Shown in pieces: positions 1-64,000 of a stretch of DNA of 64,000 nt (the first letter of the stretch is position 1; every line of letters starts with the position of its first letter). Both the position numbers and the translations under genes were made by a program. Source of the stretch: an uncultured archaeon (GTDB taxonomy: Archaea; Asgardarchaeota; Lokiarchaeia; Sigyniarchaeales; SOKP01); assembly GCA_964486045.1 (NCBI GenBank), contig CAZALK010000004.1, positions 64,001 through 128,000 on the forward strand, read 5' to 3'. The notes under the pieces are model-generated. The model searched no databases. It saw only the letters and a list, made by a program, of their open reading frames with translations, and had not been told where the DNA came from.

Positions 1-247
1 CATCATCAGAGGTATAGCGAGATTCAACATAAATAGGGGCTTCTAATGCACCTTCATATCTACTACTTTTCATATATATATCAATCCTTTTAACAATCCT
101 GTCAAGTTCGTCGTAATCAGGATTTTTTGATATTCCATATTTCTCAATGGCAGATTTAAGAATATCTCAATAGTACCTGGAGCAAATCATTGTCAAGTGG
201 GTAATAGACAATTGGCGTTAGATTTCATTCTTAATTGGATTAATTTT

Positions 248-385
248 TTAGGAAAGACTTATCACAACCACAGCAATGACCGCAATTATTAAAATTACAA
301 GGAATCCTATGCATAGCATCGTATTTTTCTTTTTATTAGCTGGGCCACTCCTCCCAGAACGGGATTTTTGGATACCATCTTGCAT
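248..385 (-). CDS. 45-aa tail-anchored micro-protein or 3' gene fragment (MQDGIQKSRSGRSGPANKKKNTMLCIGFLVILIIAVIAVVVISLS)
   Basis: Hand-translated and below the ORF-track cutoff. A basic KKK patch is followed by a ~22-aa hydrophobic helix ending at the stop. Confidence 0.45.
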   Translation of the reverse strand: MQDGIQKSRSGRSGPANKKKNTMLCIGFLVILIIAVIAVVVISLS

Positions 386-506
386 TGTCTTAAACTGATT
401 TTCTACAGTTAAATAAAAGACTTCAGAAAAAGAGTCGTGTAGTATATATTAAAATAAATCAGAATTAAATTAATTTAGATGTATTTCTTATATTTAATTA
501 ATTATT

Positions 507-740
507 ATGACTCAAGTGAAATTGGATAAAGCACTAGCAGAGGATTTAATTACATCCAAATTAAGAACTTTAAAAGGATATATAGATGAGTTATTAACTC
601 GTTATAATGAATCTTCCTCTAAGGACTTCTTAGAGAAAACACGTAATGGAATTTATCAAAATGCTGAAGAGGATGCAGTGGAATTGCGTCAATTACTTTT
701 AGATTATTCTAAATTACAAGAGATTTTAGAAAATTTATAA
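507..740 (+). CDS. Small helical protein, probable antitoxin partner of the downstream TumE/DUF6516-like gene
   Basis: 77-aa ORF 20 bp upstream of a DUF6516-like reading frame, in a two-gene TA layout. Confidence 0.6.
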   Translation: MTQVKLDKALAEDLITSKLRTLKGYIDELLTRYNESSSKDFLEKTRNGIYQNAEEDAVELRQLLLDYSKLQEILENL

Positions 741-760
741 AAATTTCCGTTGATATATAT

Positions 761-1122
761 ATGGATTCTAGAAGGAATCTTGAGTTAGCTCGAAAGATCA
801 TTATAATAATTATAATGATTATATAAGAGATATTATCCTCGATAAAGAGAAACCGGTCTTAAAAATTATATTTCATAAAGAAATCTACCTATATTTACGT
901 TATAATGATTATGGGGAATATTCTTATAGTACTATTTTTTCTCCTAATCCTGACGATCAATTGCGATTTGATAATTATGATGATATATGGGACGTAAAAA
1001 CACGTCCTCATCATTTTCACACTCGAGGCTTGAAAAAAGTTATAGATAGTTCTATGAAAGGAGAACCTGAGCACGATATACCTATCCTTTTAACATTTTT
1101 GATAGAAAATAATAAGAAATAG
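761..1122 (+). pseudogene. Frameshifted TumE/DUF6516-like toxin
   Basis: The ATG at 761 reads MDSRRNLELARKII, then a 1-nt frameshift near 800. The other frame reads YNNYNDYIRDI...YSYSTIFSPNPDDQLRFDNYDDIWDVKTRPHHFH...TAG (1120-1122). The RxDN...PHHxH signature is present. Confidence 0.7.
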
Positions 1123-1135
1123 TATTATATGATTA

Positions 1136-1170
1136 TCTTTCGGTTATTTCACGAATTCACACTCATTAAC
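1136..1170 (+). repeat. Dispersed non-coding repeat, core CGGTTATTTCACGA (copy 1)
   Basis: Matches 3249-3262 exactly in the core and 1971-1983 with one mismatch. Confidence 0.65.
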
Positions 1171-1280
1171 CTCTTCTTACTAATAAAATAGAATTTAGTA
1201 TGTGTAAATATTATAGAAATTAGTGCAATTTATTCTTGACAGTTAGCTATATGAGAGTAATATCCCTGTAGTACTTAATA

Positions 1281-1564
1281 TTACTCTAAGAAATCATTAA
1301 TAAAGGATTTAAGTTCTGGTAATCGTTTATGAATTGTCTTCCAAACTAAACTTAGATCTACCCTAGAATAGGCGTGAATTAACTTGTCTCTCATTCCTGC
1401 AATATCTTTCCATGGAATTTGTGGATATTTTTTTTTTAATTCCTCAGGTATGCTTTTACTAGCCTCTCCAATAATTTCAAATTTACATATTACAGCACTG
1501 GAAGTTTTATCGTCATTCAAGAATTGGTCGAAGGTCATTCCTTGGATAAATTTTTCTCAGGCAT
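1281..1564 (-). pseudogene. hepT: HepT/DUF86 HEPN RNase toxin with an N-terminal internal deletion
   Basis: The RxxxxH motif (RDKLIH) and EIIGEASK are present. The natural ATG overlapping the MNT stop (ATG CCT GAG AAA AAT) is out of frame with KFIQGMTFDQF, and the usual first helix is missing. Confidence 0.75.
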
Positions 1565-1853
1565 AAATGACCTCATTAAGAATATTTTGCTTTAATTCTT
1601 CTTTTAGGCTAGGTTTTGAAACAATGGCCACTTTTGCATTAAAAATTTCTTCTAAGTAACGAGAAAGAGCTATAAAATGAATTAAATCAGCTTCTTTATC
1701 GAATTCTACTAAAAAATCAATATCACTGGCAGCAGTTTGATTATTGCTTACATATGAGCCAAAAAGCCCAATTAATTCTACCATATAATCACTTTTGAGC
1801 TTTTTCTTTATTTTTTTAAGTTTCTCCAGAATCTCTTCTTTAGTTTTTACCAT
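1557..1853 (-). CDS. mntA: MntA-type minimal nucleotidyltransferase antitoxin
   Basis: GS-x10-DxD motif (FGSYVSNNQTAASDIDFLVEF), upstream of HEPN. The third acidic residue reads VAIV instead of the usual VD(L/I)V. Confidence 0.85.
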   Translation of the reverse strand: MVKTKEEILEKLKKIKKKLKSDYMVELIGLFGSYVSNNQTAASDIDFLVEFDKEADLIHFIALSRYLEEIFNAKVAIVSKPSLKEELKQNILNEVIYA

Positions 1854-1965
1854 TGTATTAATTTTTTTATGTTAAAATGTAATTAAGAGTACTTATATTT
1901 CTAATAAATTCTTACTCTTTAAAGAATTACTATCAATTTTAACTAATAAATAACTATTTAATTTT

Positions 1966-1990
1966 TATTTCGATTATTTCACGTAATTCT
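1966..1990 (+). repeat. Dispersed repeat copy 2 (CGATTATTTCACGT)
   Basis: Near-match to the core at 1141 and 3249. Confidence 0.5.
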
Positions 1991-2086
1991 ACTAATATTG
2001 AATTAAACTTAATAGCTGAAAGAATCCATATTATTATGGAACAATAAAAGAAATCAATTTTTAATCCAGATGAATGTAATAACAAA

Positions 2087-3193
2087 ATGACTTCTACAGA
2101 TTTATTCAATTGGTTGTTGGAGAATGGTGGACCAGTCATCCGTTATAAAACCGCTACTGAATTTGCAACAGATCAAGTGAAAATCGATGTTGAGAAACTT
2201 CGAAGTGATCTGCTCAAATCGGAAATCGTTCAAAAATGGCTTCAGTTAAACCCCGTATCAAAGTTACCAGGCATCTATGCTCTACATCATAGTAGATCAT
2301 CCATATATGAAAATCTGATGAATAAGCTTATTCAATTAGGGTTAAACTCAACCTTCAAGGCTTACGATAAGTTCGCTCAAGAAAGCTTGGAAATCCTTCG
2401 AACTTTAATGAGCCCACACAATATCTTCTTTAAACAGTTTTTAATATCTCTAATACTCTCGTTTTTATGTAGATCTGGATATGAGAATGAAGAGCTGGTA
2501 AAACAAGCTTTAGATCGCAGATTTGATGCTTTAAAAGATTTCGTTCAGCTGAAAAAACTTGATTTTTACGTGGATCCTGCTGAATTTCCACGATTGCCGA
2601 AAATTAGACGTCATGATATCGTGAATCCTGAGCTTTATAGCGACGGGAAACTCCGATTTCCGTTTATTCACGATATTTGGGCGTTCTCAGGAATCCTAAA
2701 ATCCGAATTACACCAAGATAAAAAAGATTTAATCGAGAAGGTCATCAAACGGATATTAAGTGATGATTATCAGAAGTTAAAAGAGGGATATGGAATAGTA
2801 GTAGAATCTCCAACGAAGGCTTATGGTATGGGGTGGTCAGTTCATCTGCCTTTTTTCCAAGATCCTAACCAACTAGATTTTTCTACAGCTTCATTAAAAG
2901 TAATGAGAAAATCAAATCCTTCCTATTTTTTACAACGACTTTATCTAATGTCTCAATTTCCTTCTGCACGAAAAAATGATTGGTTTATTACATGCTTTAA
3001 AAAATTAGAATCTTATAAAACAGATAAGGGGACTTATTTATTACCCAAATCTTGTTTAATAGAGAGACCTAACGGTTATTGGGTTCTTGGAGCTTATATG
3101 GGGTTAGGAGAAAACAGACGGGTAAAGAAGTGGGCAGAAATAGAATCAACTTTTTGGATGGCGAAAATTAAAAGGGAAATTAGGGAATTTTAA
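2087..3193 (+). CDS. Conserved hypothetical protein, possibly alpha/alpha-toroid (prenyltransferase/cyclase-like)
   Basis: 368-aa ORF with WLLENGGPVIRY N-terminus and aromatic-rich helices. The fold is only a guess. Confidence 0.6.
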   Translation: MTSTDLFNWLLENGGPVIRYKTATEFATDQVKIDVEKLRSDLLKSEIVQKWLQLNPVSKLPGIYALHHSRSSIYENLMNKLIQLGLNSTFKAYDKFAQESLEILRTLMSPHNIFFKQFLISLILSFLCRSGYENEELVKQALDRRFDALKDFVQLKKLDFYVDPAEFPRLPKIRRHDIVNPELYSDGKLRFPFIHDIWAFSGILKSELHQDKKDLIEKVIKRILSDDYQKLKEGYGIVVESPTKAYGMGWSVHLPFFQDPNQLDFSTASLKVMRKSNPSYFLQRLYLMSQFPSARKNDWFITCFKKLESYKTDKGTYLLPKSCLIERPNGYWVLGAYMGLGENRRVKKWAEIESTFWMAKIKREIREF

Positions 3194-3220
3194 ACTAAGT
3201 ACAACACATGATTGAAGAAG

Positions 3221-3280
3221 GACAAAATTTGAAAAAGATTTGATATCTCGGTTATTTCACGATTAACTCATTTGAACTCA
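3221..3280 (+). repeat. Dispersed repeat copy 3 (GACAAAATTTGAAAAAGATTTGATATCTCGGTTATTTCACGA)
   Basis: The core matches 1141. The 5' part matches 29073-29104 and 41501-41525. Confidence 0.65.
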
Positions 3281-3506
3281 TTTTTATTAAATGATAACAC
3301 TAAATAATCTTTAGATTTGAATATATCACAATCCAAAGTTATCCAACTAAGAGGAGAGAATACCTTTTCAAAGCTTTTAATTTGATAACCGTTTTGCGAA
3401 GATTAATATGAGGATATTTTCAGAGCTTACAAAATAACAAAAGTAGAGATAAAAATAAATAAATTAAATAATAACCTTTTTTAAGAGTTTATCTGACTAT
3501 ATTTAA

Positions 3507-3977
3507 ATGTTGAATAAAATGAGATATAAATTAAAATTATACTTAGACACATCAGTTCTCTCAGCGCTATTTGATGAGAGAAATCCTGAAAGGAAATCTC
3601 TTACTGAGTCCTTCTTTAGTGAGTTGAAAGATTTTGAAATCTTTATTTCTGATATTACTCTTGCTGAGATTGATAATACACCTGATGAGGAACTTAAAAC
3701 AAAAATGAAGGAAAAAATAACAAACTTTTCGATTCTTACTAGTTCAAATGAAATAGAAGAACTGGTAAAAGATATTATTCAAAAGGGAGCAATAAATGAG
3801 TCATATTCCGAAGATGCTTATCATATTGCCATAGCTATAATCAATGATATGGATTTTCTTTTAAGTTGGAATTTTAGGCATATAGTTAGAAAAAAAACAA
3901 GGGATATTGTGAGAATGATATGCACTTTAAACAATTTAAGACAGATAGAAATAATAACTCCTGCAGAATTATTATAA
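3507..3977 (+). CDS. PIN-domain (VapC-like) ribonuclease toxin
   Basis: YLDTSV, EI, EDAYHIA, SWNFRHI and ITPAEL motifs. Confidence 0.9.
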   Translation: MLNKMRYKLKLYLDTSVLSALFDERNPERKSLTESFFSELKDFEIFISDITLAEIDNTPDEELKTKMKEKITNFSILTSSNEIEELVKDIIQKGAINESYSEDAYHIAIAIINDMDFLLSWNFRHIVRKKTRDIVRMICTLNNLRQIEIITPAELL

Positions 3978-3992
3978 TATAGGTGAGTAAAA

Positions 3993-4172
3993 ACGTTAAA
4001 TGAAAAAGAAATTGAAAAAATTAAAAAAGCCAGTGAACTTGAATTTCCATACGATATAGCATTACAGCAAATTCATATTGCAAGAAAGATTATTGCTAAA
4101 GAAGCAGAAAAGAAAGGTTTAAAATACCTTGATTATATAAAATTAATTTCCAAAGAAGTAAAACCAATTTAA
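3993..4172 (+). CDS. 59-aa putative antitoxin partner with an ACG start (or start-codon-loss pseudogene)
   Basis: AGGTGA RBS at 3981-3986, then ACG TTA AAT GAA..., open for 59 codons (EFPYDIALQQIHIARKII) to TAA 4170-4172. It is absent from the ORF track. Confidence 0.65.
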   Translation, partial: TLNEKEIEKIKKASELEFPYDIALQQIHIARKIIAKEAEKKGLKYLDYIKLISKEVKPI

Positions 4173-4390
4173 TAAATTGTCTATGCTAATTATTGGATTT
4201 TTGATATCCTTCAAATATTTCAAATCATTAAGAATCGGATCCTCATTCGTTCTAGCGCATGCTTAGTAAACTTTATTAGCATTATGCTACTCTTGGTATT
4301 AATTCTTCGCTATTTAATTGAATGAGATCATCAAGATTTAGCTTTCTCTCTGTAAAATTTAAAATTTCCACACCTACAATATTTTGATTT

Positions 4391-4710
4391 TACAGCTTCA
4401 TTAAAAGTAATGAGAAAATCAAATCCTTCCTATTTTTTACAACGACTTTATCTAATGTCTCAATTTCCTTCTGCACGAAAAAATGATTGGTTTATTACAT
4501 GCTTTAAAAAATTAGAATCTTATAAAACAGATAAGGGGACTTATTTATTACCCAAATCATGTCTAATAGAGAGATCGAGTGGATATTGGGTATTAGGAGC
4601 TTACCTGGGTTTAGGAGAAAACAGACGGGTAAAGAAATGGGCAGAAATAGAATCAACTTTTTGGATGGTGAAAATTAAAAAAGAAATTGGGGAATTGTGA
4701 ACTAAGTGCA
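4391..4710 (+). pseudogene. Duplicated 3' fragment of the 2087-3193 gene
   Basis: Identical to 2884-3051 for 168 bp (offset 1507), then diverged mostly at synonymous positions. Confidence 0.9.
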
Positions 4711-4846
4711 ATAAGTCGCAGTTCTCTCCTGATCTTTTGTATTTACTGTAGGTTCTCTATCCAAATATGGGCATTTCAACACCACTATTCAATCTTACTT
4801 TCGAATTAATTGATAAAGTCATTTCTAATCACATTTATAATCTGAT

Positions 4847-6277
4847 TCACTCAAAGAACCGATAGGCAAAGGCATCTTCCTCACCTGCTCGTGCTTTTTG
4901 TCCACGACCAGTAACGGGTAGTCTCGTTCCATCAAGACGAGGATCAACATAACGGGAATATCATTCCTCCAGATCTCGTCGCATCGTCCTGATTTTATCG
5001 GCATAATCGGGAGAGTTGAAGAGGTTATTCATTTCACTTGAATCTTCGATCAAGTTGTATAATTCATGAGGACCACCCGGATAACGCCACACAAGTTTCC
5101 ACTCCCGTGACCGTATCATGCGGACAGGACCATATTCATCAAAAACGACGATATTTTCTCGTTCCCCCAAGATTTTTCCCTCAAGGAGAGGAGAAAAGGA
5201 GCGACCTGGAAGACCTTGCGGAACCTGATCCTCCAAACCGATTTATTCCATCAGGGTGGGAAACCAATCATATTGACTGAGAAGATTGGTATCGATGTGG
5301 TTTTTCGGCACGAATCCAGGACGGCTGATAATGCATGGGATCTTAACACTGGTATCGAACATATTCTGCGGCCAGGTGGCATTCCCCTTTCCATAAAGAC
5401 CGTGATGCCCCATATTCATACCGTTATCGCTCATAAATACAATAAGTGTGTTCTCACGTAAACCTTTCTCCTCGAGCCAATCCAATATCCGTCCGACGCC
5501 ATGGTCCATAGCGGTTATGGCTGCAAAATATCCCGATAGAGCCCGTCGCCGTCCGTCTTCGCTTATACCCCTAGCCCAAAAACCCTTGGGTAAAGGCTCC
5601 TCGTGAGTTGGGACTGAATTGAAGGGACAATTGTTATAATAATCTTCCCATAATTCGGGAGGATGATGTTTTCTTCCCCATGGTGAATGGGGTGCAGTGT
5701 AATGGACATGTAGACAAAATGGATTGTCAATGTCAATCTGACCATCTAAAAATTTTAATGCGTTATCAGTGTAAATATCTGTGGCGTATACACCCTCCCG
5801 CGTTAACGTTTTGCCATTTTCCACTACAGGTGCACTGTAGTAGGGAGAAGCTCCATAAGGCATGACATTCCAGATCTGGAAGCCAATTTGTGGTTCCAAC
5901 CCATAACCAAGGTGCCACTTCCCGCTCAAACATGTATTGTACCCTGTTTGCCTAAGGGTGGTCATATAGGTTGGCTGTCCATCAAGAAACCGGATCTCAT
6001 CTGCCTTGACATTTTTTCCCACAAGTCCTGGTCCCCAGTGGAGAAAATCATGGACACCATGCTGTGAAGGTATCCGACCAGTCAAGATCGATGCCCGAGC
6101 TGGCGAACAAACAGGTGAGGTGCAGAAGAAGTTTTCAAAGCGTGTACCTTCCTTACCGAGACGGTCCAGATTGGGAGAGCGTATCTCTCCATTACCGGTA
6201 CAACCCATGGCCCACGCCCCCTGGTCATCAGTTAAGATAAATATTAGATTTGGTTTTTTTACATTCTGACTTGCCAT
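4847..6277 (-). pseudogene. Sulfatase (choline/arylsulfatase-like) with two in-frame nonsense codons
   Basis: CSPAR formylglycine motif plus TDDQG, GKWHLG and SDNG. TAA at 5243-5245 and TGA at 4961-4963 interrupt one frame that continues YSRYVDPRLDG...VTGRGQ to TGA 4847. GC-richer than its flanks. Confidence 0.85.
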
Positions 6278-6437
6278 ATGATCTCCTTTTATCTGTAAGA
6301 CTTGGTCTATATCCCAAAATACTACAAAGATATCATTTAATGACCATATTAACCTTCATGTTACATATTCTTTAAAATTCTTCTTTTAACCTTAAAAATA
6401 TTGAAGTGAGAATGATTTTTTTAAAATTCAAAAAATG

Positions 6438-6543
6438 ATGTTAAGTATTCTTAACGTTCCATAGAAGCTTATTAGAAATCCTAAATACTTTGTTCTTTGA
6501 TTAATTCGAAACTTTTAAATACTCATGTTAAATATAGTAACAT
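6438..6543. promoter_or_regulatory. Two related palindromes, candidate operators for the downstream XRE regulators
   Basis: ATGTTAAGTATTCTTAACGT (6438-6457) and ATGTTAAATATAGTAACAT (6525-6543). The second lies just 3' of a TATA-like TTTAAATA. Confidence 0.55.
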
Positions 6544-6627
6544 AATAAATGATCATTTTTTAAATCGATTGGTAAAAAGTTAATACCACTTGATTAAGAT
6601 GATTTTTAGAATTTAACATTTAAAAAA

Positions 6628-7476
6628 TTGGTGAAAAAAAAGATGAGTAATGAAAAAAATTCATATGAAGGTGGTATTTCTAGCTCTTATAAAAACAAAG
6701 AACTGCTAAAAATCACGATTACAACTGGGATTATTGCCGCTGCTATCACAGTGGTGTTTCTCACAGGAATGTTTCTCGCATGGTGGACTATTCCTATAGA
6801 ATGGATATACTTTGTATACTTGGGATTCATAATCTTTTATAGCCTTTTTGCCGTAATAATAATTCTCACTTATATGTATAATCGGGCTTATATCAAAAAT
6901 CTCACATACACAATTTCAGAGGATCATATCATTATAAGACATGGTATATTTACAAAAGTAGTCGCAACTATACCCTATAGTAGGATTCAAAATATTAACA
7001 TAGTAAACGGTGTTTTCGATAGGATGTTCAAGACTTTTACGGTGAAGATAGAGACAGCGGGATCAAGTGCAGCAGCAACAAGTGCTCAGAGAGGCATTAT
7101 GAGACCTGAAGGATATATTCCTGGCTTAAAGGACCCTTATATCATTGAGAAAAAGATAAAAGAGATGATGACGAAGCTTTCTACGGTTCCAAGCGGTCTT
7201 GAAGATAAAATCTTCAAACCAGAGGAGTTGGCATTTGATAACTTCATCAGCTATATACTTTCAAAGATGAGGGAAGGTGAGAAACTGAAAACCAGTATAA
7301 CGGAATTACGTGAAAAAGCCAACCTCTCTACTGCTGAATTGGCTGAAAAGGTCGGTGTTCCACTTCAGACAATTAATTACTTAGCTGAAGGGAGTTATAA
7401 TCCAAGTTTAGCATTAGCTTATAAGATCGCGGAAGTATTACGGTGTAAAATAGAAGATTTGTTTAAATTAGTCTAA
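6628..7476 (+). CDS. Membrane bPH_2 (YdbS-like) domain fused to a C-terminal XRE HTH
   Basis: Two TM helices, then IRHGIF...IPYSRIQNI...IETAG (bPH_2), then C-terminal ELAEKVGV..QTI..L..GSYNPSL.LAYKIA. Confidence 0.85.
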   Translation: MVKKKMSNEKNSYEGGISSSYKNKELLKITITTGIIAAAITVVFLTGMFLAWWTIPIEWIYFVYLGFIIFYSLFAVIIILTYMYNRAYIKNLTYTISEDHIIIRHGIFTKVVATIPYSRIQNINIVNGVFDRMFKTFTVKIETAGSSAAATSAQRGIMRPEGYIPGLKDPYIIEKKIKEMMTKLSTVPSGLEDKIFKPEELAFDNFISYILSKMREGEKLKTSITELREKANLSTAELAEKVGVPLQTINYLAEGSYNPSLALAYKIAEVLRCKIEDLFKLV

Positions 7477-7549
7477 AAATTCAATTTTTTTTTTAATTAT
7501 TATTACTATTATTAGGGCTCCTGAAAGAGTAATGGAGGGGTGAGAGAGC

Positions 7550-7969
7550 ATGAAATTTAAGAAAAAAATCGTTTCACGAATAAAGCAATTCAGGGAGGAG
7601 TTAGAACTGCTCCAATTAGAATTAGCGAAACTTGTAGGGGTTTCTCGCCAGACAATTTATTACTTAGAGCGGGGTTCATACAATCCATCCTTGACAATAT
7701 CATTTAAAATATCGGAGATCTTGAAAAAACCGATTCATGATATATTTTATCAGGAACCAGTTATTAAAAATATCCTAGAAGGTAAATTGCTCGCAGAATT
7801 AAGGGAGATTGCAGAAATCGCAGGGATTAACCTTGAAAAGCTTGCTTCCTTAAGTGAGATAGATGACGAACAACTTACAAAAGATTTTAAGGAGGGAATC
7901 CTAATTAAAATCGCGTTAGCACTGGGAATAGACTTCAAAGATCTGTTTGAAAAAGAAGACGAAAATTAA
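7550..7969 (+). CDS. XRE-family HTH regulator with a second degenerate HTH
   Basis: LAKLVGVSRQTIYYLERGSYNPSL and C-terminal IKIALALGIDFKDLF. Confidence 0.85.
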   Translation: MKFKKKIVSRIKQFREELELLQLELAKLVGVSRQTIYYLERGSYNPSLTISFKISEILKKPIHDIFYQEPVIKNILEGKLLAELREIAEIAGINLEKLASLSEIDDEQLTKDFKEGILIKIALALGIDFKDLFEKEDEN

Positions 7970-8184
7970 AAATCTTATAATTCCCAAAAAGTGAATATTA
8001 GAAATGTTTTATTTCATTTAAAAACCATTGATTTCTTATCATTTTAACTGAATGTGATAAATTTGTATGTAGAATGATCATTTTCTGGGGCCTCTTTATT
8101 TAGAATTTACTTGCTCAATTTTTTCCATTTATACTTCATTAATTTTCAAAAATTATAAAAGTTATAATTGTTTAAACGCAATTA

Positions 8185-8718
8185 ATGAGTTATCCCTTTG
8201 ATTTCATGTATGAGAAAATTGTAAACAAAGAATCACAATTTGACGGAAAATTCTTTACTTGTATAAAAACGACGAAAATATTCTGTCTTCCTTCATGTAA
8301 AGCAAAAACACCTTTTAAAAAAAATGTTGAATTTGTTTATTCTGCAGAACGTGCTGTTGAGAACGGTTATCGTCATTGCTATAGATGTCATCCATTAAAT
8401 TCTCCCGATTTTTTTCCAGATTGGTTGGATACAATTGAAGAATTTTTAAACAAAAATTTGTATCGAAGATTAGCAGATAAAGAATTAGCTGAATTGGTTA
8501 ACCTTGAGATCTCTACAATTCGCAGATATTTCAAAAGGAAACATTCTATGTCACTAAAGGAATATCATAGGCTTCGTCGGTTAAATGAAGCAAAAAAATA
8601 TATTGAAAAAGGTATTGGGATAGAAAAAGTTGCGTCATTAACAGGATATCACTCTATAAAAGGATTTAAACTAGCATTTAAGAAACAATACAGAGATATT
8701 AATTTTGAAAAAATCTAA
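8185..8718 (+). CDS. adaA: AdaA-like methylphosphotriester repair protein / AraC regulator
   Basis: FDGKFF...TTKIFCLPSC...GYRHCYRC zinc site plus an AraC-like HTH. Overlaps ogt. Confidence 0.85.
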   Translation: MSYPFDFMYEKIVNKESQFDGKFFTCIKTTKIFCLPSCKAKTPFKKNVEFVYSAERAVENGYRHCYRCHPLNSPDFFPDWLDTIEEFLNKNLYRRLADKELAELVNLEISTIRRYFKRKHSMSLKEYHRLRRLNEAKKYIEKGIGIEKVASLTGYHSIKGFKLAFKKQYRDINFEKI

Positions 8719-9194
8719 TTTAGTTTTTAAAGAGGTAAAAACACCGATTGGGGTCATGGTATTTGGATCATCTGAAAAAGGATTATGTTTACTCGATTTT
8801 AAATATAGGAAAAGTTTTCCACGAATCCTTAGACGAATTAATGAATATTATGGAGACTCTGCAACCTATGGAACATCTCAATTCATTGAATTAGCTGAAA
8901 ATCAACTAGAAAAGTATTTGCATGGAGATTTAAAGATTTTTACAGTTCCTTTAGATATTCGAGGAACTCAATTTCAATTAAAAGTCTGGAATGCATTATT
9001 ACAAATAAAATATGGAAAGACAGCTTCTTATCTTGAAATTGCTAAAAAAATTGAAAGACCTACAGCAGTACGAGCGATTGCTAATGCAAATGGGCAAAAT
9101 TCTATTGCCGTAATTATTCCCTGTCACAGAATAATAGGTTCTGATGGTTCTTTGACTGGTTATGGGGGGGAATCAAAATAAAGCAAAAATTACT
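8705..9194 (+). pseudogene. ogt: Truncated, frameshifted copy of O6-methylguanine methyltransferase
   Basis: IPCHR motif. Essentially identical to 11779-12269 except a G7 versus G8 tract. Similarity stops before the C-terminal codons. Confidence 0.85.
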
Positions 9195-9449
9195 AACCTT
9201 TCCAATAGATTCATTTAAATTAATTTGTATTGATGATTCTCGCTCAACCACTATTATCAGTTAATTTTAAATTTTTAAATTAAAATTAACATTTATAATT
9301 AATCATGAAAAGAAAAACAAGATAGGAGAGAAATTTAAACAGGAAAGAATATTTTCTTGAACTTCTATTCTTTTTCCAAAAGTGTTTTATATTACCAATT
9401 CTAAAATGTTTTGATTGTATAAATTATAAAAAATATTCATGAATTATCT

Positions 9450-10907
9450 TTGATTAGTATGCGGAAGGGATTTATTGAACTAAACGAAAGTGGGGATATA
9501 CGAGAAATAGTTTTAGAGGGAATTGCTGATGTGGAAAAAACACACAAACTAAATAAACTTACTATAGATGAAATCGCTGAGGAAATCGCTCAGAGAAATG
9601 TTTTAGAAGATAGTCTTGTTTCAATTTTGGCTGTAATTTCAACTTCTTATGCGTACTTCAAGCATATTTGTAAAAGGGCATCTATTGAAAAACTTGAAGA
9701 ACTGATAGAGCATCCAAATTATGTTGTACAGTGTTATGCTTTCGTTGCTCTCACTCAGAAAAACACGGATAAGCTCTTTAAGATAATAATGTCAAAGCTT
9801 CATATTACTGAAGTAATAAAAACAATGGGATTTGATATTGGGGGGAGGACTAAAGTCGCTGACTTCTTTCTTTATGAGGGGCAACCATTTCTTACAGAAG
9901 AACAATTTCACAAAGTGGTTGAAGAAGTGCTTGAAAACAATTATGACCTTCAATTCAAATCATATTATTTCTTAGAATTAAATCCTAAAGAAAAGGATTA
10001 TAAGATGATAAGGAAATTTGTTACAGAATATAAAAATCCTTATGCACTTGTAGCTCTAGCGAAATTTCAAAAAAATGTGGATTTAGAAATTATTAAGAGT
10101 TTCTCTCATGGAGAATTATGGCAATTTAATAAAGCAGTCCAAATTTTTCCTCATCCTTCTTTATTGAATCCATTGCTGAAAATTCACAACAAGGGATTAG
10201 AAAGAAAAGAAACTTATCCTCCCAACCTTGAATCTTTATATACAGCTCTCTCCGTTTATCATAATATCGAAGCACTAGAAGTTTTAACAAAAACATTTGA
10301 TAGAATTAAAAATCGAGATTTTGTAGAGTATCATGCAGAAGCAATTTTCCGGGCGATAAGGGATTTTCAAGACGGTTTTTATGATAAACTGCTATTTATA
10401 CTTTGGAAAGATTACAATCAGATTAATTTAGAAATATTCGACTACTTATGGGAAAAAAATTCAGAACTCTCTCTTGAAACGATAAAAATTTCGGTAAACA
10501 ATCCAGATAAATTTTACCAAATGATTCATAATTGGGATAATTTTAAAGATACTACACAGGGGGTAGAAAAACTTGCGGAGAAAATGATTAGAATATTTGT
10601 CAGAGAAGATAAAAAAAACGCCTTTAAGGCAATTAAAACAAATATCCTGTTACAAAATGTAAATTATTTGCCAGTAATTACAAAAATTGTATCTAAGTTA
10701 TCAGAGGTAAAGGATGAGTTTATTGAAGTTTTATTTAATAGGTTTTCAAATGATAAAAATTACCATGTTTACTGCGAAATTGCTAAGTGCCTATTAGATT
10801 ATAATTCGTCTGAAATTAACAGCAAAATGTTACAAATTTTTAAAGAGAAATCATATTTACGCAAAAATGCTGAATTAAAGGAAATTTTGAAAAATGAAAT
10901 CCGTTAG
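9450..10907 (+). CDS. Alpha-helical (HEAT-repeat-like) hypothetical protein
   Basis: 485 aa with repeated helical hairpins such as LEELIEHPNYVVQCYAFVAL and ALVALAKFQ. Confidence 0.6.
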   Translation: MISMRKGFIELNESGDIREIVLEGIADVEKTHKLNKLTIDEIAEEIAQRNVLEDSLVSILAVISTSYAYFKHICKRASIEKLEELIEHPNYVVQCYAFVALTQKNTDKLFKIIMSKLHITEVIKTMGFDIGGRTKVADFFLYEGQPFLTEEQFHKVVEEVLENNYDLQFKSYYFLELNPKEKDYKMIRKFVTEYKNPYALVALAKFQKNVDLEIIKSFSHGELWQFNKAVQIFPHPSLLNPLLKIHNKGLERKETYPPNLESLYTALSVYHNIEALEVLTKTFDRIKNRDFVEYHAEAIFRAIRDFQDGFYDKLLFILWKDYNQINLEIFDYLWEKNSELSLETIKISVNNPDKFYQMIHNWDNFKDTTQGVEKLAEKMIRIFVREDKKNAFKAIKTNILLQNVNYLPVITKIVSKLSEVKDEFIEVLFNRFSNDKNYHVYCEIAKCLLDYNSSEINSKMLQIFKEKSYLRKNAELKEILKNEIR

Positions 10908-11182
10908 GTAAGGAACTTTATCAGATAATATCACTCCTTTCCTAAAACAAAATATAAAATCTCAGATATAATTGAATAATTTGAGCTCCGAAATTTACCT
11001 ATAAAGATTTCTTAGAGTAATAAGAATAATTAAAATCAGAATCTGATCCGCATTGAAATTCCTCTGAAAAAACTAAGAGGAATCCAACAATGTTAAATGT
11101 AATTGGTGAATTATTTCCTTTACAAACAACAGTTAAAAATTATAAAATTATAATTATAAATATAAATAGCTGTGAAGGTATC

Positions 11183-11599
11183 TTGGTTAAAATCTATTCT
11201 ATATCGACAATAAGGAAAAAAGTTAGAGAATATGGGAAGAAAATTAGCGCTCCAACTCATTTATTGACCGTTCGATCTTCTAGTGATGGGTTTGGGACAC
11301 CTCATATTGAAATTGATGAGAATGGGTATAATTATGTAGTCAGTGAGAGAGGAACAGAATTTGAACGAAAACAGACAAAAGATATTAACTTAATATTATA
11401 CTGGATATTCAAACCGATTATATTTAGAATGGCGAGTGATTATGAATTAGAAAATCGAAAACCCAATGAAGATTCAAGAAGGCAATTATTTGCCAAACTA
11501 CTAAAATTGATGGAGCAACTTGATTCGAATTTTGCAAAATGGGAAAAGGAGGAGCTTGATAAATTTCTTGAGAAGGATCCTTACGAAAATAATTTATAA
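11183..11599 (+). CDS. Imm63-family immunity protein (orphan)
   Basis: PHIEID..YNYVVSERG.E.ERK.T.D...LYWIF...ASDYEL.NR....DSRR..F pattern. Start moved to the TTG at 11183. Confidence 0.8.
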   Translation: MVKIYSISTIRKKVREYGKKISAPTHLLTVRSSSDGFGTPHIEIDENGYNYVVSERGTEFERKQTKDINLILYWIFKPIIFRMASDYELENRKPNEDSRRQLFAKLLKLMEQLDSNFAKWEKEELDKFLEKDPYENNL

Positions 11600-11778
11600 G
11601 TAAATAAAATACAAAGAAAAGAAAATACATTAAGCTAAAATTAGAGAAGCACGATCTTCATAGTTTTAAACGTTTTCGGGATTGGACTGAATTAAAAATT
11701 ATAATTTATATTTAATTGTGAGCAGAAAAACAAGATGTTAAATAGCCTTTTATTTGTTTTATCCCTTTAAATAGTAAT

Positions 11779-12318
11779 TTGAAAAAATCTAATTTAGTTT
11801 TTAAAGAGGTAAAAACACCGATTGGGGTCATGGTATTTGGATCATCTGAAAAAGGATTATGTTTACTCGATTTTAAATATAGGAAAAGTTTTCCACGAAT
11901 CCTTAGACGAATTAATGAATATTATGGAGACTCTGCAACCTATGGAACATCTCAATTCATTGAATTAGCTGAAAATCAACTAGAAAAGTATTTGCATGGA
12001 GATTTAAAGATTTTTACAGTTCCTTTAGATATTCGAGGAACTCAATTTCAATTAAAAGTCTGGAATGCATTATTACAAATAAAATATGGAAAGACAGCTT
12101 CTTATCTTGAAATTGCTAAAAAAATTGAAAGACCTACAGCAGTACGAGCGATTGCTAATGCAAATGGGCAAAATTCTATTGCCGTAATTATTCCCTGTCA
12201 CAGAATAATAGGTTCTGATGGTTCTTTGACTGGTTATGGGGGGGGAATCAAAATAAAGCAAAAATTACTGCATCTTGAATCAAAAAACGGGAGTAAAAAA
12301 ATTACGGATTTTGCTTAA
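11779..12318 (+). CDS. ogt: Methylated-DNA--protein-cysteine methyltransferase (intact copy)
   Basis: GTQFQLKVW, IPCHRII and LTGYGGG...KQKLLHLE motifs. Confidence 0.92.
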   Translation: MKKSNLVFKEVKTPIGVMVFGSSEKGLCLLDFKYRKSFPRILRRINEYYGDSATYGTSQFIELAENQLEKYLHGDLKIFTVPLDIRGTQFQLKVWNALLQIKYGKTASYLEIAKKIERPTAVRAIANANGQNSIAVIIPCHRIIGSDGSLTGYGGGIKIKQKLLHLESKNGSKKITDFA

Positions 12319-12632
12319 TAATCAATCATCTTAAATTATAGGTGGAAATTATATCTAATTCTGAATAAAGTAATTAGATTGGAAATTAGAATTCTCGTAA
12401 TGAAAGATATTAAAGATTTTTTAAAACTCATCAATTTAACTAAAGATAGCAGTTATTATGAAAATTTTTTTAAATCCATAGGATCATACGTAATTTTCAG
12501 TGCTTTTTCTACATCTAAACGATATCCATTTGAATCCTGTTCAACCATTTTTATAATTTAATTTTTAATTTTTAATACATTCCTATTAAAAATATCATCT
12601 ATATTTAATCATGAAAAGAAAAACAAGATTCG

Positions 12633-13547
12633 GTGAGAAATTTAAGTAGCAAAAAAATTCCAGTAATTCTGGATACCGATATTGGGATGGATATTGATGA
12701 TACGTGGGCTTTGGGCTTAATATTGAAGTGTCCCGAATTCGATGTAAAATTAATTACAACATCATCAGACAATACCACTATAAAAGCTAGGCTTGTTGCT
12801 AAATTTCTCGAAATTGCAGGGCGTACGGACATTCCTATAGGGATTGGTCCCTCAGAAAATCGTAAAAAAGGTAAATTATATCGTTGGATTGAAGATTATG
12901 AATTATCAAAATATCCTGGATCTGTCCATGAAAACGGCATGGAGGTTCTTTGTTCCACGATAATTGATTCTCCAGATCCCCTTACACTCATTGCAATTGG
13001 TCCTTTAGGAACCGTAGCAGGGGCACTTAAAATGAACCCAAATATTACAGAAAATGCTCGATTTGTAGGAATGCACGGAAGCATTCGAATTGGATACCAA
13101 GATGCACCTTCTCCACACCCCGAATATAATGTGATACGTGATATTCAAGCGTGTAAAGACGTGTTTCAAGCACCATGGGAGAAAACCATAACTCCATTGG
13201 ATACGTGTGGAAACATCGTGCTATCGGGTAAAGATTTTGAACGCATTATGAATTGTGATAATACAATTGTCAAAATAATCAAGGAAAATTTTAAGATATG
13301 GGCTAAGGAAAATAGATTAACTAAATTGATCACTGAAGATAAAAAAACGTCGATCCTATTTGATATGGTGGCGATTTACCTCGGTTTCTCTGAAGAGTTA
13401 CTAAATATAGAAGATTTAAAAATTGAAGTCACTGAGAAGGGGATTACCAAGATAAGTGAAAAAGGAAGTAATATACGATGTGCAACTTCTTGGAAAGATG
13501 TTCAAGCTTTTAAAGATCTGATTGTTAATCGACTAGTTAAATCTTAG
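12633..13547 (+). CDS. Inosine/uridine-preferring nucleoside hydrolase family
   Basis: VILDTDIGMDIDD motif, IAIGPL and EYN. Confidence 0.9.
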   Translation: MRNLSSKKIPVILDTDIGMDIDDTWALGLILKCPEFDVKLITTSSDNTTIKARLVAKFLEIAGRTDIPIGIGPSENRKKGKLYRWIEDYELSKYPGSVHENGMEVLCSTIIDSPDPLTLIAIGPLGTVAGALKMNPNITENARFVGMHGSIRIGYQDAPSPHPEYNVIRDIQACKDVFQAPWEKTITPLDTCGNIVLSGKDFERIMNCDNTIVKIIKENFKIWAKENRLTKLITEDKKTSILFDMVAIYLGFSEELLNIEDLKIEVTEKGITKISEKGSNIRCATSWKDVQAFKDLIVNRLVKS

Positions 13548-13583
13548 TTTCCAAAATACATTATTGACCTTGAAAAATGACCG

Positions 13584-15461
13584 TTATAGCAAACCCTCTT
13601 TTTTAAGCTTCGATTCAACGTCTTTTAAATCCAGTTTTTGTAATATTTCTGAAGTGGGTACACCTTCCTCATTCCACCCTACTGCTTTGTAATATTCGGA
13701 TTTCAATTTCTCGAATGTATTTTTATCTATTGATTCCCCTTTAAACGGTCCCGATGGGAGAGGTTCCCAAAATCTTGACGGTAGAGTATCATCTTGCTTT
13801 GATTTCCATTCAGCATCCGGTCCTCCAAGTAGTGATACAGCTCTCTGTAATTGTAAAATTCTTAATGCTTTTTCACTGAACCATCTTTCTTTTGTTAATT
13901 CCCAACCTGTAACTGCTTGATAGAAACTTGCAATTTGAGCAAAAGCTAGCGTAAAGGTAGTAAAGTTACAATATACTCCAGAATCACTCATAATTGAGCG
14001 TAATTCACTCCCACGTCCATCAATAGGAAGAGCAGCTGATGATGTATGGTCTCCTGCTTGAACTGATACACTATATCCAATTGAAGTTGTAGTGACCATG
14101 TCCTTACCGCTTCTAAGACCATGAGCTCCGATTGCCATGCCTTTAAGATGAATTGCATATTTGAGAACTTCAGTTTCTTTCATTTCTTCAAGTTTCAAAG
14201 CCGCCCGATATATACCTTCTGCTAATATATCACCAATACCTTCTCTAAAAGCAATTTTTCTTGCTAATTCTGCAAATGCATCAACATTTCCCCATTTAAG
14301 ATCAATCCCTCCTAAATCTTCTTTTGAAATGATACCTCTTTGGAATAATTCCCCTGTAAAACCCAAAAGTGAACCACCTTGAATTCCACAAAATCCTAAT
14401 TCTTCTATTATATAAGATAAATAAATGTTCTGTTCTGGTGAAAAAATACCCAAATTTGGCCCCAGGAATGCTTCAAGCTCGTAATCAGGATTATCACAGA
14501 TTGCCCCCTCATATTTTCCATCTCTTAACACCGCCAACTTTAGGCATGTAACAGGGCAACCGAAATCTCCCCAGTATTTTTTTACCCAAAGTTTGTCGAA
14601 TTCTTCACCTTTATAACCTTCCTCATTGTGCCATTCTTCCTGCCAATTTTTAATGGGCTCTGAACTTGAGTCAGCACCAAATGTATATCCTCCGGATCCT
14701 GTACCCCACCGTCTAAAAAGTTCTATCATAAAACATCTATCTGAAAATTCCTTCGACAGCTCGAGCATTTTACCCTGATCAAATACATCTGGTAAGGGGC
14801 CAAAACCTTTTACAACCACAGCTTTTAAGTTTTTAGATCCCATTACACCACCGTATCCTCCGTAACCAGCCGCATGTGTATATTTCGCTGCTACGGCTGC
14901 TACTCTGGATTTGTTTTCTCCAGCAGGACCTATATAGAGAACGGAAGGTTCCTTAAACTCCCCATAATTAGGACAAATTTTTTTGATATCATTAATCGAA
15001 TCCTTTATGAGATAACGCATAGATTCTCTGCTAGTTTTTCCCCATAAATGTGAAGCATCTTTAATCTCTATGTTATCATCGCAAATAAATAGGTAACATG
15101 GTTTTTCAGCCTTTCCTGTAAAAATTATTCCGTCATACCCCGCGCATTTCAATTCCACCCCAAACTCTCCCCCGACTGTTGACCCTATAATCCCATTGCC
15201 TTGGGGAGATTTTCCAGTTACGCAAGTTCTAGCACCGAGAAAATATCCTGTAAAAGGTCCAGTAAGCATGAGTAAAATATTTTCAGGGCCTAGAGGATCA
15301 ATCGTTTCCCACTTATTTCCAAGTCTATCCCATAATATCTTTACTCCTAAACCCCTTCCTCCCATATAATCTTGAAGAATTTTATCTGAAAATGTAATTT
15401 CTTCAATTTTCTTATTTCCAAGATCTATTTCCAGAAATTTTCCAGCATAACCATTCACCAT
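13584..15461 (-). CDS. aor: Tungsten-containing aldehyde:ferredoxin oxidoreductase family catalytic subunit
   Basis: GGRGLG, GPAGE, GGVMGSKNLKA, GCPVTC, YE, GDILAEG and YY..GW...GVP motifs. Confidence 0.92.
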   Translation of the reverse strand: MVNGYAGKFLEIDLGNKKIEEITFSDKILQDYMGGRGLGVKILWDRLGNKWETIDPLGPENILLMLTGPFTGYFLGARTCVTGKSPQGNGIIGSTVGGEFGVELKCAGYDGIIFTGKAEKPCYLFICDDNIEIKDASHLWGKTSRESMRYLIKDSINDIKKICPNYGEFKEPSVLYIGPAGENKSRVAAVAAKYTHAAGYGGYGGVMGSKNLKAVVVKGFGPLPDVFDQGKMLELSKEFSDRCFMIELFRRWGTGSGGYTFGADSSSEPIKNWQEEWHNEEGYKGEEFDKLWVKKYWGDFGCPVTCLKLAVLRDGKYEGAICDNPDYELEAFLGPNLGIFSPEQNIYLSYIIEELGFCGIQGGSLLGFTGELFQRGIISKEDLGGIDLKWGNVDAFAELARKIAFREGIGDILAEGIYRAALKLEEMKETEVLKYAIHLKGMAIGAHGLRSGKDMVTTTSIGYSVSVQAGDHTSSAALPIDGRGSELRSIMSDSGVYCNFTTFTLAFAQIASFYQAVTGWELTKERWFSEKALRILQLQRAVSLLGGPDAEWKSKQDDTLPSRFWEPLPSGPFKGESIDKNTFEKLKSEYYKAVGWNEEGVPTSEILQKLDLKDVESKLKKEGLL

Positions 15462-15991
15462 TCATACACCTCTTCAGTTGCTTTTTCTCCCAAAATTTTT
15501 CTTGCAGTTTCATGTGTGAGTTCCTTAGGTGTTTTAGCTGTGATGTTTTCCATTTCCACATCTTGACTCTCTAAGAGAATCAAAGTATCCCACTTACCTT
15601 CCTGACAAATAGTCGTACATTTCGGTTTTCCCCCACATAAATCGCAAATTACTATATGATCATCTTGAGGATGGAGATGTGGTACTCTTCCAGGACAGGC
15701 ATTAATACATATTCCACATGCGGTACATTTCGATTTGTCAGTGATTACAGCTCTAGTTTGATCATCTACCGATAGAGCTTCCTCGGGACATTCCTCAACA
15801 CATGGGTAATCATTACATTGAAAACAGAGGTGAGGTATTTCAACTCCTGGAACAAGCATGAAAACTCTGACCCTGGAAGCTTCCGGCCAAATTTTCCCTT
15901 CGTGATGTAGAGAACATGTAATCTCACATCTTCTGCATCCGCTGCATTTTTCATAAATTCTTTTTATCCATAGTTTATTTACATTTTGCAT
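15455..15991 (-). CDS. 4Fe-4S dicluster small subunit of the AOR/WOR complex
   Basis: Four Cys clusters (CSGCRRC, CFQC..PC..CP, CTACGIC..ACP, CDLCGG.PKC). Overlaps the aor start. Confidence 0.9.
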   Translation of the reverse strand: MQNVNKLWIKRIYEKCSGCRRCEITCSLHHEGKIWPEASRVRVFMLVPGVEIPHLCFQCNDYPCVEECPEEALSVDDQTRAVITDKSKCTACGICINACPGRVPHLHPQDDHIVICDLCGGKPKCTTICQEGKWDTLILLESQDVEMENITAKTPKELTHETARKILGEKATEEVYEW

Positions 15992-16270
15992 AACAATGCG
16001 CCATTACTTGTAAATGGTCATAATTCTTTATTTTTTTCTTATTTGTAATTTTTATAAACTTATTCACGATGATAGAATACACATCTGATGATTTGTAGAA
16101 GTGTATTTTTAACACAAATCAGACTTCAAATTATTTAAGTTTGAAGCGAGAGTTAAATAGAGATAAAAAATAATTTCTTAAAAGTATTGAAACCGTCATT
16201 AAAAAACCAAACATGCATCAACCTGGCGCAAGTCAAATAATTTAAAGTTCGTGGTTAAATCTACCATGAA

Positions 16271-17899
16271 TTAAACTTTTTCTATTATCTCTACAATTTT
16301 ATGATCCCTGAAAAAATATTGACAATCAGCATAGAATGAAGATATTGTATGGTGAGTTTCCAATAAAATTGCGATTTTATGATGTTTTGCGAGCATGTTA
16401 AGTACGTTTAACCATTTCTCCAAGATCTCCCCGCGTATATTCATAAAGGGTTCATTCATCAAGATTAACTTAGGTTTTAGTTTGAAAATTGCCATGCAAT
16501 GATAAAAAAAATTATCGATAGAAGTCATTGAATTTTTCAAATCATTCACCGCAGAAATTATCTCTTTGGGATGATCATTAATGAAATCATCAATGAAATT
16601 GATAAAGTCACTCTCTTTTGGATGGTTTTTCATGATATTTTTAGGTAATACCACTCTTCCCTCAACAACTAACGCTATCTTGTTATTTCTGAAGTCCTTC
16701 ATTAATTTACCCTTGAGTCCACCTAATAAAGTCCCGTCAATGAGAATTTCTCCCTTTTCTGGATGTTCCGTACCAAGTAGATAATTAATTATCTTCGATT
16801 TACCTGATCCCATTGGACCTCTCAGAGTAACCAATTCTCCTTTACCAATATTAATTACTCCCGTAATTTTTCCTTCAATTAGTTTTGCTTGTACTAGCGT
16901 TTTATGTTGAGATCTTTGGACAGGATTGTCTTCGGCAAACTTAATGGAATAATAAAAATCTCTCATCCAATCTGCCTTACTCGAGTAAGTACAGGAACGA
17001 CCACCATCTGCACTTAAATAATATTCACCCTTTAAAAAAACTGATGATTTACCTTTACAGTAGACGATATAAGAGTTACCATCCGAAATGTAACTTGCGC
17101 TATAAAATTTCACTTTTCCGTGTTTTGAATGCAGAGTGACTTGATCTGCCTTAATGTATTGAAATGGGGGCTCTGTTTTTTTACTGAAATTATTATTACC
17201 TGCATTTTTTAAACCAGTTAATTTACTTTCGAGCGATTCTCTGATATCCGGTGTATTATCTCCAATTAAATCCATCGCCCTCTCTAATTGTACTTTTGCG
17301 TTTTCTAAGTCACCTATTTTGATGAATAATCCTCCCAACATATCTCGTATCTTTAATATCCGGTTTAAAGGTATTGTTTCTTTAATAACAGAATCATATT
17401 TTTTAACAAGAGGCTGCAATTTTTTTCGAATATCTTCCTCATCCTGATAACTAAGTGACAAGAGTTTATACTGAAATTTCACAACCTTAGGGACAATTTC
17501 AAATAATTCTTCAATATAATTGCCTCTTGTAATGTAATCTTTCTCATTGAGCTTGATTTTCAATTCGAGGTATTTTAATAGAAGATAATTATGATTAGAT
17601 GAATATAATGAGCTGATATCAGCTTCGAACTTTTGTAGAAACTCTTGTATACGATCCTTAAAATGGAATTGATGATTAATGAGTGCGCGAAATAGGTAGT
17701 ATTCGAGCTTATGAAATGGATTATCACCGAGTTTCCACATTTCGATCGCGTGTGAAACGGACTCCTCAAAGTAGGATTGTGCCATAAAGAGTTTCGCTTT
17801 ATATTTATGAAAATCATACCCCTTCAATTGGTTGATTTCTTTTAGTGCCTTATCAAACAATTTAAGAGTTATCAAATCATCAATTTCCATAACATACAT
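16271..17899 (-). CDS. TPR-like helical protein fused to a degenerate ABC-type ATPase
   Basis: LGGLFIKIGDLENAKVQLERAM (TPR-like), Walker A GPMGSGKS, Walker B LILMNEP, H-loop ETHH, and no LSGGQ. Confidence 0.7.
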   Translation of the reverse strand: MYVMEIDDLITLKLFDKALKEINQLKGYDFHKYKAKLFMAQSYFEESVSHAIEMWKLGDNPFHKLEYYLFRALINHQFHFKDRIQEFLQKFEADISSLYSSNHNYLLLKYLELKIKLNEKDYITRGNYIEELFEIVPKVVKFQYKLLSLSYQDEEDIRKKLQPLVKKYDSVIKETIPLNRILKIRDMLGGLFIKIGDLENAKVQLERAMDLIGDNTPDIRESLESKLTGLKNAGNNNFSKKTEPPFQYIKADQVTLHSKHGKVKFYSASYISDGNSYIVYCKGKSSVFLKGEYYLSADGGRSCTYSSKADWMRDFYYSIKFAEDNPVQRSQHKTLVQAKLIEGKITGVINIGKGELVTLRGPMGSGKSKIINYLLGTEHPEKGEILIDGTLLGGLKGKLMKDFRNNKIALVVEGRVVLPKNIMKNHPKESDFINFIDDFINDHPKEIISAVNDLKNSMTSIDNFFYHCMAIFKLKPKLILMNEPFMNIRGEILEKWLNVLNMLAKHHKIAILLETHHTISSFYADCQYFFRDHKIVEIIEKV

Positions 17900-17950
17900 A
17901 ATAAAAATCCAAATTGATATATTTTATGATTTTTATTTATATTTTGAGTT

Positions 17951-18928
17951 ATGAGCAAATACCAACCATCCTCTGCAACAGAATTTATTGATTTCATTTC
18001 AAAAATTGTTATTCCTTTAAAATTTAAACCTGCCGTAGTTAGAATAGATAAAGGTCCTGTTCTTTGGGTTGGTGATATTCATGGATTTTATGATAATATT
18101 ACCCATGCAATAGAAATGGCAAAAGAAAACTCAGTTTCAACCTTGATATTTTTAGGGGATTATGTTGACAGGGGACCTTTACAAACGCAGAGTTTAACCA
18201 ATATTGTTTATAGTTTTGCCAGAAGTGAAGGTTATGACGGGAATTTTGATTTCATTGATCCCCTCTTTCTAGAATCATTTCCATTCAAAATTATTGCTTT
18301 GAAAGGTAACCATGAAGATATTGCAGTTAATAAAAGATATGGTTTTCTGTCTGAAATTGTTGAAATCTATGGTAAAACTAATTTAAAAAGCATTATTCAA
18401 TCAATAGAAATAGTTTATGAACATTTGCCAATTATTGCAGAAACTAAATGGGGAACACTTGGAGTACATGGGGGAATTCCTGAATTTAAATCCTTTAATG
18501 ATACAGTAGAACTAGAAATGGTGAAAACACTGCGAAAACTTAAAATTCCCATTAAACACAATCCATTGAAATTAAAAATGGATCTAAAAATGGCAATCGA
18601 ACAATTTCTGTGGAATGATCCAGATGAAAAGTTATCAAATGAGCATATTATATTCAGTGATAGCATGCGTGGAAGCCCATATAAAGTTTTTAATCAAAAA
18701 GCATTTAATGTATTTATGGAGAATCTCGGATATAATAGGTTAGTTCGAAGCCACCAATCATCTAAAGGCGCTTTTGATTCATTATGGAACGATACACTAA
18801 TTCACATCTTTAGTGCATTTCCTTATTTTGGGAATTGTAATACTCCTGCATTTTTTTTAGAATTTCAAGATGGAAGTGGGAAAATCATAAATCATCAAAA
18901 TCAGACTCTGTATTCAATAAAAAAATGA
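17951..18928 (+). CDS. PPP-family Ser/Thr protein phosphatase
   Basis: GDIHG, GDYVDRG, GNHE, HGG, LWNDP, RG, RSHQ and IFSAFPY motifs. Confidence 0.9.
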   Translation: MSKYQPSSATEFIDFISKIVIPLKFKPAVVRIDKGPVLWVGDIHGFYDNITHAIEMAKENSVSTLIFLGDYVDRGPLQTQSLTNIVYSFARSEGYDGNFDFIDPLFLESFPFKIIALKGNHEDIAVNKRYGFLSEIVEIYGKTNLKSIIQSIEIVYEHLPIIAETKWGTLGVHGGIPEFKSFNDTVELEMVKTLRKLKIPIKHNPLKLKMDLKMAIEQFLWNDPDEKLSNEHIIFSDSMRGSPYKVFNQKAFNVFMENLGYNRLVRSHQSSKGAFDSLWNDTLIHIFSAFPYFGNCNTPAFFLEFQDGSGKIINHQNQTLYSIKK

Positions 18929-19023
18929 TTTTAAGAATCAATTTGTTAACTATTATATAGTTTTCAGCTATACTTTAAAGGAAGAGTTTATTATATCATA
19001 TAAAAGATTTTTAGGTCCAAAAT

Positions 19024-20010
19024 ATGAAGTATGTTAGATTAGGGAAAACTGGGGTTGAAGTTTCCCGAATATGTTTGGGTATGATGTCGTTTGGAAACAA
19101 ACGAGAGTGGCAGCTTGAATTAGACCAAGCAAGGCCCATTGTTAATACCGCCTTAGATTTAGGAATAAATTTCTTCGATACAGCTAATGTATATAGTGCT
19201 GGTCGTTCAGAAGAAATCACGGGTGAATTGCTTAAAGATTCAAGGGATGATGTTATAATTGCCACAAAAGTGTATTTATCGGCATCAGGGATTAGAGATC
19301 CAAAAGAAAAACCAAATCAAATAGGTTTGTCACGAAAAATAATACGAAGAGAAATAGCTGGATCATTAAAAAGACTTGATGTAGACTACATTGACGTATA
19401 TCAAATTCACCGATTAGATTCGAATTTACCTATTGAAGAAATCCTAAGAAGTTTAAATCATTTAATTAATGAAGGAAAAGTGCTCCATATAGGTGCAAGT
19501 TCCATGTTTGCTTGGCAATTTGCTAAAAGTTTGTGGATTGCTGAAAAATATGATCTGGAACCATTCAGAACTATGCAAAACCATTATAATCTAGTATACA
19601 GAGAAGAAGAAAGAGAAATGATACCCTTGTGTAAAGATCAAGGAATAGGTATAATCTCTTGGTCACCATTGGCACGAGGATTTCTTAGTGGAAGATATTC
19701 CCGTTCAGATGAACCTGATTCTCCCCGAGTAAGATCGGATCCAAATTTGAAAATGAGATATTTCCATCCGGCAGATTTTGATGTTTTGGAAGCCGTAGTG
19801 GAACTTGCTAAGAACAAGGGTGTTTCTCCTGCTCAAATTGCTCTTGCATGGATGTTTTCAAAGGATTATGTCTCATCTCCGATATTGGGAGTTACAAAAG
19901 TAGAGCACGTTGAGCAAGCGGTTGAAGCTTTAAATATAAAACTTTCAGACGATGAAATTAAGAAATTAGAAGAACCTTATAAACCACATCATATAATAGG
20001 ACATGTTTAA
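19024..20010 (+). CDS. Aldo/keto reductase
   Basis: LGKTGVEVSRICLG, FDTANVYS.G.SE, IATK, YQIHR and WSPLARG motifs. Confidence 0.95.
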   Translation: MKYVRLGKTGVEVSRICLGMMSFGNKREWQLELDQARPIVNTALDLGINFFDTANVYSAGRSEEITGELLKDSRDDVIIATKVYLSASGIRDPKEKPNQIGLSRKIIRREIAGSLKRLDVDYIDVYQIHRLDSNLPIEEILRSLNHLINEGKVLHIGASSMFAWQFAKSLWIAEKYDLEPFRTMQNHYNLVYREEEREMIPLCKDQGIGIISWSPLARGFLSGRYSRSDEPDSPRVRSDPNLKMRYFHPADFDVLEAVVELAKNKGVSPAQIALAWMFSKDYVSSPILGVTKVEHVEQAVEALNIKLSDDEIKKLEEPYKPHHIIGHV

Positions 20011-20343
20011 GACACTAATGCAGGATTAAATTGGTGAATGTAAAGGTAAATTGGCCCTAGGCACCTATAGTCCTCAGTCGTTTGGATAAAATTCATTTTA
20101 AATTCTTGTAGAAAAAATCCAAAAGTTACTTCAGGTAATTTTATCTCATAAAGCAATAAGCCTTTTTCAATATTAATAGTGATAATCCTAGAATATTTGT
20201 CGTATTTCAACATTAATGTAAAAAGTATTATTTAAAATTCAAAAAGTGATGTTCATCAGTTAGATTAGAAAAGAAGTTTACTAGAAAATCTTTAAATTTA
20301 TAGAAAAAAAAGGAAAGTTAAAGATTAAAAGTTGACTTTTAAT

Positions 20344-21777
20344 CTATTTCAGTTTTTTTTTTTGCTTCCTTATGAGTGAAAATGTTGATACCGTAGCAAG
20401 TGCGAGAACAATGGGTAGATAATATCCCGGAACTGCAGGACTTGGAGTGGTTGGGGGATCTGGAGGGTCTGGAGGGTCTGGAGGATCTGGAGGGTCTGGA
20501 GGATCTGGGGGGTCTGGGGGTGCGTCAATCCCGAACATATTGTAATACTTATAATACGTAGATTGTTGATGCCTTATACTATTATTATATTCCCCGAATA
20601 CCCAGAAAACTTCATTAGGGAAAGTCATGGTCCCATATCCACCAACTATAATTCCAATCTCCTCGCTTGCGTTGTAAAGTTCAAGTTCCGATTTTGGAAT
20701 TTTTATTTCGAACATTCTATGATCGGACGCGTTGTTTGCGCTTGGTCCAAAGCTCCATTGAATATCGTAATTAGAAATCGAAGAGTAGGCATTCAACATA
20801 GCCCCACCAAAAGTATTGGTGTAATTATATCTTATAGTAAACTCAATGTATTCGAAATAGGTCTCGAAAGGTGCGCTATTGTTGCCAATAATACTAAATT
20901 TCATTATATGGTCGGATGATAAGTTCGCAACACCATAATCAAAAGATTCTTGAAGGAAACTCGTCCCATTATTAATTGATTTAGTTTGTTGGGGATCGTT
21001 AGTATTCATCGTTCCATCGTTGTACCAGAACACTACTTTATGGTCATCGATGGTTATGTTAGATCTGGATTTAATCAAGAGTCTCATTTCGTTTACAGCA
21101 TCAGCATAAAAATCAGAAAAAAGTGAGAACCATTCCTTGATATCTACAGAAAAATCTATTTGAGTTAAATTATCACCGACGACAGAAGCAGATGTAATAT
21201 TGAAAGTAGTTGGCCCAAAATCGAAGTTTGTGTAATCTCCTTGAGTATTGCCATGAACGGCGTTATATTCACCATCGTTATTTACATCGTAACCAGAATA
21301 TAATGAAGTTGTTTGATTTCGGAAAAATGGGAGAGGTTGATCGTTTTCTACATCGTGAAGTACTGATTCAGTGCCATTATCGAGATAAGAAGCCCAAGTT
21401 GTTAGGTCATTAAAAGATCTATTATTCACGTTCATCCAGATGGCTAGCCATTCACCTGTTGGATCCCCCGTTTGATCGCTGCACAAATCAAGGCCGACAT
21501 AAAAGTTTGTATGATCTTCACCGAGATACATATAATTGGTGCCGTCTTTATCTGGAGGATTAAAAACATCGTCAATATCCAAAGTGAAATTAATTTTCCA
21601 ATCTCGGTCTGCCCATTCTGCTTCATTAATTACTCCATCAATAACAACCGTCTGCAAAGGTGTTGTTCCACTAGTTTTAGGAACTTGTGCTGAAACACCG
21701 AACGAAAATATACTTAAACACGATAGAATTGTTAAAAAGAACAGCAATAATATCGTTTTAATTTTTCGATTTACCAT
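20344..21777 (-). CDS. Secreted surface protein with a DOMON/CBM9-like domain, (PPD)n linker and Loki-CTERM-like anchor
   Basis: Signal peptide, IDGVINEAEW, many N-x-S/T sequons, and C-terminal VPGY + TM + KKKLK. Confidence 0.8.
   Translation of the reverse strand: MVNRKIKTILLLFFLTILSCLSIFSFGVSAQVPKTSGTTPLQTVVIDGVINEAEWADRDWKINFTLDIDDVFNPPDKDGTNYMYLGEDHTNFYVGLDLCSDQTGDPTGEWLAIWMNVNNRSFNDLTTWASYLDNGTESVLHDVENDQPLPFFRNQTTSLYSGYDVNNDGEYNAVHGNTQGDYTNFDFGPTTFNITSASVVGDNLTQIDFSVDIKEWFSLFSDFYADAVNEMRLLIKSRSNITIDDHKVVFWYNDGTMNTNDPQQTKSINNGTSFLQESFDYGVANLSSDHIMKFSIIGNNSAPFETYFEYIEFTIRYNYTNTFGGAMLNAYSSISNYDIQWSFGPSANNASDHRMFEIKIPKSELELYNASEEIGIIVGGYGTMTFPNEVFWVFGEYNNSIRHQQSTYYKYYNMFGIDAPPDPPDPPDPPDPPDPPDPPDPPTTPSPAVPGYYLPIVLALATVSTFSLIRKQKKKLK
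20453..20521 (-). repeat. 9-bp tandem repeat (~7-8 units) encoding the Pro-Pro-Asp linker
   Basis: GG(A/G)TCTGG(A/G)-type units visible directly. Confidence 0.9.
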
Positions 21778-21885
21778 TATCTTTTCATTTCAGATTTTAA
21801 ATTAGTTTAAAGATAGTATTCAATTTGTCTATATAAATTTGCTTATATTGTTAATTTCCTTTGAAATGTGTGAGATTTTTCAATA

Positions 21886-22968
21886 TTGGCTACTCTCTTT
21901 AAGAGACGTGAAATGAAATACTTATTTAGTGTAATTCACTACCCATTAGTATTTATGATTAAACCCAATGAAAAAGAGCCGGATCAGATCACTGGTAAAC
22001 TAATAACCTATCTGAGAGAGGAACTTCGTGATTCCACAATAGATTATTCCTCACCCTTAACTCAATTAAAGGGTGGGTTTGAAACTTTCATGTATTGTTT
22101 TAAACTAAAGAACGTTAAAGAAGAACTGAATCAATCACTGGTGTTAAGGTTATATCCTGAGTATTATAGTCCTGAGAGTGTGGTCTGGGAAAGCACGATA
22201 CAGAATTCTCTAGCAGACGAAGGATATCCTGTTCCCAGGACACTCATGATCTGCACTGACAAGTCGATATTGGGTGGTGTATTCTTTATTATGGAATTCT
22301 TGACAGGGGAACCCATGATGACTGCTTCTAAAAATGTACCTGAAATACTGGGAAAAAGCCACGCGACTCTTCATAGAATTGATCCAAAGCCATTGATCAA
22401 GTCTCTAAAAAAACAGGGTTTTAAAAAGAATAACTATCTTTTCAAAAAATCTTTTGATAATGATTTAAACGTTGCCAAGAAATCAGAATTACCCTGGGTT
22501 CTTGACATTGTAGAGTGGCTTATAAAGAACCGTCCACCTGAACCGAAGAGTCTCTCAATCTGCCATGGAGACTTTCACCCATATAATATTCTCATCCAGG
22601 AAGGGAAAATCTCAGGTGTGTTGGATTGGGGGGGCACTCTTATGGCTGATCCAGCTATGGATGTCGCCAATACAATTAAGCTAATCACTATCTTTCCAAA
22701 ACATCTCCCCTTAGGGCCAGGATATAAGTCTGTCGATTGGGACAAATTATCACGACAGTACTTGGATGCATACCTTTTACACTTTCCTCTAGATGATACA
22801 AAAATTGATTACTATGGGGTTGTGCGATGCTTAACAAACATCTTAGAAGGTTTAGGGGGTAATCAAGTACTACGTCACCCCCCACTTGTAAGAGATCTAC
22901 TCGAATTCATTCATAAAATCACTGGAATTCGAATACCAGAGTCATTGGAATTGGATATTAATCTATAA
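21886..22968 (+). CDS. Aminoglycoside-phosphotransferase-family kinase (true start probably ~21955)
   Basis: LVLR, FIMEFL.G, CHGDFHPYN, VLDW and DPAMDVA motifs. Confidence 0.88.
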   Translation: MATLFKRREMKYLFSVIHYPLVFMIKPNEKEPDQITGKLITYLREELRDSTIDYSSPLTQLKGGFETFMYCFKLKNVKEELNQSLVLRLYPEYYSPESVVWESTIQNSLADEGYPVPRTLMICTDKSILGGVFFIMEFLTGEPMMTASKNVPEILGKSHATLHRIDPKPLIKSLKKQGFKKNNYLFKKSFDNDLNVAKKSELPWVLDIVEWLIKNRPPEPKSLSICHGDFHPYNILIQEGKISGVLDWGGTLMADPAMDVANTIKLITIFPKHLPLGPGYKSVDWDKLSRQYLDAYLLHFPLDDTKIDYYGVVRCLTNILEGLGGNQVLRHPPLVRDLLEFIHKITGIRIPESLELDINL

Positions 22969-23114
22969 TTTTATTAAATTAACTCAATCTGAAAAATGAA
23001 TAGAAAAAAAATATGACAATTAATCTAGTATAAATCTATTAAGAAGATAAAAAAGCATAAATATCAACAATATATCAATATGCCATAAGTATCAATTTTA
23101 TTTTTTGAAAAATC

Positions 23115-23843
23115 ATGAGTGATACTAAGAAGTCTAAAAAAACTAATATTTTTCTTATAATATTTTTGGTCATTATTATTATAATAACTATTTTATGCAT
23201 AATTTTTCCCTCGTTTGGAGCAATTTTCAACCTTGGTAATTGGTTTAATACAGGTACTTTAGGATCAGTAAATTACTGGGTTGCTATAGGATTTGTAATG
23301 TTATTATGTTTTATCGGAGCTCTGATACCTGTACCAATTCCATACATGCTTCCTGTTGCATTATTTTCCGCTGCTTGGATTGCCGATGGTAGCCTTATAG
23401 CTATTGCCTGGCTCTATATCATTGGTTTAGTATTATTCTCATCACTTGCAAATACGATTGGGGATATTGTAGATTATTATATCGGAAGAGGTGCGGAGTA
23501 TATTTTAAGTCAAGACGATCCTGAATTACAGAATAGGTGGGCTAATTTAATATTAAAACGGCCAAAAGTCATACCCTTCGTTATCGTAATTTTTGGTGTT
23601 TCTCCACTTCCCGAATCACTTCTAATGGTACCATTGGGAATGGTAAAATACGATGTTAAGAAAACATTCTTTTGGATGTTCATTGGCAAAATTCTAATGA
23701 TGCTCGTGATGGTCTTTTTAGGTCAAATATTGATAAATCTAGGATTTTTTGATGAAGGACCAGTAGGTTGGATTATAGGAATTGGAACCCTCTATTTAAT
23801 GTGGATAATAATAGTATTCATGGTAAGATATAAACCAAAATAA
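23115..23843 (+). CDS. DedA/VTT-like membrane protein
   Basis: PVPIPY, GDIVDYYIGRG and SPLPE...PLG motifs with multiple TM helices. Confidence 0.75.
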   Translation: MSDTKKSKKTNIFLIIFLVIIIIITILCIIFPSFGAIFNLGNWFNTGTLGSVNYWVAIGFVMLLCFIGALIPVPIPYMLPVALFSAAWIADGSLIAIAWLYIIGLVLFSSLANTIGDIVDYYIGRGAEYILSQDDPELQNRWANLILKRPKVIPFVIVIFGVSPLPESLLMVPLGMVKYDVKKTFFWMFIGKILMMLVMVFLGQILINLGFFDEGPVGWIIGIGTLYLMWIIIVFMVRYKPK

Positions 23844-23848
23844 GTTAG

Positions 23849-24667
23849 GTGATTGCAATGACTGACGAGAAATATACGTCTAATCACTTACTGTTTACAC
23901 AGAAGGATGCAGTAGCGATTGTGTCTATAAACAAACCACCTATGAACCCAATGAGTCTGGAGTTATTCGACGAGTTGGAAGTGCTAGTCCCGAAGCTTTC
24001 GACTGACCGAACTGTTCGCGCTATCGTGATTACGGGTGAAGGAGAGGATAATTTCTCAGTGGGTATGGACTTAAAACAGATCGCTCAGGTAGGAAACGAT
24101 CCTAAGCGCATGTTAAACATCCTAGACCAACGTGCACGAGTACTCAGCGCGATCGAGAACATTCGTAAGCCAGTAGTGGCCACGCTTTTCGGTTATTGCC
24201 TTGGAGGGGGGCTGGAACTACCACTCTCCTGTCATTTTCGCCTGGCCGCCGAGAATGGTGCAAAGATCGGTCTACCGGAGCTGGATCTAGGCACAGTGCC
24301 AGCTTGGGGAGGAAGTGCGAGATTAATTCGTTGTGTGGGTCGAATGTACGCACTTGATATGATACTACGGGCAAGAATGATTTCCGGTCAGGAAGCATTC
24401 CGGATCGGGCTGGTCAACGAAGTTGTTTCGAACGAGCAGCTTAAAGAACGTGCCTTTGACTTGGCGAAAGAGCTTTCAGAAATGCCAGCGACTGCGGTTT
24501 CTGAAATATTACGTTGTATCGTTGAATATGGGGATCAACCGTTACAGGAAGGGTTACATCAAGAACGTCAGGCGGTAATCAAAACAATGGGTACAAAGGA
24601 CAACCAAGAAGGCATAATGGCTTTCCTCCAAAAACGAAAGCCCAAATTTAATAAGCCTAACTTATAG
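23849..24667 (+). CDS. Enoyl-CoA hydratase/isomerase
   Basis: FSVGMDL, GGGLELPLSCHFR, GLPE..LG..P.WGG and AFLQKRKPKF motifs. GC-richer than its flanks. Confidence 0.93.
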   Translation: MIAMTDEKYTSNHLLFTQKDAVAIVSINKPPMNPMSLELFDELEVLVPKLSTDRTVRAIVITGEGEDNFSVGMDLKQIAQVGNDPKRMLNILDQRARVLSAIENIRKPVVATLFGYCLGGGLELPLSCHFRLAAENGAKIGLPELDLGTVPAWGGSARLIRCVGRMYALDMILRARMISGQEAFRIGLVNEVVSNEQLKERAFDLAKELSEMPATAVSEILRCIVEYGDQPLQEGLHQERQAVIKTMGTKDNQEGIMAFLQKRKPKFNKPNL

Positions 24668-24862
24668 AATTTTGTTCTGGGACTTTTTAAAAAGAAAATT
24701 TATAGTTTAAGCTTGAATTCTATTGTCAATAATAGACCAAATTGAAAAATAAACAGAGAAAAAGCTGAGGGGAGTTTACGATACGCGAACTTTCACAAGG
24801 CTGCCTTAGGTCTTTTCATTGTAATTAAAAAAGTCTAAAAGAAGAGAAATTTTTAAAAATAT

Positions 24863-25660
24863 ATGGAAACAACAATCTATTATTTTACAGGAACAGGAAA
24901 TTCCTTGAAGGTAGCAAAAGATCTCTGCGAAAAATTAAATGGTTGCGAACTAATCCCTATTGCAAAGCAAAGGGAAATGGAAGATCTTGACTCAATCAGT
25001 GAAAAGATTGGTTTTTTCTTCCCTCTGTACTATTCTGGTTTACCTAAAATTGTCCTTGATTTTGTAAAAGAATTAGACGTCAATAAATCTAATTATTTTT
25101 TTGCTGGTGTAACAAGTGCTGAAGATCTTAACGAGTATCCCTTACAACAATTAGAGAAGATTCTGAGAGCAAAAGATAAAAGCCTTAACGCCGGACTTCT
25201 TATTAATATGCCCAACAATTTTGTTATCGGATATGATATTACTTCAGAAAAGGCTCAAATAGATTTTTTCGAAAAAGCAAAAAAAGAAATTGACGATTTC
25301 TCTGAAATTGTGAACAATGGAAAGGATAATTTAGACAGCAGCGTATTTAAAAAAGATACAGGAAGGAGTGACAAAGTTAATGATTGGTTTCAAGCAGAAG
25401 TGAATAACCTTGATAAATCCTTCCATGTTGATGATAATTGCAATAGTTGCGGTGTATGCGAAAAAGTATGTCCAGTTAAAAATATTATATTATCAGATGG
25501 AATCCCTCAATGGCAACATAAATGCCAGCATTGCCTAGCTTGTATCAATTTTTGTCCTGAAAAATCCATTCAATTTGGGGAAAAAACATTAAAAACAGGA
25601 AGATATCATCATCCTGATATAAAACTCAAGGAAATAATCAATCAGAAAAAATCATCCTGA
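24863..25660 (+). CDS. EFR1-family flavodoxin-ferredoxin fusion
   Basis: YFTGTGNS, MPNN, CNSCGVCEKVCP, CQHCLACINFCP and RYHHP motifs. Confidence 0.92.
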   Translation: METTIYYFTGTGNSLKVAKDLCEKLNGCELIPIAKQREMEDLDSISEKIGFFFPLYYSGLPKIVLDFVKELDVNKSNYFFAGVTSAEDLNEYPLQQLEKILRAKDKSLNAGLLINMPNNFVIGYDITSEKAQIDFFEKAKKEIDDFSEIVNNGKDNLDSSVFKKDTGRSDKVNDWFQAEVNNLDKSFHVDDNCNSCGVCEKVCPVKNIILSDGIPQWQHKCQHCLACINFCPEKSIQFGEKTLKTGRYHHPDIKLKEIINQKKSS

Positions 25661-25673
25661 TCGATTTTTCATT

Positions 25674-25865
25674 TCAACTTTCCTGAGAATAAATTATTTT
25701 AGGAGTAGCCCTTATACGAATTGAATTGCTATCTTTTGATTGTTCTTTAATATCTAATAAGCGTTCTAAAAAATCAGTGATACTCTCTTCATCTTTTTTA
25801 CTATCTAATAATTTTTTATAAATTCTTTCGCTAATTTTTATTGTTTTTAAAGTCATAATTCTCAA
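25674..25865 (-). pseudogene. Orphan VapB-like (DUF217-type) antitoxin, probably truncated or fused
   Basis: KTIKISERIYKKL...K..ESITDFLERLL, with no adjacent toxin. Confidence 0.6.
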
Positions 25866-26394
25866 TTGAAACTTTATAATTAGTGGATCTGTTTCAAGTC
25901 TTCTTAATTTCTTAGAATTTAATAACCAATAATAGGATCATTAGTTGCCCCATACGAGGTAGGGGACCCAAGCCCATGATCCCATGGTCCCTCTCATGTG
26001 CGGCTTCCAGAAATAAGATTATTAATCTTTCACTACAACAGAAGTGTTATGGATATATATTTCCAATTAAAAATCTCTTTAAATTAAAAAAGTGGCTTAA
26101 AGGAGTAGCCTATAATGTGGAAGTACACAATCATACTAGAAGTATTGGAATATTTTGTCATTCGAGAGAGACTCCATCTTTGAATCGAGAAGAAGAGATA
26201 AACAAACTGTTTGGAATTTTAAGTAAACATTCAAAGGAAGAGATTAAATACCCTTAAGGAACTATATTAGCATTGTGCTAATCTCGGTATTGGAATTATT
26301 ATTAGTATAATGTGTAAGATGTGGTTCCTGCCGCTGAGAAGGAGTTTTATATTAAATTAAGATAACATTAAAAATCAGTATTATACAAGATATT

Positions 26395-26841
26395 TCAGAT
26401 TTTATGTGAGATAAATTCCTCGGGTGTGTATATTTTAATACCCTTGACCCATTTAAAGTGATTTTGGTTATAGCTAATAATATTTAATCTAAGATTTTCA
26501 CACTGTGTGCCGATCAGGAAGTCTCGGAAATGATGCCTAAATGGTAGGGTGAATCTATTATCTAAAGCATTTTTAAGAACATCTTTTTGCAGGATGGTAT
26601 CCCAATTAAGAAGTATCCCGTTAAACTTCCCAATTTCTTTCAGAAAATTCTCCCATGTAATGCCATTGACGATAAAATAATACCCTACTTCAAAACTCAC
26701 AATTGTAGGAATCGAAATCTTCATCTCAGACTTAAATTGTCTTAAATAATTGATAAAGTGGAGATTGCGAAACACATTTGAATCAAGGGCAATTTTTTCG
26801 AGCAACTCTTTATCCTTGCTTATGCTTGTTTTTTGACTCAC
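26395..26841 (-). CDS. PIN-domain toxin
   Basis: ALDSNVF, FEV and DFLIG motifs. Overlaps the upstream gene by 4 nt. Confidence 0.8.
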   Translation of the reverse strand: MSQKTSISKDKELLEKIALDSNVFRNLHFINYLRQFKSEMKISIPTIVSFEVGYYFIVNGITWENFLKEIGKFNGILLNWDTILQKDVLKNALDNRFTLPFRHHFRDFLIGTQCENLRLNIISYNQNHFKWVKGIKIYTPEEFISHKI

Positions 26842-27161
26842 GATTCCAACCCATAATCCCAGTTGTTTAACAAAATTTTGTCGAGTGAAATCCGTCCCTT
26901 TTTTAATTTTTGTTGGATAGTTTTAGTTTCAGGATCCTTTAACCATATTGCTTCTGTTGCGGCCTGAAGGATCGTTTCTATTTCTTTTTTGCCCGATTTT
27001 TCACTTGGATCTAAGTCTGAACCTTGATTAAGAATTACTTTTTTATATTGCGCAATCGCTCGTTTAATGAGTTCTCCCTGAGAGATATCTAACCAAGCTG
27101 CTAATTTTTTGATTGTTCTCCTTAAATCAGTATCAATGGCAACAGTTGTTTTAATCGTCAT
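26838..27161 (-). CDS. Ribbon-helix-helix antitoxin
   Basis: KTTVAIDTDLRRTIKKLAAWLDISQGELIKRAI. Confidence 0.8.
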   Translation of the reverse strand: MTIKTTVAIDTDLRRTIKKLAAWLDISQGELIKRAIAQYKKVILNQGSDLDPSEKSGKKEIETILQAATEAIWLKDPETKTIQQKLKKGRISLDKILLNNWDYGLES

Positions 27162-27463
27162 AATAATATAGAAGTTATAAGATTATATAATTATATCAAT
27201 TATATTTTTTATAAGTAAGAGTAGAATAGGTAAAACCAATCATATTATTAATTTATTAGATTGTATTAATTGTCGTTGATTATTAGGGCCGAAGTTCTCT
27301 TTTTGAAAAAATCAGAATTATATAGTAGGGATTTATTTTAAGAAAGTCAAAAAACCTAAAGGGTTTTTAAAATCACTGTAAATATATCATAATCCGTAGA
27401 TTTTTCTATTACAATAAAGAACCCATCTTAAGAAAACGAAAATTAATAAAATAGGAAAATAAA

Positions 27464-28663
27464 ATGTCTAAGGAAAAATTTGTAAGGAACAAACCTCATG
27501 TGAACATTGGAACTATTGCCTTAACAATATTTGGTATAATGTCTATAGTTTCGTTCGGAATGATGATATATATTGATATCATGGAAGAGCGAGATAGTGA
27601 TGGTGACACAATCTCAGATCTTGCAGAGGGTAATGCGGGTCATCCTTTATTCTTCGACACTTCGAATGATACTCTATCTTTTCATACATATGAGACAGGT
27701 ACGAGTAATCATGAAGTTGGTCATATTTTGGGTATTTCTCACGATGGGCTTAGTTCGCATGTAAGTGTACAATTAGGTCTGCATGATGACGTTTCCACAG
27801 CGACACCCATTCTTGACTTTAATATTAAATACGACTCTCTAATAGAGTTTTTTGACGGAAATGGAAATGGATTCTTTGACCCTGCAACAGATACGGTCAT
27901 AGGAAAAACAGCATTAAACAATATGCTACGATTAGGGTTTGGATTTGGGGTTGAAGGAGAGCCTGCTTATTATTCAAACTATTCTACTATTGATGGGGTA
28001 TTAAAAGTTGCTTTCTATACTGCTAGAGAACATGTATTACTAAGTCGTCAAGTTGGATTGTTGAGCCCCTTTGAGTTAAAATCTTCCATAACATTTACTG
28101 AATATACACGAATTACAGGCGGGACACACCTGGCTTTAAATCTTTCATTAAGTTCGAGTCATGATATAACATTTTCAGGAACAACTTTATCGGCAATATC
28201 TTCAACAGGGAACTATGAAGCGGTGTATGAATGGTATGATTGGGCAATAATAAACGGTGTTGAAACAAAAGTAAATACAACAGTGCCATCTTCTCCCATG
28301 TCTTTGAATCTTGGATCAATTTACATAAATTTCGGTGAGATAATAAACGGTACATATGATCCGAAATTATCTTGGCAAATACCAAGACCAAGTAGTTTTA
28401 ATATTACGGATCTACCTTGGTCGTATATTACAATTGGTTCTATTGGGTTAATAACGTTAGCTATGTCTGTAAAAAAGTTTAGGAAAAAACCTGGGCGAGT
28501 AACATATGAACCTATTAAATTTTCAGCAGAATCAGTGGATAAGGTTCCAAGAAAAAAGCCTGGACGAGTAACATATGAACCAATTAAATCTTCAACAGAA
28601 TCACGAGATAAGGTTCCAAGAAAAAAACCTGAGCGAGTAAAATATAGTGACATTCCTCCATAA
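27464..28663 (+). CDS. Two-TM membrane protein with mosaic motifs (EF-Tu N-terminal peptide, DSDGD, HExGHxxGxxH, C-terminal repeats)
   Basis: See finding. The frame stays open for 24 codons after the TAA, to 28738. Confidence 0.8.
   Translation: MSKEKFVRNKPHVNIGTIALTIFGIMSIVSFGMMIYIDIMEERDSDGDTISDLAEGNAGHPLFFDTSNDTLSFHTYETGTSNHEVGHILGISHDGLSSHVSVQLGLHDDVSTATPILDFNIKYDSLIEFFDGNGNGFFDPATDTVIGKTALNNMLRLGFGFGVEGEPAYYSNYSTIDGVLKVAFYTAREHVLLSRQVGLLSPFELKSSITFTEYTRITGGTHLALNLSLSSSHDITFSGTTLSAISSTGNYEAVYEWYDWAIINGVETKVNTTVPSSPMSLNLGSIYINFGEIINGTYDPKLSWQIPRPSSFNITDLPWSYITIGSIGLITLAMSVKKFRKKPGRVTYEPIKFSAESVDKVPRKKPGRVTYEPIKSSTESRDKVPRKKPERVKYSDIPP
28481..28660 (+). repeat. 69-bp tandem repeat (~2.6 units) encoding RKKPGRVTYEPIK...DKVP
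   Basis: Units start at 28481, 28550 and 28619. Confidence 0.9.
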
Positions 28664-29003
28664 CCAAAAGAATCATCAAAGACAATTACTAAATCCGAAA
28701 AGAGAATTCCGAAGACTTTACGTCATAGAGATAGATAAGAAAAAAGAATCAGACCCAGGAATATCCTTATAATTAAGGGATATTAAAATGTCTCTTTATA
28801 TATTTCTAATGATATAATAAAAATCCACAAAGAGGAGAAAAAATATATTCTAAGAGGAGAATTTCTAATTTTAATTCGGTAACCGTCTCAGGAAAAAACG
28901 ATTTTTTACAAATTCCTTTAATTTCGTGAATTTAACCAAAGACAGCTACTTATGTATGAAGAAGTGCTTAATTCCAAGAAACAATTCAAGAAAATTTTTT
29001 TTT

Positions 29004-29104
29004 TTTCACTGAAATTTTCATCGTAATCAGACTCTGAATTTCCTTCTGCAATCCGATTTCAAAGGAAATTAAGATAAAATTTAAAAAAGCTCGAATCTTA
29101 GGTT
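29004..29104 (+). repeat. Dispersed non-coding repeat, long copy
   Basis: Aligns with 41435-41525 over ~90 bp, and its 3' end aligns with 3221-3254. Confidence 0.7.
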
Positions 29105-29166
29105 GCAGAAAGAATTTTAAAAATCAATAAAACTATTAAAAATAATATATAGGGAGATTTTAGAAT

Positions 29167-29667
29167 ATGAGTGAAAAGCCTAAAAACACTTCAATCGGGG
29201 AAGCATTTGCATTGCAATATGATAAAATTTGGGAAATGTTGTCTGAAGCAATTGATAATGCTTCGGATGATTTATGGAAATACTCCAAAAGCACTTGGCG
29301 TTATGCGTGGAACTCATTTCACGTAGTAGAAGTAATTTTTTATTTTACCCTTGACGATCCCAAGGGGATTAGGTGGGGCGAGCGTGCAGGTATAAACTGG
29401 GAGAAAGATAGCGAAATTAGGTCTTTAGAAAAAATGAAAAAAATAACAAAGGAATTAGTTAGAGAGTTTATTGATGAGATTAGAGATAGTTGGAGTACAA
29501 AAATAAAAGAAAAATCCAATGATCATTTTTTTTCTAAGGATGATTTCGGTACCTTTGCGTCGAATTTAGAACGACACATCTATTCTATCAGGCATGCTGC
29601 ACATCATATAGGTGAGTTAAATACAGAATTACGGGATTTTAATGATAAAGCAATTGAATGGCAATAA
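29167..29667 (+). CDS. DinB/YfiT-like protein
   Basis: Helical, with an early His (SFHVV) and RHAAHHIGEL. Confidence 0.8.
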   Translation: MSEKPKNTSIGEAFALQYDKIWEMLSEAIDNASDDLWKYSKSTWRYAWNSFHVVEVIFYFTLDDPKGIRWGERAGINWEKDSEIRSLEKMKKITKELVREFIDEIRDSWSTKIKEKSNDHFFSKDDFGTFASNLERHIYSIRHAAHHIGELNTELRDFNDKAIEWQ

Positions 29668-29880
29668 AAAATTTGGTAGATCTCAAGGGTGATAAATACG
29701 TCATCCTTAATGATATGGTAGACTCTTTTTAGATGTCTTGAAAGCCTTATATGACATAACACATATATAATAATATAATTTCTTTTTTGAAATCATTCGA
29801 CTTGTAATAAATAGTTTTTTAGAGCTAAATTGGTGAAAAAATTGGAAGATAAATACAACGAAGTCATAAAGGGGAAGAAA

Positions 29881-30870
29881 ATGAAAGCGGTTGTATGGAC
29901 AAAATATGGTCCTCCGGAGGTTCTTCAGCTCAAAGAGGTAGAAAAACCTATTCCCAAAGACAATGAAGTCCTGATAAGAATATATGCGACAACAGTCACA
30001 AAAGGGGAGTGTGAGATTAGAGATCTCAATTTTCCTTTCTTATTTCGTTTCGTTATTCGAATAGGTTTAGGTTTCAGAAAACCAAAGAAAATAACTATAC
30101 TCGGGCAAGAGTTAGCCGGGGAAATTGAGTTAGTCGGCAAAGATGTAAAATTATTTAAGAAAGGTGACCAAGTTTTTGCTGCTACTGGTTCTAGACTTGG
30201 CGCTGATGCTGAGTATGTATGCCTGCCTGAAGAAGGAATGGTTGTACAAAAACCGACCAATATGACCTATGAGGAAGCCACCACCGTTCCTATTGGGGGG
30301 CTTACTGCATTACATCTTCTTAGAAAAGGAAATATCCAAAGCGGGGAAAAGGTTTTGATTAATGGTGCAGGTGGAAGTATAGGTACTATGGCGATACAGC
30401 TTGCAAAACTATTTGGGGCTGAAGTAACTGGTGTGGATAGCTCGAGTAAGTTGGACATGCTACGCTCTATTGGGGCAGATCATGTCATTGATTACACTCA
30501 AGAGGATTTTACCAAAAATGGTGAGACTTATGATGTTATTTTTGATGTGGTAGGTAAAAGCCTGTTATCACGTAGTAAAAGATCGCTTAACAAAAAAGGA
30601 TTCTATATTTTAGCCAACCCCAGTACTTCACAGAAGATTCGAGGCAGATGGATTGCAAAGACAAGTAGCAAAAAAGTAATATTTTGGTCAGAAAGCAAAG
30701 AGACAGAAGAATTATTATACCTTAAAGAGCTTATCGAAGCGGGAAAGATAAAAACTATCATTGATAGACAGTATCCGTTAGAACAAGTTGCCGAGGCCCA
30801 TAGTTATGTTGAATCAGGACAGAAAATAGGAAACGTAGTTATAACTGTAGGCCATTATGATAAAACCTAA
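29881..30870 (+). CDS. NAD(P)-dependent MDR oxidoreductase (zinc-independent, quinone-reductase-like)
   Basis: MKAVV..YGPPEVL, VLINGAGGSIG and GADHVIDY motifs. Confidence 0.92.
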   Translation: MKAVVWTKYGPPEVLQLKEVEKPIPKDNEVLIRIYATTVTKGECEIRDLNFPFLFRFVIRIGLGFRKPKKITILGQELAGEIELVGKDVKLFKKGDQVFAATGSRLGADAEYVCLPEEGMVVQKPTNMTYEEATTVPIGGLTALHLLRKGNIQSGEKVLINGAGGSIGTMAIQLAKLFGAEVTGVDSSSKLDMLRSIGADHVIDYTQEDFTKNGETYDVIFDVVGKSLLSRSKRSLNKKGFYILANPSTSQKIRGRWIAKTSSKKVIFWSESKETEELLYLKELIEAGKIKTIIDRQYPLEQVAEAHSYVESGQKIGNVVITVGHYDKT

Positions 30871-30933
30871 CAAGGTAACTGCACGGAATATTTTAATTAA
30901 TGAAGTAGATGGAAGAAAAAATGAAAAATACTA

Positions 30934-31869
30934 CTATTTTGAAATACCTAAAAGCTTTGCTGCATTATTACCTAAAATAGCTTTGACTTCCTCTTCTGTG
31001 AATTTTATTCCTTTAGGTGCGTTCTTCGGAAGGTTTTTAATTAGTTGAATATAATCCTTGGTTGGAATAACTATATCATAAACGGGTCCATCTGAGGCGA
31101 ACAATACTTTTTCCAATCCTGCGTAGTCTATTAAATCCCTTAATTCTCTACAGAATAATTCATATTTGCCGAATGCATAAGCCTGCCACATAGCCATATC
31201 TCCATATAAATTAGGATAAAATGCGGCGAGTGCTGCCCACTCCCTCCATCCGGGTGGACTACCCATATGAGCTCCAATGATCTTTAAGGAAGGGAGTTTA
31301 TTTGATGTTTCTGAGAGTAGAATTGGTTCAGTATATTTACATTGAGCAGGAGGTCCTAATGGTCCTGTATGGGTAAGTAAAATTCCCTCCTTTTTCTCCA
31401 AATATTTCAAAATTTTGATTGATTCTGGACTATTTGGATCGTATCCACTATCGCAGTGGTATTTCAACCCTTTCATCCCATATTCTTCAAAACATTGCTT
31501 CAACATGTCTAATGCGTTTTCTCTCCTTGGGTCGATTCCTGCAAAAGCCATTAAACGATCGGGATGTTTATTCGCTATATCTGCAATTCTTTTATTTAGC
31601 ATCTGAGCGATTTCCTCAGTCATCGCTTCATTATCTGCATTATCTACAGTATTTACGCATGTGAAATCAATACCGGCTTCATTCATCCATTTAATTAATT
31701 TTTCCCCGGTAACATCTGGATATCGTTCAGCACCTCTACGGGCTAAGGACTCCTCATCGATTTTTATCCCGGCCGCCTTAGCCAATCTAGATCTCTCTCC
31801 CATATTCCCCAATAAATCTTTATATTCTATCTGGTACGGACTTAGGTGATAATGCACATCAATAATCAT
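30934..31869 (-). CDS. Amidohydrolase_2 family protein
   Basis: IDVHYH, GLKYH, HTG, AHMG and LFASD motifs. Confidence 0.9.
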   Translation of the reverse strand: MIIDVHYHLSPYQIEYKDLLGNMGERSRLAKAAGIKIDEESLARRGAERYPDVTGEKLIKWMNEAGIDFTCVNTVDNADNEAMTEEIAQMLNKRIADIANKHPDRLMAFAGIDPRRENALDMLKQCFEEYGMKGLKYHCDSGYDPNSPESIKILKYLEKKEGILLTHTGPLGPPAQCKYTEPILLSETSNKLPSLKIIGAHMGSPPGWREWAALAAFYPNLYGDMAMWQAYAFGKYELFCRELRDLIDYAGLEKVLFASDGPVYDIVIPTKDYIQLIKNLPKNAPKGIKFTEEEVKAILGNNAAKLLGISK

Positions 31870-31981
31870 TTTTTTCCCTCTTTCTTATAATTTCCATTTT
31901 ATCCTTTAATTCTTATACAATATCATTATTTTAGAATAAAAAAACTTTTTGAGAATCAAATATTTGATTTTTTAAGTTGCT

Positions 31982-33427
31982 ATGTTGAATCAAATTGACT
32001 TTTTCGACAAATTATTTTATCCAAAAACTCTCGCCTTTATAGGTGCCAATCCAAGAAGAGTTTGGCATTTAAACGGTTACATAAACAGATTTCCAAAAGA
32101 TTCTCTATATATTGTTTCGAATTACATCGATGAGTTTATGGAAAACCATGAAGAGTTATTCAAAGGTGTGAATATCTGCAAGGATATTTCAGATATTCCT
32201 GATGAAATTGACCACAGTATAATTTCTGTAGGCAGAAATAGATTAATCAACACAATAAAGAAATGTTTAGAAAAAAAATTTTATACTATTCATGTTTTCT
32301 CTGCAGGAACTGGGGAATTCGATGAGAAGGGTTTTGAAATTGAAGCGGAATTGTATGATTTGTTCAAAAACAACGAAAATAGCCGACTTGTGGGTCCAAA
32401 TTGCATGGGAATTTACAGTCCAAGGGGAAGATTCTCATATAGTGGACGTTTTAGTGAACAGGCAGGAAATTTTGCATTAGTGTCTCAAAGTGGGGATCTT
32501 ACTAATCGGATTGTTTCTGGTCTAAATAGTAGAGGAGTTTATTCTTCTTTTGCGGCGAGTGTAGGTAATTCTATCAGTCTTAGATCTTCAGATTTGATAG
32601 ATTTCTATAATAGAGATGAAAATACGGATGTTATATTATCTTATATGGAGGGTTTTTCTCAATTTCGAAAATCAGAATTTGAAGGCAGAATTTTTTTCGA
32701 TTCATTGAAGGAAAATAAGAAGCCACTTCTTCTATTGAAAGGTGGAATTTCAGAATTAGGAAAAAGAGCAGCAAGTAGTCATACAGGGTCATTAGCATCC
32801 CAAAATCAAATATGGAATTCAATATACAAGCAAACAAATGCTATCCAAATAGTATCACTCGATGAATTATTAGATACTGCCGTGTTGTTTAGATTCTGTT
32901 CCAATTGTGAACCAAAACATAATAGTATACTAATGGTAACTTATAGTGGAGGATCTTCAGTGCTAGGCGTGGATTCAATTGCTCGTTTGAAAGCGGGAAT
33001 AAATGTTCCTGCGATTCGAGAACCTACTCATTCCAAAATGAAAGAGTTAATCAGAGTAGGTTCTATAACAAACCCTTTAGATCTTCCGGATGTTAGAGAT
33101 GAAAATCTCCGATTTGAGTTGTTTAAACTAGCTATTAGTGAGGAGTATATATCAGGTGCTATTCGTCTTAACCCCGGACCTAAATGGAGAGGAATGGATC
33201 AGGATGAAGAAGCATTAAAGAAATATTATGCAGATTTAAAGAGATATAAAGAAATTTGTGATAAATTAGGTAAACCATTAATGTTAACTATTCCGAATTC
33301 AAACGATGCTGATTTCAGAAAAAAGCTGATTGAAATGGAAATACCTGTGTTCTCCAGCTTTTCAAGGGCAGCTAAAGCTTTTTCCAATCTTTATCGTTTT
33401 AAAAATCCTAAAATTAAAGCAAATTAA
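31982..33427 (+). CDS. NDP-forming acyl-CoA synthetase alpha-like (CoA-binding) subunit
   Basis: GPNCMG, SQSG, SVGN, YMEG, AASSHTGSLA and NPLD motifs. Confidence 0.9.
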   Translation: MLNQIDFFDKLFYPKTLAFIGANPRRVWHLNGYINRFPKDSLYIVSNYIDEFMENHEELFKGVNICKDISDIPDEIDHSIISVGRNRLINTIKKCLEKKFYTIHVFSAGTGEFDEKGFEIEAELYDLFKNNENSRLVGPNCMGIYSPRGRFSYSGRFSEQAGNFALVSQSGDLTNRIVSGLNSRGVYSSFAASVGNSISLRSSDLIDFYNRDENTDVILSYMEGFSQFRKSEFEGRIFFDSLKENKKPLLLLKGGISELGKRAASSHTGSLASQNQIWNSIYKQTNAIQIVSLDELLDTAVLFRFCSNCEPKHNSILMVTYSGGSSVLGVDSIARLKAGINVPAIREPTHSKMKELIRVGSITNPLDLPDVRDENLRFELFKLAISEEYISGAIRLNPGPKWRGMDQDEEALKKYYADLKRYKEICDKLGKPLMLTIPNSNDADFRKKLIEMEIPVFSSFSRAAKAFSNLYRFKNPKIKAN

Positions 33428-33546
33428 AAGAATAATTTTATCTTTAGTATTTTTCTATTTCAATCTCAACGCTAGCAAAAAATTGAGAAGTATTTAAAGA
33501 ACTCTATATCATAAAAACTCTTTAAGAATGAAAATTTTTTTAAATT

Positions 33547-35778
33547 ATGACAGAAACGTTTGAATTTCAAGCTGAAATCAAAAAATTACTGAATATCCTC
33601 AGCAAATCGTTATATCAACATACCGAGGTGTTTCTTAGGGAACTCATTAGCAACTCGGTAGACGCTCTGAAAAAAATACACTTCATCTTGTTAACCAACC
33701 GTGATATTGAGAATCCCGATGTTGAGTTAAAAATAGAAGTATGGATCGATTCTGAAGCAAAGACCCTAACAGTCAAAGATACCGGAGTAGGGATGGTAAA
33801 AGATGACTTAATAAACGATCTTGGGACTATAGCTGGGAGTGGGACAGAAAAATTTGCTGCACAACTCGAACAACTAAAAGAAGAAGATAAGGAAAAATTA
33901 GATTTGGATATTATCGGTCAATTTGGAGTAGGTTTCTATTCAGTGTTTATGGTAGCTAATAATGTTTCAGTTCTTACAAAATCATACAAAAAAGAAGAAC
34001 CTGCACTCCATTGGGAATCGGAAGGCTCTGGTAATTTCTCTATAAAGGAAAATAAGCGAGAAATAAGAGGTACAGATGTAACTCTGCACATGAATGAGGA
34101 AGGAGTAGAATTTCTGAACCGATACCGAATTGAAGATATAATAAAGAAATATTCTAATTTTGTATCGTTTCCGATTTATGTAAGAGATCTGAAGGAAGAA
34201 CGAGATGCTGAGAAGCTGGGTAAGGAGAAGAAAGAAGAAGTCAAAAATAAGAAACCAGATGAAAAGAAAACGGAAGAAATTGATGAGGAGAAAGAGAAAA
34301 AAGAAGAGATTCCAAAACCTGTTAATGAGACCACACCTTTGTGGAAAAAATCTAAAAATAAGATAAGTGAAGACGATTATAAGAGCTTTTACCAATTTAT
34401 CTCCAAGCGTTATGATGAATATCAAGAAGTTATTAATTATCGTGTAGATGGTCAGGTACAATTCAAATCTATAATGTTTATTCCTAAAACACCCGATGAT
34501 AACTTATTTCAACAAGATACCGAGTACGGGCTAAGTTTATATTCTAATAACGTCATGATCATGGAACGATGTAAAGAACTCTTACCACAATGGATGAGAT
34601 TTGTTAGGGGGGTTGTGGAATCAGACGAAATTCCTTTAAATGTCGCAAGAGAAACTATCCAAACTAACCGGAAGATAAGAAAGATGAGTGATCTTCTGAT
34701 AAAAAGATTCTTACGAGAACTAAAAGGAAACGCAGAGCTTCATCCTGATAAGTATAAGAAATTCTGGGATGAATATGGTAGTTTTATCAAGGAAGGTCTA
34801 ATTCAGGACAGAATTCGAGAGAAACGCCTTAAAGAATTATTAAGATTTAAGACATCTAAGACCAATGATGATGAAGTCGTAGGATTTAAAGAATATGTGG
34901 AACGTTTGAAAGAAGGACAAGAGGATATCTATTATTTAGTTGGAGAAAATATTGATCGTATGAAACTTTCCCCCCATCTTGGATACTATCTTGAAAATGA
35001 CCTTGAAGTCATCCTCTTTGATACTACTATTGATAATTTCTTGATGATGAATATTCAAAATTACACGGTTACTGAAGGAGAAGGAGAGGATCAACAAGTA
35101 AAAATCTATAAATTAACTCCAATTGACATTTCTGAAAAAACTGAAGAGAGTAAAGACGAAAAGGATACAAAAAAAGAAAAGAAAAAGGAAAAGCTGCCAA
35201 AAGATACTAGAAAGTTCTTAGAACGGGTAAAAAAAATAGTTGGTGATAAAATTGTTGATGTTAAAGTTTCCAATGTATTGCATAATTATCCTTGTAGATT
35301 AGCGACACCAGCAGAAGGGCCCTCCTCTAGCATGCAGCGAGCCATGCGTTATTGGACACATATTAAGGGTACTGATACATTTGAAATTCCAAGAAAAATA
35401 TTTGAACTTAATCCCGACCATCCCTTAATCAGAGATCTTATAAAATTACACTCTGAGGATCCTAAGAGTAAAAAAATTGAGCCCGTAGTACTTCAATTAT
35501 TCGAGAATAGCTTAGTCTCTGAGGGAGATCTCCCCGAACCTGCTTCAATGGTTCCCAGAATTAACCAAATTCTTGAGATGTTCATAACCGGAAAAGATGA
35601 TGTAGAGCGAATTGAACCGAAGAAACAAGATATTACTGACAACGAGATAAAGGAAGAAGAGCCAGACAAAGAAAAAGATGATGCAGAAGAAGAAGAACTA
35701 TTAAATGAACAAAAAAAAACTTCTACCAGAAATGCTGATGGGAAAATCATAGTTGATGTGGATCTTGAGGATGACTAA
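33547..35778 (+). CDS. htpG: Hsp90/HtpG chaperone
   Basis: FEFQAE, FLRELISN, DTGVGM, IGQFGVGFYS, PLW, F.RGVV.S..IPLNVARE and ELNPDHP motifs. Confidence 0.96.
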   Translation: MTETFEFQAEIKKLLNILSKSLYQHTEVFLRELISNSVDALKKIHFILLTNRDIENPDVELKIEVWIDSEAKTLTVKDTGVGMVKDDLINDLGTIAGSGTEKFAAQLEQLKEEDKEKLDLDIIGQFGVGFYSVFMVANNVSVLTKSYKKEEPALHWESEGSGNFSIKENKREIRGTDVTLHMNEEGVEFLNRYRIEDIIKKYSNFVSFPIYVRDLKEERDAEKLGKEKKEEVKNKKPDEKKTEEIDEEKEKKEEIPKPVNETTPLWKKSKNKISEDDYKSFYQFISKRYDEYQEVINYRVDGQVQFKSIMFIPKTPDDNLFQQDTEYGLSLYSNNVMIMERCKELLPQWMRFVRGVVESDEIPLNVARETIQTNRKIRKMSDLLIKRFLRELKGNAELHPDKYKKFWDEYGSFIKEGLIQDRIREKRLKELLRFKTSKTNDDEVVGFKEYVERLKEGQEDIYYLVGENIDRMKLSPHLGYYLENDLEVILFDTTIDNFLMMNIQNYTVTEGEGEDQQVKIYKLTPIDISEKTEESKDEKDTKKEKKKEKLPKDTRKFLERVKKIVGDKIVDVKVSNVLHNYPCRLATPAEGPSSSMQRAMRYWTHIKGTDTFEIPRKIFELNPDHPLIRDLIKLHSEDPKSKKIEPVVLQLFENSLVSEGDLPEPASMVPRINQILEMFITGKDDVERIEPKKQDITDNEIKEEEPDKEKDDAEEEELLNEQKKTSTRNADGKIIVDVDLEDD

Positions 35779-35880
35779 CTCTCTTAAATTTTTATTTTCT
35801 TCCTTAAGATTAAAGCTCTTTAAATTTTAGAAATCCTTTTATTCATTCTTTTTTTAGTAAATTATTATCTCACTGAGATA

Positions 35881-36091
35881 TAATTCGACTTTTTCGAAAA
35901 ACTTTTTTATCCAAAAACACTCGCATTTATCGGTGCCAATCCAAGAAGAGTTTGGCATTTAAATGGTTACATAAACAGATTTCCAAATGATTCTCTTTAT
36001 ATTGTTTCAAATTACGTCGACGAATTTTTGAAACAGTAAAAGCTTTTTCGAATTTGTATTGTTATAAAAATCCTAAAATACGGTAAATTAA
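35881..36091 (+). pseudogene. Internally deleted second allele of the acyl-CoA synthetase gene (5' end fused to 3' end)
   Basis: 35881-36032 is colinear with 31991-32142, and 36033-36091 matches 33368-33427. Confidence 0.88.
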
Positions 36092-36237
36092 AAGATAAAG
36101 AATTTTCTGAGATCCAAGTAATAAACATTTATCAACTAAAATCATCTAATGAACTATAAATATAAATTTATGTAAGTTAATTTTAAAAAATTTGCTGATA
36201 TCTTTTTTAGAGTATGAAAAATTAGTTACTTATGTAA

Positions 36238-36750
36238 ATGATTGATTATGGTCATTTGTGCTTGTTAATTTTTGCTCAAGGCACGTGGAAAGAGAATTAT
36301 AAGCATAAATTGTTGGATCAAATTAAAAAGAATTTTCTTTCAAACGTGGAAATTGATGACATAGATCTTTGGAGTGAGATAAATAAGAGTTCTTTATTTG
36401 ATCCTAAAAATCCCGAAGCAAATGATAAACCTTGTGAACTATGTCATGTTCTTTATAAAATTTATGAGGGGAAAAAAGGGGGGAATGATGGATTAATCCT
36501 TTTTTCTCACAATATTATTAGTTGGAATGGTACAGGAAATTTACTGTCGTTTCTATTAGGTGAAAGAAATATAAAAAAGGTGTACTACTTAGAATTGGAT
36601 CAAGATTCTTATCTTATAAAAACTAAGGATAGAATTCCTGAGATAATCAATAATATTAAGGATATAAGGATCAATAGAACCGAGTTTTTTACTCTACTTG
36701 AAATGAAAGAATTAGAATTTAGCAAATTATATGAAATTGGTAAATTTTAG
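36238..36750 (+). CDS. Hypothetical protein
   Basis: 170-aa ORF with no recognised motif. Confidence 0.55.
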   Translation: MIDYGHLCLLIFAQGTWKENYKHKLLDQIKKNFLSNVEIDDIDLWSEINKSSLFDPKNPEANDKPCELCHVLYKIYEGKKGGNDGLILFSHNIISWNGTGNLLSFLLGERNIKKVYYLELDQDSYLIKTKDRIPEIINNIKDIRINRTEFFTLLEMKELEFSKLYEIGKF

Positions 36751-36829
36751 GATTTAATCATCGATTAATTACGAACGATTTTAAATTTATAAAAGATAAA
36801 GCACATTATTCTTTTTGATCGGTTTAAAC

Positions 36830-37267
36830 TTAATTTGAACTTAGATAATTCTTACAGAATTCTTCTGATGTGCCAATTTTTATTAGGTTCTTTACTCGAT
36901 TAAATTTTCCATCATTAGAGATTAAGAATGACACTTTCTCACGTAAAGAAGCTGCGACAATAATACTATCAGGCAATCTAAGATTTGTTTCACTTCGAAT
37001 TTTTGCCGATTGATCAGCTAATCCCCTATCCAAATTAACGATTATGTAATTATCTTGTGAATATAATTTTGAAATATATTCATCTTTCTCTTTAGGTTTG
37101 TTTATATTATAGTAACCTACACATAGTTCTGCAATTGTAATGATCGAAACAACTCCTTTTAATTGTCCATCTTCAATCGCATCTAAAATCTTAGAAGAAT
37201 ATTCGAAAAATGGTTCTTCTTCTTCCTTAACATTTATAAAGATATTAGTATCAATTGTAATTTTCAT
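36830..37267 (-). CDS. vapC: VapC PIN toxin
   Basis: IDTNIFI, IAEL, LPDSII.A and ISND motifs. TAATG coupling to the antitoxin. Confidence 0.9.
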   Translation of the reverse strand: MKITIDTNIFINVKEEEEPFFEYSSKILDAIEDGQLKGVVSIITIAELCVGYYNINKPKEKDEYISKLYSQDNYIIVNLDRGLADQSAKIRSETNLRLPDSIIVAASLREKVSFLISNDGKFNRVKNLIKIGTSEEFCKNYLSSN

Positions 37268-37503
37268 TAATCCCATTCCTTTCTTAATTTCCTCTGAAAT
37301 TCAACACCTTTAACCCCCCAACGAGTATGGCTTTTTAATATCTCTACAAGCCTTCTCTTTTCGGGTTTCTTCAGAATTATCTCATTATCTTTCAAATAAA
37401 CAATAATTTTATCCCCTTTTAAAATGTTCAATCGTTCTCTAACTTCTTTGGGAATGGTTATTTGCCCTTTTTCACTTACAGTTATTTTAGCTACTATCTC
37501 CAT
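37267..37503 (-). CDS. AbrB/MazE-family antitoxin
   Basis: VSEKGQITIPKEVRERLNI..GD motif and C-terminal LRKEWD. Confidence 0.9.
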   Translation of the reverse strand: MEIVAKITVSEKGQITIPKEVRERLNILKGDKIIVYLKDNEIILKKPEKRRLVEILKSHTRWGVKGVEFQRKLRKEWD

Positions 37504-37796
37504 TAATCATCATTTTTTACTTTCCTATTTATAAGTAAAACCTTTCTTACTTTTAAGTCTTACTATGAATGGAAATCTATTGAAAATTTTTGGTTTCATT
37601 ATTAGAAATATCTTTCTAGAACATGAATTATCATAAAATATTGCCGAAATAATTTATAAAAAGTATAATGTGAGAGTCCATATCGTTTAACAAAACCAAA
37701 TTTCACTTTGTTTCTAAAGATCAATTACTACAAAATAGTTAAAGAAATTCTTGAGATCCACGTAATAAACCTTTAAAAACTAAGACAATTTACATA

Positions 37797-38957
37797 ATGA
37801 AATTAATAAAAAATTTGGAGGAATCAGAAATGACACAAGTAGAAGTGAAAGAGAGTTATGAAAATATCCGTAAATTGCTAAGTTCTGGATACTCAAGACG
37901 ATTGCCAAAACATGAACTCACAGATAAATTAATACAAAATCTCTATCATGAAGAGGAGGTAGCAATAATTTCTTCTAGCTTCAAAGAAATTAAGGAATAT
38001 CTTACCGTTGACCAGATAAGCGAAAGATCTGGAGTAGAGGATAAGGAAAAATTAAAAAAAATGTTAGATCATATGGTCTATAAAGGTACTCTTATGAGGG
38101 GAAGAAATTCAACATATTATATGTTTTCATATTTACCGGGAATTTTTGAAGCATATTTTACTGCTGTAAGGGATACACCGGAGAGGTTGAAAGAAGCAGG
38201 GAAAGCACATAGAGGATTACGTAAAATTAGTTTCGGAACTGATGGAAGGTGGCCGGTCCCGTTACCGACTGACTTTAATAAGAAGAGTGCGTGGAGATAC
38301 GTTCCTACTATGGAACCTGTATTAAGATCAATAGAAATTAATGAAGAATTAGATGTAAAAAATGAAATATTACCATTTGAGGTTCTTGAGAAGCATCTAT
38401 CTGTTTATGAAGTCTTTTCAGAGACCCCTTGTAGTTGTAGAGAATCAGCAAAATTAGCAGATGAGAAATGTGAGAGAACTACTGAAAATTTTTGTATACA
38501 AGCAGGAGATTATGCTAAAGGTGCTATTAATAATGGAACAGGAAAAGCTTTAAGTTATGATGAGGCAATGAAACGTTTGAAAGAAGCAGAAAAGAATGGA
38601 TTAGTCCATTCTACTACAAATAAATTAGATCCTTCGATGTTTGTATGTAATTGTTGCCCATGTTGTTGTATGGCCTTAGCTCCAGTGATAAAAGGATATA
38701 AACTCGGTGCCGCAAAATCGAATTTTGATCCTGTAATTGATCATGATTTATGTGCTTTGTGCGACACGTGTGTAGATATTTGTCCAATGGAAATTATTGA
38801 GCATGTTGATGACTTTGATGGTGAAAAAATCATTTTCGGCCTTGATGGTTGTTTAGGATGCGGTTTATGTGCCGCAAATTGCCCTGAAGAAGCGATTTCT
38901 TTAGAAAAAGTTAGAAATGATATTCCGCGTCAATCAATGGGAAATTTATTCTCTTAA
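37797..38957 (+). CDS. Fe-S protein with a C-terminal 2x[4Fe-4S] ferredoxin domain
   Basis: CSCR, GLVH, CNCCPCCC, CALCDTCVDICP and CLGCGLCAANCP motifs. Confidence 0.88.
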   Translation: MKLIKNLEESEMTQVEVKESYENIRKLLSSGYSRRLPKHELTDKLIQNLYHEEEVAIISSSFKEIKEYLTVDQISERSGVEDKEKLKKMLDHMVYKGTLMRGRNSTYYMFSYLPGIFEAYFTAVRDTPERLKEAGKAHRGLRKISFGTDGRWPVPLPTDFNKKSAWRYVPTMEPVLRSIEINEELDVKNEILPFEVLEKHLSVYEVFSETPCSCRESAKLADEKCERTTENFCIQAGDYAKGAINNGTGKALSYDEAMKRLKEAEKNGLVHSTTNKLDPSMFVCNCCPCCCMALAPVIKGYKLGAAKSNFDPVIDHDLCALCDTCVDICPMEIIEHVDDFDGEKIIFGLDGCLGCGLCAANCPEEAISLEKVRNDIPRQSMGNLFS

Positions 38958-39116
38958 ATATTACCACCTTTTTTAATTCCATTTAATCAACTTATTTTTG
39001 TTGTTTTTTCGTTAATTATCTATACGACAAAATTGATATTGAAAGTTTCAAATTTGAATATCAACTGGTCTGATTTGAAAGATTTAAATTGAATAGAACT
39101 TAAAATTTGATTCCTG

Positions 39117-40130
39117 CTAGTCCAAGAGTGAGTCGAGTGAAATGAATTTTTTGGCGAAATCCCGAAAAACAGCATTATCCGGAAACCATATTTTATTCTG
39201 GCGACCATATTGCCAAAGGATCATGCGATCCATCAGCATGTAAATACGGAAGCGCTCCTTATAGCCTGGACGTAACGGGCATCGCTCTCGGTAAGCTGTT
39301 ATGAAGGTTCGTGCTGCGTCTTGATTCGGAAAGGCCAGACTTGCAGTCATACGCGACAAATCTTGCTCTCCGTCTCCATAAGCACAGGTCATAAAGTCGA
39401 GGATCCCGCTAAGTTTCCAGCTATCCTTGGATCTCTCAACCAATAAGTTCCCCTCCTTATAGTCGTAGTGGACGAAGCAAGGTTGAAACGGGACTGAAAG
39501 CGCTTGCCGATTTTCCTTTATGACCTCGTTAATGAAATTGAGATCCCTGTCGTGAAGCGCATCTGGAACGTTCAGGGTCTTTGTTTGCCAGTCATTGAGC
39601 GATCGAATCACCCAATCACTGAACGAATCCTCCGCGCAAATCCCTCCTGAGGTGGGATCGTATTCTCCCGGTTCCAAAGCGGTCAAGCTATGCATTTCTG
39701 CTAAACCGTCACCCATCATCCTTGCAATCTCGACGTAATCTTCGGATCTGAGTTGATCTCGGAGATCAGAGGGAGGTATCCCTGGAAGACGCGGCATCAA
39801 AGCGTAGTTCCAGCCGAATAAATCCTCTGTTTCCTCGACAAGATAAGGCCAGGGTATCGGTGCTCTAGTGCTGCGATGAAGCTGTTCGAGGAAAAAGCGT
39901 TCTTTTGCGAACTGCCAAGGCCAATGGGGCGCGCCCCTTAGAACCCACTCACCGGACTTTGATGTCAGGAAGGCATTTTGACCGAAAAGACCGGCGGTTA
40001 TTGGCTGGACGTCTATAAGGTCGCCGAGATTATGCTTGTCCAACGCTGCTTGTAACTGATCTCGCGATAATTGCCCAAGTCGCTTAGAGAGCTTAAATTT
40101 GTCAGCCTGATCGTTATGCAATTTCTTCAT
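39117..40130 (-). CDS. Aminoglycoside-phosphotransferase-family kinase, GC-rich
   Basis: GLFGQN, WVLR, HYDYKEGN and GILDF motifs. Start placed at ATG 40130. Confidence 0.85.
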   Translation of the reverse strand: MKKLHNDQADKFKLSKRLGQLSRDQLQAALDKHNLGDLIDVQPITAGLFGQNAFLTSKSGEWVLRGAPHWPWQFAKERFFLEQLHRSTRAPIPWPYLVEETEDLFGWNYALMPRLPGIPPSDLRDQLRSEDYVEIARMMGDGLAEMHSLTALEPGEYDPTSGGICAEDSFSDWVIRSLNDWQTKTLNVPDALHDRDLNFINEVIKENRQALSVPFQPCFVHYDYKEGNLLVERSKDSWKLSGILDFMTCAYGDGEQDLSRMTASLAFPNQDAARTFITAYRERCPLRPGYKERFRIYMLMDRMILWQYGRQNKIWFPDNAVFRDFAKKFISLDSLLD

Positions 40131-41406
40131 AAAAGCAATCCCCCTCTTCGAGATCCTTGTTAAAATCAATATGTCTTATTCCTGTAGGCATATATAATGA
40201 CACTATAACGACTAATCCCCCCATAGCACTTAGAAAGAATAATAATCTTATTCCTATAATTTCAGCTAAAAATCCAGTTAGTAATGCACCAATGGGAATC
40301 ATTAGCAGAGATAATGCACTTCCAATTGAAGTAGCTCTTCCCAATTTATCATGGGGTACATTTGTTTGTACAATTGTTTGAACCACAGTGCTATTAATTA
40401 TTTGAAAAAACCCCATCAAAAATTCACTTAAAAATATTATAATAATTGCTCTTGTAGGAGCAAAAGCTAACCACATGTACCCAATCATCACAAATACTAA
40501 TGAAGCGAATGAAGTGTAAATTTTATGATTCCAGTGTTTTTTAACGATAGTAAGTATGGCTCCACAAATAATACCTACTTGAAACCCCACGGAAAATAAT
40601 GCGTATTCTAGCTCGTTTCCTAAATGAATTACATTCACATAATAAGGAAATAATACATTTAAGGGTTGTATTATTAAGTTAAGAAGCATCCCCATCATAG
40701 TAAGAATAAGCACACCAGGAGTTATCCAGATTGTGCGAAGACCCTCCACAACTTCAGCTATAAAAAACTCACTTTTAGTTTTTTCTTCCTCACTCCTTAC
40801 TTTAGGGATTTTAATTACCAGTAATGGTCCTAAGGCAATAAAAAATGTTATGATATCTAACCATAGAGCTTGCTGTACAGCAACTGATAATGTGAGATTA
40901 ATTCTCAGAAAAACCAAAATGGTTCCTGCTAGAGCTGGACCTAAAAGTTGTACTGTACCAGTAGCAAAAAAATTAATTCCGTTTACTCTGCTTAATTTAT
41001 CTTTGGGAACCATTGTTGGGATAATCACAATTACAGTTGATTGATGAAAACCCTGAAAGACACTTCTAATTGTTATAAAGATCAAAAATATCCAATAATC
41101 AGTAAATCCAAAAGTCATAAATACCATAAGAATGAAAGTTGCAAACGCCTGCGATGAATCTACTACTAAAATCAGAATTTTTCTATTTAATCTATCAGCA
41201 AAAACGCCAGCTATTGGAGTGGCGATAATTAAGGGTACAATATAGCAAACTCGTGCCCATGCTAAGACAGCTGGACTCTGAGTTGTCTCCGTTAAATACC
41301 ATGTGACGAGAAAATAGACTGCAATAGAGCCCAAGAGGGAAAATACCTGTCCTCCCCAAAAAAATATATAATGTTGAAATGTGGTTTTCGTTGGCTTAGT
41401 TTCCAA
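40114..41406 (-). CDS. MFS transporter (MefA/DHA3-like efflux)
   Basis: GQVFSLLGS, GVFADRLNRK and VPHDKLGR motifs with ~12 TM helices. Confidence 0.92.
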   Translation of the reverse strand: METKPTKTTFQHYIFFWGGQVFSLLGSIAVYFLVTWYLTETTQSPAVLAWARVCYIVPLIIATPIAGVFADRLNRKILILVVDSSQAFATFILMVFMTFGFTDYWIFLIFITIRSVFQGFHQSTVIVIIPTMVPKDKLSRVNGINFFATGTVQLLGPALAGTILVFLRINLTLSVAVQQALWLDIITFFIALGPLLVIKIPKVRSEEEKTKSEFFIAEVVEGLRTIWITPGVLILTMMGMLLNLIIQPLNVLFPYYVNVIHLGNELEYALFSVGFQVGIICGAILTIVKKHWNHKIYTSFASLVFVMIGYMWLAFAPTRAIIIIFLSEFLMGFFQIINSTVVQTIVQTNVPHDKLGRATSIGSALSLLMIPIGALLTGFLAEIIGIRLLFFLSAMGGLVVIVSLYMPTGIRHIDFNKDLEEGDCFYEEIA

Positions 41407-41434
41407 TTTTATTATCAGCTTTTATCTTATCAAA

Positions 41435-41525
41435 TTTCACTAAATTTTCATTGAAATTAGACTTTGAATTTACCATTCTATACTAATTTCAAAGGAAATC
41501 GGCACAAAATTTTCAAAAAGCTCGA
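41435..41525 (+). repeat. Dispersed non-coding repeat, long copy
   Basis: Aligns with 29004-29095. Confidence 0.7.
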
Positions 41526-41767
41526 AAAACTAAGACCAAAAACTGTTTAATATAATTAAAGATAGCTTAAAAAGGATATCACGAAAAACCTCACACCCTG
41601 TGGCTAGATACAAATGTAAACCTTCCCCCTAAAAATCGATTTAATAGACAAATTATTAATTGAAAATGAAAAAGGCTATAAAAATCATGGCTCACCGAAA
41701 ATTATTTGTCTTATGATTGAAAAGTATATAATAATATGAATTATCTTTCGTTCGAAGATGGTAATGT

Positions 41768-42679
41768 ATGAGTAAAATCAAGTTTGGGGTAACGATAAAT
41801 GCTGCTCCGGATATGCTATACAGATCCGATTACGATTCAATTAGAAAAATAGCTATAGATTGTGAAAGATTGGGTTACGACTCTCTTTGGGCTATGGATC
41901 ACCTAATATGGGGAAATTTTAATGAGGGAAGCGTTTTCGAAGCTTGGACACTTCTTTCCGCCTTAGCAGTGGAAACTAAAAAAATCAAACTCGGACCTTT
42001 AGTAGCCTGCAATTCTTTTAGAAGTCCTTCACTGACCGCTAAAATAGCAGCTACAATAGATGTAATCTCAAAGGGAAGATTGATATTCGGCTATGGAGCC
42101 GGTTGGAAGGAACAAGAATATAGAGCTTATGGTTATCGATTCGAAGATCCAGTTACAAGAGTGAAACAAATGAGGGAAGGAATAACACTAATAAAGAAGC
42201 TCTGGACAGGAGAAACAACAAGCTTTCAAGGAGATTTCTATGAGGTAAATAATGCAATCTGCAAACCAAAACCCTTACAAAAACCTCATCCTCCAATCAT
42301 GATCGGTGGGGGGGGTGAAAAATATACACTAAAAGTCGCAGCTGAAATCGGGGATATCTGGGATCGATGGGGAGCTTCTATAGAAGAATATAAAAGAAAG
42401 GTGAGTATATTACATGAATACTGCGATAATCTCGGGAGAAAAATCGATGATCTAGAACTATCCTGGAGTGGTCCATTTCTAATCGGAAAAGATAAAATAC
42501 AATTAAACAAAAAAATTAGTCAGTATGGGAATGATAATGGCATTTCGTGTACGTATGACAAGTGTATAAAAATATTACAAGAGTTTATTGACCTGGGTTG
42601 TAAACAATTCATATTCGTCATAAGTGGTTTTAATGATGAAAAAGAGACCTTTATGGATGAGATAGGTTCCTCGTTTTAG
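41768..42679 (+). CDS. LLM-class (probably F420-dependent) oxidoreductase
   Basis: GYDSLWAMDH, EAWTLLSALA, GAGW...EY and PKPLQKPHPPIMIGGGGE motifs. Confidence 0.92.
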   Translation: MSKIKFGVTINAAPDMLYRSDYDSIRKIAIDCERLGYDSLWAMDHLIWGNFNEGSVFEAWTLLSALAVETKKIKLGPLVACNSFRSPSLTAKIAATIDVISKGRLIFGYGAGWKEQEYRAYGYRFEDPVTRVKQMREGITLIKKLWTGETTSFQGDFYEVNNAICKPKPLQKPHPPIMIGGGGEKYTLKVAAEIGDIWDRWGASIEEYKRKVSILHEYCDNLGRKIDDLELSWSGPFLIGKDKIQLNKKISQYGNDNGISCTYDKCIKILQEFIDLGCKQFIFVISGFNDEKETFMDEIGSSF

Positions 42680-42765
42680 AAAAAAACAAAACAGAAGCTA
42701 AAATTTTAGAAAAAAAAAAAAATTTCTCCAATGGTTCTCTCTTTTTCACATATTTTTGCGTAAAA

Positions 42766-43302
42766 CTACACTCTCCAGAGGAGTGTGGAAAAATTATTCT
42801 CGATATTGAGTTGATCCAAAAGTAATGATACTCCCCCTCGATGATGGGTATGATGATTGAACATTAGAAGCAAAGTACGCCACGTGATGTAATTAAACTT
42901 GCCACGTCGTGACTCCATTGTTATTTCTGTAGTATATTGGTCAGGAGAAAGGGCAGTAACCACACGTTCTATTATTTTATCAACCTCTACTCTTACAGTA
43001 TTATATTCAGAAAGTGTTTTCCAGTGAAGTTCTTTTTGGGGTAGTCGATCAATCTGAAAATCCTCTATTAATGGGGGAACAAAATCTAAATCTGAAATGT
43101 TCCCTCCCAGCATTTTAAGCCAACTTATATCCGAAGCCAATAGGTGATCTAGGACTCCTAAAATGGACCCAAAATAAGATCCTAAATCCTCAGTCAACTT
43201 GGAAGATTCAAGACCATCTAAAACCTTCACAACATCTTTATTCGCCATAGTATTATACTTAGCAAGCCTTTCAAATACATCCTTTATATTTTCTGGCATC
43301 AT
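42766..43302 (-). CDS. DinB family protein
   Basis: YN..AN, FGSI...L.H....D..WL and FNHHTHHRG motifs. Confidence 0.9.
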   Translation of the reverse strand: MMPENIKDVFERLAKYNTMANKDVVKVLDGLESSKLTEDLGSYFGSILGVLDHLLASDISWLKMLGGNISDLDFVPPLIEDFQIDRLPQKELHWKTLSEYNTVRVEVDKIIERVVTALSPDQYTTEITMESRRGKFNYITWRTLLLMFNHHTHHRGGVSLLLDQLNIENNFSTLLWRV

Positions 43303-43549
43303 CCATTACCTCTATTTATATTTTTTTTATAGTTTAATTAATCCTTATCCCAGAATCTATTTAACAATTTAGAATTGGGATTTTTTACTAAATTTTATAA
43401 TGATTCACTCAAAACTATCTACTTTTAAGATTACAATAAGTTATTTTTAAAAAAGATCCTAAGATTATAATCATAATATAGAAAAAATGTAAAAAATCCT
43501 AAATATTTTTAGCTAAAAATTCTAAAATCTTATAATTTAAGGTGATAAT

Positions 43550-44116
43550 TTGGTTAATCTTAACAAGCTTACTGTAAATTACCTTGAAAAATTAGGTAAG
43601 GAATTAAAAATTACTTTTAAAAGCTCTAGCAAAAAGTCTGATAAAATAAGAGCAATAAACAATGCAGGTATCCCCGATAATAAGCTAGAAGAATTATTTA
43701 ACAAATACTTTGCTCAATATCAAGCTTCAAAAGGAAAACCTACTATATTTAAGAAAAAACGAGTCAAACAATCGACTGTGTTAGAAACACGTATCAAATT
43801 ACTTGAGAAACAAGTTAAGTTTCTAATGTCTAAAATCGATAATATTGAAATCAATATAGCAAAAGAGCGAACTTCCAAAACATTAGGTGGGGGTTACAAC
43901 ATAAAGGAAGTTCAAAATATAATAAAGTCGAAAGTTTCACCCGGAGAATCGATAACTATAGATGAAGTTTTGAATCTAAGGAAACTTAAGAAATTTCCGA
44001 GAGATATAATAAAAAAAGGTATTATAGATTTAATAGATGATGAAATTTTCGATGTTTCAGAAGGACGATCGATTCAAAAAATACAAGGAAACATAGCACG
44101 ATTAATACGCAGGTAA
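43550..44116 (+). CDS. Hypothetical DNA-binding partner (helical N-terminus, coiled coil, winged-helix-like C-terminus)
   Basis: LETRIKLLEKQVKFLMSKI coiled coil and a basic composition. Lies 27 bp upstream of the ATPase gene. Confidence 0.7.
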   Translation: MVNLNKLTVNYLEKLGKELKITFKSSSKKSDKIRAINNAGIPDNKLEELFNKYFAQYQASKGKPTIFKKKRVKQSTVLETRIKLLEKQVKFLMSKIDNIEINIAKERTSKTLGGGYNIKEVQNIIKSKVSPGESITIDEVLNLRKLKKFPRDIIKKGIIDLIDDEIFDVSEGRSIQKIQGNIARLIRR

Positions 44117-44143
44117 GAGAAAATTCTAAAAGGAGGCAACAAT

Positions 44144-46588
44144 TTGGTATATCAAAGAAGACTAACCTGGGTTTCAACAAGCGATTACGAAAGGTTATCC
44201 TCTATAATATTTGAGACGAAAATTAATCCATTTGGTATAGCAGCTTATAATCCTAATGAACCTGTAACAGATTTTGTAGGGAGAAGGGAGGAACTTTTAC
44301 AATTTAAAGAACAAATACAAATTGTAATTAATAATAAAATCAGTAGATCTGTGAAATTAAATGGACCTGCAGGTGTAGGAAAATCCACATTATTTAATTT
44401 TCTTAAGGAATCGATAGAAAAAGAGAGAATATCTATTAGATCAGATTCTGAGTATATTTTAAAAGATTGTGATGTGCTTTCTACGTTCTTTCAAATCCCT
44501 GATAAGATCTCTGATTTTTTAGACATTTGGAAACCATTACTAGAGGGTTTAAGGCCAGGATTTGAAAAAGAAATAGGTTATGATATAAGTTTACCAGAAT
44601 ACATCACTTTTCAAATTATCTATCGAATGTTTCTAAAAGATAGAGAAAAATTAGCTGAAATTATATGGAAAGATACAGAGCGCCCTCAGAGATTATACCA
44701 GGTAGAACTTAAAGATATTATAGATCCCTTGTTTTCTCAAGGAACTCCAGCAGTTCTAGCACTTCAAGAACATTATTCCTTGAAAAAAAGAGAGCTCCGA
44801 GATGTTTTTAAAGTAAGAATAAAAGGCAGGATTTACGAAATCAAACGAAGTGATAATAAAAATATTCTTAATCTTTTCAGAGTTATTGATGAAGATGACC
44901 CTGATGATTATTTGGAATTATTACTAGATGCTAATTCAGATTTATTTAAGACCAATGATGATCTGATTAATTATTTTAATGATTTAATGCGTTATTATGC
45001 CTGTAGCACAAAAAAACAACCAATTTTATTGATTGGAATTGATGAAGCTGTAAAGGCAGATCCACAAATTTTCAATCAATATTATCAAAATTTAGGAAAT
45101 TTGTTTGTTAAATTAAGAAATACATTAAATGATATTCTATTTGTTTTCATATCTACTACGGAGGATTGGGCAGAATTTGATAATATAATAAAGAAAAATA
45201 CTGATCTTCAGAGCCAATTAGGAGAATTTATGCATGAAATGCCCCTAACTCAATTGAGTGTAGATGAATTGGCTCAAGTTTTCAAAAACCGTATGAATAG
45301 GTTTTGGGAAAATTATCCTTCCCAACGTCCTCTTGAAGCGCCTTATTATCCTTTCTCTGAGAATTTATTTGAATATGTATATCGTTATAGATTGAGAGAT
45401 TTACGCGCTACGATACACTTTCTTAAAGATATGTGGATTAAGTTTAAATATTTAAGAAAAATTCCAAAATTTGAGACAATTTTCGAATCGTTGAGAGAAG
45501 TTCGGAAATTTGATGCAAGGGGGTTCAATCCTAATACGTTTAAAAGATTTGAGTGGAATATTATAAAAAATTCATTCAATGATCCTACAAGATTTAGAAG
45601 TAATTCTGCAAGATCTTCAGAAGTTGAAAAAGGGCTGGAATATGCTTGGAAGTGTCTCTTATATGAAAATCCACCAACAGTTACGAGAGTTGATAATAAT
45701 TGCACTATTATAACATCAAGTGGTAGTCGTAGACCTGATATTTATTTAGAAATTCTGGGTAATTTAGGGGCTGAATTTCGACGTAATATTGAATTTCAAG
45801 TAAAAGCTTACAATCAAGGAGGGACTGTTGCCTTGCACCATATTAAGTCTTCTCTCGAATTATTTACGGAACAATTTACAGATTTTATTTATTTTATAAT
45901 CACAGGGAAGGGATTAAAACCAGATGCAGAAGCAGCAATTAAAGGCTTAGAAATAACTTATACTAATCGAATACGACGTCCGATTTTAACTGAAGACCAA
46001 CGAAATCGTCTGTATTTATTAGCATTATATAAAGAAATTACAGGTAAAAATTTAGATGGAACCCTCCCAAAGGACTTTCAAATTGCTAAGGATCTTCTTT
46101 CATTTATTATTGGACAACCTATTGAAGATTTTTTGTCTGGGGTTAAAAGATTAGCTTATAGACAAACAATAACCGAAGTTGAGATTATATCCCCTCCGGT
46201 TGTTAAACCTTCCGAACCATCTCAAACTGAATTGCCATCTTTTGACGATGATTCAGAAATAATAGTACTCCCTGGAGAGCAATTCGGTACTCAAGTAAAA
46301 TGGTTAGACGATCATCCCAGTTTAAAACCTTATCGATTTGAAGCATCGGCACTTTGTGGTTACTTAAAAACTAGGGAAGAGGGTAGATACAAATTCAAAT
46401 TTACCATCCCTACAGTGGAAAAAAATGTTATTATGCCTAATGCCTCTCTAGGTAAACAGTTATTTAGAACACTAGTTAAAGTTTTGAAAGAAAAAGGATA
46501 TATTGTTCCAGAAAAATCATCATTTAAACTTACTCAGTTAGGAGAGCAACTTTATCAAACAATAAAAGCAGATAATTATTCTTGTTAA
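44144..46588 (+). CDS. AAA+/ORC-CDC6-like ATPase with a PD-(D/E)xK (Mrr-like) nuclease domain and C-terminal wHTH
   Basis: NPF...DFVGRREEL, Walker A GPAGVGKS, Walker B LLIGIDE, YYPF, RRPDI...IEFQVK, and LKEKGYI....FKLTQLG. Confidence 0.8.
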   Translation: MVYQRRLTWVSTSDYERLSSIIFETKINPFGIAAYNPNEPVTDFVGRREELLQFKEQIQIVINNKISRSVKLNGPAGVGKSTLFNFLKESIEKERISIRSDSEYILKDCDVLSTFFQIPDKISDFLDIWKPLLEGLRPGFEKEIGYDISLPEYITFQIIYRMFLKDREKLAEIIWKDTERPQRLYQVELKDIIDPLFSQGTPAVLALQEHYSLKKRELRDVFKVRIKGRIYEIKRSDNKNILNLFRVIDEDDPDDYLELLLDANSDLFKTNDDLINYFNDLMRYYACSTKKQPILLIGIDEAVKADPQIFNQYYQNLGNLFVKLRNTLNDILFVFISTTEDWAEFDNIIKKNTDLQSQLGEFMHEMPLTQLSVDELAQVFKNRMNRFWENYPSQRPLEAPYYPFSENLFEYVYRYRLRDLRATIHFLKDMWIKFKYLRKIPKFETIFESLREVRKFDARGFNPNTFKRFEWNIIKNSFNDPTRFRSNSARSSEVEKGLEYAWKCLLYENPPTVTRVDNNCTIITSSGSRRPDIYLEILGNLGAEFRRNIEFQVKAYNQGGTVALHHIKSSLELFTEQFTDFIYFIITGKGLKPDAEAAIKGLEITYTNRIRRPILTEDQRNRLYLLALYKEITGKNLDGTLPKDFQIAKDLLSFIIGQPIEDFLSGVKRLAYRQTITEVEIISPPVVKPSEPSQTELPSFDDDSEIIVLPGEQFGTQVKWLDDHPSLKPYRFEASALCGYLKTREEGRYKFKFTIPTVEKNVIMPNASLGKQLFRTLVKVLKEKGYIVPEKSSFKLTQLGEQLYQTIKADNYSC

Positions 46589-46612
46589 AGATTATGGCTT
46601 GCGTAAAATATT

Positions 46613-46756
46613 TTACTTTTTTCTTGATTTTCCTTGAGATTTAGGATTATTTTGGTTCATTTGATTTGATCTATTATCATTTGCTGCTTTAGAAGCCGGA
46701 TTATTTGGATTTTTTGAATTTGATCTATTATCGTTTGAACTTTTATTTTTACCCAT
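46613..46756 (-). CDS. 47-aa NDNRSN-repeat microprotein (MGKNKSSNDNRSNSKNPNNPASKAANDNRSNQMNQNNPKSQGKSRKK)
   Basis: Hand-translated. It has an AAGGTGA RBS upstream and an internal 54-bp repeat, and is absent from the ORF track. Confidence 0.8.
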   Translation of the reverse strand: MGKNKSSNDNRSNSKNPNNPASKAANDNRSNQMNQNNPKSQGKSRKK

Positions 46757-46887
46757 CAACTTCACCTTTATGTTTATTTAAAAATATGATTTGTGGTAAA
46801 TTAAAATTTACATTTCTGCTCAAATTTTATAAAGCAAATAAAGGAATATATATCTATAAAACCAAATCTAAACTTTTACTTATAGTC

Positions 46888-48660
46888 ATGGCAAATTTCC
46901 TAAGTACACCCCCTTTATCAGCTACTGACGGAGAACGAGCGTTTTATAATCGAATTAAGTATCTTTATCTTGGCGAAGATCACTTAATAGGATATTTTGA
47001 GCCGGATATTGGAGGGATTCATCCTGATTTTTTACTTCTTTCTCCCATTATCGGAATAATAATAGTAGAGATAAAGGATTATTCAGAGAAATATTTGAAA
47101 ACGATGGCTAAATCGGGAAAATGGGAGAGATTAAAAGATGATAATCTTATCTTTCTTGATAATCCATTTGATCAGATATATCAATACTGGCGAGTGATAA
47201 AAGACAGGATTGATTATTGTCATTTTCCAAAAAACATAGAAATCCCAATAATTCGATTAGTAGTTTTTAGCAAAATTCCTCATGATGGTCATATTGCTGA
47301 AGAAATTAGGAAAATTGTCCCTGCGAAAATCCATCTGTGTTTTAAGAACATGTTGAATAGAAATGAGAAATTTAAAGAATATTTTAATGATATTTTACCC
47401 TCAAATTTAGAGCTCCTTGCTGAATATTTTAATCTGCTTCGAGCAAATATTATCCCAACATGTAGATTACCCACACAAAAACAAACAGATCTGCTTGAAT
47501 ACTTTACACATGAGGAGAAGGTTAAATTACTCGATCAAGACCAAGAAAAATTTGCACGAGAATTAGGAGAGGGTCATCGACTAATCTTTGGCGTTGCCGG
47601 TAGTGGAAAAACAATCTTGTTACTTGCCAGAGCTAGAATCCTTGCTAAACGTCATCCAGATTGGAAGATTTTAATTCTATGTTACAACAAACTACTTAAA
47701 AAGCTACTTTTCAACTTATTAAATCCTCAAGATTATGAGGCGGATATCACAATTAGCACTTTTCATGGATGGGCCCGGAATTACATTTTAAACATTGAAA
47801 ACGAATTCTCTATGATATACAAAAAAGCTGAAGAAAAAGCAAAGAAAGAAGAAAAAATGTATGAATTTTTCCAAGATTTTGTACCAAATTTATTATCAAA
47901 GACGATTGAAGTATTAGGAGATACTAAGATTGAATATAACGCAATTTTAATAGACGAAGCTCAAGATTTTGATGAATCTTGGTTTTTACCTCTAATGCAA
48001 ACATTAAATCTTGAGACTAACTCATTATTAATTACATGTGATGGACTTCAGGGAATATATGCCAGAAAAAGGTTTTATTGGTCTGATGTAGGGATACAAG
48101 CAAGGGGAAGAGTTAAAAAATTTAGAAATTCATATCGAACACCACTTGAAATTGGATATTTGGCCCAAGAAACTTTACCTGAAAATCTTAAAGAATTAAT
48201 AGACAAATTTGATGAATTTCTTTCAACTGACAAGTTTCTGGGTGCCCATGGGACTGTGGAAATTGCCGTATCGGAAAATAGAGATGATGAATACAAGAAT
48301 ATTGTAAGTAAAATAGGTAGACTTCTTAAAAATCCTCAAGAAATATTAGTACTTTTTAAGTACAATATGGCGAAAATTGACTATGATCATTTATTTTGTA
48401 GATACCTCGAGGATTCTAAGATTGTGTGGAAAGACCTGCAAGACCATAATTATAATTCTCCCGGATTATTAATAGGGACTCTCCACGGAACTAAAGGTTT
48501 AGAATCTGATACCATTATAATTCCTGAAATTGACACATACAGATCTGATAAGGATCGTCAATTACTTTATGTAGGTATAACTCGTTCTCGGAAAAAAATA
48601 ATCTTAACTGCTAGCAAATCTACAGAATTGATAAAGTCTTTAGAACAATATCAAACCTAA
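46888..48660 (+). CDS. NERD nuclease domain + superfamily-1 (UvrD-like) helicase
   Basis: PDF...IVEIKD...NPFDQ, GVAGSGKT, LCYN, IDEAQD, SYR, KGLE and LYVGITR motifs. Start reassigned to ATG 46888. Confidence 0.9.
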   Translation: MANFLSTPPLSATDGERAFYNRIKYLYLGEDHLIGYFEPDIGGIHPDFLLLSPIIGIIIVEIKDYSEKYLKTMAKSGKWERLKDDNLIFLDNPFDQIYQYWRVIKDRIDYCHFPKNIEIPIIRLVVFSKIPHDGHIAEEIRKIVPAKIHLCFKNMLNRNEKFKEYFNDILPSNLELLAEYFNLLRANIIPTCRLPTQKQTDLLEYFTHEEKVKLLDQDQEKFARELGEGHRLIFGVAGSGKTILLLARARILAKRHPDWKILILCYNKLLKKLLFNLLNPQDYEADITISTFHGWARNYILNIENEFSMIYKKAEEKAKKEEKMYEFFQDFVPNLLSKTIEVLGDTKIEYNAILIDEAQDFDESWFLPLMQTLNLETNSLLITCDGLQGIYARKRFYWSDVGIQARGRVKKFRNSYRTPLEIGYLAQETLPENLKELIDKFDEFLSTDKFLGAHGTVEIAVSENRDDEYKNIVSKIGRLLKNPQEILVLFKYNMAKIDYDHLFCRYLEDSKIVWKDLQDHNYNSPGLLIGTLHGTKGLESDTIIIPEIDTYRSDKDRQLLYVGITRSRKKIILTASKSTELIKSLEQYQT

Positions 48661-48947
48661 GAACAGATTTGACATATAGGGCAAAGATGGGTTCCAACAA
48701 TGATGAATCGATCAGTTGGGATAAAGAGGTTTGACCCTAATAATCTTTTAACTAAACCTTTATTTTCAGAATAATCCTTCAAAATGAATTCATTTGGAGC
48801 AAGTTCTACGGAATCATGCTTAATAGAAAGTTCGGCTATCGGTTCACCATTAATATCAAGAACATATACTGCAAGTTGACCGTTTAAATATTGTTTTAAA
48901 TGCAGTTTTCTATCAATACTTATTTGAGTAGTTATCATTTCTTTCAT
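48657..48947 (-). CDS. Small hypothetical protein (DUF4313-like, typical of mobile elements)
   Basis: YLNGQLAV...GEPIAELS...KDYSEN pattern recalled from phage/MGE proteins. Confidence 0.55.
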   Translation of the reverse strand: MKEMITTQISIDRKLHLKQYLNGQLAVYVLDINGEPIAELSIKHDSVELAPNEFILKDYSENKGLVKRLLGSNLFIPTDRFIIVGTHLCPICQICS

Positions 48948-49115
48948 GTTTTATGACATTGTCATTATTTATAAAGAAAAAAAGGGTATTCAAATAATGA
49001 TTTTTAAACTCTCTAAATATTAGACGTTTTAACTAAATTGATTCTAATCTCTGAATAGAAGATATATATAGTTAAACCATCAGTATTTACATTAGATATA
49101 AATATATAATATAGA

Positions 49116-49571
49116 TTGATAACTATGAGCAAAAACCAAATCAAAAGAAACAAAACTCTTAAGATCTATACTGATGGAGCAGCACGAGGAAATCCCGGAC
49201 CGGCAGCTTACTCATTTATATTCGTTTGTAATGGGGAAATAATACAAAAAGGATTTGGATTCATCGGAACAGCCACAAACAACACAGCAGAATACCAAGC
49301 AATTATAAAAGCGTTAAAAGCAGCTGAAAAGTTTCATGGCAGCAATCTCCAAGTTTATTCTGACAGCAAACTAGCTGTTCAACAGATTAATAAAAAGTGG
49401 AAAATCAATTATCCACATCTGGTGAAAATGTGTAGTGAAGTTCATAAATTAAGTGAGAGATATAAAAAAGTTGAGTTCTTTCATGTAAGTCGTAATAATC
49501 CCTTTATTAAAAAATGCGATGAACTATGTAATTCTCAATTGGATAAGCAGAGGTTTTCAAATCAACAATAA
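49116..49571 (+). CDS. rnhA: Ribonuclease HI
   Basis: YTDGAARGNPG, TNNTAEY, SDS and CDEL motifs. Confidence 0.92.
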   Translation: MITMSKNQIKRNKTLKIYTDGAARGNPGPAAYSFIFVCNGEIIQKGFGFIGTATNNTAEYQAIIKALKAAEKFHGSNLQVYSDSKLAVQQINKKWKINYPHLVKMCSEVHKLSERYKKVEFFHVSRNNPFIKKCDELCNSQLDKQRFSNQQ

Positions 49572-49685
49572 ATTTTTGACTATCTTTCTTTTATTTATAG
49601 AATAAGATGAATTTAGCTTTGAGTGTGAAAATTTTTATACTTACTAGTTAATTATTAAATATTAAAGGAAAGGATATTTCCAAGG

Positions 49686-50246
49686 TTGATAATCGACATG
49701 AAAGACAATGAAGATAAAGAGATAGCACAAGATGATATTATTTTGGTACAGGAAGAGAAGAAAGATCCTATTAGCCAATTTTTCACTGATATTTTCACAG
49801 AAATGAAGAATGGCATTGATAGTTTATCTGAAGAATCGGGGGAATACTTCCTAAATGTAAAGAAAGATGTTTCTAGCGATTGGCAAAAGTTTAAGTTGTC
49901 CTGGAAAAATATGATTGAAAAAGTCAAGAATTTGGATCCTAAGCATAAAAGATTTAAGAAGTTGTATGACAAAATAAAAACTGTGGAATTAAAGGTCTCC
50001 GAAATTAAGGATGATACAACACAAATTAAATTGGAGATTTCTGAAGTTGCAACAATGATTGAGCATCTTATGGAGGGACACGAGGATCTTGAGACTTATA
50101 TGAAAGAAAATTTAGGATCCGATTGGAAGGTTTTGAAGAACTCATGGAAAAGATGTAAAAAAGGAGATATTACAAAGTGGGAATTCGCGAAGATAGGATT
50201 ATCAAGGGTAGGGAAGAAATTCGCTGGAATATTTATTAAAGTATAA
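49686..50246 (+). CDS. Coiled-coil hypothetical protein
   Basis: Heptad-rich core with a repeated SDW..(F/L)K.SWK motif. Confidence 0.6.
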   Translation: MIIDMKDNEDKEIAQDDIILVQEEKKDPISQFFTDIFTEMKNGIDSLSEESGEYFLNVKKDVSSDWQKFKLSWKNMIEKVKNLDPKHKRFKKLYDKIKTVELKVSEIKDDTTQIKLEISEVATMIEHLMEGHEDLETYMKENLGSDWKVLKNSWKRCKKGDITKWEFAKIGLSRVGKKFAGIFIKV

Positions 50247-50284
50247 TACAAAAACACCCCCCAATTTATTTGGATTTTATTAAC

Positions 50285-50686
50285 TTAATCGATTTTCCTA
50301 ATACTAATTAAAAATTCGACGAATAAACATCCGAAAACGAGGTCAACAATAACGGTTGCTACCGGAAGAAAGTTGGAGGCACCTATTATAAAATAGATTA
50401 GAAACAGTATAAAAAGATAGAATTTTCCTATTACACCTAACAATATAATACCGTGATTCTTTTCAATATTCCTCGATACTAGATAATAACCTATTCCGAA
50501 TAAAGAAGTTAAACCAAAAAAACCTTGAAAAAAAACCAGACTAGTTGGTGATTCCATACCAAACAAGGGAAATACTGAATCCGCGAGAGGAGATAAAGCT
50601 ATGAATAAAAATCCAACGACAAGGTTCCATATTGCCCCAATTAAGAATAAATATTTGTAATAATTTTTCCTTTCCAAACTATTCAT
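50285..50686 (-). CDS. 4-TM membrane hypothetical protein
   Basis: Four hydrophobic helices. Confidence 0.7.
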   Translation of the reverse strand: MNSLERKNYYKYLFLIGAIWNLVVGFLFIALSPLADSVFPLFGMESPTSLVFFQGFFGLTSLFGIGYYLVSRNIEKNHGIILLGVIGKFYLFILFLIYFIIGASNFLPVATVIVDLVFGCLFVEFLISIRKID

Positions 50687-50723
50687 AATGAATGACCTTT
50701 TGCTTTTTTAATTAATGTTTTTA

Positions 50724-51548
50724 TCATGCTGCAAAAAAGTCTTCTGGAAATAATGTCACAGGTCTCCATTCCAAAATATCTAACATTAGACTAGGTTTGA
50801 TGCTGTTTATCTTAAGAGGACGACCATTCTGAGTTGATATCACGAAAGGCCCAATAGCATTATTTTCAAAGTTGCTTTGGTAATTTTGCAAGTAGTGAAA
50901 GATTCCTTGAGCATTTATTGTTGATTTTATTGATTGATTATGATACAAAACACCAATTTGGGCTCTCGTTTCTCCAACACTGCAATTTTTCTCTTTAAAA
51001 TCAAGATTAACTTTAATTAATTTTCGTAATCTGCTTTCCTTGATAAGTAGTTTAGCACAGTATGGACAATTATTTTCTTTTAAATCATCTTTTTGAATTT
51101 TCCAACGGAAACCATAGCGTAATAACATAATATCGCATTCCTTACAAGCGAATATCTTCTTTCTAGTTCGGGAAATAGTGGGTTTTGCTCCTGGTCTATC
51201 AAGAATAACTTTTAAATAGTAGTGAATATCCGTCCCTTTTTTGTACTTGGCAATCTCTTCTAGCATTAGTATCCCAACCTCAGAGAACCTTTTTAATTTA
51301 TTGGTTTGTATTATATTCATTAAATCAATTAACCCAATCTCATTTAGTTTAAATTCTCTTCCTAACTTCTTTCCCTCCGAATCATTTACAGATACATAAT
51401 AATCTGCTGAATAATCACCATCATAATATTTGGTCTTGTAATCATTTATTGTTAAATAACAATTTGAAATTTGATCACCAACCTTTACCTTTAAACTATT
51501 TTTCAAATAGCTCTCTATTGGTGTAGCATCATCATTTTTAATTACCAT
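50724..51548 (-). CDS. Hypothetical protein with a C4 zinc finger, last gene of the Yeh-like operon
   Basis: CKEC...CPYC motif, 51 bp downstream of the vWA gene. Confidence 0.65.
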   Translation of the reverse strand: MVIKNDDATPIESYLKNSLKVKVGDQISNCYLTINDYKTKYYDGDYSADYYVSVNDSEGKKLGREFKLNEIGLIDLMNIIQTNKLKRFSEVGILMLEEIAKYKKGTDIHYYLKVILDRPGAKPTISRTRKKIFACKECDIMLLRYGFRWKIQKDDLKENNCPYCAKLLIKESRLRKLIKVNLDFKEKNCSVGETRAQIGVLYHNQSIKSTINAQGIFHYLQNYQSNFENNAIGPFVISTQNGRPLKINSIKPSLMLDILEWRPVTLFPEDFFAA

Positions 51549-51599
51549 TATATTTCATTTTTTCAATTTTTTATTTTTTAACAAAAAATCACTGAAAAT

Positions 51600-53045
51600 T
51601 CATTTCATAAGCTTAGCAATTAGCTCTGGAAGATTTTTTGGGGTACAAGCGAGAACATCTATACCCATTTGTTTCATTTCCCTTGCATAGCGACGATCAT
51701 ACATTGGCTGGCTATTATAACCGAGAGCCGCAATTCCTAAAATCTTTGTCTGACCTTCTAATACATGTTTTAATGCCTTGGTTAGATTATCATAACCTCC
51801 TCCTTCATAAAAATCGCTAATAATAACCATTATTGCTTTCTTAGGGTTTTTAATTAAAGATTGACCATATCGTACTGCTCTTGTAATATCAGTTCCACCT
51901 CCTAATTGAACAGACATTAACACATCAACGGGATCATCGATTTTACTTGAGAGATCAACAACTTGGGTGTCAAATATTAGGAGATTAGTATGAACAGATG
52001 GTAAAGTAGCAAAAATTGAAGCCATTACTATTGAATAGATAACTGAATCAGTCATAGATCCGCTCTCATCTATCATAACTACTATCTGCCAAGGTTTTTT
52101 CCTTCTTTCAGCGCTAAAAAAACGCGGTTCTGCCATTATTAATTTTTTTAAATTAGGATTATAGTGTTTCAGATTTCTCCGGATACTTTGTTTCCAGTCA
52201 ATATTTCTAAACACTTTAATAGGAGTATGTTTATCTCTTTTAATTGCTCCTACGATATGTCGTTCTACTTCTTGTTTAAATTTATTTTTTAAAGCATTTA
52301 CTACTTTTTTCACAATTTTTCGTGCAATATTTTTAACATTCTCTGGAAGCATGTGTTTCATACTGATAATAACTTTTACCATCTCAAGACTCGGTTCCAC
52401 CTTATCGAATAACTCCGGATTTTTAATGATATCTTTTAAATCAGATCGTTCCACAAAATCTTTTTCAAGTACTTCTTTAGTTTGTTTTGGAAAGAATTTT
52501 TTGACATTTTCTATCCATTTTGGGATTGAAAGTCTGCTTCCCTCTAAACCAGCACTTCTTTTTTGATTAGGAGGATGGTAAACGAAATTTAGCGTATTAT
52601 CGATTTTAGTTAAAGTACTCGCTTGTGGTGTATGTGGAGTTTGTTGACTATTTCTTTGAGAATCTGTTTTAGATTCAGATTCTTCTCTTCCTCCTCCTGG
52701 CTTTTTTTTTTGACCTGATTTGGCTTGACTAGAACCAATTTTACCCGATCTGCCTCCAGGTCGAGATTTTGCTTGTCTTTTATGAGCATTGTTTTTCTTC
52801 ACTCCCTTTCCAGGTTTAGATTGTCCTGCCTTTGAAATATTTTGGTTAGCTTGAGTATTCAGATTATTTTGACCAGCCATCCCCGGATTAGGAGAACTAA
52901 AATTTATGCCCTGCTCTTCAGATTTTTTACCTAAAATTAATCTCCATCTATTTAAAGCTGACCTTTTCTCTTCAGAGAGATTTTTTGCATCAAATATTTG
53001 ATCTGACGTCAATTTATACCTCACCAAACCAAGTTTCAAAAACAT
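51600..53045 (-). CDS. YehP-like vWA (CoxE-like) protein
   Basis: RWRLILG, IDW..SIRRNL, MIDAS DESGSM, QLGGGTDI and ISDFYEG motifs. Confidence 0.92.
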   Translation of the reverse strand: MFLKLGLVRYKLTSDQIFDAKNLSEEKRSALNRWRLILGKKSEEQGINFSSPNPGMAGQNNLNTQANQNISKAGQSKPGKGVKKNNAHKRQAKSRPGGRSGKIGSSQAKSGQKKKPGGGREESESKTDSQRNSQQTPHTPQASTLTKIDNTLNFVYHPPNQKRSAGLEGSRLSIPKWIENVKKFFPKQTKEVLEKDFVERSDLKDIIKNPELFDKVEPSLEMVKVIISMKHMLPENVKNIARKIVKKVVNALKNKFKQEVERHIVGAIKRDKHTPIKVFRNIDWKQSIRRNLKHYNPNLKKLIMAEPRFFSAERRKKPWQIVVMIDESGSMTDSVIYSIVMASIFATLPSVHTNLLIFDTQVVDLSSKIDDPVDVLMSVQLGGGTDITRAVRYGQSLIKNPKKAIMVIISDFYEGGGYDNLTKALKHVLEGQTKILGIAALGYNSQPMYDRRYAREMKQMGIDVLACTPKNLPELIAKLMK

Positions 53046-55491
53046 CCCTTACCTTTTTATCAATAGATTTAAAGAATATTAGGATTTCGTCATCTACATC
53101 ATCAAAAACTTCATTAATTTTGGATTCCTTTAAGCCATAATGCTCTGCGAGTTTTTCTATGAATATTTCATATTCCCTTTGTTGGAGTTCTGAAAAGGCT
53201 TTTCTTAAAGCAGGTACAATTGCAGTAAAGATATCCCACTCAAGATTTTCAACTACTTCTGCGAAGAGTTCAATTATTTCCTTATTAAATAAAATTTTAG
53301 CTTGACATACATAAATAATTCCCCGAATCAAATCTCCCACTTTTACTTGGATTGATTGAACACTATTCACATCATCAAGAACATTTCGTTTTATTTCATT
53401 AATGCTAAGTTTATTCATAAGATAAAGTATGCCTAAATTACCGCCTTTTATAAACTCATTTCGAGTGGAATCTATGCATGTTTTGATACTTTCTGTAAAA
53501 ACATATAGATCAAGGTCAAGTTCTGTTATTGAGTTAAAAGAATCCGCTAATTTCTTTATTGTTACAATGTATTTTTCCGCATCTTGCTGTGGTGGATTAG
53601 CAAAATTCGGAATAGCATAACAACACGTATAATAACAACGATTGATTAATTTGGTTATGAGTTCTATGATTTCTTTTCTCGCATCCATCATTAAAAGATA
53701 TTGATGGATCATAATCAAATTAAAAAATCCACCAGAAAGGCTTAAAAGTTGGTTATCTACACTTATAGAATTGTCACATTCGGTATATAGTTTTTCAAAC
53801 TGATCTGAAAACCCCATTAATAAACTTTGGAATAGTAGATTAGTTACTTTATTAAAATTTTTAATACTTTTTTTAGTCTCCTCAATTAGCATACTATTAC
53901 TTGCTTCTTCCACTGAAGCGCCAAAAGCGCTAAGTTCAACGAGTTTTGTATCAATTCTTGGAGTCCAATGTAATGCCCAGACTTCTGTAAATACTCCTGT
54001 TATCCCTTGCAAAACATCTGGACCAGAAACCCGCGCCAAATAATCTATTCCTAAAAATTTTATTCTCCAAAACAGTTGTGATGTTTCTATATCTTTTTCT
54101 TCGCGTAAACTCAAATGTATTTCTTGTGACCTTTCTTCAAGATCAATTCCACGCGATTCTAATTGAAGATAAAAATCCTCTTGGAGTGGTAATCTTCCTA
54201 TTTTTTTAGTTACTTTTCCTACCTTATATCCAATTGTTTTACTATATATATAATCTTCTAAATACTTTCCATCTATTTTTGGATTCCCTTTTATGAGTGA
54301 CATATAAATTGCATCAACAATATCTTTTAATCCTGGTTCTGAACGTCGTCTCAACATCGCGAGCATTTTTGCCCCATTATATGCATTTATAGAATCAGAA
54401 ATAGAAATAAGGTGGCCTCCTTGACGAGCACTTCTAAAAATGTCTGTAATAATCTCTAATGCAGTAGCTTCATAAGTTTTATGAACTTTGGAATTGAATT
54501 TTTCCCAAATATTATTATAAAATTGGGGTGCTTGGTTTCCAGAAAGATAACCTGACTTTTGGCTAATTCTGAAATAAGAGAATGGAATTAATGAATTAGT
54601 CATACCCTTAACAGGAAATGTGTAATTTTTCGCTGAAGTATCTGGAAGTGCGATTGAATGGATACCTCCAGTTATCACCAACACATCTCTTCTTTTAACT
54701 TTGTATTTATTTATATATTTTTCAATCTGATATTTCATGTAGGCTTCTCTCGCGAGTGTACCATCTATTTTGAGTAAGCTTTTGTCTAGTGTTTGACGTA
54801 TGCACGAGCAAAATAATAAGATACTTTCTCTTAACTGATTAATATTAGAATGAGGGGCATTAATTTCAAATAGAGTTTCCCATGTTTCATTAAAACTGTC
54901 AAATTCAAATACTTGTGCAAATTTTTGATAAAATTTGCTAATTGTATATACCATTTCTTTTTGAACAATAAAGGAATTTAAATCTTTTTTTTCATGAATT
55001 TCAGAAAAAAACGATAGTAATCCTGTCATAGGTAAATCAATAAAATGTGTTGGTATTTTCTTTTTTACACATTCAGTTAATGCAACCATTTCGGGGGAGT
55101 AAGAAACAAACGGATATAAAACTTCAAAACGAGCAGGTAGAGAAACATCTGGACTAAGAATTCCATTTAGACTAAATTTATTGTTAATATCTGAAAACAT
55201 CGAAAGGATGGCAATAGGCGGAATTGTATCTTTAGCAACCATAAATTGTATTAGTTTATCTGCAACCGTTGGACCTTCTATTAACACCAATTTAGGTTTA
55301 TGAACTTCTATCCATTTTTTTACTAGAAAACTAGAACCTGGTGAATGATGGCGAATTGGCAGATATTTAATTTCAGCTTTTTTTACTTTTTGAACCTGAT
55401 CGTCAATTAAATCAGTGTCTAATTGGAGTAAGTCTCCAATTTCATATAAAATGTTCTTTAAATTTGTTGCATTTAAGGTATTATTGCTCAT
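53014..55491 (-). CDS. YehM-like DUF5682 protein
   Basis: IRHHSPG, LIEGP, YSPE, REAYM, VITGGIH and PFSY.R....SGY.SG motifs. Confidence 0.9.
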   Translation of the reverse strand: MSNNTLNATNLKNILYEIGDLLQLDTDLIDDQVQKVKKAEIKYLPIRHHSPGSSFLVKKWIEVHKPKLVLIEGPTVADKLIQFMVAKDTIPPIAILSMFSDINNKFSLNGILSPDVSLPARFEVLYPFVSYSPEMVALTECVKKKIPTHFIDLPMTGLLSFFSEIHEKKDLNSFIVQKEMVYTISKFYQKFAQVFEFDSFNETWETLFEINAPHSNINQLRESILLFCSCIRQTLDKSLLKIDGTLAREAYMKYQIEKYINKYKVKRRDVLVITGGIHSIALPDTSAKNYTFPVKGMTNSLIPFSYFRISQKSGYLSGNQAPQFYNNIWEKFNSKVHKTYEATALEIITDIFRSARQGGHLISISDSINAYNGAKMLAMLRRRSEPGLKDIVDAIYMSLIKGNPKIDGKYLEDYIYSKTIGYKVGKVTKKIGRLPLQEDFYLQLESRGIDLEERSQEIHLSLREEKDIETSQLFWRIKFLGIDYLARVSGPDVLQGITGVFTEVWALHWTPRIDTKLVELSAFGASVEEASNSMLIEETKKSIKNFNKVTNLLFQSLLMGFSDQFEKLYTECDNSISVDNQLLSLSGGFFNLIMIHQYLLMMDARKEIIELITKLINRCYYTCCYAIPNFANPPQQDAEKYIVTIKKLADSFNSITELDLDLYVFTESIKTCIDSTRNEFIKGGNLGILYLMNKLSINEIKRNVLDDVNSVQSIQVKVGDLIRGIIYVCQAKILFNKEIIELFAEVVENLEWDIFTAIVPALRKAFSELQQREYEIFIEKLAEHYGLKESKINEVFDDVDDEILIFFKSIDKKVRDVFETWFGEV

Positions 55492-55515
55492 CTTATCGAA
55501 ATTGTCTGTATAATA

Positions 55516-56793
55516 TTATAAAAGTTTACGAAATGCACTATCGAACTCCCTCCATATAGGGGATTGGGAAGTTCGATTTCTTACTGCCATATTAAAATAC
55601 TCTCTTAACTTTGGGAGATTTTCTTTATCATCTTTAACAACAGCATCAATGATGTTCATAGCGATATGTTTTGGTTCCACTTTTGCTTTTCCGAAATATT
55701 TAGCATTGATAGCACTATCTACTAATAGTGAAATTTCTTCAGAAGTTGACATAACGGTGGAAATAGGAGTAAATCTGCCTCCTCTTGTACTTCTCCCTGT
55801 TCTCAATTCTTGGAAAACTGTAATTAATAAATCCAAGGTTTCATCTGGAATTTGGATTTTGAATCCTATTTTTGATAGTAAATCATCTGTACGTTGTATA
55901 ACAATTTTCTTTTCCAGATTTTTATCTTGAATTACTGGAATATAAATAAAATTAAATCGACGTTTTAGAGCAGCACTCATTTCGTTTACACCTCTATCTC
56001 TATCATTAGCAGAGGCTATTATATTAAAACCCGGGATTCCAAAGATTAAGTATTTAGAGCCCAGTTCTGGTACTGGTATAACCTTTTCAGAGAGGATAGA
56101 TATCATACTATCTTGAATTTCTTGTGGGCATCTAGTTAATTCTTCAAATCGGAGAATTTTCCCTTCTCTCATAGAATTGATTGTAGGGGAGGGGACAAGT
56201 GATTTCGGACTAGGCCCTTCTGAAACTAGTAACGCATAGTTCCACGAATACCTAATCTGATCTTCAGTAGTCCCCGCCGTCCCCTGTATTAAATATGTAC
56301 TTGTTCCACAAATTGCTGCTGAAAGATGCTCTGAAAGCCATGATTTAGCGGTACCTGGCTCCCCGATAAGCATTAAAGCTCTTTCGCTTGCTAAAGTGAC
56401 GATTGATTTTTGGATTATATTTCGATCCCCAAAAAATTTGGTGGATATCTTAATCTTTTTTTGTCCACCATTTTGTTTTAAGGGAAATTCTTCATCGGAA
56501 CCTGAAATAAACAATTCAACCATCTTCGGTGATAACTGCCAATTCGGAGGTTTAGGGTAAGTATCATTTTGTATCAATGCTAATAATTCTTCTTTATGTA
56601 AATCCTCTGCGGGAACCCGAATTTTTTGATCTTTAGTTTTAACCGCTTTTTTATCTTTCCCTAAAATAATGTCCTTAGTTTTTTTAATAATTTTCGCAGG
56701 AGTGTTTGGTTTTTTAGGAATGGTTTGTTTCTGAGGAGTTTTTTTTAATGGAGCTTTTTTTATAGGTGTTTTTTTCTTAGCCATAATTTTCAC
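55516..56793 (-). CDS. YehL-like MoxR AAA+ ATPase
   Basis: PPNWQLSP, GEPGTAKSWLSE, QGTAGTTE, RFEELTR and DRGVNEMSAALKRRFNF motifs. Confidence 0.93.
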   Translation of the reverse strand: MKIMAKKKTPIKKAPLKKTPQKQTIPKKPNTPAKIIKKTKDIILGKDKKAVKTKDQKIRVPAEDLHKEELLALIQNDTYPKPPNWQLSPKMVELFISGSDEEFPLKQNGGQKKIKISTKFFGDRNIIQKSIVTLASERALMLIGEPGTAKSWLSEHLSAAICGTSTYLIQGTAGTTEDQIRYSWNYALLVSEGPSPKSLVPSPTINSMREGKILRFEELTRCPQEIQDSMISILSEKVIPVPELGSKYLIFGIPGFNIIASANDRDRGVNEMSAALKRRFNFIYIPVIQDKNLEKKIVIQRTDDLLSKIGFKIQIPDETLDLLITVFQELRTGRSTRGGRFTPISTVMSTSEEISLLVDSAINAKYFGKAKVEPKHIAMNIIDAVVKDDKENLPKLREYFNMAVRNRTSQSPIWREFDSAFRKLL

Positions 56794-56799
56794 ATTATT

Positions 56800-57960
56800 T
56801 TATTTTGGTTTTACTTTATAAACTTGTTTTAAATATTCTCTATTATCAAGAGTATGAACTTGTGAAATAGATGGGAAATTTATATGATTATTATCTATAA
56901 TACTAAGAGGGAATAATCCAAGTTGCCCTCTCTCTAAAATTAATTTACAGAATAAACCATCTATTTTTGTAGATTTTTTGTAAAAGTCATCAAACTTAGT
57001 GATTAAATTTTTATTAATATCTTTTTCCGGAATTCGGACAAATAAAGGATATTTCTTTTCATGATCTAGCGGATATATATTCACAGGAGTCTTCTTTTTA
57101 TCTTCTCCTTCTTTATAACTTCCAATAACATGTGCCTGCTTTATATATATATAATCAAGGAAGCTTGCAGGCAGATCAAATGGAGTAATGTCATGGTCTT
57201 TCCTAAGCATTTTATATATCTCTCCTGAATCAAAATAAAACTTTTCCAGTTTTGATATAGAAAATACATCTTCAACTGACTCAGCTGTTTCTTCAACAAA
57301 TACCTTTGAATCGGGATTTTTTTCCAAGAATATATTTCCTTCCTTAATTGCAGTAGGAATATTTTCAGTTTCAAAATAAGTAGAAAGAATTTTTTCTATG
57401 GCACATGGTGGCTCGGAATTGGGTAAAGCAGTTTGGAATAAAACATCTGGATTAAAACCCTTTTTGTAAGGATACATCAAATTCCATTTAAGTATAGCTC
57501 CCCTAGTTTTTCCGAATAAAGACATGAAATAAAAAATTAACCCAATCATCGTTCCTTCTAAAACGATTTTCTCAATTCCCGTTACTCGTAATAAAAATCT
57601 ACTCATTATTTCTGTTTCTGATAATTTCCCCATCAACTTATCGAAAAATTCGACTTTCTTATTATTTTTTTGGGCTTCGATGAATGATATAAAAGCCCTA
57701 CTCTGCAACCAACAATTACTCAAGAAAAAGACATACCTTTCAATGTTAAATGCTGGACTATTATCTAAAAACCTTTTTAATTCTACGTGTAAATACCGAA
57801 GTGATGTTGCTAATCTGAATGATTCTAATTGTGATATGTTTTGTAAAAAGAATTCAATCTCTCTAATTCTTTCCTGGGTGACTAAATTTAACCCCTTATA
57901 TGTTAAATTTTCACAGTATTTTTTTATTTGTTCACAAACTTTCTCTAATTGGATTTTCAT
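56800..57960 (-). CDS. Hypothetical protein of the Yeh-like operon
   Basis: 386 aa with RLATSLR. Ends 6 bp before the ATPase gene. Confidence 0.7.
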   Translation of the reverse strand: MKIQLEKVCEQIKKYCENLTYKGLNLVTQERIREIEFFLQNISQLESFRLATSLRYLHVELKRFLDNSPAFNIERYVFFLSNCWLQSRAFISFIEAQKNNKKVEFFDKLMGKLSETEIMSRFLLRVTGIEKIVLEGTMIGLIFYFMSLFGKTRGAILKWNLMYPYKKGFNPDVLFQTALPNSEPPCAIEKILSTYFETENIPTAIKEGNIFLEKNPDSKVFVEETAESVEDVFSISKLEKFYFDSGEIYKMLRKDHDITPFDLPASFLDYIYIKQAHVIGSYKEGEDKKKTPVNIYPLDHEKKYPLFVRIPEKDINKNLITKFDDFYKKSTKIDGLFCKLILERGQLGLFPLSIIDNNHINFPSISQVHTLDNREYLKQVYKVKPK

Positions 57961-57968
57961 TGTGCTCT

Positions 57969-58328
57969 TTATTCTTTTTGTAAATCCTTTTTTACAATCT
58001 CAAGGGTCATTATCCTCTCAAACATTCTTATAATCGTAATTATATGCAATATATATATCGCCAAATCTTGTTTAAGGTCGTTCGTAACATTACCTTGTAA
58101 TAGTTGATCTATTTTTGCTATAAACGAAGTTAGTTTCTTGTTTAGGATATTCATGTGCATATTTTCTAAGTTATTCTTTAAATTGATTATTTTATTATAA
58201 TCTTCTTGACTTACGCTTTCTATTCCTTTAATTAATATTTCATTTAGATGAGGTTTAATTGAATCGAAAACGGAGAAAATTGCTTCTGCATTATTGTGTT
58301 CCATATAAATTGATCCTCTCTTAATCAA
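57969..58328 (-). CDS. Helical-bundle hypothetical protein of the Yeh-like operon
   Basis: 119 aa, overlapping the SWIM gene stop. Confidence 0.65.
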   Translation of the reverse strand: MIKRGSIYMEHNNAEAIFSVFDSIKPHLNEILIKGIESVSQEDYNKIINLKNNLENMHMNILNKKLTSFIAKIDQLLQGNVTNDLKQDLAIYILHIITIIRMFERIMTLEIVKKDLQKE

Positions 58329-58816
58329 AAAGCCATAAAATCTTCAGGTAAAATTTCAACAGGGCGCCATTCTATTTTTCCTTCAATTGCATTTTGATAT
58401 TTTAAAAATATTGCTGTTGCTTCTGGTTTTATGAATTTTGGTTTAAAATTAATCGTATTATTTACCCAACTGATTATTTCATTTACGGTTGCTTGTTTTG
58501 ATTTAACTGTAGCAATTAGCGCAAGTATAATATGTTTACAAATTTTACCTCTTAAACCACCACATGAATAGAGATTTTGGGTGCCACAGAAAAAAGTCCC
58601 ATCACTATTTAACGATACCGCATATTCTAATTTATCTGGATGCGTTTGAGATTTAATTACTGCTCTTAAGGCATTATCTGTTTTATCAACATAGAGGAGA
58701 TTTGACTCCTTTTTAAACATTCTAATTGCCTTATTAATTCGAGGTGGGATCTTTTCATCTCTTATTGACGACTTTAATTTATCCACAAATTTTAGTATAT
58801 CTTCGGATACACTCAT
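58325..58816 (-). CDS. Variant SWIM zinc-finger protein
   Basis: CGTQNLYSCGGLRGKICKH motif. Confidence 0.8.
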   Translation of the reverse strand: MSVSEDILKFVDKLKSSIRDEKIPPRINKAIRMFKKESNLLYVDKTDNALRAVIKSQTHPDKLEYAVSLNSDGTFFCGTQNLYSCGGLRGKICKHIILALIATVKSKQATVNEIISWVNNTINFKPKFIKPEATAIFLKYQNAIEGKIEWRPVEILPEDFMAF

Positions 58817-59053
58817 TTGAAACTTCCTAGATTTTTGATAATTATTTTAATTTTACCAATTTAAACTATTAACTTTTATCCCAGTTTTAATTTATTATCA
58901 AAAACATATTATGGCCATTTCCAGAGGATTTAATAACGATTTAATTCTATTATTAAAAAATTCTTTATCTCAATTTCTTTAAATACATTAGATTTTAAAA
59001 TTTAATTATACATCAAAATTCTCAAAAGATGACAAAAATTAAATGGGGGAAAA

Positions 59054-60955
59054 ATGCCAGATAACCCAAATGATTTAGAAGATAGAATCAAATATTTGGT
59101 TAAAGAAATAGAACGCCACCGATATCTATATTATAACAAACAGCCAGAGATCTCCGATGCTAAATATGATTCTCTAGAAGATGAGTTAAGAGATATTGAT
59201 CCAAAGAATCCGATATTATTTAAAATTGGAGTTGATTATTCAGAGCTCTTTACTAAAAGGGAACACATAATACCAATGACTTCTCAAGATAAAGTTTCAA
59301 ATCCTCAAGATTTTATAGCTTGGGTGCGAAAAAGAAATATTAAAACATTTCTAGTTCAATTTAAACTTGATGGGATAAGCATTGAGCTTCAGTATGAAGA
59401 TGGTGATTTTAAACATGCAGTAACGCGCGGAGATGGAAAAATTGGGGATGATGTTAGTATCAATGTGATTAAAATGAAAGGTTTTATACCAAAGTTGATA
59501 AATCGGTTTACAGGGGCTGTTAGGGCAGAAATATTGTTGTTTCATGATATTTTTGATAAAAAATATGCTGATAAACAAAACTGTAGAAATGCTGCAGCAG
59601 GAATTGTAAGAAGGAAGGACGGTGTTGGTTGTAATGATTTAAATCTGATTTTTTATGACGCAATAAGTATAACAGATGATGTAGTTTTTACAAGTGAAGT
59701 AAAAAAACTGAAATGGCTAAAAGATCAAAATTTCCCTACTATAAAAACTAAAACAATTCATACACCTCAAGAGGTTATTAAAGTTCGGAAAGACGTAATT
59801 GATAACATCAGAAGCTCTTTGGAGTATGATATAGATGGACTTGTAATAAAAGGAAATGAAATTGACATCGAAGATATGCAGAGAACAAAACCTATGAAAC
59901 AGGTTGCGTTTAAATTTCAAGCTGAGGAAATAGAAACTAAATTGCTTGATGTAGAGTGGTCTATTAGTGGGCAAAATTACACCCCTGTGGCTATTGTAGA
60001 GACTGTTAAATTAGCCGGTTCTAATGTAAGTAGAGCAAGTTTAGCTAATCCTAATTTAATTGAGGAATTAGGAATAAAAATTGGTTCTGAGGTAGTGATA
60101 AGTAAAAGAGGGGACATAATTCCAAAAATTGAAAGAGTTGTTAAGAATTCCTCAGAAACAAGAGAAATTATAGTTCCAAAAATCTGTGAGGTGTGCGATA
60201 CTGAATTAGTTAATGAAGGTACTCGAATATTTTGTCCGAATGAAGCCTGTCCTAAGCGTGTATATTACCGTCTGGTTAGGTGGATTAAAAAATTAAATGT
60301 TAAACACTTCAGCGAAAAATTAATGTTAAAACCTTTATTTAAAAGCAGAAAAGTAAGAAAAATTGCTGATTTATACAAATTAAAAATAAGAGACCTCACT
60401 CTTTTTGAGGCTGTAAAAGAAACATCAGCAAAAAAAGCTTTAGATAATTTACTTGCTGTGAAAGAAGTTTCTTTAGCAAAATTTATAGGCGGCTTTGCTA
60501 TTGAAAATGTAGGAGAAGATTTAGCACAACGAATAGTAGATGCGGGATATAATACATTGGATAAAATTAGAAATTCATCTGTTCTTCAATTATCCCAGGT
60601 AGAAGGATTTGCGAGAAAAACGGCACAGCAATTACTTGAAGGAGTTATAAAAATCTATCCACTAATGAAGGAATTATTAGATACGAACAAAATAAAAATA
60701 CAAGAAACAAGCCAAAGTAAGAAATTTAACGGATTAAGTTTCTGTTTTACTGGAAAATTAAATACTATCAAGAGGACTAGAGCTGAACAGCTAGTTAAAG
60801 ATCTTGGGGGTCAACCAAAAAGTAGTGTTGTTAGTAATTTAACATATTTAGTAACAAATTCAACTGATCAATCAGCTAAATACTTGAAGGCACAAAATCA
60901 AGTTGGTACCAAAATTATTACAGAAGAGGAGTTCATTAAACTGATTAAAAGTTAA
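59054..60955 (+). CDS. ligA: NAD+-dependent DNA ligase
   Basis: YY...PEISDAKYD, KLDG, TRGDG, RNAAAG, DGLVIK, AFKF, GDIIP, a C4 zinc finger and a BRCT (FCFTG). Confidence 0.96.
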   Translation: MPDNPNDLEDRIKYLVKEIERHRYLYYNKQPEISDAKYDSLEDELRDIDPKNPILFKIGVDYSELFTKREHIIPMTSQDKVSNPQDFIAWVRKRNIKTFLVQFKLDGISIELQYEDGDFKHAVTRGDGKIGDDVSINVIKMKGFIPKLINRFTGAVRAEILLFHDIFDKKYADKQNCRNAAAGIVRRKDGVGCNDLNLIFYDAISITDDVVFTSEVKKLKWLKDQNFPTIKTKTIHTPQEVIKVRKDVIDNIRSSLEYDIDGLVIKGNEIDIEDMQRTKPMKQVAFKFQAEEIETKLLDVEWSISGQNYTPVAIVETVKLAGSNVSRASLANPNLIEELGIKIGSEVVISKRGDIIPKIERVVKNSSETREIIVPKICEVCDTELVNEGTRIFCPNEACPKRVYYRLVRWIKKLNVKHFSEKLMLKPLFKSRKVRKIADLYKLKIRDLTLFEAVKETSAKKALDNLLAVKEVSLAKFIGGFAIENVGEDLAQRIVDAGYNTLDKIRNSSVLQLSQVEGFARKTAQQLLEGVIKIYPLMKELLDTNKIKIQETSQSKKFNGLSFCFTGKLNTIKRTRAEQLVKDLGGQPKSSVVSNLTYLVTNSTDQSAKYLKAQNQVGTKIITEEEFIKLIKS

Positions 60956-61049
60956 TGGATTTTCCTTTCATTTCTAATTTTAAAGCGATCTTTAAATATT
61001 TAAATTAGAGAATTAATCTTATAAATCTTCATCAAATATTAGAATAGTT

Positions 61050-61772
61050 TCAATCAAAATGATTTGAAATATGAATTGCGATCAAAGTAACGAGTGCTTT
61101 TGAAACTAAAATCTCCTTCTTATTTAGTATAACATATATCTCAGATTCAGAAACTATTATTTTCTTTCCTCCGCTAAGCACTTTAGACTTACAAATAATT
61201 TCACTACCTTTTGCAGGTTTAAAATAATTTATTTTAAATTCAACAGTGAGAATCCGCAAATTTTCGGGTATAGTCGTGTAAGCAGAGTAGCCTGCTGTAT
61301 GATCAGCCATTGTAGCTATTACACCTGCATGAACAAACCCATCTTGTTGTTTATGTTCTGGACGAATTATAAGACGAGATTCAAATACTCTTTTATCCAC
61401 TTTATCAACAATAAATCCACAATAAGCCGGAAATCCTTGAACATAATATTTTTTTAAGAAAGTAACCCGATTCTTAAGAGCAGGATATAAACCGAGAGAT
61501 ATGATACCAACAAGCCCTATGATAGCGATATCCAAGAGATTAAACACGTAAATAGATTCTCCGTTGAACCCGGCATTCATTTTAAATAGTTTAACAAGCC
61601 AATTGTTTGCAATCCAGCCGACAATAGTATCCGGTCGAAGATCTCCAAAAAGACCAACGATTCCCATTAGGAATAATATAAATACAAGTAGAGAAGCTGC
61701 TCCAGCAACCTTATAAAGTGTTTTCCTGACAGTATTTATAGTTTCCGCGCTTGATTCATTCATACGCTTCAA
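61050..61772 (-). CDS. PaaI thioesterase fused to an N-terminal membrane-protein fragment (probable chimera)
   Basis: HKQQDGFVHAGVIATMADHTAG and TVEFKINY motifs. The first ~100 aa are two TM helices. Confidence 0.8.
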   Translation of the reverse strand: MKRMNESSAETINTVRKTLYKVAGAASLLVFILFLMGIVGLFGDLRPDTIVGWIANNWLVKLFKMNAGFNGESIYVFNLLDIAIIGLVGIISLGLYPALKNRVTFLKKYYVQGFPAYCGFIVDKVDKRVFESRLIIRPEHKQQDGFVHAGVIATMADHTAGYSAYTTIPENLRILTVEFKINYFKPAKGSEIICKSKVLSGGKKIIVSESEIYVILNKKEILVSKALVTLIAIHISNHFD

Positions 61773-62114
61773 TCACCATATTTTACTTCCACTCTAATAT
61801 TAAATTACATCTTACTTTTTTAATTAATGTTTTTAGCGACCATATAAATAACCAAAAGGCATAAGTCAATATCACTTCAAAAAAATCTACTTTAGGCAGT
61901 TTATATTAGCTCTAGATAAATAATTGAAATTAAAATCTTGATAAATATAAAAGATTTTAACTCACAATAATTTTAAACTAAAAAGTTTAAATGTTCTTAT
62001 TTACCATTTTTTTTATTACACTGTTAAATTTTTATTAAAAATTTGGAATTCGTATTAAGAAAAACGTCTTTTAATTCAGGATAGACATTAGAATATTTTA
62101 AAATAGGTGAAAAA

Positions 62115-62321
62115 ATGACAATAATATGTAGAATATGTGAAAAAGATAAAAAAAAAAGAAAAGTTATAAAAAGAATGCCATACGTGGAGAACGAATTGCC
62201 AGAGAAATACAGTGATTACCGGGAATACATATGTATGAACGTTATTAAGGAACTTCGTAAAGATAAGAAATGGTATGATAATGTCTGTGAGAATCGGATG
62301 TTAGTAAAAAAAAAGAAGTGA
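62115..62321 (+). CDS. Small basic Cys4 (putative Zn-ribbon) protein
   Basis: CRIC...C...C with an AGGTGA RBS. Confidence 0.6.
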   Translation: MTIICRICEKDKKKRKVIKRMPYVENELPEKYSDYREYICMNVIKELRKDKKWYDNVCENRMLVKKKK

Positions 62322-62327
62322 AAAAAT

Positions 62328-62993
62328 TTAATGATGTCGACCATTTTTCTTCCAAATCGTTTCGGTCTCATTAGAATTTTTGACTATTAAACCTTTATGG
62401 ACGAATTCTTTTAATTTGAGCTTAAGATATTTAATATCTGCTTCTTTAGTTAATTCTAATTTATATAAGAGTTCACGAAAATTTTGTCCGTTTCGAGTGA
62501 GGGCACCCAAGATATCATCACCTTTTACTTTAAAACCGTATCCGTCAGGTATAACTAATTTTTTTGACTGTTTCTTCTCCTCAGGTTTTTCTTTTACCCT
62601 TAGATCGAACGTGAATTTACACTTAGGATACCCCCTACACCCATAGAACCTACCATAAGTTCCAGTTCGCTCTTTCATGATTTTCCCACATTTTGGACAG
62701 GAAATATTATATGGATCCTTAAAATTATGTGAATAATTACAGTTAGGATAACCCTTACACCCAAGAAAGATACCATATTTTCCAATATATAATGCTAATT
62801 TTTTACTGCATTTTGGGCATGATGAGGGTGTGTTTAAGCCATTCTGTTTTTTCTCAGGTACATTTTTATTAGAGAATTCCTCTGTATACTTACATTTTGG
62901 ATAATCCATACAATCTAGATAAGTCCCATAAGTCCCTTTTCTTATCTCTAATGGCTTACCGCACCTTGGGCAAGTTTTTGGGATGTCAGCCAT
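62328..62993 (-). CDS. Stand-alone topoisomerase-I-type C4 zinc ribbons (x3) + wHTH-like tail
   Basis: Three CPxC...G.YG.F.GC..YP.C units. Confidence 0.88.
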   Translation of the reverse strand: MADIPKTCPRCGKPLEIRKGTYGTYLDCMDYPKCKYTEEFSNKNVPEKKQNGLNTPSSCPKCSKKLALYIGKYGIFLGCKGYPNCNYSHNFKDPYNISCPKCGKIMKERTGTYGRFYGCRGYPKCKFTFDLRVKEKPEEKKQSKKLVIPDGYGFKVKGDDILGALTRNGQNFRELLYKLELTKEADIKYLKLKLKEFVHKGLIVKNSNETETIWKKNGRHH

Positions 62994-63177
62994 AATTGAT
63001 TTTATTTATATTTTTTGGAAATAAAACACGGATCCTAACCTTAGGTATAAATAATTCCAATTAACCACAATTAAAAAATTTAGAGAATTAATATATTATT
63101 TTTAAAACTTATATATAAAACTGAAAAGTGAATTATGATTAGAAAAAATTAATATACAACTTTATCTGATCAAATTT

Positions 63178-64000
63178 TTACTTTTTTCTATTAGTTGGGG
63201 AATATTTTAAGGTGTTTTTTAAAAAAAGCTTATAATTTTTGGTTAAATTTCTTTTAAAATAAGGATTTTTTCCAGTATCTTTCATATATTTTTTATACAT
63301 TCTGTCTTTCCATTTTATAAAATTCTGAGTCTCTAACTCTTTCCATATAGCATTCTTACCCATTATTATTTCAAAAACATATTGTTCTGAGATTTCTTTT
63401 TGATCTTTACTTAAATTTATCTTTTTCTTTTCAGTTGTTTTTTTCGGTTTTTTTTCTTTAATCACAATGTTCTTGGGAAGGGATTTTAAATATTGTGCAA
63501 ATTTATTTGTAGGTTTGCCTCTATAATGAGTAATATTCCCGGTTTCTAAGCGATATTTATTTACTACTTTTGCTTTCCATTTCTGAAAAACTTTTGTTTC
63601 GGATCCATTCCACATTGCATTCTTGCCTGTTAATGTTTTAAAAATATCATGTTCTGAGAATTCTTTTTCGACTTTTTTAGAGCTTCGAGGTTTTAGTGTT
63701 TTTTCAATTATTTTTTTGGGCTTTTTTTTTTCAACTTTTTTGTTATTGAGAAGAAATTTCAAATACAGGGAAAATTTAGTTGTAGGTTTTCCTTTATAAT
63801 GAGTAATATTCCCCGTATCTATACGATATTTATTAGTTGTTCTAGCTTTCCATTTCTGAAAGGTATTAGTTTCGGATTCATTCCAAATAGCTTTTTTATT
63901 CGTTAATTTTTCAAAAACGAAAGCTTCAATATTTTCTAGTTTGACATCTTTTATATCCACCAATTTCTTTTTTGGGACTTCTTTTTGTTGTTTTGATACT
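63178..64000 (-). CDS. Basic repeat protein, 5'-truncated by the window edge
   Basis: The frame is open to 64000. It has three ~50-aa repeats separated by Lys-rich linkers. Confidence 0.8.
   Translation of the reverse strand, partial: VSKQQKEVPKKKLVDIKDVKLENIEAFVFEKLTNKKAIWNESETNTFQKWKARTTNKYRIDTGNITHYKGKPTTKFSLYLKFLLNNKKVEKKKPKKIIEKTLKPRSSKKVEKEFSEHDIFKTLTGKNAMWNGSETKVFQKWKAKVVNKYRLETGNITHYRGKPTNKFAQYLKSLPKNIVIKEKKPKKTTEKKKINLSKDQKEISEQYVFEIIMGKNAIWKELETQNFIKWKDRMYKKYMKDTGKNPYFKRNLTKNYKLFLKNTLKYSPTNRKK

Follow-up and report, generated by a model that had tools for sequence, protein, structure and literature searches.

The window, the whole 64,000-nucleotide stretch of DNA analysed here, carries a gene for a two-pass membrane glycoprotein of 399 aa, P0001, at 27464..28663 of the plus strand, on which all features described below are located. 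The gene was delimited by the ORF list, its translation and homologues. In the preliminary description it had been given the span 27464-28738. The start was correct, whereas the open reading frame ends earlier at a TAA stop codon (28661-28663). This in-frame TAA is followed by 24 codons for the conserved tail of the family (…SEKRIPKTLRHRDR) and by another TAA (28661..28738). The in-frame stretch between the P0001 stop codon and 28738 reads PKESSKTITKSEKRIPKTLRHRDR and is closed by a stop. In relatives the corresponding sequence, IPPSPK…EKRIPxTLRHRDR, is not interrupted by a stop. The TAA was also found in an independent sample, and a relative from another study has TGA instead at the same codon. 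No match to the stop-codon site was found among JGI metagenome contigs.

Translation of 27464-28738 confirmed all peptides reported previously for this gene at their positions. These are MSKEKFVRNKPHVNIGTI (27464-27517), DSDGDTISD (27593) and HEVGHILGISHDG (27710-27748) as well as IEFFDGNGNGFFD, two copies of RKKPGRVTYEPI and RKKPERVKYSDI. A mis-join, which had been named as a possible cause, was excluded. The entire gene is present in colinear form, with eight substitutions and without joints, on an independent contig of 9.6 kb that stems from a different sample, and the architecture is common to 88 homologues.

P0001 is predicted to span the membrane twice with both ends inside the cell (N-in/C-in). 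Hydropathy, an AF2 model and the charge distribution define TM1 as a probably uncleaved signal-anchor at about residues 17-40 (27512..27583), with a hydropathy peak at 17-35 and an AF2 helix at 15-41. TM2 (28418..28477) corresponds to the AF2 helix at about residues 319-338 and follows an invariant LPW, of which P318 and W319 are invariant in the family alignment. The charges are +3 before TM1, -6 after TM1 and +7 after TM2. According to this prediction, the cytoplasm would hold only the approximately 16 N-terminal residues and the basic C-terminal tail. Display of the N-terminus as an elf18 PAMP, which had been proposed earlier, does not fit such a cytosolic position. In the P0001 clade the 16-residue cytosolic peptide precedes a long hydrophobic anchor lacking an obvious cleavage site; distant superfamily members fit a type I layout.

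Between the two membrane segments lies a predicted extracellular beta-sandwich of the GLMP/NCU-G1 type with six N-glycosylation sequons (residues 41-317; 27584..28414). The ectodomain model is all-beta with a pLDDT of 91.6 and a pTM of 0.89, values obtained with an alignment dominated by relatives without HExGH; a clade-only model had low confidence in the HExGH region. In a Foldseek search the top match of the model was GLMP (6nyq_C, E 2.3e-9, TM 0.60/0.54). VIA-align, which was run without Foldseek, likewise retrieved GLMP (8r8q_B) with a Z-score of 18.5 and an rmsd of 3.3 over 225 aa, the next-best match having 13.1. Among the Atlas entries, a eukaryotic NCU-G1 cluster gave the best TM by query (0.73). 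The published description of the GLMP fold agrees with the ectodomain model (PMC11252000). Weak matches to PF15065 (NCU-G1) were found in 32 of 128 superfamily members, collinear within the ectodomain and with a best E of 1.2e-5; three individually inspected relatives scored 12.5-17.3 bits, the gathering score being 27 bits. P0001 itself did not match PF15065 at E<=10, the superfamily profile did not reach GLMP among the PDB sequences, and a protein-atlas feature search with the ectodomain returned no usable named match. Taken together, the modelled fold and the weak sequence signal indicate that the ectodomain appears to adopt the GLMP/NCU-G1 fold. None of the papers found in a literature search linked GLMP/NCU-G1 to archaea or Asgard.

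The scaffold itself, described previously as a host scaffold with additions, belongs to a large archaeal superfamily. About 180 representatives share a signal or anchor, an acidic DxDGD loop, a beta domain, a C-terminal TM helix and a basic tail. The DSDGDTISD peptide (27593..27619) is this acidic loop and, judged by superfamily conservation, native to the scaffold; D44 is nearly invariant superfamily-wide and the consensus reads DxDxDGxxDxxE. A second hallmark of the superfamily is LIEFFDGNGNGFFD (residues 126-139; 27839..27880) with a DxNxNG loop; in the 128-sequence alignment, E128 and D131 of this peptide show no or almost no variation.

The 88 homologues of P0001 were found in Asgard MAGs at 44-85% identity. 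The family is patchy (17/400 genomes), and the motif-bearing gene occurs once per genome. All motifs are near-invariant across the homologues and constitute the most conserved parts of these proteins, with column identities of 0.94 for the N-terminus, 0.87 for REHVLL, 0.85 for HExGH and 0.5-0.7 for the remainder. They are clade-specific additions and not variable insertions at fixed positions, as had been considered. In the tree, a 99% branch groups the rows bearing the N-terminus together; P0092 and P0093, which have the N-terminus only, are placed outside a 100% clade with all four motifs. Two gain steps suffice to account for the motifs, the HExGH and REH segments having both appeared on the same long stem branch. 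The four seemingly foreign motifs are fixed, clade-defining features that were gained stepwise. A genome-wide six-frame regex search detected the EF-Tu-like N-terminus, REHxLLxRQxG, RKKPGR and RIPxTLRHRDR patterns only in the P0001 gene. Conserved neighbours or an operon around the family genes were not found; in the 12 contexts compared, an alpha/beta-hydrolase was nearby in three and an MFS transporter adjacent in one.

The first ectodomain motif, HEVGHILGISH (residues 83-93; 27710..27742), has the metzincin-like signature HExGHxxGxxH and is located in a predicted beta-strand (strand 45-54 of the ectodomain model). Within the clade H83, E84, G86 and H87 are invariant and H93 is near-invariant; P0080 has lost the third His, and G90 is replaced by Asp in many relatives (HEVGHNLDISH). 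Pfam metzincin models matched P0001 with E 0.23-0.48 over approximately 20 aa, and several members gave weak matches to the Reprolysin, Matrixin and Met-zincin models. The family alignment contains no invariant or near-invariant Met as candidate for a Met-turn from residue 94 to the sandwich core, and no peptidase was among the listed top structural matches of the ectodomain in Foldseek and VIA. A complete metzincin fold was not predicted, and the ectodomain as modelled is not a metzincin. In distant relatives, strands such as KNEIEFSIKNES can be aligned to the motif without gaps.

A second EF-Tu-like segment, which is absent from the earlier peptide list, emerged from a phmmer alignment with PDB sequences. 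REHVLLSRQVGL (residues 188-199; 28025..28060) lies within AREHVLLSRQVGL (residues 187-199; 28022-28060), which aligns with EF-Tu 116-128. Its score of 55 compares with 35.4 +/- 5.0 for shuffled sequences, 7 of 2000 of which reached 55, so that the similarity is marginal. The segment is part of a strand and loop in the ectodomain model and aligns with PEEFVLV-NNT--IVTP of distant relatives, the sole difference being a two-residue insert. Since ordinary strands of distant relatives correspond to HExGHxxGxxH and REHVLLxRQVG with few or no gaps, both motifs were made in place, by substitutions inside pre-existing strands. These two motifs therefore have gradually diverged equivalents. A single capture event, or mimicry, stays in consideration solely for the N-terminal extension and possibly for the tail.

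The cytosolic N-terminal 16-mer MSKEKFVRNKPHVNIG (27464..27511) resembles bacterial EF-Tu by identity to TufA, NCBIfam matches and conservation. Fourteen of the 18 N-terminal residues are identical to E. coli TufA with Met1 anchored to Met1, and the local score is 77 against TufA versus 36 against the genome's own EF-1alpha. NCBIfam EF-Tu models match with E 6.5e-5. Furthermore, the peptide contains FxRxK, an insert by which bacterial EF-Tu differs from the archaeal factor. The match stops at residue 18-24, before the P-loop. All this bears out the previous assignment to the bacterial type of EF-Tu, and the likeness is statistically real. The P-loop GHVDHGK and the G domain are absent from P0001, GH[VI]DHGK being found elsewhere in the genome. 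Not only are the parent domains missing from the protein, as had been stated, but the genome, which is 99% complete, also lacks bacterial EF-Tu and gp19 proteins. Codons for the 16-mer vary synonymously among family members. Its mean pairwise identity of 0.91 compares with 0.58 for the ectodomain and 0.48 for TM1, and this near-invariance far exceeds what a generic signal-anchor front needs. In the literature, the peptide strings turned up only in EF-Tu papers. The same N-terminus heads 91-aa mini proteins devoid of an ectodomain, and both ends of P0093 match those of a mini protein. N-terminal peptide, TM hairpin and tail thus form a cassette, which also occurs ectodomain-free. In the protein-atlas feature search the mini protein gave only sub-0.9 matches to generic small membrane proteins.

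The cytosolic tail (28481..28654) consists of three RKKP(G/E)RV(T/K)Y..I units at 28481-28516, 28550-28585 and 28619-28654, which belong to a 69-nt tandem repeat (TRF: period 69, 2.4 copies, 28483-28645). Relatives carry one or two units. A similarity to gp19-type tail-tube proteins, noted previously, was detectable in basal relatives and undetectable with the tail of P0001 itself. The basal tail sequence RKRPGRVKYSDITLKKG matches positions 41-61 of the PF06841 HMM with E 0.016-0.045 and 14-15.4 bits (gathering 28.2), and it resembles LPGAVKYSDVTLSK of the Nostoc phage N1 tube protein in 10 of 14 residues. The tail of P0001 matched neither a PHROG tail family nor a PDB entry, the relatives' tails found nothing among the PHROGs, and the P0084 tail retrieved only an antibody light chain from the PDB sequences (E 0.95). 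The tail-tube resemblance of the basal relatives is weak but real.

Four signature-peptide look-alikes in one family are more than can comfortably be called coincidence, a point that also weighs against the interpretation favored below. According to an explanation by coincidence all resemblances except the fold would have arisen by chance, the N-terminus being the basic front of a signal-anchor with an accidental likeness to EF-Tu. The N-termini of distant relatives are indeed basic (e.g. MSKMKTLHKKK), the second EF-Tu segment is of marginal significance and the gp19 matches are sub-threshold. However, n-regions normally evolve freely, while this one is near-invariant next to a TM1 that is 48% identical in the family, and its identities are anchored at Met1 and include the bacterial-type insert. 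We attribute very little probability to pure chance. The opposite explanation, an ongoing process that inserts foreign pieces of 10-20 aa into a host scaffold, had been put forward in the preliminary description. Four look-alike segments in one protein and a modular tail, in which repeat copy number and appended segments differ between relatives, would be in line with such a peptide capture. In contrast, the motifs are fixed in the 88 homologues and the tree gives stepwise single gains in only two steps. Two of the motifs replace native strands gap-free or near gap-free, ordinary 69-nt tandem duplication explains the variation of the tail, and no repeats, integrase or template-like element were found near the gene. 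Ongoing capture is largely refuted and hardly credible any more.

A functional reading of the HExGHxxGxxH segment would make P0001 a membrane-anchored extracellular zinc metallopeptidase, in which a GLMP-like scaffold carries a working HExxHxxGxxH site, possibly completed by E189/H190; it would then represent a new minimal protease or another enzyme dependent on zinc. The exact signature with its conserved His, Glu and Gly residues, the weak peptidase-model matches of several members and the joint gain of HExGH and REH, the most conserved parts of the ectodomain, all favor a catalytic site, and the clade-only model is unsure in this region, where a helix is possible. However, the approximately 40 residues between TM1 and the motif are too few for a metzincin N-subdomain, and the modelled strand would separate H83, H87 and H93 too widely to bind a single metal ion. 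The lack of a conserved Met-turn, the frequent Gly to Asp exchange, the third His missing in P0080, the positional homology to a plain strand and the short Pfam matches far below threshold also argue against a peptidase, which we regard as unlikely. In another scenario, EF-Tu-like N-terminus and tube-like tail would imitate bacterial or phage proteins and thereby intercept factors from bacteria or viruses, such as EF-Tu-needing toxins or injected tubes, and P0001 would represent a class of 'collage' proteins. Both peptides are strongly conserved cytosolic extensions resembling the most conserved stretches of their parents, both parents are absent from the genome, and the patchy distribution is as often seen for accessory or defence genes. 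Yet no defence island or mobile-element context surrounds the gene, the peptides lack variability or an arms-race signature, and the two ectodomain words are not in the conformation of their parents in the model. Moreover, the tail-tube match is weak (E ~0.02), the tail of P0001 has drifted from the motif, and we know of no archaeal system recognising a free EF-Tu N-terminal peptide. Such a decoy function is highly improbable. A more far-reaching version considers N-terminus and tail as true mimics of bacterial and phage proteins, which in conflicts between organisms would act as decoys or docking sites and represent one instance of a widespread undescribed class of exported or membrane proteins, with GLMP separately descending from the archaeal family; we give this a small chance.

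On balance, P0001 is probably a member of an Asgard-specific clade within an archaeal surface glycoprotein family, equipped with a GLMP-like ectodomain and cytosolic docking peptides. Two TM passes would hold an all-beta, glycosylatable sandwich of about 280 residues outside the cell, and the TM hairpin is extended at one end by the EF-Tu-like 16-mer and at the other by the gp19-like RKxPGRVKYxDI tail. The N-terminal peptide might have a single origin. In the simplest case, the 5′ end of a tuf gene of bacterial type would have been captured and would have provided the start codon and the charged front of the signal-anchor; the flanking DNA contains no trace of such a capture. Together with the tail, the peptide may serve as a short cytosolic docking site for a conserved partner, and this role might be the reason for its near-invariance since its origin. 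By analogy to GLMP, the ectodomain could belong to a membrane complex, in which it would have an accessory, shielding or sensing function. The conserved His and Glu residues of its two motifs may form a clade-specific metal site rather than a metzincin domain.

If the similarity to GLMP reflects homology, this lysosomal membrane glycoprotein gets an archaeal root, and a large uncharacterised archaeal family gets a working model in which it provides a membrane complex with an accessory or shielding subunit. Several Asgard membrane-protein architectures have kept a 16-residue copy of the EF-Tu N-terminus at their start in archaea that lack EF-Tu, which makes this short, strongly selected peptide a clean and testable example. 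The identity of its binding partner would separate a captured export-signal front from a functional mimic.

Among known proteins, P0001 can first be compared with GLMP. The likeness extends over the whole ectodomain fold and includes a similar size (~400 aa), N-glycosylation sequons and, at the C-terminal end, a TM helix with a short and basic tail in the cytosol. GLMP is a type I protein with a cleaved signal peptide, a single C-terminal TM helix and a short cytosolic tail, and forms an obligate complex with an MFS transporter of the MFSD1 type. In contrast, P0001 is archaeal, is about 9% identical in sequence to the solved chains, and combines a probably uncleaved anchor bearing the EF-Tu-like peptide with the clade-specific HExGH and REHVLL segments. 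With residues 1-18 of bacterial EF-Tu (the elf18 region) it shares its start from Met1, but P-loop, G domain and domains II/III are lacking and the peptide runs directly into a TM helix. EF-Tu helix C (117-128, REHILLGRQVGV) has its counterpart in REHVLLSRQVGL, whereas the P0001 segment is extracellular, modelled as strand and loop, and derived from a native scaffold strand. Metzincins have the 11-residue HExxHxxGxxH signature in common with P0001, in which it occurs outside a catalytic-domain fold, without a Met-turn and in a modelled beta-strand, the Gly and the third His being variable in the clade. Finally, T4 gp19 tube proteins (PF06841) resemble the RKRPGRVKYSDITLKKG tails of the basal relatives at HMM positions 41-61. 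This likeness covers only about 18 of 134 positions below threshold, in a cytosolic tail after a TM helix, and the copies in P0001 have drifted (VTYEPIK) in a genome devoid of a tube or sheath gene.

Translation of 27464-28738 recovered, at the coordinates given, every peptide that the preliminary description had reported for P0001, the two-pass membrane protein of the window. The open reading frame proper extends from 27464 to 28663 (+), encodes 399 aa and terminates with a TAA codon at 28661-28663. Its GC content of 0.35-0.38 is similar to that of the surrounding DNA. A mis-join was discounted because the entire gene is present in colinear arrangement on an 85x-depth contig of a second sample. 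The family comprises 88 further Asgard proteins from many independent metagenome bins and assemblies, which are 44-85% identical to P0001 over the full length; none is annotated or has a Pfam domain on record. Alignment of 32 homologues displayed invariant or near-invariant segments, namely the EF-Tu-like N-terminus, DxDGD, HExGH…H, EHVLLxRQVG, LPW preceding TM2, RKKPGRVKY and the C-terminal EKRIPxTLRHRDR. Column identity amounted to 0.94 in the N-terminal 16 residues, 0.87 in REHVLL and 0.85 in HExGH, compared to 0.5-0.7 in the remainder, and mean pairwise identity was 0.91 for the N-terminus, against 0.48 within TM1 and 0.58 within the ectodomain. Of 400 genomes of the phylum scanned with a DNA pattern, 17 contain the N-terminal motif, each in one copy and with freely varying synonymous codons. 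As the pattern fixed most amino acids, the scan is informative for synonymous variation only, and protein-level conservation is based on the homologue search and alignment.

Past the TAA codon, 75 bases stay in frame and encode PKESSKTITKSEKRIPKTLRHRDR before a further stop; the in-frame TAA and 24 codons for the conserved C-terminal tail of the family thus occupy 28661-28738 (+). At this codon, occupied by Ser in the closest comparable relatives, all other family members read through to EKRIPxTLRHRDR. The TAA is also present in the second sample, and a more divergent relative from another study carries a TGA at the same position. Three of the four downstream changes listed for this relative are synonymous in the extended frame, a total of four being too small for significance. 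The TAA may have truncated the protein recently, leaving a short tail like that of basal members, or could be read through.

A profile search against 1.8 billion representatives revealed about 180 clusters sharing one architecture, in which an N-terminal signal or anchor and an acidic DxDGD linker precede a beta domain bearing the LIEFxDxNxNGxYxP hallmark, and the C-terminal part is made up of a TM helix and a short basic tail. As linker and hallmark belong to this superfamily architecture, DSDGD and IEFFDGNGNGFFD of P0001 are native to the scaffold. Charges of +3 before TM1, -6 after TM1 and +7 after TM2, together with six sequons in the ectodomain, predict an N-in/C-in glycoprotein. An initial full-length model of P0001 was of mediocre quality. 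A model of residues 40-320 calculated with 140 relatives was all beta, with a pLDDT of 91.6 and a pTM of 0.89.

Both ectodomain motifs arose in place. In a deep alignment, NHEVGHILGISHDG aligns gap-free with strands of distant relatives such as KNEIEFSIKNES and KHELQINVELQE, and REHVLL-SRQVG--LLSP lies over PEEFVLV-NNT----IVTP with a two-residue insertion as sole gap. The confident model shows both segments as strand or strand-loop, the assignment for HExGH leaning on relatives without the motif. Their counterparts in the parent proteins, metzincins and EF-Tu (helix C), are helical. A PDB sequence search extended the list of EF-Tu-like pieces by AREHVLLSRQVGL (residues 187-199 versus EF-Tu 116-128), which is marginal on its own, its score being reached by 7 of 2000 shuffles. 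A metzincin fold was ruled out, since HExGH follows TM1 by only about 40 residues, no Met-turn is conserved after it in the homologue alignment, its Gly is often Asp, the third His is lost in one lineage and Pfam metzincin matches on P0001 cover about 20 residues (E 0.23-0.48). A clade-specific His/Glu metal site is possible. The sole other HExGHxxGxxH of the genome, HELGHTFGLKHC on contig C1 (123999-124031, -), resembles an archaemetzincin-type signature.

The tail of P0001 consists of three RKKP(G/E)RV(T/K)Y..I units derived from a 69-nt tandem repeat; relatives carry one or two. The resemblance to phage tail tubes proposed earlier exists in basal relatives and is weak; it has partly decayed in the window's copy, with which the tail-tube test was negative. 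Basal tails read RKRPGRVKY[SG]DITLKKG, and three of them match PF06841 as their sole family (HMM 41-61, E 0.016-0.045). The top tblastn match among 50,697 phage records (LPGAVKYSDVTLSK; E = 5, not significant on its own) lies in a protein of Nostoc phage N1 annotated as tail tube, inside the PF06841 region of that protein. The genome itself has neither a PF06841 nor a sheath gene.

The N-terminus shares 14 of 18 residues with E. coli TufA from Met1 (local score 77, versus 36 for the genome's own EF-1alpha, starting MPTNKPHLNLVVIGHIDHGK), and NCBIfam EF-Tu models match residues 1-24 (E 6.5e-5). The genome, 99% complete, lacks a gene for bacterial EF-Tu. Residues 1-19 also match phrog_27465, a 59-position phage family of unassigned function (E 0.009). 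P0092 and P0093, representing two outlying lineages, keep the N-terminal peptide and are devoid of HExGH, REHVLL and RKKPGRVKY. In a quick maximum-likelihood tree, which included the N-terminal columns and has P0092 and P0093 on long branches, a 99% branch sets all N-terminus-bearing proteins apart, with the four-motif clade nested within them on a long 100% stem. In genomes of family f31, the only peptide-bearing gene encodes 83-97 residues, in which the peptide leads into TM1, a short loop connects TM1 to TM2 and a short basic tail closes the chain (L031:9718-9996, -; L032:9937-10221, +; L035:9715-10002, -; L038:3152-3436, -). These mini proteins (45 clusters, Thorarchaeota labels) start with MSKEKFVRDKPHVNIG and end in either KGKKILQN or R(A/V)RIPKHxPEWTN. 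P0093 resembles a mini protein at both ends, in residues 1-33 and in its last 18 residues. Mini proteins and this two-end match indicate that peptide, TM hairpin and tail form a cassette occurring with or without the ectodomain.

The idea of ongoing peptide capture or diversification is not supported, as all motifs are fixed, two steps account for their gain and two of them were made in place. On the favoured account, the 5′ end of a tuf gene was captured once, anciently, as a signal-anchor front and was later kept as a docking peptide. Mimicry of bacterial or phage proteins by the P0001 motifs is conceivable, but the positive support for it consists of the resemblances themselves. The robust oddity of P0001 is its near-invariant EF-Tu-like cytosolic start.

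P0001 is surrounded by unrelated metabolic genes, and no conserved neighbour was found across 12 contexts of family members. In three of them (L025/L029, L027, L034), the family member has an alpha/beta-hydrolase gene (Abhydrolase_1/Hydrolase_4) one or two genes away, which the window lacks. On contig C2 of the same genome (~30150-35553, L002-L004), three ordinary superfamily paralogues, 23-27% identical to P0001, occur in tandem, one adjoined by an ORF that reads as winged-helix-like. In some superfamily members, the cytosolic tail continues into a fused HTH domain (HTH_HVO_0163_N, HTH_24, MarR). Together with the winged-helix-like neighbour, this suggests that the superfamily transmits information or contacts through the membrane by way of its tail. 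Just upstream of P0001 on the other strand (26395-27161, -), two overlapping small ORFs, one for a ribbon-helix-helix (CopG) protein of 107 aa and one for a protein of 148 aa without family, are possibly a toxin-antitoxin-like pair. At 33547-35778 (+), the window encodes a member of the Hsp90 family with 743 aa (PF00183, E 1.9e-111). Archaea rarely have Hsp90, and the gene may be of bacterial HtpG-like or of eukaryote-like origin.

The best-supported new fact is the GLMP-like nature of the scaffold. Foldseek with the ectodomain model retrieved the GLMP luminal domain (6nyq_C, E 2.3e-9, TM 0.60/0.54; 8r8q_B, E 2.5e-7) ahead of the next match (E 7.6e-6, TM 0.43). VIA-align, which is independent of Foldseek, gave a Z of 18.5 for 8r8q_B (rmsd 3.3 Å over 225 residues) and 13.1 for the next match. 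In the ESM Atlas, the top TM by query (0.73) belonged to a eukaryotic cluster, 99% PF15065, among archaeal hypothetical clusters. At the sequence level, PF15065 matched 32 of 128 superfamily members (best E 1.2e-5); the matches examined were collinear inside the ectodomain and below threshold. The GLMP luminal domain is a beta-sandwich resembling the dimerisation domain of cellodextrin phosphorylase (PMC11252000), an enzyme that was also among the matches retrieved here.
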